A stretch of 32,702 nucleotides of DNA from a virus: the UHGV virus genome UHGV-1394528, one strand, 5' to 3'. The translations under genes and the position numbers were made by a program. Positions 1-32,702 of the stretch are shown here, piece after piece (positions within the stretch are counted from its first letter, which is position 1; each line of letters begins with the position of its first letter). Under the pieces are notes generated by a model, which was not told the origin of the DNA, made no database searches, and saw only the letters and a program-made list of their open reading frames with translations.

Positions 1-815
1 AGTCCACGACACATCGCCCCGTCAGCTTGCGCTGGGAGCTGTGCAGGTAGGTCCTGCTCCTGGTCTACACGAGACTGGTTGGATACCCCAGCATAAGTAT
101 CGCCAGCGTCGGAGGATACCACACAGTTGCTCAACCCATAGAAGAACAAGTATGCGCCGCGTACGCTAACGTTCCCAGCTGGCAATCCATTCGCTACAAG
201 AGAGTCTCGCAGCTGCTGAGCAACGTAGGCACCTGATACCTCCTCAGCGTTACCACTGGTACTGCCAGCAGCTGGGGCGGTGTAGTCCCCGGAGTAATCT
301 ACCCCGGCAGATGTAACAGTGATGTTCCAGCGTTTCTGGAATGCTGCAGATTTAACGTAGAAGAACCCAGTGGTGCCTGGGTCAATACGCCCCGTATTGT
401 CCACGGTTGTGTTCGGGGCCATCTCCGTATTCAGGATATAAGTCAGTCCAGCAATACTCGCGGTCTGCAAAGAGGTCTGACCCACGGTGGTAATAAAGTA
501 CGGGTCGTTTCCGGAGTTAAGGATGGTCTTTCCATTCTTAGCCAGTAACCACCAGTTACCGTTGCTGGTGTTAATCAGCAGGTGCCTGCCGTCAGTTCCA
601 CGCTCTACGTATTCAGTGAACAGGGAATCAAGCCCTGGACTATCAATCGTGCTTTCCCAGACAATCTCACCAGGAGGTCTGCGGCGGATACCGGAAACCG
701 GGTCGCTGAGCATGTTCAGCTGCGCCCCCAGTTGTCCTGGTTGGCGCTCTCTCGGAACCTGTTGGGAAACCCCCTGCAGCAAGCTCTGAATAGTACCTTC
801 TAATGATTGCGCCAT
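1..815 (-). CDS. tail tubular protein B (T7 gp12-like), 5' part; continues beyond window start
   Basis: Minus frame open from ATG 813-815 (SD GGAGAGG upstream) to position 1. N-terminus MAQSLEGTIQSLLQGVSQQVP resembles T7 gp12 N-terminus. Directly follows gp11 homolog. Absent from ORF track because it is not closed inside the window. Confidence 0.75.
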   Translation of the reverse strand, partial: MAQSLEGTIQSLLQGVSQQVPRERQPGQLGAQLNMLSDPVSGIRRRPPGEIVWESTIDSPGLDSLFTEYVERGTDGRHLLINTSNGNWWLLAKNGKTILNSGNDPYFITTVGQTSLQTASIAGLTYILNTEMAPNTTVDNTGRIDPGTTGFFYVKSAAFQKRWNITVTSAGVDYSGDYTAPAAGSTSGNAEEVSGAYVAQQLRDSLVANGLPAGNVSVRGAYLFFYGLSNCVVSSDAGDTYAGVSNQSRVDQEQDLPAQLPAQADGAMCRG

Positions 816-824
816 AACCTCTCC

Positions 825-1385
825 TTAAACCATAAAACGAGCGCGGCGGATTCTGCGTGCAAAGCGTGTCTTGCTGGTGCTGAACCTTTGGTTGCGCAGA
901 TGCTCACGCAGCACCATGCTCTTGTAGCGCTCAGCTTCCTGTGCGTAATTAGCGTAGTTGCTATCGCCGCCCAGGTCGTTGAGGTACACCTGTGCAGTGG
1001 TATAGTTAGCCACCCACATAGCTGCATGCTCCGGCAGGTCCTCAAAGTCCAAGTCAAGGACTATTTTGAGCTTAACGGAGCTGTCGAAGTATTGGTTCTG
1101 CTCCATCAGGTCGTACAGGTTCCCATCACGCACCCCGTACTTGGAGTCAGAGCCAGCATCGTACACAGCCAACTGGTTCCACGGCACTTTGATAAAACCG
1201 TCAGCAGTGGGAGCAACTTCACGCTCTACCACGTTAAACCAGAATCCTGTGCTGAGTAACCCGCGACGATTGCGCGCAAGCGCAGAGCGAGCTAACCCCG
1301 CACTGGGGTTACTGGTGTTGATGTCCATAACGCGAGACTCCCCCAGGGCTTCAAGCGTCAGGTTCACAGCATCTAATTCTCTCAT
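825..1385 (-). CDS. tail tubular protein A (T7 gp11-like)
   Basis: Track ORF 825..1460 trimmed to Met26 (ATG 1383-1385, SD GAGGA 7 nt upstream); the first 25 codons translate the terminator hairpin and T-tract. Pattern AVN..L..LGE..N..AR..L resembles the T7 gp11 N-terminus; position after capsid. Confidence 0.75.
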   Translation of the reverse strand: MRELDAVNLTLEALGESRVMDINTSNPSAGLARSALARNRRGLLSTGFWFNVVEREVAPTADGFIKVPWNQLAVYDAGSDSKYGVRDGNLYDLMEQNQYFDSSVKLKIVLDLDFEDLPEHAAMWVANYTTAQVYLNDLGGDSNYANYAQEAERYKSMVLREHLRNQRFSTSKTRFARRIRRARFMV

Positions 1386-1431
1386 ATTTGTTCCTCTATT
1401 AAAGACCCCTTGGACCCTTAAGACAGGGACA

Positions 1432-1468
1432 AAAAAAAAGCCCCTGGCACCCGAAGGCACCAGGGGCG
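1432..1468 (-). terminator. intrinsic (rho-independent) terminator after the capsid region
   Basis: Minus-strand RNA: 12-bp stem GCCCCUGGUGCC / GGUGCCAGGGGC (two G-U pairs), UUCG tetraloop, then U9. On the plus strand the run is A9 upstream of the stem, so it works only for minus-strand transcription. Confidence 0.8.
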
Positions 1469-1472
1469 CGTA

Positions 1473-1655
1473 CTACTCTTCCGTAGTATCAGCGGCTACG
1501 TCAGCCGCCTTACGGGTTTTCTTGGTAGCCTTGCGGCCAGACTCGACCGAAGCCACCTGGATGTTCTTCGCTACATCGGTGGCGGCCTTAACCGCCTCCC
1601 GCTGAGCTGCATTGGCCTGGAGAGTCTCCAGACCGAACGTAGCAATTACTGCCAT
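1473..1655 (-). CDS. hypothetical 60-aa protein downstream of capsid gene
   Basis: Track ORF; strong SD (TTGGAGG, 5-nt spacer); lies in the -1 frame relative to the capsid gene and directly before the terminator. Confidence 0.5.
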   Translation of the reverse strand: MAVIATFGLETLQANAAQREAVKAATDVAKNIQVASVESGRKATKKTRKAADVAADTTEE

Positions 1656-1666
1656 TGAACCTCCAA

Positions 1667-2686
1667 TTAGGGCTTGGTGGTGAAGGTGAACTTGGTCACT
1701 GCAGCGGTGTCCGGACGGCGCAGGCCGATGTTGTACATCGCGTAGCAGTCCAGCACGTTGCTGAACTCGCGCTCATCATCCCAGATACGGGAGGTGAACG
1801 GCTTAGCTTCAACAGTCACCAGGGTCTTGGACTTGCTGAAAGTCACCATACGGCACAGCGCGTCGTCAGAGGTGACGGTGTAAGCAGAGCCCAACGGGTG
1901 CGTACCGGCAGCGGTCGGGAACTCGGTGCACTCTACCACAGGCACGCCGTTCATCTTCACTACACGGCGGTCTTTGTAACCGTCGTTGTTGGATGCACCG
2001 AAGTCCAGGTTCAGGAGCTTCGGATGCTCCAGCAGACGCGAATAGGTATCGACATCCACCAGGGTAATCATGTCCGCCAGCGGGGTCTTGCGCTTGATGA
2101 GTTCATCGATACCAGCCTTGTGGGCCAGGTTGATGTTCATAGCGTTCGCCTCCATCTCAGCCTGGGTCAGCTGCGTGGCGGTGGTGGTACCCGGAACCAG
2201 GACGGCTGCGCCCACCTCGATACCGTCATTGAATGCTGGTTTCAGGTGCGCCGGAGCAACCCAGGAGCGGCCCTTGATGAGCTGAATCAGGTGCGCCTGG
2301 TCGAAGGTCTCCGCGAACTCAGAGCCGTTGTTCTGACCCATCTCGGTCAGGAAGTCCGGACCGGTCCAGTCATCCTGGTAGTCAATCGGGTTACGGATAT
2401 ACAGCACCGTATCCACCACGATAATCATCTTATCGTTACGGACCGGGGTGCTATCCAGCGCCTCACCGGAGCGACGACCTTTCACCGAGGAGGTGTTCAG
2501 GCGGTCAATACGGTAGGTGTTGGAACCACTGATAGAGCGCTGGCTGGAGAGGCCCAGGAACAGAGCCTGGTACTGGAAGCGGGTGTCGACTTCATTCTGG
2601 TACACTTCCAGGTGAATATCGACGTCAGACGCCGCGCCTGCCCAGTGGGCTCTTGTCAAGTTAGCTTTATAGATGGTATCGGCCAT
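1667..2686 (-). CDS. major capsid protein (T7 gp10-like)
   Basis: 339 aa, size and position (after scaffold, before terminator) typical of T7-like major capsid; SD AAGGAAAG upstream. Confidence 0.8.
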   Translation of the reverse strand: MADTIYKANLTRAHWAGAASDVDIHLEVYQNEVDTRFQYQALFLGLSSQRSISGSNTYRIDRLNTSSVKGRRSGEALDSTPVRNDKMIIVVDTVLYIRNPIDYQDDWTGPDFLTEMGQNNGSEFAETFDQAHLIQLIKGRSWVAPAHLKPAFNDGIEVGAAVLVPGTTTATQLTQAEMEANAMNINLAHKAGIDELIKRKTPLADMITLVDVDTYSRLLEHPKLLNLDFGASNNDGYKDRRVVKMNGVPVVECTEFPTAAGTHPLGSAYTVTSDDALCRMVTFSKSKTLVTVEAKPFTSRIWDDEREFSNVLDCYAMYNIGLRRPDTAAVTKFTFTTKP

Positions 2687-2698
2687 ATTCTACTTTCC

Positions 2699-3175
2699 TT
2701 ATTTAAGTACATTAACAGATGCATAAGCATGCATCTTTGCTTTAGCTTTCAGGTAGGCATCTCGCGCTGCGTGTTCGCAGTCAAAGTGCCCGAGGTGTGT
2801 TGTCTTACCATTTAGCTGTATGTAGGCCCGCCACTTGTTAGCTCGGGAATCCCAACAATAGCCTTTCCACACAGAGTTCTGAGCGTTACCTGATTTGTCA
2901 ACTAGGCGCAGGTTCTCAATTCTATTGTCTGCTTTATCCAGATTAATGTGGTCCACCATCAACCCTTGGGGTATATCCCCGTGATGCATGAACCAAACAA
3001 GCCGGTGTGCATACTCTCTCACCCGTCCCGCTGCCCCGCGGTCCCAGGTCACGCGGCGGTATCCCCAGTTATTCTGGTAGGTATCACCGAAACGACCTGT
3101 GGCCTTGTTAATCAAGCGCCCGTCTTCTGTGTAGGTGTAGCGATTAGCTAGTTCTTGCAAGAGATTAATCTCCAT
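2699..3175 (-). CDS. HNH homing endonuclease with AP2-like DNA-binding domain
   Basis: Motif AHRLVW...VDHINLDKADNRIENLRLV (HNH_3 type) followed by an AP2-like WRAYIQLNGKTTHLGHF segment; inserted between scaffold and capsid genes. Confidence 0.8.
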   Translation of the reverse strand: MEINLLQELANRYTYTEDGRLINKATGRFGDTYQNNWGYRRVTWDRGAAGRVREYAHRLVWFMHHGDIPQGLMVDHINLDKADNRIENLRLVDKSGNAQNSVWKGYCWDSRANKWRAYIQLNGKTTHLGHFDCEHAARDAYLKAKAKMHAYASVNVLK

Positions 3176-3187
3176 GATTGGTAAGTA

Positions 3188-4030
3188 TTAGAGACCTACG
3201 CGCTTACCGGCTTCACGGCGTGCGAGCAAATCGTTATAACGTTGACTGAACTGTGGGGATGCCAAGCTACGGTTGCCCGCTTCCTGACGGAGTTTGGTAT
3301 ACTCTGCACGGAAGTCCGCAGCAGATAGTGCATTGTTGCTAGCTACGCCTCGTACCATTGGGTTCTGTGTCTTGATAAGACCCATATCCCGGCAGAAGCC
3401 CGCCACCAACTCGGCGGCCTGCTTAAGCTCGCCTGCGTTAGCGAGTACACGAGCTGCGTTACGCAGAGGTTCCGGAGCCTTGGAATTAAACAGCTGCGCT
3501 GCTACCTCCCAGTTCTCCTTCCCGCCTACAATATCGTAAGCTTCCTGTACTGCTTTGGTGGCTTGGCCAACCTGGTCTTCCAGGTACGCCTTGGCCAGCA
3601 GCTCTGCATAAGCAGCGTGCTCGCCGAAACGTTCCTTAATGAAGGCCGTATCGATTAGGTTAGGGTCCTGGTACTCCAGGGCCTTACCAAGTGCCCGCAC
3701 CATATCAGAGTCAGTTAACCCAGAGACTTTCTGCAACATAGCTACACCGGCGTCAATCGTCGGGTTGCCAGTCTTAGCCAGCTCCTGGGGCTGCTCTTTA
3801 GCGCTATCGCCACCCTTATCCAGGGCCGCTTTTAGGGCTTCGATATCCAGAGGAATCTTAGCAGGGTCAGGGGAATCTTTGCCCTGTTGCTGCTGGGTAG
3901 GTGTCTGTGCATCCTGCACGCCTTGATTGTTCGGGGCGCTAAGGGGAGCACCTAGGCCCGGAATCTTAGGACCACCTTGGTTCTCTACCTGTGTAGTTTC
4001 TACGTTTTGACCGTTTTCTACGTTATCCAT
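3188..4030 (-). CDS. scaffolding protein (T7 gp9-like)
   Basis: 280 aa, acidic and Q/A-rich, low complexity, located between portal and capsid genes. Confidence 0.65.
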   Translation of the reverse strand: MDNVENGQNVETTQVENQGGPKIPGLGAPLSAPNNQGVQDAQTPTQQQQGKDSPDPAKIPLDIEALKAALDKGGDSAKEQPQELAKTGNPTIDAGVAMLQKVSGLTDSDMVRALGKALEYQDPNLIDTAFIKERFGEHAAYAELLAKAYLEDQVGQATKAVQEAYDIVGGKENWEVAAQLFNSKAPEPLRNAARVLANAGELKQAAELVAGFCRDMGLIKTQNPMVRGVASNNALSAADFRAEYTKLRQEAGNRSLASPQFSQRYNDLLARREAGKRVGL

Positions 4031-4044
4031 CTATGCCTCTGTTG

Positions 4045-5640
4045 TTAACTTGGTAATAAGCCCAGCTGCTTACCTGCTACTGTCGGGTCCGCTGCTGTCA
4101 AGCCCTGGAGTTGGTCCTGTGCTGCACCTGCGGATACATCGGCAGACGCATCTTGAACCTGTTGCTTCTGCTGCAGCTGCTCTTCGGTGTACATGAACGG
4201 CTCGCTGACGATACCATAGGCGTCGAAGTACCAGTCTACACACGCATCCTTGTTGAAGCGCGGAGTAATCTGCTCAAGCACCGGGATAGCCAGCTGCATG
4301 GACTGTGCCGCCTCTAACAGCTTGTCCGCTGCCGCGGCTTTAGCCAGCGCAGAGGTACCTACTGTAACGTTGATGCTCACCACGCCTTCGCTGAGGTACA
4401 ACTTAAAGCGAGGGTACACCAGTGCAGTGTACAGGTACGCCAGCTTACGCAGCCAGGTGTCGCTCAGGATACTGAACCCACCACCCATAGCGGCTTCCGC
4501 CTCTTTGGCGTTCTGGCGAATCTCATAAGCCGTGACACGCTCACCCTGCCGGGAGTTGCCGGTGTACATAAACGCACGAGACAGTTTCTGTTCGAGCATC
4601 TGGATGTTGCTGGCAATCCACTGAATCTTCTGGGCAGAGCCGCCCTCGTAAGCAGTGACAGGAGACTTAGTGTTTCCGTTGGAACCACCGCCGCCCACCT
4701 GCACGGCCTCCCCGGTCTCCGCCGTAGAGAACTCGTCCACATCCAGGCCAGAACTAGAATCTACTAGTGGAATCAGCCGAGAGGCTTCGACCTCGTAGTT
4801 AGTCAGTGCTTCCGACAGTACCGATAATCGGGCAAAGTCCCCAGCGTAGTCCTCTACCAAGCCGCGCCCGTAGTGCTCGCCACTAACAAGGTTCCACACC
4901 AGCACGTTGTAGGGGAGCTCCAGCTCCGGATAGGTGCTGCTGTCCCCGATACGGTGTCCATCGGCTTCTTGATACACCTCGTAGCTTACTACCTCTACGC
5001 CTTCCTCTGTCAGCTTAACTTTGCGACAAGCGGCAGTGTAGATATCAACGTCGCCGTATGGGTCTTTGTCACGGTAGAAGGTGTTCTGGAAATCCTCTGG
5101 CAGGTCCTGGACGCTTGTGCGCTCTCTGATAATGAGTCGCAGGACGTTCCCGCTGCCATCCCTTCGAACGGTAAAGTTACGAACTGAGTAGACGATGGAT
5201 TTACCTGTCCGCTCATCAATATACTCCAACGCGTTACCTGTAACCAGCAGCAGCTTCACAGCTTGCAACTTCGCAGCATAACCGTCTTTCTCAAATACTT
5301 TCTGTGACGCTGTGTTCTCAACCTCAGCCAGCTTAGATTCTGCCGTAGCTGCACTGCCCAGCGAACTAATGAACTCGTCCAGGTCCGAACTCTTGGAGAA
5401 CCGGAAGAAGCTAGTGCCCTGAGGGAACAGTGCCCCTACAATCTTAGTGGCTGCAGTGTTGACCAGCTGCGCGCCGGTGCTCTGGTAGTCACGCTCTAGC
5501 GGTCTGCGTCTACCGTCCAGGGAATCGTCCCGGGTAAAGATAGTGCTGAGCGTCCACTGCGCGAACTTCTCGGAGGCATCCAATACACCTGCGTCCTGGT
5601 CCTTCTTAAAGAGTTCTGCTAATGTTGCTTTTTGTTCCAA
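4045..5640 (-). CDS. portal / head-tail connector protein (T7 gp8-like)
   Basis: 531 aa; segments KLQAVKLLLVTGNALEYI and GERVTAYEIRQNAKEAEAAMGGGFSILSDTW match conserved T7 gp8 blocks; apparent TTG start 9 nt after upstream stop. Confidence 0.85.
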   Translation of the reverse strand: MEQKATLAELFKKDQDAGVLDASEKFAQWTLSTIFTRDDSLDGRRRPLERDYQSTGAQLVNTAATKIVGALFPQGTSFFRFSKSSDLDEFISSLGSAATAESKLAEVENTASQKVFEKDGYAAKLQAVKLLLVTGNALEYIDERTGKSIVYSVRNFTVRRDGSGNVLRLIIRERTSVQDLPEDFQNTFYRDKDPYGDVDIYTAACRKVKLTEEGVEVVSYEVYQEADGHRIGDSSTYPELELPYNVLVWNLVSGEHYGRGLVEDYAGDFARLSVLSEALTNYEVEASRLIPLVDSSSGLDVDEFSTAETGEAVQVGGGGSNGNTKSPVTAYEGGSAQKIQWIASNIQMLEQKLSRAFMYTGNSRQGERVTAYEIRQNAKEAEAAMGGGFSILSDTWLRKLAYLYTALVYPRFKLYLSEGVVSINVTVGTSALAKAAAADKLLEAAQSMQLAIPVLEQITPRFNKDACVDWYFDAYGIVSEPFMYTEEQLQQKQQVQDASADVSAGAAQDQLQGLTAADPTVAGKQLGLLPS

Positions 5641-5649
5641 GCTACCCCC

Positions 5650-5916
5650 TTACAGGCCCAGAGGATTGCTCTGCCCTGCTTGTCGCCGTTTCTTCTGCTC
5701 AGACGTAATTGCATCTGCAGATTCAGAGGCAGCCCCTGCGGGGTCAATCTCAGCAATGTTATCTGCGGCGCTATTAGCCTCTAAGGCAGCCTGTTGTTTA
5801 GCTGCGCTGGCCTGCTGCTCTGCCAAGCGCTGCTGCGCCTCTAATCCTGCGTTGTCAGTAAGGCCGAGCATGTCCGTGGCCTTACCTAACAGCTTACCTA
5901 AATTACCACCACTCAT
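5650..5916 (-). CDS. hypothetical protein (possible virion protein), 88 aa
   Basis: Track ORF, A/Q-rich low complexity, overlaps upstream gene by 4 nt (ATGA), sits between RNAP and portal. Confidence 0.5.
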   Translation of the reverse strand: MSGGNLGKLLGKATDMLGLTDNAGLEAQQRLAEQQASAAKQQAALEANSAADNIAEIDPAGAASESADAITSEQKKRRQAGQSNPLGL

Positions 5917-6353
5917 TCTGACCTCACTAAATGATAAGTTGTCTTGTACGTGTTATCCGATGTACTCCGGCTAATGGCTATACGCCCAGCGCGCATGCAT
6001 TTGGCTATTGCGCGCAGGCCTTGCATAATCACAGACACTGCCGCGCCGTTGTCCGGTTTCAATACGAAGAAGTCTGTATACAGCACAGGCTCTACGTAAT
6101 GACAGTCCTCTACAGCCTCTGGGTAGTAGCTGACAGCACCGACTAAGTCGCCTTGGGAGTCATAGACTCCTAGTATATACTGTTTACCCAGTATACTTCC
6201 CAGCACCCTCCAGTAGTGCTGCTCTGGAGCCAGGCCCCGACTAATGCCGTGGCCCAGTTCATGCAGTTGCTTCACTGCGTCCGTAATGTCGTCAGACTTA
6301 TACAGAACTCTGAGAGTGTAGTCGGAAGTTTTACTAGTGTGTTTTAACTTCAT
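5913..6353 (-). CDS. hypothetical protein, 146 aa, first gene after RNAP
   Basis: Track ORF; start preceded by the 17-bp repeat ATGTTACAGGAGTAGGA that contains an AGGAG SD. Confidence 0.55.
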   Translation of the reverse strand: MKLKHTSKTSDYTLRVLYKSDDITDAVKQLHELGHGISRGLAPEQHYWRVLGSILGKQYILGVYDSQGDLVGAVSYYPEAVEDCHYVEPVLYTDFFVLKPDNGAAVSVIMQGLRAIAKCMRAGRIAISRSTSDNTYKTTYHLVRSE

Positions 6354-6378
6354 TCCTACTCCTGTAACATTAAATTTT

Positions 6379-8847
6379 TTAGCAGAAGAAGAACGGGGAT
6401 TCTAGCACTTGCCGGATGTCCAAAGTGCCCACTTCCGGCATGTCCAGGTCCGTCAAGTCTGCCCCGGCTGCTGCTGCCGCGCGAGTAATGTAGCCAAGCA
6501 GGTCATTCTCTTCATACAGGCGCACAAACTGCTCACGGATGTGCCTATGCATAGCGTCAACGTCAGCTGCGTGAGTAGCCAGCGAGTCGTGAATAGGCAC
6601 AATGTCCAACCCCTCCGCAGCACAGAGCACCATCATCAAGTGCGTACTGTCCAGGCTATGCACAAAGTTCGGGGCAATCCCGGAGGCTGCCTTGCGCTTG
6701 TTGCAAGTTTTGAAGTCCCGGTTGTGTACCAGTACCGCTGACAGGTTCATGCAGTCAATACGTACGCGCACTTCTTCACGCTGCGTGTAGCGGTTCATTA
6801 CGAGCCCACCCAGCGGCGTATACCACTGCAGATGCTGGCTTGCCGGTACACGCCTAGCGAGGTTCTGCAAGTACCCCATAACTGCGGCTGCGGCTGGGTT
6901 TGCCTCCTCGATAGCAGTGCGCATACGCGGAGCCAGGTAGCATGACAAGTTCCACAGACTGTTAGTCTCAGTACCCTCGTACCCCTCAGCGCAAGCGCCT
7001 TCGAAGATGTAGTCGCTGCAGCTGCGCACAGTGGCGCTGTAGAAGTAGGTCATACTAGGGCGCTTGGTCATGCTGCGGGTGATTTCGTTCTCTCTCCAGT
7101 ACGTGCTCTGGATAACGAAATCCTCCTTGTCCAGGTCCAGTATCACCTTCTCGTCCGTACGGCGCTTCACGTCCATGTACAGGTCCGCTTTCTTATCATT
7201 ACCCTCCCAGTACAGGTTCGTCAAGCGTCCGCCCACAGGGTCTCTCAGGAGCGCTGAGAGATGCTGTCCACCTGAGTTTGTAGCGTCCATAGCAACTGGG
7301 ATTCGGCTAATATGCTCTTCTGGGCATCCAGAACGAACCGCATTAACCAAGTCGATAGCGGCGGCCAGCAGGCACCAGGGGCTATCCGCAGAGGAAAAAG
7401 CAGGGGCATCAAGAGGAGAATCCGCGAGCCTCTCAATCTCTGCATAGTTCGCATCAACCCAAGCTGCACGGTCTTCGAATAGGGTTTTGTCATAACCAAA
7501 GCAAGTGGCGACGTGCACTTTAAGCCAGAAAAGTCCGCGCTCTCCCAGAGGCTTGCCACGTCCGAATTCAAGAAGGGCTTTCTGCAAATCAGAACCTTGG
7601 GGATGCAGCGAGGACTTGAAGTACAGGCGGTAGCGCCAGTCCACACAAGTCGGGAAGTACAGGGCTTTCTCATCTTTGAATTCCTCCGCCATTTCCAGCG
7701 TGGTCAACAGGCTGCGTAGTTGTGACACACGCTTACGGTCTGCGCTGTACCATAGGGACATGCGCGTCTTCCACTCACCGAAGCGGCCCAGTTCTTCTTC
7801 GGTGTAGTTCTCTTTTGGTACTCCATCCAAGTACCACTCCGGTTTAGGCTCTGGTACTGAGCGGGGCATGCCCACCCCAATACCCAGGGCCCGTGCTTCT
7901 TGCACCAGTTCCAGTATGCGCTTATTAATACGGTATGGGGTTTCCTGTGCCTTATTAAGCGCCTTCTTGATGCCGTCCGCGGACTTAAATGCTTCCGCTA
8001 CTTCACGGAGTCGCGCGCGGTCGATGTGCGAGTTGTGATAGGTCCCGCGATTGTCGATGGGGGTAAGGTACCCGCCATCCCACATAGTGGTGTGCTGTAC
8101 CGGTGGCACCAGCATAGGCGGCTTCATGGTTACGGTATCAGCGGACTCTACCAGTTTCTGGAAGGCCTCCATAACATCGTCAGCCGGGTAGAGCATGCTC
8201 AGGTTCCCACTACAGTTCTTCCATTGGAACAGGCCAGTCTCAAACACCGCGGCACATAGCAGCCGACCTACTGAGATATTCTGGGAGTTGGTCCATGGCT
8301 CGTGCCCATAGTGCACGTTCTCAGCACTGGCCCGCAGCGTACGCAGGATGTGCGTGGGAGACTTGGTCTTACGCTCCGTAAGGTACTCGTACACACGGTC
8401 CATGTACGCCGGAGCCACGTTGCGTAACTGCAGGGCCAGCAGTTCCGATTGTACGTTCCGGCCCAGCGCGGACATTACCGCCTGTGCAGTCTGGCGGCGG
8501 CTAGCGGACTCGCCAGGAGCTACGCTAAATGCCTCAAACATTGTGCATAGGCTCAGGGTGGTCAGGACATCCAAGGGGACTAAGCGCAGGAACCGGCGGT
8601 ACTTACCGCCAATGCCCGGGGCTTTTACATTTCGCATCTCATCGATAGCGGCGGCGGCCACCTCATATGCCGAGGTGAGCATACGCTGCGTCATCGGCAG
8701 GTTCATAATCCCACCGTTCTGCAATGCGTCCGTAATCAGCTTACGTGCCCGCTCGATTCCGCGAATCTTATAGGTCTCTTCAAGCTCCAGCTGGCGTTTC
8801 ACCAGTGCTTCCTCTGGTACTACAACCGTATTCAGGGCGCTAATCAT
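6379..8847 (-). CDS. single-subunit DNA-directed RNA polymerase (T7 RNAP family)
   Basis: 822 aa; motif A-like DATNSGGQHLSALLRD (T7: DGSCSGIQHFSAMLRD) and motif C-like IHDSLATH (T7: HDSFGT). Confidence 0.9.
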   Translation of the reverse strand: MISALNTVVVPEEALVKRQLELEETYKIRGIERARKLITDALQNGGIMNLPMTQRMLTSAYEVAAAAIDEMRNVKAPGIGGKYRRFLRLVPLDVLTTLSLCTMFEAFSVAPGESASRRQTAQAVMSALGRNVQSELLALQLRNVAPAYMDRVYEYLTERKTKSPTHILRTLRASAENVHYGHEPWTNSQNISVGRLLCAAVFETGLFQWKNCSGNLSMLYPADDVMEAFQKLVESADTVTMKPPMLVPPVQHTTMWDGGYLTPIDNRGTYHNSHIDRARLREVAEAFKSADGIKKALNKAQETPYRINKRILELVQEARALGIGVGMPRSVPEPKPEWYLDGVPKENYTEEELGRFGEWKTRMSLWYSADRKRVSQLRSLLTTLEMAEEFKDEKALYFPTCVDWRYRLYFKSSLHPQGSDLQKALLEFGRGKPLGERGLFWLKVHVATCFGYDKTLFEDRAAWVDANYAEIERLADSPLDAPAFSSADSPWCLLAAAIDLVNAVRSGCPEEHISRIPVAMDATNSGGQHLSALLRDPVGGRLTNLYWEGNDKKADLYMDVKRRTDEKVILDLDKEDFVIQSTYWRENEITRSMTKRPSMTYFYSATVRSCSDYIFEGACAEGYEGTETNSLWNLSCYLAPRMRTAIEEANPAAAAVMGYLQNLARRVPASQHLQWYTPLGGLVMNRYTQREEVRVRIDCMNLSAVLVHNRDFKTCNKRKAASGIAPNFVHSLDSTHLMMVLCAAEGLDIVPIHDSLATHAADVDAMHRHIREQFVRLYEENDLLGYITRAAAAAGADLTDLDMPEVGTLDIRQVLESPFFFC

Positions 8848-8988
8848 AGGCGCTTAGTCTCCTTGGTTATGTCCGGTACTTCTAACTACTGATTGCGACT
8901 TACCCAGAGATTGTACATCTCCAGGTAGTCTTTAGCGGCGCGTTCGTCTCCCCGCTCTACTGCTTTCTGCCACATCCCGTGGCACCAC

Positions 8989-9444
8989 TCACTTGGCGTC
9001 AATGCACTTACCTCTGTGTTGCTCGTATAGTTCTGAGTACTTGTCGGACTTGGCAATGTCTTGTTCCAGCTTATCCTTGTTCCCGGCGCGCAGTCTGTAC
9101 TTGAGCCGGTTCCCCAGGCAGTATCCGTAGAACTGCTCTTTCGTCATACTGCGTGCAATCACCTCAATTGCCTCCAGGTCCGGGAAGAACTGGTAGTGCT
9201 TGGGTGAGTTCACTGCGTCGGGCGCTTGTGTGCTGGTTATGGGGACTTCCCCCGCTACATGGAAGTAGTCCGCGCGCCAACCGCCAGCTAGGTCTCCGCT
9301 TAGTGTAATTGTGGTGCCACTAACCTCAAGCACCTCCCTGGAGGCGTATGGGGAGATATGAAGAGACTCGCAGATTCGAGACCAGTCACCCGACACGTGC
9401 GTAGCTTTACGAACTACCACATCACCAACTTTAATATTACTCAT
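8989..9444 (-). CDS. DUF3310-like protein
   Basis: 151 aa; NSPKHYQ...LEAIEVI...LGNRLKYRLRAGNK resembles the conserved DUF3310 pattern as recalled from memory; overlaps endo VII stop by 4 nt. Confidence 0.55.
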   Translation of the reverse strand: MSNIKVGDVVVRKATHVSGDWSRICESLHISPYASREVLEVSGTTITLSGDLAGGWRADYFHVAGEVPITSTQAPDAVNSPKHYQFFPDLEAIEVIARSMTKEQFYGYCLGNRLKYRLRAGNKDKLEQDIAKSDKYSELYEQHRGKCIDAK

Positions 9445-9863
9445 TTAATAGTCTCCCGTGCTTTACGTCGTGCCCGGGCCTTGCGGGCCTTGAGCTTCTG
9501 TGCCTGCGCCAATTCTTCCGGCGTCTTGTGCGTATAGTATAGCATATCCGTAGGTTCGCGGTCTAAGTAATCGGCGACCCTACGTAGAGATTCAGCAATA
9601 GCCCCAGAAGATTGCATGCTACCAACAATCCAGCGCCCAGCGGCAGATGCCACTTTGCCTTCCCCTCCATTGCACGAGCGATGAAGAGCACCCCGAATAC
9701 GCCCAGTAATATGATCGTGGTCAACGACAACAGAATCACCAGTTACCCCCTTGATTGTGAAGTCCAAAGGTTTGCCACAAAGGGGGCAGATACCTCCCTG
9801 GTCTTTGGCAAGCTTAATTGCCACGGAGCGAATCTGTGCCCGTGTAATCTTCCGCAGACTCAT
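9441..9863 (-). CDS. endonuclease VII-like Holliday junction resolvase
   Basis: GICPLCGKPL...VVDHDHITGRIRGALHRSCNGGEGK matches the T4 endo VII zinc/HNH-like core. Start placed at Met8 of the track ORF (ATGA overlap with upstream small ORF); alternative start at 9884. Confidence 0.75.
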   Translation of the reverse strand: MSLRKITRAQIRSVAIKLAKDQGGICPLCGKPLDFTIKGVTGDSVVVDHDHITGRIRGALHRSCNGGEGKVASAAGRWIVGSMQSSGAIAESLRRVADYLDREPTDMLYYTHKTPEELAQAQKLKARKARARRKARETIK

Positions 9864-10039
9864 ACGTATATGAACCCCCACCATAAATGCGCGGAGCGTA
9901 TGTGAGCTACGGTCAGTGCCGGAGACATCACCTCTCCGGTGTTAGTGCACCTAACCTGAACCCCTTGCTGTGGGGCGGGTTCCAATATATACACGTCTTG
10001 TGTATCCTCAAAAGTATATTCTCTACCCATTTCTAACAT
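9860..10039 (-). CDS. hypothetical small protein, 59 aa (not in ORF track)
   Basis: Read by eye: MLEMGREYTFEDTQDVYILEPAPQQGVQVRCTNTGEVMSPALTVAHIRSAHLWWGFIYV; fills an otherwise ~150-bp gap; overlaps both neighbours at start and stop. Confidence 0.35.
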   Translation of the reverse strand: MLEMGREYTFEDTQDVYILEPAPQQGVQVRCTNTGEVMSPALTVAHIRSAHLWWGFIYV

Positions 10040-10233
10040 AGTTCAATCTCCCCCACTACATCCAGCATAGCATTGTCGTGAATGAGAGAATCCAAATGCT
10101 CAACCGTTCTTCGATGTGTTTTGGGTGCTCGTTCACGCAGCGCAACCAGAATAGTTTCAAGTTCATCATGTTTCCCCTCGTAGTATAACTCAATCGCCCG
10201 CAGGCTCATTTCCTTCGCAGACATCTTCGCCAT
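10033..10233 (-). CDS. hypothetical small protein
   Basis: Track ORF 10033..10302 trimmed to an internal Met because the 5' end overlaps the exonuclease gene; start uncertain. Confidence 0.4.
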   Translation of the reverse strand: MAKMSAKEMSLRAIELYYEGKHDELETILVALRERAPKTHRRTVEHLDSLIHDNAMLDVVGEIELC

Positions 10234-11158
10234 TGTCTGGGTGCTCCTGTATCCACTGTATATGCTGTTTATGGTACTCGTGCAGCGAATGCACCCAGTC
10301 ACGCAGACTGGGAGTAGTCAACAGTGACATCAGATACAGGTACGCTGAATCTGACGGGGAGCGCCGCAGGAACAGGCATTCTGCCTCTGCGAGTACATCT
10401 TGGTTGTTTCGAGCGTAAGCCGCTACAACGAATTCTGCGGCGTCCTGCTCTGAGGTAATAGGGTAGATAGCATCAAAGGCCGTTCGCTTCCCACAGAGCT
10501 TCCCATCAAGCAATGTGATGCCTTTGACGTTATCTGCGTCATCTCCTGCTAGCATCTGCCACCAGAAGAACTTAGTGCCATGCGCTCGTACCGGCATAGC
10601 CTGGGTATCATCCCACTTAATCCATCCGAAGGGGTTATCCAAGGCAGGCCATACGGTTCCGGTTGGGATATCGAACCGGGCCATAGGGCTGAGCCAGGAG
10701 TCCTTGTCCTGAGACATCAGGATTCCACGGTCCCCGAAGCTGTACGAATCCATTATGAACAGGTCATCCGCCTCGAAGTAGTCACTGCTTACTACCTGAA
10801 TACCCTGCTCAGAATACTGGTCTGGATTTTCAATCAGGTGCCGCTTCAATGGCGCCTTGAGCGGTAGCTCCTGTCGATTAGCGCGCTGCCCCTGATAGGG
10901 CTTAGCCGTAGGCAGGTGCCAGCGCAAACACTTGGCGCATCCCGTAGGCGTCAGATACGCAACTGCTTCTGAGCAGCCGACCAGGAACATGTCCTCAAGC
11001 ACCAGCTGATAGAAGCGGCGTATTGCGGTGTCCAAACGTTTCACTGTAGCGGCAGATTTATAAACTGTGAAATCCGCATCGTACAGCAGAATCTTCCCAG
11101 AGTTCTGCGGAGCTAACTGCTCCCCGAGCTGGGACAAGTCAACCCCGTTGATAATCAT
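10190..11158 (-). CDS. 5'-3' exonuclease (FEN / T7 gp6-like)
   Basis: 322 aa with acidic clusters typical of FEN-family nucleases (LLYDADF, FEADDLF, SQDKD, GDDADNVKGI). Confidence 0.75.
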   Translation of the reverse strand: MIINGVDLSQLGEQLAPQNSGKILLYDADFTVYKSAATVKRLDTAIRRFYQLVLEDMFLVGCSEAVAYLTPTGCAKCLRWHLPTAKPYQGQRANRQELPLKAPLKRHLIENPDQYSEQGIQVVSSDYFEADDLFIMDSYSFGDRGILMSQDKDSWLSPMARFDIPTGTVWPALDNPFGWIKWDDTQAMPVRAHGTKFFWWQMLAGDDADNVKGITLLDGKLCGKRTAFDAIYPITSEQDAAEFVVAAYARNNQDVLAEAECLFLRRSPSDSAYLYLMSLLTTPSLRDWVHSLHEYHKQHIQWIQEHPDNGEDVCEGNEPAGD

Positions 11159-11319
11159 CAGACCCCCGTAACCTTCTTGGTCAACTTACGCGCCCAGGAT
11201 TCCCAGGCGGTCAGCGCCTTGCTGTTCTCTACCTTCTCAAACACCCAGCACAAGATGGCTACCGGTACTAGAGGGGCCACTAGCATAAAATAAAATACTC
11301 TGGCAAGGGTATTTCGCAT
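11158..11319 (-). CDS. hypothetical small membrane protein, 53 aa (not in ORF track)
   Basis: Read by eye: MRNTLARVFYFMLVAPLVPVAILCWVFEKVENSKALTAWESWARKLTKKVTGV; hydrophobic core; stop overlaps exonuclease ATG (TGATG); SD GGAG upstream. Confidence 0.4.
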   Translation of the reverse strand: MRNTLARVFYFMLVAPLVPVAILCWVFEKVENSKALTAWESWARKLTKKVTGV

Positions 11320-11321
11320 TA

Positions 11322-11525
11322 TTAAATCTCCAGTCTAGCTACTGATTTAGTAGCTGATTTCACCTGCTTACGGGTAGGTTTAGCGGCCCAGCGCACCACG
11401 TACATGGTGCAAGGGTCGTCCTCCCGGATAAAGGTTACGTACCAGCGGTTGCAGGCATGCTCAGCATAAGGTGCCATAAAGCTGTGCCTAGGTGCGTGCA
11501 CCTCTACACGTACGCCCATGCTCAA
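11322..11525 (-). CDS. hypothetical protein, 67 aa
   Basis: Track ORF in a tightly packed same-strand series. Confidence 0.4.
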   Translation of the reverse strand: MSMGVRVEVHAPRHSFMAPYAEHACNRWYVTFIREDDPCTMYVVRWAAKPTRKQVKSATKSVARLEI

Positions 11526-11893
11526 GCCTCCAGCTCAGATAGCACCAGCACGGTGCCGAGCATGTCCCCGATTACTTCCGGAGTACGCAGGCTCTGGTCT
11601 ACGTCGTAGATGCAGGAACCAATCTCCGCCAGCCCGATGCTTAGCGTACCCACTACACGGATAAGCACGAGGTCGTCGCCACGTAGCTTATCGGCATGTG
11701 CCGCCAGGTCGTTGTGCTCTTTGAAGGCGGTAGCGGCCAACTCCAGGTCCATGCCGTACAGGGCCGCCAGCTTGTCCAGAGCATCGTACACAGCGCCGAG
11801 CTGGTCACCATTGTCGAAACCTTGAACGGCGCTACAGTTCACGTAACCTACAGCCAGAACCAGTTTCTTGTATGCGTCTAGTACTTTGTCCAT
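11522..11893 (-). CDS. hypothetical protein, 123 aa
   Basis: Track ORF, 4-nt overlap with neighbours. Confidence 0.5.
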   Translation of the reverse strand: MDKVLDAYKKLVLAVGYVNCSAVQGFDNGDQLGAVYDALDKLAALYGMDLELAATAFKEHNDLAAHADKLRGDDLVLIRVVGTLSIGLAEIGSCIYDVDQSLRTPEVIGDMLGTVLVLSELEA

Positions 11894-12171
11894 TAGTCAA
11901 ATCCTTTCAATTTGTGTTTTGAAATGAAATTGTGGGCTTTGGTCTCAGTGGCCGTAGCCTCTGCACCCAGGGCGTATGCACGGCGTCGGGACTTGGCGCA
12001 CTGGCGAGTCAAGTGATAGCGGTGTGCGCTAATCTCGGCACCCAGAAGGCTTGCCCTGTGTGCGTGAGAATTAGCTGCCCAGTGCCAGTCGTTTGCTCGC
12101 TTCTGCAAACGCTGTGCACGCAGAAGCAGAAACACAGCGTACTGTTCTTTGGCCCATGTGATTATGCGCAT
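11893..12171 (-). CDS. hypothetical protein, 92 aa
   Basis: Track ORF, basic, overlaps neighbours by 1 nt. Confidence 0.45.
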   Translation of the reverse strand: MRIITWAKEQYAVFLLLRAQRLQKRANDWHWAANSHAHRASLLGAEISAHRYHLTRQCAKSRRRAYALGAEATATETKAHNFISKHKLKGFD

Positions 12172-12426
12172 TTATACCCCCAGGAAGTTAGCTACTTCAT
12201 CACGCTTAGCGCGCAGGTTATCAGCAGGGCAAGCGCACGCCTCGGCTAACTCTTTGCTATGCTTGGATGCCTCTACGCGCGCCTCGGATTGAGCGGCCAG
12301 ACGCACTGCGTCGTCTGCGAATTTAACTGACAACTGCTCGTTAAACTGCGCTTTGGCATCGGCGCGTTTAGCTTCTGCTGTGTAGGCTGCGCTCAGGAGT
12401 TTGATGAGAATCTTGATGATGTTCAT
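12172..12426 (-). CDS. hypothetical protein, 84 aa
   Basis: Track ORF; SD GAGGAAG upstream; preceded by hairpin 12440-12456. Confidence 0.5.
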   Translation of the reverse strand: MNIIKILIKLLSAAYTAEAKRADAKAQFNEQLSVKFADDAVRLAAQSEARVEASKHSKELAEACACPADNLRAKRDEVANFLGV

Positions 12427-12479
12427 AGGCTTCCTCTAAGGCCCCTAGGAGGGGCCGTATTAGTTTAGGTTAGGGTTGA

Positions 12480-13268
12480 TTAGGCTTGATGTGCGGCGGG
12501 TGCTGCTGGCGCCACAGGGGCTGCAGGGGCCACTGGTGCAGCCGGGGCTGCGGGTGCCTGCATAGCCGCCGGACTAGGAACCGAGCCAGCGTTCAGCAGA
12601 ATATCCAGAGCACTGCCAGGGAAGTCTACAGCCTTGTACATATCCTCCTGAATCCAGTTCTTGCTCTTACCATCGTCGAAGGTGCCTTCGATGTGCAGGC
12701 TATCCCAGGTCTCTTTGGTTGGGTTGTTCCACAGGAACAGCTTAATCTCAGAGGCATCCAGGGCAGGCATCTTGATAGGCTCGCCAGTGTTCGGGTCGAA
12801 TTTCGGAATCGGGCGGATACCGGACAGGTCCGCGATGTTGGACTTCTTGCCCGCGGCGCTGGTGTGCTCATCAATCGGGAAGGTGAAGGCCTGGCCCAGA
12901 CGCTGTGCTGCATGCTTAATGCTATTGTCGTAGTTGAGCTTGTCGAAGAACTTCTTGAAGCCTGCGCGCTCAAAGTTACTGATAGCCATCGGGAACGGGC
13001 GGATACGCTTCACTTCGCCGTTAGGACCGAACACTACAATGCCGATGCGTACGTTAGCTACTGCGGGCTTACCGGTCGGCTTGCCACCCTTAGTCGGCAG
13101 GCGCTTACCGATTTCTACGTACTCGGTGAAGTAGCCGTAGTATTCACCCTTCGGCAGCAGCACGTCCTCATACGCACCGCCCTGTGCGGTTTCAGTCATA
13201 TCAACATCCTGCGTTTCAATAGCAGCCGCTACCAGGGAGTTCAGGGTGTCCAGTGCATTCATCGTCAT
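12480..13268 (-). CDS. hypothetical protein with Pro/Ala-rich C-terminal tail (possible DNA-binding/replication accessory protein by position only)
   Basis: 262 aa; C-terminus PSPAAMQAPAAPAAPVAPAAPVAPAAPAAHQA; no recognisable catalytic motif. Confidence 0.6.
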   Translation of the reverse strand: MTMNALDTLNSLVAAAIETQDVDMTETAQGGAYEDVLLPKGEYYGYFTEYVEIGKRLPTKGGKPTGKPAVANVRIGIVVFGPNGEVKRIRPFPMAISNFERAGFKKFFDKLNYDNSIKHAAQRLGQAFTFPIDEHTSAAGKKSNIADLSGIRPIPKFDPNTGEPIKMPALDASEIKLFLWNNPTKETWDSLHIEGTFDDGKSKNWIQEDMYKAVDFPGSALDILLNAGSVPSPAAMQAPAAPAAPVAPAAPVAPAAPAAHQA

Positions 13269-13319
13269 ATAATTACTTCCTCGTTTAGTTTGAATGATAT
13301 TTACGTGCAGATGCAGGGC

Positions 13320-13538
13320 TTAGCGGGAGGCAGCTTTGAGGGCCACCGCCAAGAACACTAGGATTACGCCGAGTGCCATAGGCCCCCAGAACGGGAGCAG
13401 CACCCACAACCAGGACCAGGCGATAACGCCAGTCAGTTTCAAGGTTACAAAGATAAGGCCCAGTACAGAACAGATTCCCATTTTCATCATCACCTCTGTG
13501 TTATTTAGTACGACCAACCCAACGACCATCGTCGTCAA
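13320..13538 (-). CDS. hypothetical small membrane protein, 72 aa
   Basis: Two hydrophobic segments (GICSVLGLIFVTLKLTGVIAW, MALGVILVFLAVALKAA); start may be an internal Met because the 5' end overlaps the phosphoesterase gene. Confidence 0.4.
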   Translation of the reverse strand: MTTMVVGLVVLNNTEVMMKMGICSVLGLIFVTLKLTGVIAWSWLWVLLPFWGPMALGVILVFLAVALKAASR

Positions 13539-14481
13539 GCAGCATCGGAATTAACTGCGGGCAACCCTCGGTGATTACCATCACACCCAGGATTGGTTTC
13601 TTGCGGGTGAGTCTGCCGTAAGCAAAGGCCATGCTCTTACGGTCAATCAGACACCCAGCATACGCACCAAAGTACAAAGCTGTTGAGCTAGCTGCATATT
13701 GCACCTCAAAGCGACCATGTTCGTGACCAAGGACAAGGCTGGTTCTTTCGTGGCTAGCGTTGAGCATGAAGTCACCCGACACTTGATGCTGGAATCTAAC
13801 CGGGCCAAGTGGGGTATTGAGTACCCACGCGTCAGCCCAAGACCACGCCGGGGCACCATGTTCAGGGAAAAGTATATCTCGGTACTTCTTGATGAATTGC
13901 ACTGGTAGCCCGTGAGCTTTCGCCCTGCGGTAAACCAGACTGCCGTGATTGGAATCGCAAACCAATAGGTTCGGGAACAGTTCATGTAGCTCCTCCAGTA
14001 CGAGCTTAGCTTTCTCCAGCTCCACCCCGGCGCTATCCAGGTTCGGGTTACTTTCGTGGAATGATATAGCGTGGCCGTCCGTCTCGTCGCCTACCTGTAC
14101 AACCATGTCCGGACAGTAGGCGTCTCGCACAGATTCTAAGAAGGCCATAGCATCTACGTGCGTATAGGGGGCATGCAAATCCCCAACTACGAGAATACGG
14201 TGGCACACTTCCGGCACGAAGGTTTTGCCGATGTCATCAGTGGGACTGGGCTGTATGAGCTTTAGTGCCTCCTTCATGTGGGATATTGCCTTACCCTTGC
14301 TCCCAGCGTGGTCTAGGAATATGCTGCGCCAGTACTTCACCATCTGTCGATACACCACTGGCTCGTCCAGTCCCGCCAGCTTATTATAGGCGGCAGCAGC
14401 ATCCACGTTAGAGCTGTGCTTGCTCAAGATATCTATGTGTTGCTCTTTGGTGAATAGCTTTATTGTGTTTAACTTAGGCAT
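13501..14481 (-). CDS. calcineurin-like metallophosphoesterase
   Basis: Motifs in canonical order: GDLHAPY (DxH), VGDETDGH (GDxxD), CDSNHG (GNH-like), LGHEH. Confidence 0.7.
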   Translation of the reverse strand: MPKLNTIKLFTKEQHIDILSKHSSNVDAAAAYNKLAGLDEPVVYRQMVKYWRSIFLDHAGSKGKAISHMKEALKLIQPSPTDDIGKTFVPEVCHRILVVGDLHAPYTHVDAMAFLESVRDAYCPDMVVQVGDETDGHAISFHESNPNLDSAGVELEKAKLVLEELHELFPNLLVCDSNHGSLVYRRAKAHGLPVQFIKKYRDILFPEHGAPAWSWADAWVLNTPLGPVRFQHQVSGDFMLNASHERTSLVLGHEHGRFEVQYAASSTALYFGAYAGCLIDRKSMAFAYGRLTRKKPILGVMVITEGCPQLIPMLLDDDGRWVGRTK

Positions 14482-14908
14482 TCCAGCTCCTGTTACTTAT
14501 TACGTCACTAATTACATGTACACCTACACCGTACTTATTAGCAAAGTGTTGCCGCATACCTTTCTTGTATGGGATATAGTTATCCCTGATATCCTGCACA
14601 GCATCCCAAGTTAACTGCGCTTTTGGGTTCCTATCCCCACGCACATCTGGGTTCCTTCCGCGCTCTGCACGGTCCCGCATATTATCCATATGCGTTCCCA
14701 ATACTAAGTGCTTAGGGTTAATGCACCTGGGGTTATCGCAGGTATGTCTAACAGACAGGCCAGCCAGCGCCCTTATATCCAGCCCGTTATGCTCAGCATA
14801 CACCACCCGATGCAGCAGCTCCAATCGCCTGGTCGGCTTATACCATGCCCGGCGGTATCCGTTCTTGTTAAGGCATTTGTTATACCCGTGGTCAATACAC
14901 ATCGACAT
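14474..14908 (-). CDS. HNH homing endonuclease
   Basis: VRHTCDNPRCINPKHLVLGTHMDNMRDRAERGR motif; paralog of the HNH at 19520-19957; SD AAGAGGG upstream. Confidence 0.8.
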   Translation of the reverse strand: MSMCIDHGYNKCLNKNGYRRAWYKPTRRLELLHRVVYAEHNGLDIRALAGLSVRHTCDNPRCINPKHLVLGTHMDNMRDRAERGRNPDVRGDRNPKAQLTWDAVQDIRDNYIPYKKGMRQHFANKYGVGVHVISDVISNRSWNA

Positions 14909-15069
14909 TCGGTACCCTCTTGTGTTGTTCCTACTCGTATCACATTAATTCTCTGTGAATCACAGAATCAAGCTAGAGTCAACAAATAATTTTATTTAAT
15001 TATTTAGTTGACCCCAGTGTATTTCCATGCTACCCTAACCCCCTACACCACCCAAGGGTCCACCTATCA

Positions 15070-15291
15070 CTATTCCACGATAAGCTTGTACTCCCCCGGG
15101 AAGAAGGTAACACCATCCCCCGGTCTACTTACTACTAGTCCAGGATAACTTAGTTCTATCTCCCCAGTAACCGGGTCGAAGAACATAACCGTGTGCCTCG
15201 TACCCGGGGTGAAGTATGCTGCATACCGCGGGTCTATCGGCTCAGGCCCCAGGTCCATCAACTCCACAACACTGCCAGACTTTATACTCAT
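15070..15291 (-). CDS. hypothetical protein, 73 aa
   Basis: Track ORF, 4-nt overlap with DNA polymerase stop. Confidence 0.45.
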   Translation of the reverse strand: MSIKSGSVVELMDLGPEPIDPRYAAYFTPGTRHTVMFFDPVTGEIELSYPGLVVSRPGDGVTFFPGEYKLIVE

Positions 15292-17678
15292 TCTACCTTC
15301 TCCTTACTGTACATACTCGTACCCATCTCAGCCTCTGCTGGGAACGGGACCTCACCAATGATGCCGTAGTTAGGCCAGAGCTGGTGAATACGCTTAGGTG
15401 CATCCTCCATGCACTGCTTAACCAGCAGGCTCGCCTCACGTCCAACCTCCGGGTTGGCGCTGTCCAGATACAACGCATCGTGCACGTTCGTAATCAGGCA
15501 CACCTGATTGTCGAACCAGTCACGGGCCAGGAGTGCACGCAGAACCATACCGGCGGCTACCGCCATCAGGAAGAATGCTTCCCCCTGGCACCAGTAGTTA
15601 GCCATCTCTGTTTCCTTGTAGTCCATTACCTTCTGCTTACGCTGCCCAGGCACAACCTCTTTCCACTGCTCCTTCTGGCGGAAGCTATAGCGGGCACCTG
15701 CTGGGCTAGTCCACGTCCCGATGCGGTAGACTCGGTAGCTGCCATCGTCAGCCTGCTCGCGGTACATGCGCCCGGCTGCCCCGGTGCGCTCTACTTCTTC
15801 CTTGATAACAGCGCGGAAGCCAATTGTTTGCGGGAACAGCGCAGCCTCGTTGTCCAAGAAAGCCTGTGCGAATTCCACCGTACATCCAGTAGCAAACGCA
15901 ATCCCCTTAGCCGTAGCGCCATACTGGGCTGCGAAGCTAGGAGCCTTAATACCTGTACGCATTGCCTTCCAAAGCGGATGCAGCTCGTGCTTCTTGTTGT
16001 GGCAGCGCTCATACACTTCTTCATACGGCAGTTCCTCGCGGAAAGCTAGGCGGTAACAGTGCATATCCGTGCCGCCCTGCAGCAGCCCCAGTAGTTTGGT
16101 GTCCCCCGTATGCACGCAGGACATAACCACTTCCAGCGCCGAGTAGTCAACCTCAGTGATGCGTCCGTTATCCCCGAATCGGCTGGTGAATACCTGCTTC
16201 ACCTTGGATTTAGCTACCCCATCCCCGTCTTCATCCGGTCGGGGTAGGTTCTGCAGGTTCGGGTTAGAGCTACTCAGGCGCCCGGTTACGGTGGCGCATG
16301 TATTCAGTCGGTGGTGTATGATGCCAGAACCATCAGGACGCTCAGGGATTACGTACTGTAACATACCCTTCCGCTCTTTGACTTTACCCTCTGCGTCCAG
16401 AACTTCACGCAAGTAGTAAGTTCCAGTGTCCTTCTCCAGCGCCGCCAGCTCGTTCACCAACTTACAGAACTCGAAACCTTGGCGGGCTAGTGCCTCCATT
16501 GCGTCTGTGCTGGTGCTGTACACAGGGGTATCATCCTGCAGGTTCCGCGCCTGCCGGAACTCGCCGCGCTCTGCATACTTCTCCCGGATAACTTCCGGCA
16601 GCTCCTGGATGTTCACCAGGCCCGGGCAGAAGTAAAGGTCGTCTTCCCATTTAAGTTTCTCCTCCTCGGTATCAAGGCGGAATACTTTGGGCAGCCCCTT
16701 GTTCTTGCCGGACTTGTACAACGTCCGTGGGTACGTCCACTCTGACTGCCAGTCAGACACATCAATATACTGCAACGTTCCATTGACGTCTGCTAAGTAA
16801 GCGTCGTACTTGACGTACTGCGGAGGGTCATAGGGAACCTTCTTGCGGTACTTGATAGGTCCACCGTATACCAGCGCAGACATATGAAAGTCCGAACCGA
16901 AGTTAAAGTCCAGCGTCTCCGGCAAGTCCTTCGGGATGTACTGCTGCAGCTCCTGCTTAATCTCGCGGATGCGCTGCTCCTGCTCCTCCTGGTTCTTGCG
17001 AGCAATTGGCATGTTCACGAACAGGCCGAACCACTCGCAATACGCCCAGGCTAGCAGAGCATCCATGCGCTCCCACACGTACTGCATCTGATTGCGCTGG
17101 GCGAACGTAGCGCACTGGCCGTAGAAGCACAGGGCCGTGTTCGGGATGTCCCCGTTAACCAGGTAGTCATGCAGCAGCATCGGGTCAATCTGGGAGGTTA
17201 GCACACCCTGCTCCCAGAGAATCTTAACCCCGTCTACTTTGTGCGTACCGCCGTACTTAGGAGCCGTCTCGTCCAGCGACGGATACATGCTCTGAAAGTC
17301 CGAGGCGATGTATTCTCCGTGCATTGTGCAGAACACCCTGCCGCCGCGCTTGAGGAAGGCCTCAAACTGCTGCCGCTGGTACGTGAGAAACCAAGAAATC
17401 TCATAGGCTGCGTTGTGCGCAACAATAAGCCAGCAATCCTCGGGGATATGAAACCACCGGCAGCCTTCTGCTGCACTGTTTCCCTCCAAGAAATCAGCTC
17501 TTGAATTGAAGCGCACCGATTGAGTCGCGCCAACAGTGGTAGTACCGTCAGCCTGTGTCGTGTCGATACGCCATGCTGACTCAACAACATAGTTGTCAGG
17601 GCAGTATGGGCTTGCTTTAGAGCCGTAATATTCATTGTTCTCTGTCTCCAGGTCAATGTGCATTATGCTGGTTGTCAT
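15288..17678 (-). CDS. DNA polymerase, family A (T7 gp5-like) with 3'-5' exonuclease domain
   Basis: N-terminal MHIDLETEN (Exo I), EVDYSALEVV (motif A), TGRLSSSNPNLQNLPR, KAPSFAAQYG (motif B), NVHDALYLD (motif C). Start set at Met8 of track ORF (ATG 17676-17678 overlaps upstream stop as ATGA). Confidence 0.9.
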   Translation of the reverse strand: MTTSIMHIDLETENNEYYGSKASPYCPDNYVVESAWRIDTTQADGTTTVGATQSVRFNSRADFLEGNSAAEGCRWFHIPEDCWLIVAHNAAYEISWFLTYQRQQFEAFLKRGGRVFCTMHGEYIASDFQSMYPSLDETAPKYGGTHKVDGVKILWEQGVLTSQIDPMLLHDYLVNGDIPNTALCFYGQCATFAQRNQMQYVWERMDALLAWAYCEWFGLFVNMPIARKNQEEQEQRIREIKQELQQYIPKDLPETLDFNFGSDFHMSALVYGGPIKYRKKVPYDPPQYVKYDAYLADVNGTLQYIDVSDWQSEWTYPRTLYKSGKNKGLPKVFRLDTEEEKLKWEDDLYFCPGLVNIQELPEVIREKYAERGEFRQARNLQDDTPVYSTSTDAMEALARQGFEFCKLVNELAALEKDTGTYYLREVLDAEGKVKERKGMLQYVIPERPDGSGIIHHRLNTCATVTGRLSSSNPNLQNLPRPDEDGDGVAKSKVKQVFTSRFGDNGRITEVDYSALEVVMSCVHTGDTKLLGLLQGGTDMHCYRLAFREELPYEEVYERCHNKKHELHPLWKAMRTGIKAPSFAAQYGATAKGIAFATGCTVEFAQAFLDNEAALFPQTIGFRAVIKEEVERTGAAGRMYREQADDGSYRVYRIGTWTSPAGARYSFRQKEQWKEVVPGQRKQKVMDYKETEMANYWCQGEAFFLMAVAAGMVLRALLARDWFDNQVCLITNVHDALYLDSANPEVGREASLLVKQCMEDAPKRIHQLWPNYGIIGEVPFPAEAEMGTSMYSKEKVE

Positions 17679-17863
17679 TGTACTACGACCCCCCCCCATA
17701 CTCGGAAATTACTTGTTACATGCGGGTCGTCAGTGCCCTCGGCTATTACGGCTTGACCATGTGCCACTGCATCTTCCCTTTTATACCATAGAGTTATATG
17801 CTCACCAAAGTAGTCATACCCATCTGTTTCCCAAGTCTCACAAACCCACACTTTCATTTCCAT
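17675..17863 (-). CDS. hypothetical protein, 62 aa, translationally coupled to DNA polymerase
   Basis: Track ORF; 3' end reads through the G9 homopolymer (encodes WGG); stop overlaps the polymerase ATG. Confidence 0.45.
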   Translation of the reverse strand: MEMKVWVCETWETDGYDYFGEHITLWYKREDAVAHGQAVIAEGTDDPHVTSNFRVWGGVVVQ

Positions 17864-18093
17864 TTAGCCCTCCGAGCCTTGTTGATAGCCAGATGCACAA
17901 TCAGCTGGCTGCTGTCCAGTGCGAATCGTTTACGGAAAGTACCTGCAGATGCAGCGTACGCCTTGATTACCTCGTCGTCTTGGTAGTTGATGTCTGACGG
18001 TTTAAGCATACTAGTAAATCTCCCAGCAGTGATATAGGCCCTACAATATCCCACTCTCTCTGATTGTAGCGTGCCCCGAGTTCCACGGTACAA
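17854..18093 (-). CDS. hypothetical protein (start uncertain)
   Basis: Track ORF; overlaps 17967..18188 in another frame, so at most one start choice is right. Confidence 0.3.
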   Translation of the reverse strand: MYRGTRGTLQSERVGYCRAYITAGRFTSMLKPSDINYQDDEVIKAYAASAGTFRKRFALDSSQLIVHLAINKARRAKWK

Positions 18094-18188
18094 AATTCCC
18101 CGGTAACGCGGTGTCGCACCACGTAACTACCGCGTATAAGTCCTGTGTAATCCACTTTTTGGATAACCCCTGTATAGTCTACTTGCAT
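17967..18188 (-). CDS. hypothetical protein, about 73 aa
   Basis: Track ORF 17967..18242 trimmed to Met19 (ATG 18186-18188) with strong SD AGGAGGG; palindromic motif C lies just upstream. Confidence 0.4.
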   Translation of the reverse strand: MQVDYTGVIQKVDYTGLIRGSYVVRHRVTGEFCTVELGARYNQREWDIVGPISLLGDLLVCLNRQTSTTKTTR

Positions 18189-18238
18189 AAACCCTCCTGT
18201 GTACCTACATAGCGCCCTCGTAGAAGGCGCTAGGGAAG

Positions 18239-19519
18239 TCACTGGTTAATCTGGCCTTCGTCAAATCTACAACGTCCAGGCTCGAATCCCACCTCGAATT
18301 GCAGGAGCGACTCTTTACCAGACAGCGCCATCTTGTTCTTAGGAGTACTGATACCTCGGACGTTTTGCATATGCGGCTGCTCGTTTCTGTCCAAGCACCC
18401 CATCATAATCGCCAAGTCCAAGGCACCCTGTACACCAATCTTGCTCTGCTTCATAGCAGTGAGCGGCGGGAACAGCATGTTGTAACCTTCGAGTGAAAGC
18501 TGCATAGTCCCTACGATAGCGCAGTCGTTCTCGCACCCAAGGATGCGCAGCTCCTGCCATTTCGCCTCGAGATTCTGGTGCTCACTCTCCATAGTGCCGC
18601 CACGGATATTCGCCACCATGTCGATGATGATTACCGCGGGGCGCATCTCCTCCATGAGTGTGGATATCTGCGCCATCGTCAAGGAGTGCGCAGCCTTTAC
18701 ACGAATCCGGTCAGCCCTGCCTACTTTCTTGAGGTAGGCTGGCACGAACTCTTGCTTACTGTGCCTGTCCTTAATCTCCGCCAGAGTCCAATGCAGCGCC
18801 GCTTGATATACCCTCGGCACTGTACGCGTCGCCGGACCCTCGTTAACCAGCCAGAGAATCGGGCGGTCCCCGTATACTTCCGGCTGCTGCTGCATCTGCT
18901 CAGCAAAGTCCACAGCAATAGCAGCAAGCAGGCTAGTTTTACCAGAGTCCACAGGAGCAGCCACTGCGATGCAGTCCCCGCCGCGTAGACCTCGGATGCT
19001 GCTAGCGAGTTGCTCGAACACGCCCAGTTTAAGACCACCGCTCTCGTCAGTCGCGGCAAGTATTTCGTCAACACTTCCGCTCTCCCATTCAAGCAGCGAC
19101 TCGTGCACTGCAGCACCGTCTCCGTACTTGCGCTGCAGGTGCTTCATTTCCAGTAGGTAATCAATCTCCTCGCCGTCTTGGTAGCGCTGCGTCAGCGCCG
19201 CCACCTCTCCGCTGTAGGCCAGCTCATTCAGGGTCTGGACAATCCCCACCACAGAATCCTGCGGTACGGCTTGTACTCCCCGCATAAGCTCGTCCATGAT
19301 TACCCGCTCTTCCCGGGATAGGTGTCCCGCCCGGAGATTGAGCATGCTCTGCATTGCATCCCACTGAACCTCCTGGTGCTCCGGGTACGTGTTCCAGTAC
19401 AACCCCACCCAGTCTAGTAGGTTCGACGTATCCGGCGCGAGCATGCTCTTAGGTATCTGCTCTCGCAAGCGAGTCCACACTTTCTGCGTGCACATAGCAC
19501 GAACAACTATTAGGTCCAA
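18239..19519 (-). CDS. DnaB-like replicative DNA helicase (T7 gp4 helicase-domain-like)
   Basis: 426 aa; Walker A GDCIAVAAPVDSGKTSLLA, Walker B-like AVIIIDMV; no primase domain. Confidence 0.8.
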   Translation of the reverse strand: MDLIVVRAMCTQKVWTRLREQIPKSMLAPDTSNLLDWVGLYWNTYPEHQEVQWDAMQSMLNLRAGHLSREERVIMDELMRGVQAVPQDSVVGIVQTLNELAYSGEVAALTQRYQDGEEIDYLLEMKHLQRKYGDGAAVHESLLEWESGSVDEILAATDESGGLKLGVFEQLASSIRGLRGGDCIAVAAPVDSGKTSLLAAIAVDFAEQMQQQPEVYGDRPILWLVNEGPATRTVPRVYQAALHWTLAEIKDRHSKQEFVPAYLKKVGRADRIRVKAAHSLTMAQISTLMEEMRPAVIIIDMVANIRGGTMESEHQNLEAKWQELRILGCENDCAIVGTMQLSLEGYNMLFPPLTAMKQSKIGVQGALDLAIMMGCLDRNEQPHMQNVRGISTPKNKMALSGKESLLQFEVGFEPGRCRFDEGQINQ

Positions 19520-19957
19520 TTATAGCCTCCAAGTTTTAGCTTTCAACACACCGTGCACTGCTGACACACTCACGCCAAGGCTGGCAGCTATAGCCGGTAT
19601 ACCGTGCTCCCTGCCGTACCGTCTGTAGTTCTCCCTGATATAGCCCACCTGTTGCTCCGTTAGCTTGGAGTACCCATTATGCTCTCCTTTAGAAACCCCG
19701 CGTTTAGCCCTACCCCTGGCAATACAGTCATGGACGTTATCCTTGACCGTACCTAATTCTAAATGCTCGGGATTAATGCATCTCGGGTTGTCACACTTAT
19801 GGCGCACAACTAGCCCCACTATGCTCTCCGGAGATATATCGTTCGCCGAGCAATACACCTTTCTATGCAGGGGTATCTTCCGCCCTTTGAACGTGGTATT
19901 TCCGTAACCCTTTGGTCCGCCTTTCTGTTTGTGCTCTTTACACGCGCCTAATACCAT
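19520..19957 (-). CDS. HNH homing endonuclease
   Basis: VVRHKCDNPRCINPEHLELGTVKDNVHDCIARGR motif plus C-terminal HTH-like segment; sits between primase and helicase genes, overlapping primase 3' end by 20 nt. Confidence 0.8.
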   Translation of the reverse strand: MVLGACKEHKQKGGPKGYGNTTFKGRKIPLHRKVYCSANDISPESIVGLVVRHKCDNPRCINPEHLELGTVKDNVHDCIARGRAKRGVSKGEHNGYSKLTEQQVGYIRENYRRYGREHGIPAIAASLGVSVSAVHGVLKAKTWRL

Positions 19958-20729
19958 CTAATAACTCCTGTATTGTTGCCTCTTTTGGGTCCCCGTCGTA
20001 GTAGATTTCGTGGCACGACATAAAGGGACGTAGCGCGCGCCGTATCATGGCCGCGCCGGAGTGTCCCGCTTGGTCATTATCCAGGGACAGTATCACTGTC
20101 GGTTTGTTCTGTATCAGCCACGCCCTTAACTGCACGGGCAAGCGAGTACCCAGCATAGCTATAGCCTGCACGTTCATTGCAGAGTAGTTCGTAATCGCGT
20201 GCTGATATTTGATCGCTGATAGATAGTCCTCGGTGAGCACGACCTTTAGAGGTGCGGCCGCAGCTACATCCGGCGCTACGGCAGGTGCCGCGGCAGCGAA
20301 CGGCATTGGCTGGCCGTACATTACCCACTTCGGTTGCTGTCGGGCATGCACTGCACGGCCCAGAGCAGCGCTTCCGACACGGAATATTATCCGCTGTTTC
20401 TCTTTGCTCCATTCTGCATCCTCCACCATTTCAGGCATGATTCCCTTTGTGGTCAGGAATCCGTAAAGAAAACTCTGCGTTTCCGCAGGCGCTTGGCTAA
20501 TGCAAATTGCATCTGCAGGTGCAGAGGGCTGCACCCTCGGCTCTTCCTGTAACTGTATGCGCTGGTACTGCTTGTGCTCCTTGCCCACCTGTTTGCAGCG
20601 GTGGCAATAATATTCCCAGGCATCCGGGTTATTGTAGAGCACCCCGGCGGCGTCCCTGCCGCAGCACCGAAAGCGCGCCCTCTGCCCAACGGCCAGGCGC
20701 TTGCACGCTCTAAGCCAGGGCTGGTCCAT
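19938..20729 (-). CDS. DNA primase (zinc-ribbon + TOPRIM)
   Basis: Cys4 zinc ribbon (FRCCGRD...YCHRCK) followed by TOPRIM-like VVLTEDYLSA ... SLDNDQAG. Confidence 0.7.
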   Translation of the reverse strand: MDQPWLRACKRLAVGQRARFRCCGRDAAGVLYNNPDAWEYYCHRCKQVGKEHKQYQRIQLQEEPRVQPSAPADAICISQAPAETQSFLYGFLTTKGIMPEMVEDAEWSKEKQRIIFRVGSAALGRAVHARQQPKWVMYGQPMPFAAAAPAVAPDVAAAAPLKVVLTEDYLSAIKYQHAITNYSAMNVQAIAMLGTRLPVQLRAWLIQNKPTVILSLDNDQAGHSGAAMIRRALRPFMSCHEIYYDGDPKEATIQELLDGIRRV

Positions 20730-21181
20730 TACTGAATCTCTCGCTTAACTTTCATAGCCATTCGACGAATGTCATGTGCCAACTGCAGGGCTGAATCGGG
20801 GCTCATATTAATACCAATCTCTCGCTCTGCCCGGGTGCTGCCTTTTCTAGGCACTATTCCGATGTATAGTAGTCCTTCGTTAGTCTCGCTGTCCTTTTCT
20901 AATACCAGCCGCTGGTCGTTTCCTGGGTCTCGTTTAGTGTTTAAATATGCTACACTAGACGGAACCGGTGGCAGCTCGTCCGCCTCCTCGATTAGCTGCC
21001 AGAAGTCGGCAGAGCCGCCATAGATATCCCCGGCATAATGAATCCCTGCGCCTTCGGTTAGCTTGGTGTCTATATAGAGGCCAGGCCCCTTAGTGACTAT
21101 CTCGCCGCGCACGGTCTTACCTTCAATCTTATTGATGCGCTGAACCTTATCACCTACTTTAAAAAGTTTAGACATAATCAA
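20729..21181 (-). CDS. hypothetical protein, 150 aa
   Basis: Track ORF; N-terminal KVGDKVQRI...GKTVRGEIV (SH3/KOW-like pattern); overlaps both neighbours. Confidence 0.5.
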   Translation of the reverse strand: MIMSKLFKVGDKVQRINKIEGKTVRGEIVTKGPGLYIDTKLTEGAGIHYAGDIYGGSADFWQLIEEADELPPVPSSVAYLNTKRDPGNDQRLVLEKDSETNEGLLYIGIVPRKGSTRAEREIGINMSPDSALQLAHDIRRMAMKVKREIQ

Positions 21182-22230
21182 CCCTCCACAATATTATCGT
21201 ATCCGCCCCAGTCTTCTACGACTCGGGTGCCTAGTTCAATCAGTTCTTCTTTAAAGCCGTAATCGGAGAACACCATTATGTACTCCGCCGCCTTCTCTGG
21301 ATTCTCCTGTACCCAGCTAACCAGTTGTTGTTTAGAAAGCTGCGATACTTCCCGGAACGCGGCCAGTAACTGCGGGTCCTCGTCCGGCGGCATATCCCAC
21401 GGCTGCCGTAAACTGAGCGTCGATGCAGCGGGCCACTGGCATAGGTCTGGCTCTGCTACTGCCGGGTCCCGCTCAATAGGGAGGTGCGAGAACGTGCCGT
21501 CTTGTAGTACCCGCTCAAGCACCTGGCCCAGTATGTTCAGGTCCAGCACCTCATCCGGGGTGTGCTCGTGCATGTACCCTACACCGACGTTGGTGCACTC
21601 AGGGATGATGCCGACGAACTCGGCTGAGTCAGTATACACACCCTTTTGTAAGTGCTGCTCCGTGCGTCCTAGGCGCTCTGCCAGAGTCTTGGCAAAGGTA
21701 TCAGAGCAGCAGCGCATGTACCGCTGGTGCGTAATGATACCATCTCCGCGGCGGTCAAAGCTAATCATCGCCTTGACACCAGTCCAAAATCCAGTGTCAT
21801 CCTTGACCGATGCAGCGCTGCCTTCGCAGCCCACCTCTTCATCCACGAAGAAGCAGTAGCGTCCGCGCACACCTCGCCGCAGCATCTCCAGCATCAGGTA
21901 GATACCGGCGCCGCAGTCTGCGCCCAAGCAGTCAGCTTGCTGCGGATTCTTTACGAACAGTACACCCTTGTTAGTGCAACCAACGTCCGGCGCGGCGCTG
22001 GTTGGTCGGGCCACCGTATCGAGGTGCGAAGTAAACGCAACGTCGCTTTGCTCTGAGCCCCCCGCCAGCACGAAGTAGTTCCCGTGCTTGTCCTTTACGT
22101 AGTGCATATCACTACCCAGCGCCCACTCAAGCAGCGGCTCAAACCACTTAGTGCTACCCCAGCTAGGCCGGTGCGTTTGTAGTATCTGCAAGAGCAGCTG
22201 CATATCAATCCCGTGCGGATTCAAGAACAT
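21178..22230 (-). CDS. M28/M20-like (clan MH) zinc metallohydrolase-like protein
   Basis: Metal-ligand pattern in canonical order and spacing: H69-x-D71 (HLDTV), D105 (GADCGAG), E131-E132 (DEEVG), D158/D162, H220/H222 (GYMHEH); about 120-aa C-terminal extension. Confidence 0.55.
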   Translation of the reverse strand: MFLNPHGIDMQLLLQILQTHRPSWGSTKWFEPLLEWALGSDMHYVKDKHGNYFVLAGGSEQSDVAFTSHLDTVARPTSAAPDVGCTNKGVLFVKNPQQADCLGADCGAGIYLMLEMLRRGVRGRYCFFVDEEVGCEGSAASVKDDTGFWTGVKAMISFDRRGDGIITHQRYMRCCSDTFAKTLAERLGRTEQHLQKGVYTDSAEFVGIIPECTNVGVGYMHEHTPDEVLDLNILGQVLERVLQDGTFSHLPIERDPAVAEPDLCQWPAASTLSLRQPWDMPPDEDPQLLAAFREVSQLSKQQLVSWVQENPEKAAEYIMVFSDYGFKEELIELGTRVVEDWGGYDNIVEG

Positions 22231-23912
22231 TAAGCTGCCTCCTCTGCTTCTTCTTCATCTTCATCGTTGCCCAGGTACTTCTCTCCCAAGCAATCAGCTG
22301 CATGCTCAGTGAGAATTAACCCGTGCACTGGGTGTTCTTCTGCGTGCTCAATAAGCACTTGCCGGTCCTGTGCAAACACCAGTTCCTCTTGGTCGTGCAC
22401 TACACCCTCTACTGCGCAGCGCTCTATGTCCTCGTCGTATACATAGGCGTCGTGGTAATCAGACCAGGTGCAGCTCCAGCGATTATGCAGACCATCACGC
22501 CCAACTACGTACACAAAATCCCCTTCTTCTACGCAGCCGTCGCAGACCATATCACCATCTGCGGTCTCCTGCATGTCATCTACAGAGTAGCGACATTCAC
22601 AGCAGCAGCACCGAGCAGACTCAGTGCCTACGTAGATGTATCCTTCTGAGTCTTGTGCCTCGTACCCATAAGCATCACGGATTACAAAGGCATCATCCCC
22701 ATACTCATCTACGCCGCACTGGCTGCTATCTAGGTATGGCATCAGCACTGCGCCGTTGTATGTTGGGTGCGGTATTCGCGCCAGCATTACCCCTTCGAGA
22801 CATTCAATGTTTTTGGTGTACCTATGCCCCCGCAGGATTGCATCCGCAGCGTTGCCGTAAGCGCGGACGTACTCGTTAGTTTCTGTGTTAACGATTGCCC
22901 GTGCCTGCACTTCGAAATCGTCGCCGAACAGCTCCCCGGTGTACTGGATGAACAGGCGCAGCCCATTATCCGGCAACCCGTGGCTGGTGGTAGCGTACGT
23001 CCGCACAGAGCTATGCTCAAATGAGTACCCGCTCATGCAGCTACCCGGGCCATTCTCGTAGGCGTCGTACCATTCCTGCTCGGTCTTGCACAGGTACGTT
23101 GTAGGGTCTACGTTCATAGCCTTGAGGTCTTCGATAGCATCGCGGAAGTCCACACCATTTCCGTAGTAGTTAGCGAGCCACTTACCTACGCGCATCTCTA
23201 CGCAGCGGTACTCAGTAACTGCTGCGAAGTCCTTGTGCATCCGCGGCTGCCCCAGCATCACGATAGGTTCGCCGTTGCGGAAACCAAAGCCCAAAGGCAC
23301 GGCGAATCTAGACACTACGAAGCCGTGCAACTTCATGAGCAGCGCAGCTAAGTTGCCATCGCGGGTGTGGCGGCCGTAATCGTAGCCAGTGTATAAGCGG
23401 CGCTGCTGCTCTTCTGGTGCAAGCATGATGCGCTCAAATAACTGCACGGCCTGCTTGTGCACCTTGTAACCTGTGAATTCTTCGACGCAAGCAACTACGC
23501 GCTCAACCACTACATCCTCGCCCTCATAGAAGTCGCGGCGGCGTTCCCAGAACTTGCTGTCTATGGTGATTCGCACCGGTTCAAAGAGTTCGCAGAAAGT
23601 TCCGGACCGGTACAGGTCCACCTTTTGCAACGGGCCGAGCGTCATCGTTGATTCGCGATACTCTGGGTGCAGTGCCCCGCCTATAGTCACCTCTAAGCCT
23701 GGAGTGTGCGCACTGACAGTGCGGAGACCCATAAGCACCTGCAGCGGACCCTCAGTGTGGGGATGGTCCTCCCCTTGCATTTGCAAGTCCTGGAACGGGG
23801 TCCAGTAATCACCGCTGGAATACATTGATTCTTTAATCGGCAGTGCGTTTGCACCTTCCGGTAACACTACTTTCCATTCGATAGGTGCTGTGTTAGTTTC
23901 TTGCATTTTCAT
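22230..23912 (-). CDS. large hypothetical protein with Cys cluster and acidic C-terminal tail
   Basis: Track ORF 22230..24200 (656 aa) trimmed to Met97 (ATG 23910-23912, SD GGGAG); the first 96 codons are Ser/Leu/Pro-rich and overlap the more protein-like 114-aa ORF. Contains CCCCECRY...CDGC and C-terminal NDEDEEEAEEAA; stop overlaps next ATG (TAATG). Confidence 0.6.
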   Translation of the reverse strand: MKMQETNTAPIEWKVVLPEGANALPIKESMYSSGDYWTPFQDLQMQGEDHPHTEGPLQVLMGLRTVSAHTPGLEVTIGGALHPEYRESTMTLGPLQKVDLYRSGTFCELFEPVRITIDSKFWERRRDFYEGEDVVVERVVACVEEFTGYKVHKQAVQLFERIMLAPEEQQRRLYTGYDYGRHTRDGNLAALLMKLHGFVVSRFAVPLGFGFRNGEPIVMLGQPRMHKDFAAVTEYRCVEMRVGKWLANYYGNGVDFRDAIEDLKAMNVDPTTYLCKTEQEWYDAYENGPGSCMSGYSFEHSSVRTYATTSHGLPDNGLRLFIQYTGELFGDDFEVQARAIVNTETNEYVRAYGNAADAILRGHRYTKNIECLEGVMLARIPHPTYNGAVLMPYLDSSQCGVDEYGDDAFVIRDAYGYEAQDSEGYIYVGTESARCCCCECRYSVDDMQETADGDMVCDGCVEEGDFVYVVGRDGLHNRWSCTWSDYHDAYVYDEDIERCAVEGVVHDQEELVFAQDRQVLIEHAEEHPVHGLILTEHAADCLGEKYLGNDEDEEEAEEAA

Positions 23913-23952
23913 TTGCTCCCGAGTTAATAGAACTTCGTCATGCACTAAGAGT

Positions 23953-24297
23953 TCAGCGTGCGTACCACGCGGAGAGTTGTTGCTGCTTATAATAGGCGCG
24001 GACTGCGGCTCTAAATTGCTTAAAAGCTCCGCGGTATCCATTCCGCCGTAGTGCTGCAACCACATCGAATGCAATGTGCTCTTGCAGCTTCCGCGCGGCA
24101 GACTCAGTGTACTCTCGATAGGTTGTGAGAACAGTGCCAATATCCTCTTTTCTAACTCGGAGTAATCGACGCTCAACTGGCACGATTTGCTTGAGTTCAT
24201 TAGGAACCTCTTTGAATGTTTCCCAAGTGCAACCGCACTTGCCCTGCGTTTCCAGCAGACGCCAGCACAGCAGCGCTGTTTCGTCTACTGTGAGCAT
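23953..24297 (-). CDS. hypothetical protein, 114 aa
   Basis: Track ORF, charged K/E/R-rich composition. Confidence 0.45.
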   Translation of the reverse strand: MLTVDETALLCWRLLETQGKCGCTWETFKEVPNELKQIVPVERRLLRVRKEDIGTVLTTYREYTESAARKLQEHIAFDVVAALRRNGYRGAFKQFRAAVRAYYKQQQLSAWYAR

Positions 24298-24503
24298 GCG
24301 CTATCCTTGAATACCACGTTGCGGGCCACAAGGGTGCTACAACTTAGCATTACCACCCCGCCAACTGTGTGACTGGACGGCAACCACAGTCTAGTCTCCT
24401 CTGCATAGAATTCTGCGAGGGCGTGCAGTGGACTAAATAGAGGTACCCGGTAAAGAAACCCATTAGGGCGCTTATATACGTCATAAATGTCCTGCTTGCT
24501 CAT
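24285..24503 (-). CDS. hypothetical protein, 72 aa
   Basis: Track ORF; ATG overlaps upstream stop (ATGA). Confidence 0.45.
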   Translation of the reverse strand: MSKQDIYDVYKRPNGFLYRVPLFSPLHALAEFYAEETRLWLPSSHTVGGVVMLSCSTLVARNVVFKDSACSQ

Positions 24504-24679
24504 ACTACACCCCGCACATTAAACCGGAAGCAGTAGCCGCGCAGGGTCATACCCAGGCGCTTTGCTTGTTTCTCATAGTGCTGGCGCAGCGCTGCCTTCG
24601 CGTTGTACTCCCGCGCCAGCCCGTCGATTGTTGGTTGCTGCTTACGCATCAGCAGCGTTTCAGGATTCTTTCCGTGCAT
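24500..24679 (-). CDS. hypothetical small basic protein, 59 aa (not in ORF track)
   Basis: Read by eye: MHGKNPETLLMRKQQPTIDGLAREYNAKAALRQHYEKQAKRLGMTLRGYCFRFNVRGVV; SD GAGGTG with 5-nt spacer; stop overlaps next ATG. Confidence 0.4.
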   Translation of the reverse strand: MHGKNPETLLMRKQQPTIDGLAREYNAKAALRQHYEKQAKRLGMTLRGYCFRFNVRGVV

Positions 24680-24688
24680 GCCCCCACC

Positions 24689-24982
24689 TCAAATTTCGTT
24701 ATTGCTCTTACCATCCACCGTGAGCGTTACCGCAGCGTCCTGGTACTGCTCCTGCACCGCCGCAAGGATACGTGCGCCCAGCTCTTTGCAACCACCCTCG
24801 GGGTCTTCAAATAGGTCGTACTCAGGGCGCGGCTGCGGCTCCTGCGTTGCCGGTTGCTGCAACTGCACAGTGCAGTATGGGATTGGGTTGTTTATGTCGT
24901 TGCCCAGCACCAGCATAGCGCTGGTCACAATGATGTTGAATACATTAACCATAAAGTTGTCTCCAGTCGTTGATAATGCCAA
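24689..24982 (-). CDS. hypothetical protein, 97 aa (N-terminal hydrophobic segment)
   Basis: Track ORF; may start at Met11. Confidence 0.45.
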   Translation of the reverse strand: MALSTTGDNFMVNVFNIIVTSAMLVLGNDINNPIPYCTVQLQQPATQEPQPRPEYDLFEDPEGGCKELGARILAAVQEQYQDAAVTLTVDGKSNNEI

Positions 24983-25178
24983 GATTCACGGCGTCCAGCA
25001 CAGTGCGGGCAGCCATTTCGGTGTAGGTATCCACAAATTCTAAAGGGGATTCCTGATTAGTGTCTTTGTCAGAAAATATGACCACAGTGTAGTTGTATTC
25101 TGCGTATACCCGATTGCACCACACGGGCCAGAGTTCATGGCCCGGATAGACCAGTATTGCTTTCATATGAAACCTCAT
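24945..25178 (-). CDS. hypothetical early protein, about 73-77 aa
   Basis: Track ORF; likely start at Met5 (SD GAGG); palindromic motif B 13-25 nt upstream. Confidence 0.5.
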   Translation of the reverse strand: MRFHMKAILVYPGHELWPVWCNRVYAEYNYTVVIFSDKDTNQESPLEFVDTYTEMAARTVLDAVNLGIINDWRQLYG

Positions 25179-25227
25179 ACGCCAGTTGCATTCACATAGC
25201 GCCCCGCAGGACGCTATAGGCTTGCTA

Positions 25228-25299
25228 CTAGAGATATTCGCCCACCACTACAAATAACAGCACCACCGCCGTTATGATAACCATGAATTCTACGCTCAT
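25228..25299 (-). CDS. hydrophobic micro-ORF, 23 aa (not in ORF track)
   Basis: Read by eye: MSVEFMVIITAVVLLFVVVGEYL; ATG overlaps stop of the 191-aa gene (ATGA). Confidence 0.25.
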   Translation of the reverse strand: MSVEFMVIITAVVLLFVVVGEYL

Positions 25300-25871
25300 G
25301 CCGCCGCCTTCAAAGTTGCGTCCAGTACAGCGCGTACATCCACGCCCTGCGATACCAGCATAGACACGAGGTCAGCGTCGCTTACACCAGTCTCTTTTGC
25401 CTTCTTGATAGCGTTTTTAACGCGCCCCAGCGCTTGCAAGCGCACTGCATCGGCATCCAGCGCGTCATTCTTTACCTGCTCCGCTTCGGCAGCGTACAGG
25501 GCCATACAGGAGCTATAGAAGCTGGCTACAATTACTTCGCGCTCCTGCTTGTCAGCTTGTTTATAGTCCAGACGCATAGTGTCCAGTTCGATGCCCAGCT
25601 TCTCAGCAGACGCATAGCACTTCTTCGCGTTGAATTCGTATTTGCCGGACTCCTTGTTGAACTTGATAGGCAGCAGCGTACGCAGCACCATATCGAAGTC
25701 CGCGGCATCGCTGCGCTGCATATCCATAGCCCAGGAAACGTTGCTGCTAATCAGGCCGTGGAAGAGCGCGCTAATAGTGATGTTGCGCTTTGCTTCCACT
25801 ACGTCGCCCAGCGCTTTACGAATGCTGCCCGCAGCGGTGAGCTTGAATACTTTACCAGTTGAATGGGTCAT
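25296..25871 (-). CDS. hypothetical early protein, 191 aa (first sizeable gene after the leader)
   Basis: Track ORF; SD AGAGGTG with 5-nt spacer; palindromic motif A about 37 nt upstream. Confidence 0.6.
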   Translation of the reverse strand: MTHSTGKVFKLTAAGSIRKALGDVVEAKRNITISALFHGLISSNVSWAMDMQRSDAADFDMVLRTLLPIKFNKESGKYEFNAKKCYASAEKLGIELDTMRLDYKQADKQEREVIVASFYSSCMALYAAEAEQVKNDALDADAVRLQALGRVKNAIKKAKETGVSDADLVSMLVSQGVDVRAVLDATLKAAA

Positions 25872-25942
25872 AATGCACCTCTTTGATTGGTTGTTTAGGT
25901 AATTACTTCACATAGCACCCCGTAGGATGCTATAGGCTGTAA

Positions 25943-26140
25943 TTATCGACCAAATTGGGAGTTAACAGTAGGCCATCCAGATGGCTGCCTGCTACTGCCC
26001 TTTTGTTTTTGCTTTCCCCTCACCCTGTGCTCACTGCTCAACCCTTGTTTGCTAGGCTTCACAGTAAGCGGCACGTCGTCGGTGGGATTCAGTGATAATT
26101 GCATATTCCGCCGTAATGCTAAACGCTTTGATTTGCGCAT
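25943..26140 (-). CDS. possible small basic protein, 65 aa
   Basis: Track ORF with good SD (GAGAGG, 8-nt spacer) but low-complexity R/K/S-rich sequence; may be non-coding leader. Confidence 0.25.
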   Translation of the reverse strand: MRKSKRLALRRNMQLSLNPTDDVPLTVKPSKQGLSSEHRVRGKQKQKGSSRQPSGWPTVNSQFGR

Positions 26141-26490
26141 ACTCTTACCTCTCAGAGAACATAATCTAGCGCAACCTTGTTACTGCTGCGCTATGTTATA
26201 TGCTCTTTGCGGGATACACTCCGCGCCTTGTTCCCTCGATTCAGAGGAGCGAGCTGCTCTCGCCTCGACAGTGTGGTTTGTCTCAGAACCCCGGTGATAA
26301 CGTCCGGCACGTTTACTCTTTAACTGATTGTCTAGGGGTGGGTCGTCAACGTACCAGTCAAGGTACTGGGCCTCCCCGCAAACCAGCTTACTACTAAACC
26401 TTTAAGAGGTCATTTTTAACGTCTAGCCTAATCCGACGGGACACACATCCTTGCGCCCTAGAGTGGTTATCCTTGCCTTGTTCGCTATCT

Positions 26491-26519
26491 AAGTTACTCA
26501 GTGAATCAGAACTTGTCAA
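26491..26519 (-). promoter_or_regulatory. candidate sigma70 early promoter (downstream of tandem pair)
   Basis: Minus strand: -35 TTGACA (26519-26514), 17-bp spacer, -10 TAACTT (26496-26491). Confidence 0.35.
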
Positions 26520-26559
26520 GCGTTTATTTCTTACTGCCTTACTGCTTACTTCGGGATTC

Positions 26560-26588
26560 AATCTAGCTTATGTTCTTCGCGGTGTCAA
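26560..26588 (-). promoter_or_regulatory. candidate sigma70 early promoter (upstream of tandem pair)
   Basis: Minus strand: -35 TTGACA (26588-26583), 17-bp spacer, -10 TAGATT (26565-26560). Confidence 0.4.
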
Positions 26589-26740
26589 CTCTTTTTATTG
26601 AGTGTCTAACCCTTCACACTATCTAGCTTTAATCCGGCTGAATCTCCCGACTCTGCCCCGGTTAGCGCCTCAGTGCCTCCCGGTGATTGAACTATAGCCC
26701 TATTGAACCAAAAGAAGCAAGTACTTTTTTAAACTTTTTA

Positions 26741-27157
26741 TCACCGGGAGCAAAAAGAGTAAGCAGACCCCCAAAGGTCTGCGTGCAGTAAACTATTGTA
26801 GTCCCCATAAGTCACGTCGAACTCTCGCCAGTTAGTATCGTACTCAGGACTAGCCAATAACTCATCCTTTGTGAAGCATCTCCCTTCCTGAATCTGTGCT
26901 AAGTGTATGGCCCGGTGAGTGTCAGCGCTAACCAGTATCAGGTTATTGAAGTCACAGTTAAGGCGGTTACTGTCACAGTGATGTACGTGATAGCCAGAAC
27001 CGTAGCTAGTGATTCCCAGAGCATCCATAACCACGGCCCTATGCAGCGCCACAGTCTTATAGTCTCTCTTACCTCGCTTATTCACATACTCAGGCCCAGC
27101 ACCATTAATCACTGGATAACCTTCCTTATCAACCACAATCTTAAATGTTCTAGCCAC
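26741..27157 (-). CDS. HNH endonuclease
   Basis: HVHHCDSNRLNCDFNNLILVSADTHRAIH (H-N-H core); GTG start with SD AAGGAG. Confidence 0.7.
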   Translation of the reverse strand: MARTFKIVVDKEGYPVINGAGPEYVNKRGKRDYKTVALHRAVVMDALGITSYGSGYHVHHCDSNRLNCDFNNLILVSADTHRAIHLAQIQEGRCFTKDELLASPEYDTNWREFDVTYGDYNSLLHADLWGSAYSFCSR

Positions 27158-27399
27158 AACAATATCTCCTTACATAGTGATTAGTAGCGTAACCATAGCG
27201 ACGATATCCCGGAGGGATAGGAGCGGAGGTTACAAGATTCTAGGTAATGCTTCCCTCCCTACGGTCAGTCATACAGGGCATTACTAGGGGATACTAGTGA
27301 CTACTAGTGAGTAGTAGTAAGTAGTGTGTATATAGTGCCCTAAAACCCTCCTACTCCTGTAACATCATTTCATGACAGCTTTCGAATGAAAGTAAGAGC

Positions 27400-27830
27400 A
27401 AAGGGATAGCAAAGAGATAGCGCCGGGATAGTGTTGGGTGAGGATGTGCGCCCTAGTGGGGAGCGCGCAGCGTAGCATATAATCGGCACAATGTAAAGCA
27501 CTAGGGATAGCCAGTGGATAGCCTAGTGCATACTAGGGATAGCACCGTGACGCACTACAGCGCACTAGGCAGGCCCACTATGGCCCCACAATGCAGGCAC
27601 TAGGCGGGCCCACTATGGACGCGCAAAATAAGCAAGGCAGAGCGCACCCCTACGGCCCACAGGGAGCGCACAGGGATAGCCCCTAGTGCCCCGTAGAGCG
27701 CACAGGAGCCACTCAGTGCCACGCACAGGCCAAGCCGTGGGGCAGCACTAGCGATAGCCCCAGCGCAGCGCAGGGAGCCACTGAGGCCCTCTGAGGCTTC
27801 CGCTATAGCCACGGTCTTAGCTGCCGTGGC
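27400..27830. repeat. repeat-dense CTAG-rich non-coding region (iteron-like GGGATAGC copies, 24-bp tandem repeat, short palindromes)
   Basis: At least 7 copies of (G)GGATAGC-like octamers (27403, 27414, 27425, 27504, 27516, 27536, 27673, 27751); direct repeat gcactaggcRggcccactatggMc at 27562-27585 and 27597-27620; GAGCGCAC x3. Confidence 0.6.
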
Positions 27831-27979
27831 GCTCCACACCTCAGAGAGCGCCCTAGGGCCGTCTAGACGTCTAGGCACCCACCCCACCCCTCCTTTTATG
27901 CGCTAGGCACCCCCTATGGGGGCAATTGGCGTCGTTGAGGGTGAGGGAGGCTCAAGGGCGAGTATAATAATTTTTGGTT

Positions 27980-28441
27980 TCAGATATACACCTGCCCCGG
28001 GGTGAAGGCCTTGTGTTGCTCTTGACGTTTCTCTAGTACCCACTTGCAGATAACTTCGTAGGAGCTGTGCTTCTTCATGTAACGCTTACCGTCCTTCCAG
28101 AACTCCCCGCGCCAGCAGGTGCCAGTGTAGTATACACCCCTAGGATGTTCCCGCTTAGACCTGCGTGCGTTACAGTTGTTTTCGCTAACCGTAGCTAAGC
28201 GCAGGTTCTCTAATCTGTTGTCACCGGGGTTTTGGTTGATGTGGTCCACCACATATCCGTCTGGAATAGGCCCGTTGTGTAGTTCCCAGATGAGGCGGTG
28301 TGCCTGTATCTTTCTACCAGATACCTGTACCACCCAGTAGCCACGAGTGTTGCGGGTACCCGCTGGAGCACCGGCGCGCCTACCCTTGAGCCACACCAAG
28401 CAGCTAGGGGATGTTGTGTCATATTTGATGTTCATAGACAT
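27980..28441 (-). CDS. HNH homing endonuclease (HNH_3/AP2-like)
   Basis: AHRLIWELHNGPIPDGYVVDHINQNPGDNRLENLRLA; paralog of the HNH at 2699-3175. Confidence 0.8.
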   Translation of the reverse strand: MSMNIKYDTTSPSCLVWLKGRRAGAPAGTRNTRGYWVVQVSGRKIQAHRLIWELHNGPIPDGYVVDHINQNPGDNRLENLRLATVSENNCNARRSKREHPRGVYYTGTCWRGEFWKDGKRYMKKHSSYEVICKWVLEKRQEQHKAFTPGQVYI

Positions 28442-28536
28442 ATCCTCATTTTAAAGTCTAATAAATTTCAGGTCCAGGTATAGACGTGCACCCCAGCAGT
28501 GCCCCGGGATACCGTAGAGATACCCCAGGGAGCTAC

Positions 28537-30492
28537 TTAGAGATACACCTCCCATGCTACCTGGGATACGTCCGCTGCGTTACTGCTCCTAATCACGAAG
28601 CTGTTTAGGTCCGGATTAGGTGTAGGCACATCCTGGTTCTGAGCTACGCCAGTAACCGTCAAGGCCCCAGCACTAGAAGGAAAGGTCAACCGCGTCAACT
28701 TAACCTCAGACACCCACTTGAAGGAGTTAGCTACGCTGCCAAAGTTTCCGCGTACACGGGCGTTGACTGTAGCCTCACCAGCCACCAGCGTTGCCACTCC
28801 ACGGATACCTGTGTCATCCAGTAAGTTCCTGGACATGCGCGGAGGCGTAGGTTGAACGGTGTAGCCGCTCAGCAATGCCCAGAACAAGCCGTGACCGGTC
28901 ATGTCGTTATTGGACATAGATACCAGGGTAGGGTCAATGCCCATAGTCCCGTGGAAGTACACAGCTCTCCCGGTACCGTCGTAGCGCATGCTCACGCCAT
29001 CAATCTCCAGGGATGTCTGCGCTGTCTCAGCTACGTCCTTAGTGACGAAGATGTGAGAGCTGGAGTTGCGGGTGTACCGACCACCCTTAACACGGCCCCC
29101 GTTGATTCGCACACCATTCTGGCTACCGTGAGCCTCGCAGTCATAAACGTAGCCACCGCCGTACGAGCAGTTAAAGCCAGAGCGTACGTTGTCATAAGCT
29201 AGGCACTCCCTATAGATAGGGAAGGCTACACCGGTGTTGGAGGCGAACCCGTCCATAGCTGCACGGTAAGCTCGACAGTTCAAGTACTCCACCCCGTTAG
29301 TGCGCGCTTGGAACCCATCGTCAGCACTGTCGTACGAAACGCAGCGAACGAACTTCACACGCTTACCAATGTCATGAGTATCAAACCCAGCTTGGGTTGT
29401 GCTGTAGGCTTCGCAGTTAACGCCTAAGAACTCGATAGGCTCCCCCCATTTGTCCCCGTCTGCAGTGCTCTGCCAGTTCAGAGAGATTGCGTGGCGTACG
29501 TCCATGGCGTGGATATCGTGTACTTCCGTGTCCTCTGAGCAGCCGAGCACCTCTACCCCGTACCATCCGATGTTGTAGAAGCACGTACCCTTAACGGTAC
29601 TATCTACGCAGTTATTGAACTTGATAGCACTACGCCCTTCTATATCAGAAGCCCCGGGGCGTTTGTTGCCAATAATAACCCCGTCCTGGATGTGCAAGTC
29701 CGCGGCAAAGTTGGCAGAGATACCGATAGTAAAGAACCGGTTCAAATCGTCGTAGCCGAACTCGTTGATGTACGGGGATACTAAGGTTACGTTCTCCACC
29801 ATTGTCGGGATACCTACTTCCGCGGCATCAGACAGGTAGTAGTTATAGTGCAGCGCTTTATCCAGCCGAATACTGGTGACGCCACCGGAGGTGCTAACCC
29901 CCACCACTTTCCTAATCTGGGAAATCTTTACACCGTAGGTGTTAGGACCACCATCACACAGCTTGTTAGAGCGAAGATACAAGTACGTACCTTTTACCGC
30001 AGACAAAGCCCCGGCAGCCACCGTAATGACTTTGCTGCCCGCTGTGGCATCCGCCGCTAACGGGACGAATGCCGAGGGTGCCGAGCCGATAATGTTAAGC
30101 ACTTGACGTGCAACCGAGGCATCCGGCAGGATTCTTCCGGTATCAGTAAACTCCAGCGTAGAGTTGCTTTTGATGTTGAGCACACTCGTGGCCTGCAGGA
30201 CTGTGTCCACAACCAGGTGCCTATTAGGTGCGCTCATGAACGTTACTATGCCCGCCCAATTGCTGAACCAGGAGCTGTATGCCGGACCCACGAATTTACG
30301 GAGTAGATACCCACCAGGTACAGCAAACACAGTTCCGTTATCCACTACCGACGCGGCAGTAGTAAAGGTGAAGTCCCCACCGGCGCTGCCCAGCAGGATA
30401 ATCTTGTCCTGTACCTGAAAGTTTGGATATGCTACCATGCTCGCCAAGTCGGAGAATACCCGCTCTGGAGCTACTAATCTAATTAACGCCAT
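28537..30492 (-). CDS. tailspike protein, probable polysaccharide depolymerase with beta-helix
   Basis: 651 aa; Gly/Asn/Ser/Thr-rich with periodic hydrophobic residues and scattered Cys/aromatics typical of parallel beta-helix depolymerases; ATG follows endolysin stop directly. Confidence 0.7.
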   Translation of the reverse strand: MALIRLVAPERVFSDLASMVAYPNFQVQDKIILLGSAGGDFTFTTAASVVDNGTVFAVPGGYLLRKFVGPAYSSWFSNWAGIVTFMSAPNRHLVVDTVLQATSVLNIKSNSTLEFTDTGRILPDASVARQVLNIIGSAPSAFVPLAADATAGSKVITVAAGALSAVKGTYLYLRSNKLCDGGPNTYGVKISQIRKVVGVSTSGGVTSIRLDKALHYNYYLSDAAEVGIPTMVENVTLVSPYINEFGYDDLNRFFTIGISANFAADLHIQDGVIIGNKRPGASDIEGRSAIKFNNCVDSTVKGTCFYNIGWYGVEVLGCSEDTEVHDIHAMDVRHAISLNWQSTADGDKWGEPIEFLGVNCEAYSTTQAGFDTHDIGKRVKFVRCVSYDSADDGFQARTNGVEYLNCRAYRAAMDGFASNTGVAFPIYRECLAYDNVRSGFNCSYGGGYVYDCEAHGSQNGVRINGGRVKGGRYTRNSSSHIFVTKDVAETAQTSLEIDGVSMRYDGTGRAVYFHGTMGIDPTLVSMSNNDMTGHGLFWALLSGYTVQPTPPRMSRNLLDDTGIRGVATLVAGEATVNARVRGNFGSVANSFKWVSEVKLTRLTFPSSAGALTVTGVAQNQDVPTPNPDLNSFVIRSSNAADVSQVAWEVYL

Positions 30493-31101
30493 TTATCCTC
30501 CGGTCTTAGTAAGAGCTGCCACTGCAGCATTTACATTCTTATACTGATTCCCAATGGCCTTGCTCTGCCACTGTCTGCGCTCCCATAGGCCCCAGCACAC
30601 TTTATTGCGCTGCCCGTTAATATACTGAGAGCAGTCGAAGGTCCAGCGGTTGCTGCCCTTGTACACCCAACCGATGCCCGGGGATTTCTGCTGATACTTG
30701 CTAATATAGCGCCAGTCCAGTACGGCCTTTCCAGCTTCTGCGTAATTCAGGCTTTTGAGGTGCCGCTTCACAGCACTGCCGTTGAAGCCAGCTACGCCTA
30801 CGTTATAAATGAAGTCTACAGACCCAACCAGAGCTACGTCAGAGAGCTGCATAGGAAGCCCGTCAAGAGCCTTTGCATGTGCCCCTGCTGATTCTATCAG
30901 TTGCTTCTGACAATCGCTCAGCGTGGCTCTCTGGCCCATCTTGACGCCCTTTGTCTCCCCGTAGCAGATTGTAGGGACACCGGCACTATCCTTATAGGCG
31001 GTAAGGCTCAATCCCTCGTTGTGCTGAACCACCCCGGTAATAGCACCACCCAGCATAGTGGCCCCCGTGAGGGCCGCAATAACCTTAGTCCTTAAACTCA
31101 T
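30493..31101 (-). CDS. SAR endolysin (lysozyme-like muramidase with N-terminal signal-arrest-release domain)
   Basis: N-terminal Gly/Ala-rich weakly hydrophobic segment KVIAALTGATMLGGAITGVV, then E...D...T pattern HNEGLSLTAYKDSAGVPTICYGETKG as in phage P21 lysozyme. Confidence 0.8.
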   Translation of the reverse strand: MSLRTKVIAALTGATMLGGAITGVVQHNEGLSLTAYKDSAGVPTICYGETKGVKMGQRATLSDCQKQLIESAGAHAKALDGLPMQLSDVALVGSVDFIYNVGVAGFNGSAVKRHLKSLNYAEAGKAVLDWRYISKYQQKSPGIGWVYKGSNRWTFDCSQYINGQRNKVCWGLWERRQWQSKAIGNQYKNVNAAVAALTKTGG

Positions 31102-31336
31102 ATTTAATAGTCCCCTTACGCGCCTGCTCTTCTAGGAGCTTGAATGTACGTCGCTTGTAATACGCATTCCACGCCAGGGTTAGCACTGCGCACACAGTCG
31201 CAGTGATGAAGCTGATAGTGCTCCAGTTCCAGCTCATTAACTCTGCCAACCAACCTCCTGATACCGTAGCGCCGGTAACTGCTGCACCTGCCCGGGTAGC
31301 GAGGTCTGCTCCAACCATGTCTCCCACCTTAATCAT
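31085..31336 (-). CDS. holin (pinholin-like)
   Basis: 83 aa; weakly hydrophobic Gly/Ala-rich TMD1 (AGAAVTGATVSGGWLAELM), hydrophobic TMD2 (TISFITATVCAVLTLAW), charged C-terminus; two in-frame Mets (M1, M7). Confidence 0.6.
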   Translation of the reverse strand: MIKVGDMVGADLATRAGAAVTGATVSGGWLAELMSWNWSTISFITATVCAVLTLAWNAYYKRRTFKLLEEQARKGTIKYEFKD

Positions 31337-31733
31337 CCTGCTGCCCCTTCTTCCTGAACAGCTTACGAATCACCAGAATGACCACTAGGAAGACCAGAGG
31401 AATACTGGCCCCAGCTAATCCGGCGAGGATAAGACTGTAACTATCATTGTTAACCACCTGCAGGCGTTCTGCCTGGATTGTCCCGGTGCTAATAGTTTGC
31501 ACCTGCTTCTTACTGGACGTGTCCAAAGTGCCTACGTTAGAATCCTGTACATCAGTTTTGTTGGTGGTGCTGGAGTCCACCTTGTTATTCAAGCCAACGG
31601 TTTGTTTGGTGTTCTCGGCACCAACCTGAGCAGATACATCCGGCTTAGAACCAACTAATCCGGTGAGTGCAGAGGTCGCCGAGCAACCAGTCAGAGTAAC
31701 CGCGAGCAGCAACCCAGCGACCAGTTTACGCAT
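31329..31733 (-). CDS. lipoprotein with C-terminal transmembrane anchor (unimolecular-spanin-like)
   Basis: Signal peptide plus lipobox MRKLVAGLLLAVTLTGC; polar S/T/Q/N-rich middle; C-terminal TMD LILAGLAGASIPLVFLVVILVI followed by RKLFRKKGQQDD. Confidence 0.55.
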   Translation of the reverse strand: MRKLVAGLLLAVTLTGCSATSALTGLVGSKPDVSAQVGAENTKQTVGLNNKVDSSTTNKTDVQDSNVGTLDTSSKKQVQTISTGTIQAERLQVVNNDSYSLILAGLAGASIPLVFLVVILVIRKLFRKKGQQDD

Positions 31734-31915
31734 TAGCTAGCAGCCTTCACTGCGGCCACCGCGGCTTCAAGCGCAGCAATCTTGGTATCGAAGGCAGCAC
31801 CAGTCTGGGCCACGTTCTGCGGCTGCGTAAGGATAGCATACAGGTCCTTACCGAGAATGTTCAGCTGACGCAACAGCTCCTGCTGTTGCGCTGAGGTTGC
31901 TTTTGCAATTGCCAT
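31733..31915 (-). CDS. hypothetical protein, 60 aa
   Basis: Track ORF, Ala/Gln-rich, overlaps downstream start by 1 nt. Confidence 0.4.
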   Translation of the reverse strand: MAIAKATSAQQQELLRQLNILGKDLYAILTQPQNVAQTGAAFDTKIAALEAAVAAVKAAS

Positions 31916-31926
31916 GTGTACTCTCC

Positions 31927-32301
31927 TTATTCTGCCGCATCAGTGGCGGCTACGAATGCACTCTGCAGTGCAGTGAACGAATCATCAAACGCTGTACCGG
32001 AGCCCTCACCGAGCGGCATACCTGTACCTGTAAGGGCAACGTAGCCGGTCTTAGAGAGCTGTGACAGCATGCTGAACAGGCGCGCCTGCAGCGTACCGTC
32101 ATCCTTAAAGGCTGTACCGGCACGGGTAGCCGTATAGCCCTGGGACTGCATGTACGTGAAGAACGCGTTCAGCTTAGTCAGGGCAGTCGTACCTACGAAG
32201 CCTACGTTGTAGTCCGGCTGCACCTGCTTCTCCAGGTTCTGGCACGTGCCTACAATGGCGTACTGGACGTCCGCAGTTTTAGCTGCGATGATTGATGCCA
32301 T
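31927..32301 (-). CDS. hypothetical protein, 124 aa
   Basis: Track ORF immediately after terminase large subunit stop. Confidence 0.5.
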   Translation of the reverse strand: MASIIAAKTADVQYAIVGTCQNLEKQVQPDYNVGFVGTTALTKLNAFFTYMQSQGYTATRAGTAFKDDGTLQARLFSMLSQLSKTGYVALTGTGMPLGEGSGTAFDDSFTALQSAFVAATDAAE

Positions 32302-32702
32302 TATCTTCTTCCTCTATGTTGTTTACCTCTGCCCCGGTTATGTAGCCGAGCAGCTACACCACGAAGGCCCTTAGACACTTTGCTCTGTGCCCAATCCAGT
32401 GGGTTCTCAATGAAGGCCCGAGCCATCTTCTCAGACTCACGTTCAGCCACCACTTTCTCATCTTCCACCAGATGCCCATTCAGCGTAGCCACCATCATGG
32501 CGATTGCGTCTGCCCGGTCATCCTTCGCAAGGCTACCGCGGTCGTACGTGATACCGGACAACTGCGCGAACGCAGAGTACAGCCAACGCCTATCGCGGGA
32601 ATATGCCATACAGGTACTGATATCGTCGTGAATAGCACGCTCATGCACTACCAGGCGATGGCGACGAGTAACTGGGCTGATTGTGTCGATGATACGACGC
32701 TC
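32301..32702 (-). CDS. terminase large subunit (T7 gp19-like), 3' part; continues beyond window end
   Basis: Frame open to window end; RIIDTISPVTRRHRLVV and YDRGSLAKDDRADAIAMMVA match T7 gp19 C-terminal nuclease-domain blocks (RIIDTLEPVMGRHKLII; ERGSLKHDDRLDALA). Confidence 0.85.
   Translation of the reverse strand, partial: ERRIIDTISPVTRRHRLVVHERAIHDDISTCMAYSRDRRWLYSAFAQLSGITYDRGSLAKDDRADAIAMMVATLNGHLVEDEKVVAERESEKMARAFIENPLDWAQSKVSKGLRGVAARLHNRGRGKQHRGRR

Follow-up and report, generated by a model that had tools for sequence, protein, structure and literature searches.

A predicted unimolecular spanin of the T1 gp11 family encoded in the pinholin/SAR endolysin cassette of a Drulisvirus genome

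The window analysed here is the entire 32,702-nucleotide stretch of the virus genome UHGV-1394528, in which all long ORFs are encoded by the minus strand. A conserved 60-aa ORF and the three genes of a putative lysis cassette follow one another in a chain of overlapping reading frames (Table 1). The TAA stop codon of the 60-aa ORF overlaps the ATG of the spanin gene (TAATG). The spanin gene comes before the holin gene and shares 8 nt with it (31329-31336; junction GGATGATTAA, which holds the spanin stop codon and the holin ATG), and the holin gene in turn shares 17 nt with the gene of a SAR endolysin. The original prediction had placed a spanin candidate immediately upstream of a pinholin gene and overlapping it; this arrangement is borne out by the 8-nt junction and by the matches of the neighbouring protein to PF04971 and phrog_20.

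Table 1. Features of the putative lysis cassette and of the spanin protein (coordinates are those of the window; residue numbers are those of the spanin precursor).
Feature	Coordinates	Strand	Description and basis
SAR endolysin gene	30493..31101	(-)	202-aa lysozyme; Pfam Phage_lysozyme, E 1e-20
Holin gene, pinholin-type	31085..31336	(-)	83 aa; phrog_20, E 5e-17; PF04971, 26.6 bits
u-spanin gene, T1 gp11-family homologue	31329..31733	(-)	134 aa, ATG start; ORF, phrog_1804 and T1 gp11 match
Lipoprotein signal peptide, residues 1-17	31683..31733	(-)	Lipobox rule, Pfam LPAM_1, invariant Cys column
Lipobox LTGC, residues 14-17	31683-31694	(-)	Predicted acylation at Cys17
Periplasmic domain, residues 18-100	31434..31682	(-)	Ser/Thr/Val/Asn/Gln-rich; motif AQVGAENTKQ
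C-terminal TM helix L101-I122, inner-membrane anchor	31368..31433	(-)	Hydropathy, AlphaFold2, family alignment
Basic tail RKLFRKKGQQDD, residues 123-134	31332..31367	(-)	Contains RKLFRKK, directly after the TM helix
Conserved 60-aa ORF	31733..31915	(-)	phrog_7375, unknown function; context, no demonstrated lysis role

The holin protein scores just above the gathering cut-off of the PF04971 model “Bacteriophage P21 holin S” (26 bits). P21 holin S is the pinholin prototype. The holin of the source phage has a single strong TMD at residues 36-60; the segment before it (AGAAVTGATVSGGWLA) is rich in Gly/Ala/Thr and weakly hydrophobic. The designation of this 83-aa neighbour as a pinholin is reasonable because of its phrog_20 and PF04971 matches, its TMD layout and the SAR-type endolysin encoded next door. 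Its small size, the weakly hydrophobic first segment and the SAR endolysin partner fit, as far as can be read from the sequence, the two-TMD layout of S21-type pinholins. The endolysin carries at its N-terminus a Gly/Ala/Thr-rich, weakly hydrophobic segment of the SAR type (KVIAALTGATMLGGAITGVVQ) and is 30% identical to T1 gp12 (E 2e-15) in an alignment that takes in this N-terminal segment.

Two ORFs sit between the large terminase gene and the spanin gene: the 60-aa ORF and a conserved ORF of 124 aa (31927-32301, minus strand; phrog_7128, function unknown) whose start overlaps the stop codon of the large terminase gene (TerL). They were considered as counterparts of the “minor head proteins” gp47 and gp48, which phiKMV encodes after Rz/Rz1, and this assignment was rejected as they have zero similarity to either protein. 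In a related record, a neighbouring gene is annotated “putative structural protein”. On the other side of the cassette, a 651-aa tailspike gene (28537-30492, minus strand) abuts the endolysin gene downstream with zero intergenic gap. The N, Rider and C Pfam domains of a K1 capsule-specific polysaccharide lyase are found in the tailspike (E 9e-40, 3e-37 and 2e-16, respectively), which predicts a specificity for Klebsiella capsule type K1.

The segment 30400-32400 of the window matched 250 phage records with a nucleotide identity of 80-99%. Klebsiella phages account for 234 of them, KpV41 and NTUH-K2044-K1-1 among others, and the matching records for which a lineage is given belong to Drulisvirus (Autographiviridae, Slopekvirinae). 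Judged from its nucleotide sequence, the source phage is thus a Drulisvirus, a KP34-like Klebsiella podophage, and not a Phikmvvirus. Compared with the complete KpV41 genome (44,203 bp), the window is circularly permuted and runs as the reverse complement. Positions 28455-32702, which comprise TerL, the lysis genes and the tailspike gene, correspond to KpV41 43975-39718 with 95.5% identity; beyond 28455 the alignment passes through the terminal-repeat region and on into the early genes. As the window represents about three quarters of a genome, complete KpV41 was used as the stand-in of a close relative.

The segment 27640-28546 leads from the right end of the KpV41 genome, with the tailspike gene, through the terminal repeat region to the left-end early region. 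The direct terminal repeat of roughly 214 bp is present as a single collapsed copy, matched at about 27640-27946; within a permuted window, this means that the physical ends of the genome lie inside it. A 153-aa HNH_3 endonuclease ORF (27980-28441, minus strand; Pfam E 4e-22) occupies a stretch of roughly 456 bp that separates the tailspike gene from the terminal repeat. This stretch is missing from KpV41 and is therefore likely to be a mobile homing-endonuclease insertion at the genome terminus. Two further HNH_3 / His-Me finger endonuclease ORFs (14474-14908 and 19520-19957, both minus strand) lie mostly within segments, 14263-14916 and 19531-20106, for which no KpV41 alignment block of at least 300 bp was found. 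This position suggests that they are additional strain-specific homing-endonuclease insertions.

The complete translation of the spanin gene is MRKLVAGLLLAVTLTGCSATSALTGLVGSKPDVSAQVGAENTKQTVGLNNKVDSSTTNKTDVQDSNVGTLDTSSKKQVQTISTGTIQAERLQVVNNDSYSLILAGLAGASIPLVFLVVILVIRKLFRKKGQQDD. The N-terminus of the protein (MRKLVAGLLLAVTLTGC) has the basic residues R2 and K3, followed by an uncharged hydrophobic core and by LTGC. It fits a lipoprotein rule of the PROSITE PS51257 type as well as the classical lipobox [LVI][ASTVI][GAS]C, and the Pfam LPAM_1 model gives 20.3 bits for a gathering cut-off of 20. At the other end of the chain, the helix LILAGLAGASIPLVFLVVILVI (residues 101-122) is the hydrophobic maximum of the protein (best Kyte-Doolittle mean over 19 residues, 2.66), and RKLFRKK comes after it. 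The C-terminus is placed in the cytoplasm on the grounds of this basic tail and the positive-inside rule. The signal peptide and TMD calls were made by a rule-based pattern, a Pfam model that is barely at its threshold, and hydropathy. Both the lipobox LTGC and the C-terminal transmembrane helix had been proposed from inspection of the sequence, and both stood. Of the start-to-stop candidates in the window that reach 25 aa or more, 1453 in all, the spanin ORF alone combines a credible lipoprotein signal and a membrane helix at the C-terminus.

Cys17 is the sole cysteine of the protein, leaving the periplasmic domain Cys-free. It is followed by Ser at +2, not Asp, and by Ala at +3. In E. coli lipoprotein sorting, Asp at +2 after the lipidated cysteine is the signal for avoidance of the Lol pathway.

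The protein matches end to end the PHROG family phrog_1804 (“Rz-like spanin”, category lysis; E 6e-52) and is 42% identical over 125 aa to gp11 of phage T1 (gene 11 from NC_005833; E 3e-26). The motif PDV(S/T)AQVGAENTKQ falls within the T1 gp11 alignment, as do the lipobox (LTGC/LSGC) and the remainder of the periplasmic domain. The assignment to the T1 gp11 type of unimolecular spanin, put forward initially on the architecture, is in this way extended to sequence homology. The T1 gp11 family was defined by Kongari et al. 2018 as proteins with 40% identity over 40% of the length (PMC6139136; SpaninDataBase). The protein described here, 42% identical over 125 of its 134 aa, falls within the family at identity and length thresholds of at least 40%.

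A tblastn search of 50,697 phage records detected homologues in 1167 of them. In 247 phage records, nearly all from Klebsiella phages, the amino-acid identity is at least 95%. Pectobacterium podophage homologues are 44-51% identical, and among the matches listed those of T1-like Drexlerviridae are mostly 41-56% identical, the lowest being 34-36%. An exhaustive HMMER search over 1.84 billion cluster representatives gave 49 relatives, and we therefore regard the family as small and phage-restricted. An alignment was made of 38 full-length family representatives, T1 gp11 included. The lipobox cysteine, Q36 and G38 are invariant in this alignment, while N41, K43, Q44 and G47 are each at least 90% conserved. 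Asp is found at +2 in none of the 38 sequences. In 36 of them the C-terminus has a hydrophobic helix with 2-5 Lys/Arg residues after it. Two sequences, P0121 and P0144, diverge abruptly after about residue 105-110 and lose the C-terminal TMD; a frameshift in the gene call or an error of sequencing is the probable cause, and not natural TMD-less variation.

This conservation bears on whether the gene is functional. It could be a dispensable or degenerate relic in a phage whose outer membrane is broken by another factor, for instance a cationic peptide of the disruptin type as in phiKT. Our literature search found no experimental work on Drulisvirus spanins, the cassette is flanked by several small ORFs without an assigned function, and disruption of the outer membrane without a spanin occurs in other podophages (bioRxiv 10.1101/515445). 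Against such a relic stand the identity of at least 95% in 247 phage records and the retention of both membrane anchors in 36 of 38 diverse representatives, from which we argue that purifying selection acts on the full spanin architecture. Loss of function is consequently considered very unlikely, and a working spanin is the preferred reading.

The exact 134-aa protein is encoded by 416 contigs and bears the NCBI name “putative spanin [Klebsiella phage VLC5]”. Related GenBank records label the gene “U-spanin”, “Rz-like spanin” or “spanin”. “Outer membrane lipoprotein SlyB” is the name that some automated sources give to the identical protein, and the entry of one homologue reads plainly “lipoprotein”. 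These names would suit an ordinary phage outer-membrane lipoprotein with another job, such as superinfection exclusion or receptor masking in the manner of T5 Llp or Cor, whose position in the cassette would be coincidental. A profile search, in which no relative of solved structure was found, points weakly in the same direction, its matches being weak N-terminal ones to RcsF and BamD, two lipoproteins of the outer membrane (E 0.36-0.62). However, these matches are insignificant and involve the signal peptide region alone, whereas the homology to gp11 is full-length and T1 gene 11 complements the lysis defect of lambda Rz/Rz1 (PMC6139136). Nor would a simple outer-membrane lipoprotein be expected to have a conserved TMD and basic tail at its C-terminus, and the gene overlaps that of the holin. 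A non-lytic lipoprotein is therefore highly improbable, and the protein is treated hereafter as a spanin.

The AlphaFold2 monomer model, computed with a 35-sequence family alignment, has a mean pLDDT of 62.6. Its only confident helices are the signal peptide (residues 2-26) and the C-terminal anchor (residues 98-129, block pLDDT 73-89). No secondary structure is modelled for the periplasmic domain, where pLDDT is below 50 in most of residues 32-82, among them 37-67. For the T1 gp11 family, secondary-structure predictors had given a periplasmic domain with at least four beta-strands after a short helix (PMC6139136). This pattern is neither confirmed nor contradicted by the model because of the low confidence of its periplasmic part.

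Annotation as “Rz-like spanin”, which is the name of the PHROG family and is found in many RefSeq entries, might indicate that the protein is the i-spanin half of a two-component system, with a separate o-spanin lipoprotein encoded elsewhere. We have searched for such a partner by a six-frame lipoprotein scan from every ATG, GTG and TTG of the window and of the complete 44,203-bp KpV41 genome. No credible lipobox ORF other than the spanin gene was identified in either sequence. The weak hits left over either lie antisense to genes or sit in another frame within the gene for the RNA polymerase, the latter with h-regions some 5 residues long. A TMD scan of the coding-strand ORFs of the window and of complete KpV41 yielded no i-spanin-sized protein with an N-terminal TMD; the other membrane ORFs on this strand code for peptides of 52-72 aa. 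The lipoprotein scan was controlled with the phiKMV lysis region, where it recovered Rz1 (66 aa, lipobox LTAC), an ORF that overlaps Rz in the 3′ part of that gene. The check for an Rz1-like ORF that accompanied the original prediction thus gave none in the window or in KpV41, and a second spanin system was rejected, both a further credible lipobox ORF and an i-spanin layout being missing from the two sequences. Since the window spans some three quarters of the genome, it is on KpV41 that the genome-wide absence of Rz/Rz1 rests.

A two-component system consists of an i-spanin with an N-terminal TMD and a coiled-coil periplasmic domain and of a separate o-spanin lipoprotein gene, which may be embedded, overlapping or set apart. 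The protein itself does not have this organisation either: its one chain bears the lipobox together with a TMD that is C-terminal instead of N-terminal, with no partner ORF found. Direct comparison with phiKMV Rz revealed no sequence similarity, and the PHROG name is a generic one for the function. An i-spanin assignment has in our opinion next to no chance of being correct. By analogy with T1 gp11, from which its function is assigned by homology, the product of 31329..31733 is very probably a unimolecular spanin of the T1 gp11 family acting as the third component of the phage lysis system.

T1 gp11, the prototype unimolecular spanin, has 133 aa compared with 134 aa here. The two proteins have in common the lipobox (LSGC in T1), Ser at +2, the motif AQVGAENTKQ, a Cys-free periplasmic domain, the C-terminal TMD and the basic tail, and each accompanies a SAR-type lysozyme. 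The sequences of their TMDs are not conserved. They also differ in gene order, which is holin-endolysin-spanin in T1 and spanin-holin-endolysin in the source phage, and in the type of virus, T1 being a Drexlerviridae siphovirus and the source phage an Autographiviridae podovirus. The T1 gp11 family of Kongari et al. 2018 has 28 members, KP34, F19, NTUH-K2044-K1-1 and LIMElight among them (Table 5 of PMC6139136). Nearly all are paired with pinholin/SAR-endolysin systems, and a periplasmic cysteine is absent from all 58 u-spanins that the same study describes (PMC6139136).

Among the closest known systems are KP34p54 and its homologues (“Kp34likevirus”/Drulisvirus): the same gene in the same genus, with proteins 95-100% identical in the 247 records. 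In KP34 the genes for the u-spanin, the holin and the SAR endolysin follow in the same order as in the source phage, downstream of the large terminase gene. No substantive difference from KP34p54 was found, and the window is a further isolate or assembly of the genus. Eriksson et al. 2015 reported this gene order in KP34, F19, NTUH-K2044-K1-1, SU503 and SU552A and argued that the KP34-type holin is a pinholin; they made the cassette a genus criterion, contrasted with the holin-endolysin-Rz-Rz1 order of phiKMV (PMC4411677). The spanin described here is thus not new. The literature already treats it as a hallmark of Drulisvirus, and a named entry for the identical protein has been deposited.

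The original prediction had set the single-protein spanin against the nested Rz/Rz1 of phiKMV-type phages. The contrast is correct, with the qualifications that the source phage is assigned to Drulisvirus (Slopekvirinae) and not to Phikmvvirus and that the contrast itself was already published (PMC4411677). It is no anomaly, being a published genus-defining trait (PMC4411677). phiKMV Rz/Rz1 would carry out the same last step of lysis, also with pinholin and SAR endolysin partners, and in both phages, which have Autographiviridae genomes, the spanin genes lie downstream of the large terminase gene. In phiKMV, however, this step involves two proteins, whose genes overlap in the 3′ part of Rz, and the order is holin-endolysin-Rz/Rz1. 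The u-spanin-holin-SAR endolysin order is shared with Pectobacterium phages of the genus Phimunavirus (phiM1, CB5), whose homologues are those 44-51% identical; the cassette of these phiM1-like phages was described by Buttimer et al. 2018 (PMC6115819). Pantoea phage LIMElight, a member of the T1 gp11 family (PMC6139136), is likewise said to have a KP34-like lysis cassette (PMC4411677). Phimunavirus and LIMElight differ from the source phage in genus and in host, and their sequence similarity to it is moderate.

The sequence analysis establishes the anatomy of the spanin, its homology to T1 gp11, the conservation of both anchors, its place in the cassette and the lack of another spanin in the window and in KpV41. 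Lipidation, sorting, membrane fusion and a requirement for lysis are features that we infer from the work on T1 gp11 and from general lipoprotein biology. After export of the spanin precursor by the Sec pathway, Cys17 would be lipidated and the signal peptide removed by signal peptidase II. The acylated N-terminus, which has Ser at +2, would then go to the outer membrane, while helix 101-122 would stay in the inner membrane with its basic tail in the cytoplasm. As both ends would be anchored in membranes, a single polypeptide would span the periplasm, its polar linker of roughly 83 residues threading the peptidoglycan mesh. At the onset of lysis the pinholin would depolarise the inner membrane, which would free the SAR endolysin for degradation of the peptidoglycan. 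The spanins, now free to move laterally, would oligomerise and change conformation or collapse, fusing the inner and outer membranes and allowing the virions out. This is the model put forward for T1 gp11 (PMC6139136; reviewed in PMC7830690). Two additions to it are speculative and rather doubtful: the leading position of the spanin gene and the overlaps between the genes might set the stoichiometry or timing of spanin and holin synthesis by translational coupling and, separately, the periplasmic domain, a polar chain that would be unstructured as a monomer, might fold to beta-structure only upon oligomerisation after loss of the peptidoglycan.

Drulisvirus phages are widely used candidates for therapy against Klebsiella. 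The correct annotation of 31329-31733 is u-spanin, neither “Rz-like” i-spanin nor “SlyB”. If folding of the periplasmic domain on oligomerisation were true, the protein would be a minimal membrane fusogen operating by a disorder-to-order transition. The spanin of the source phage provides a further data point for the gp11 family as one common to T1-like siphophages and to KP34-like and phiM1-like podophages.
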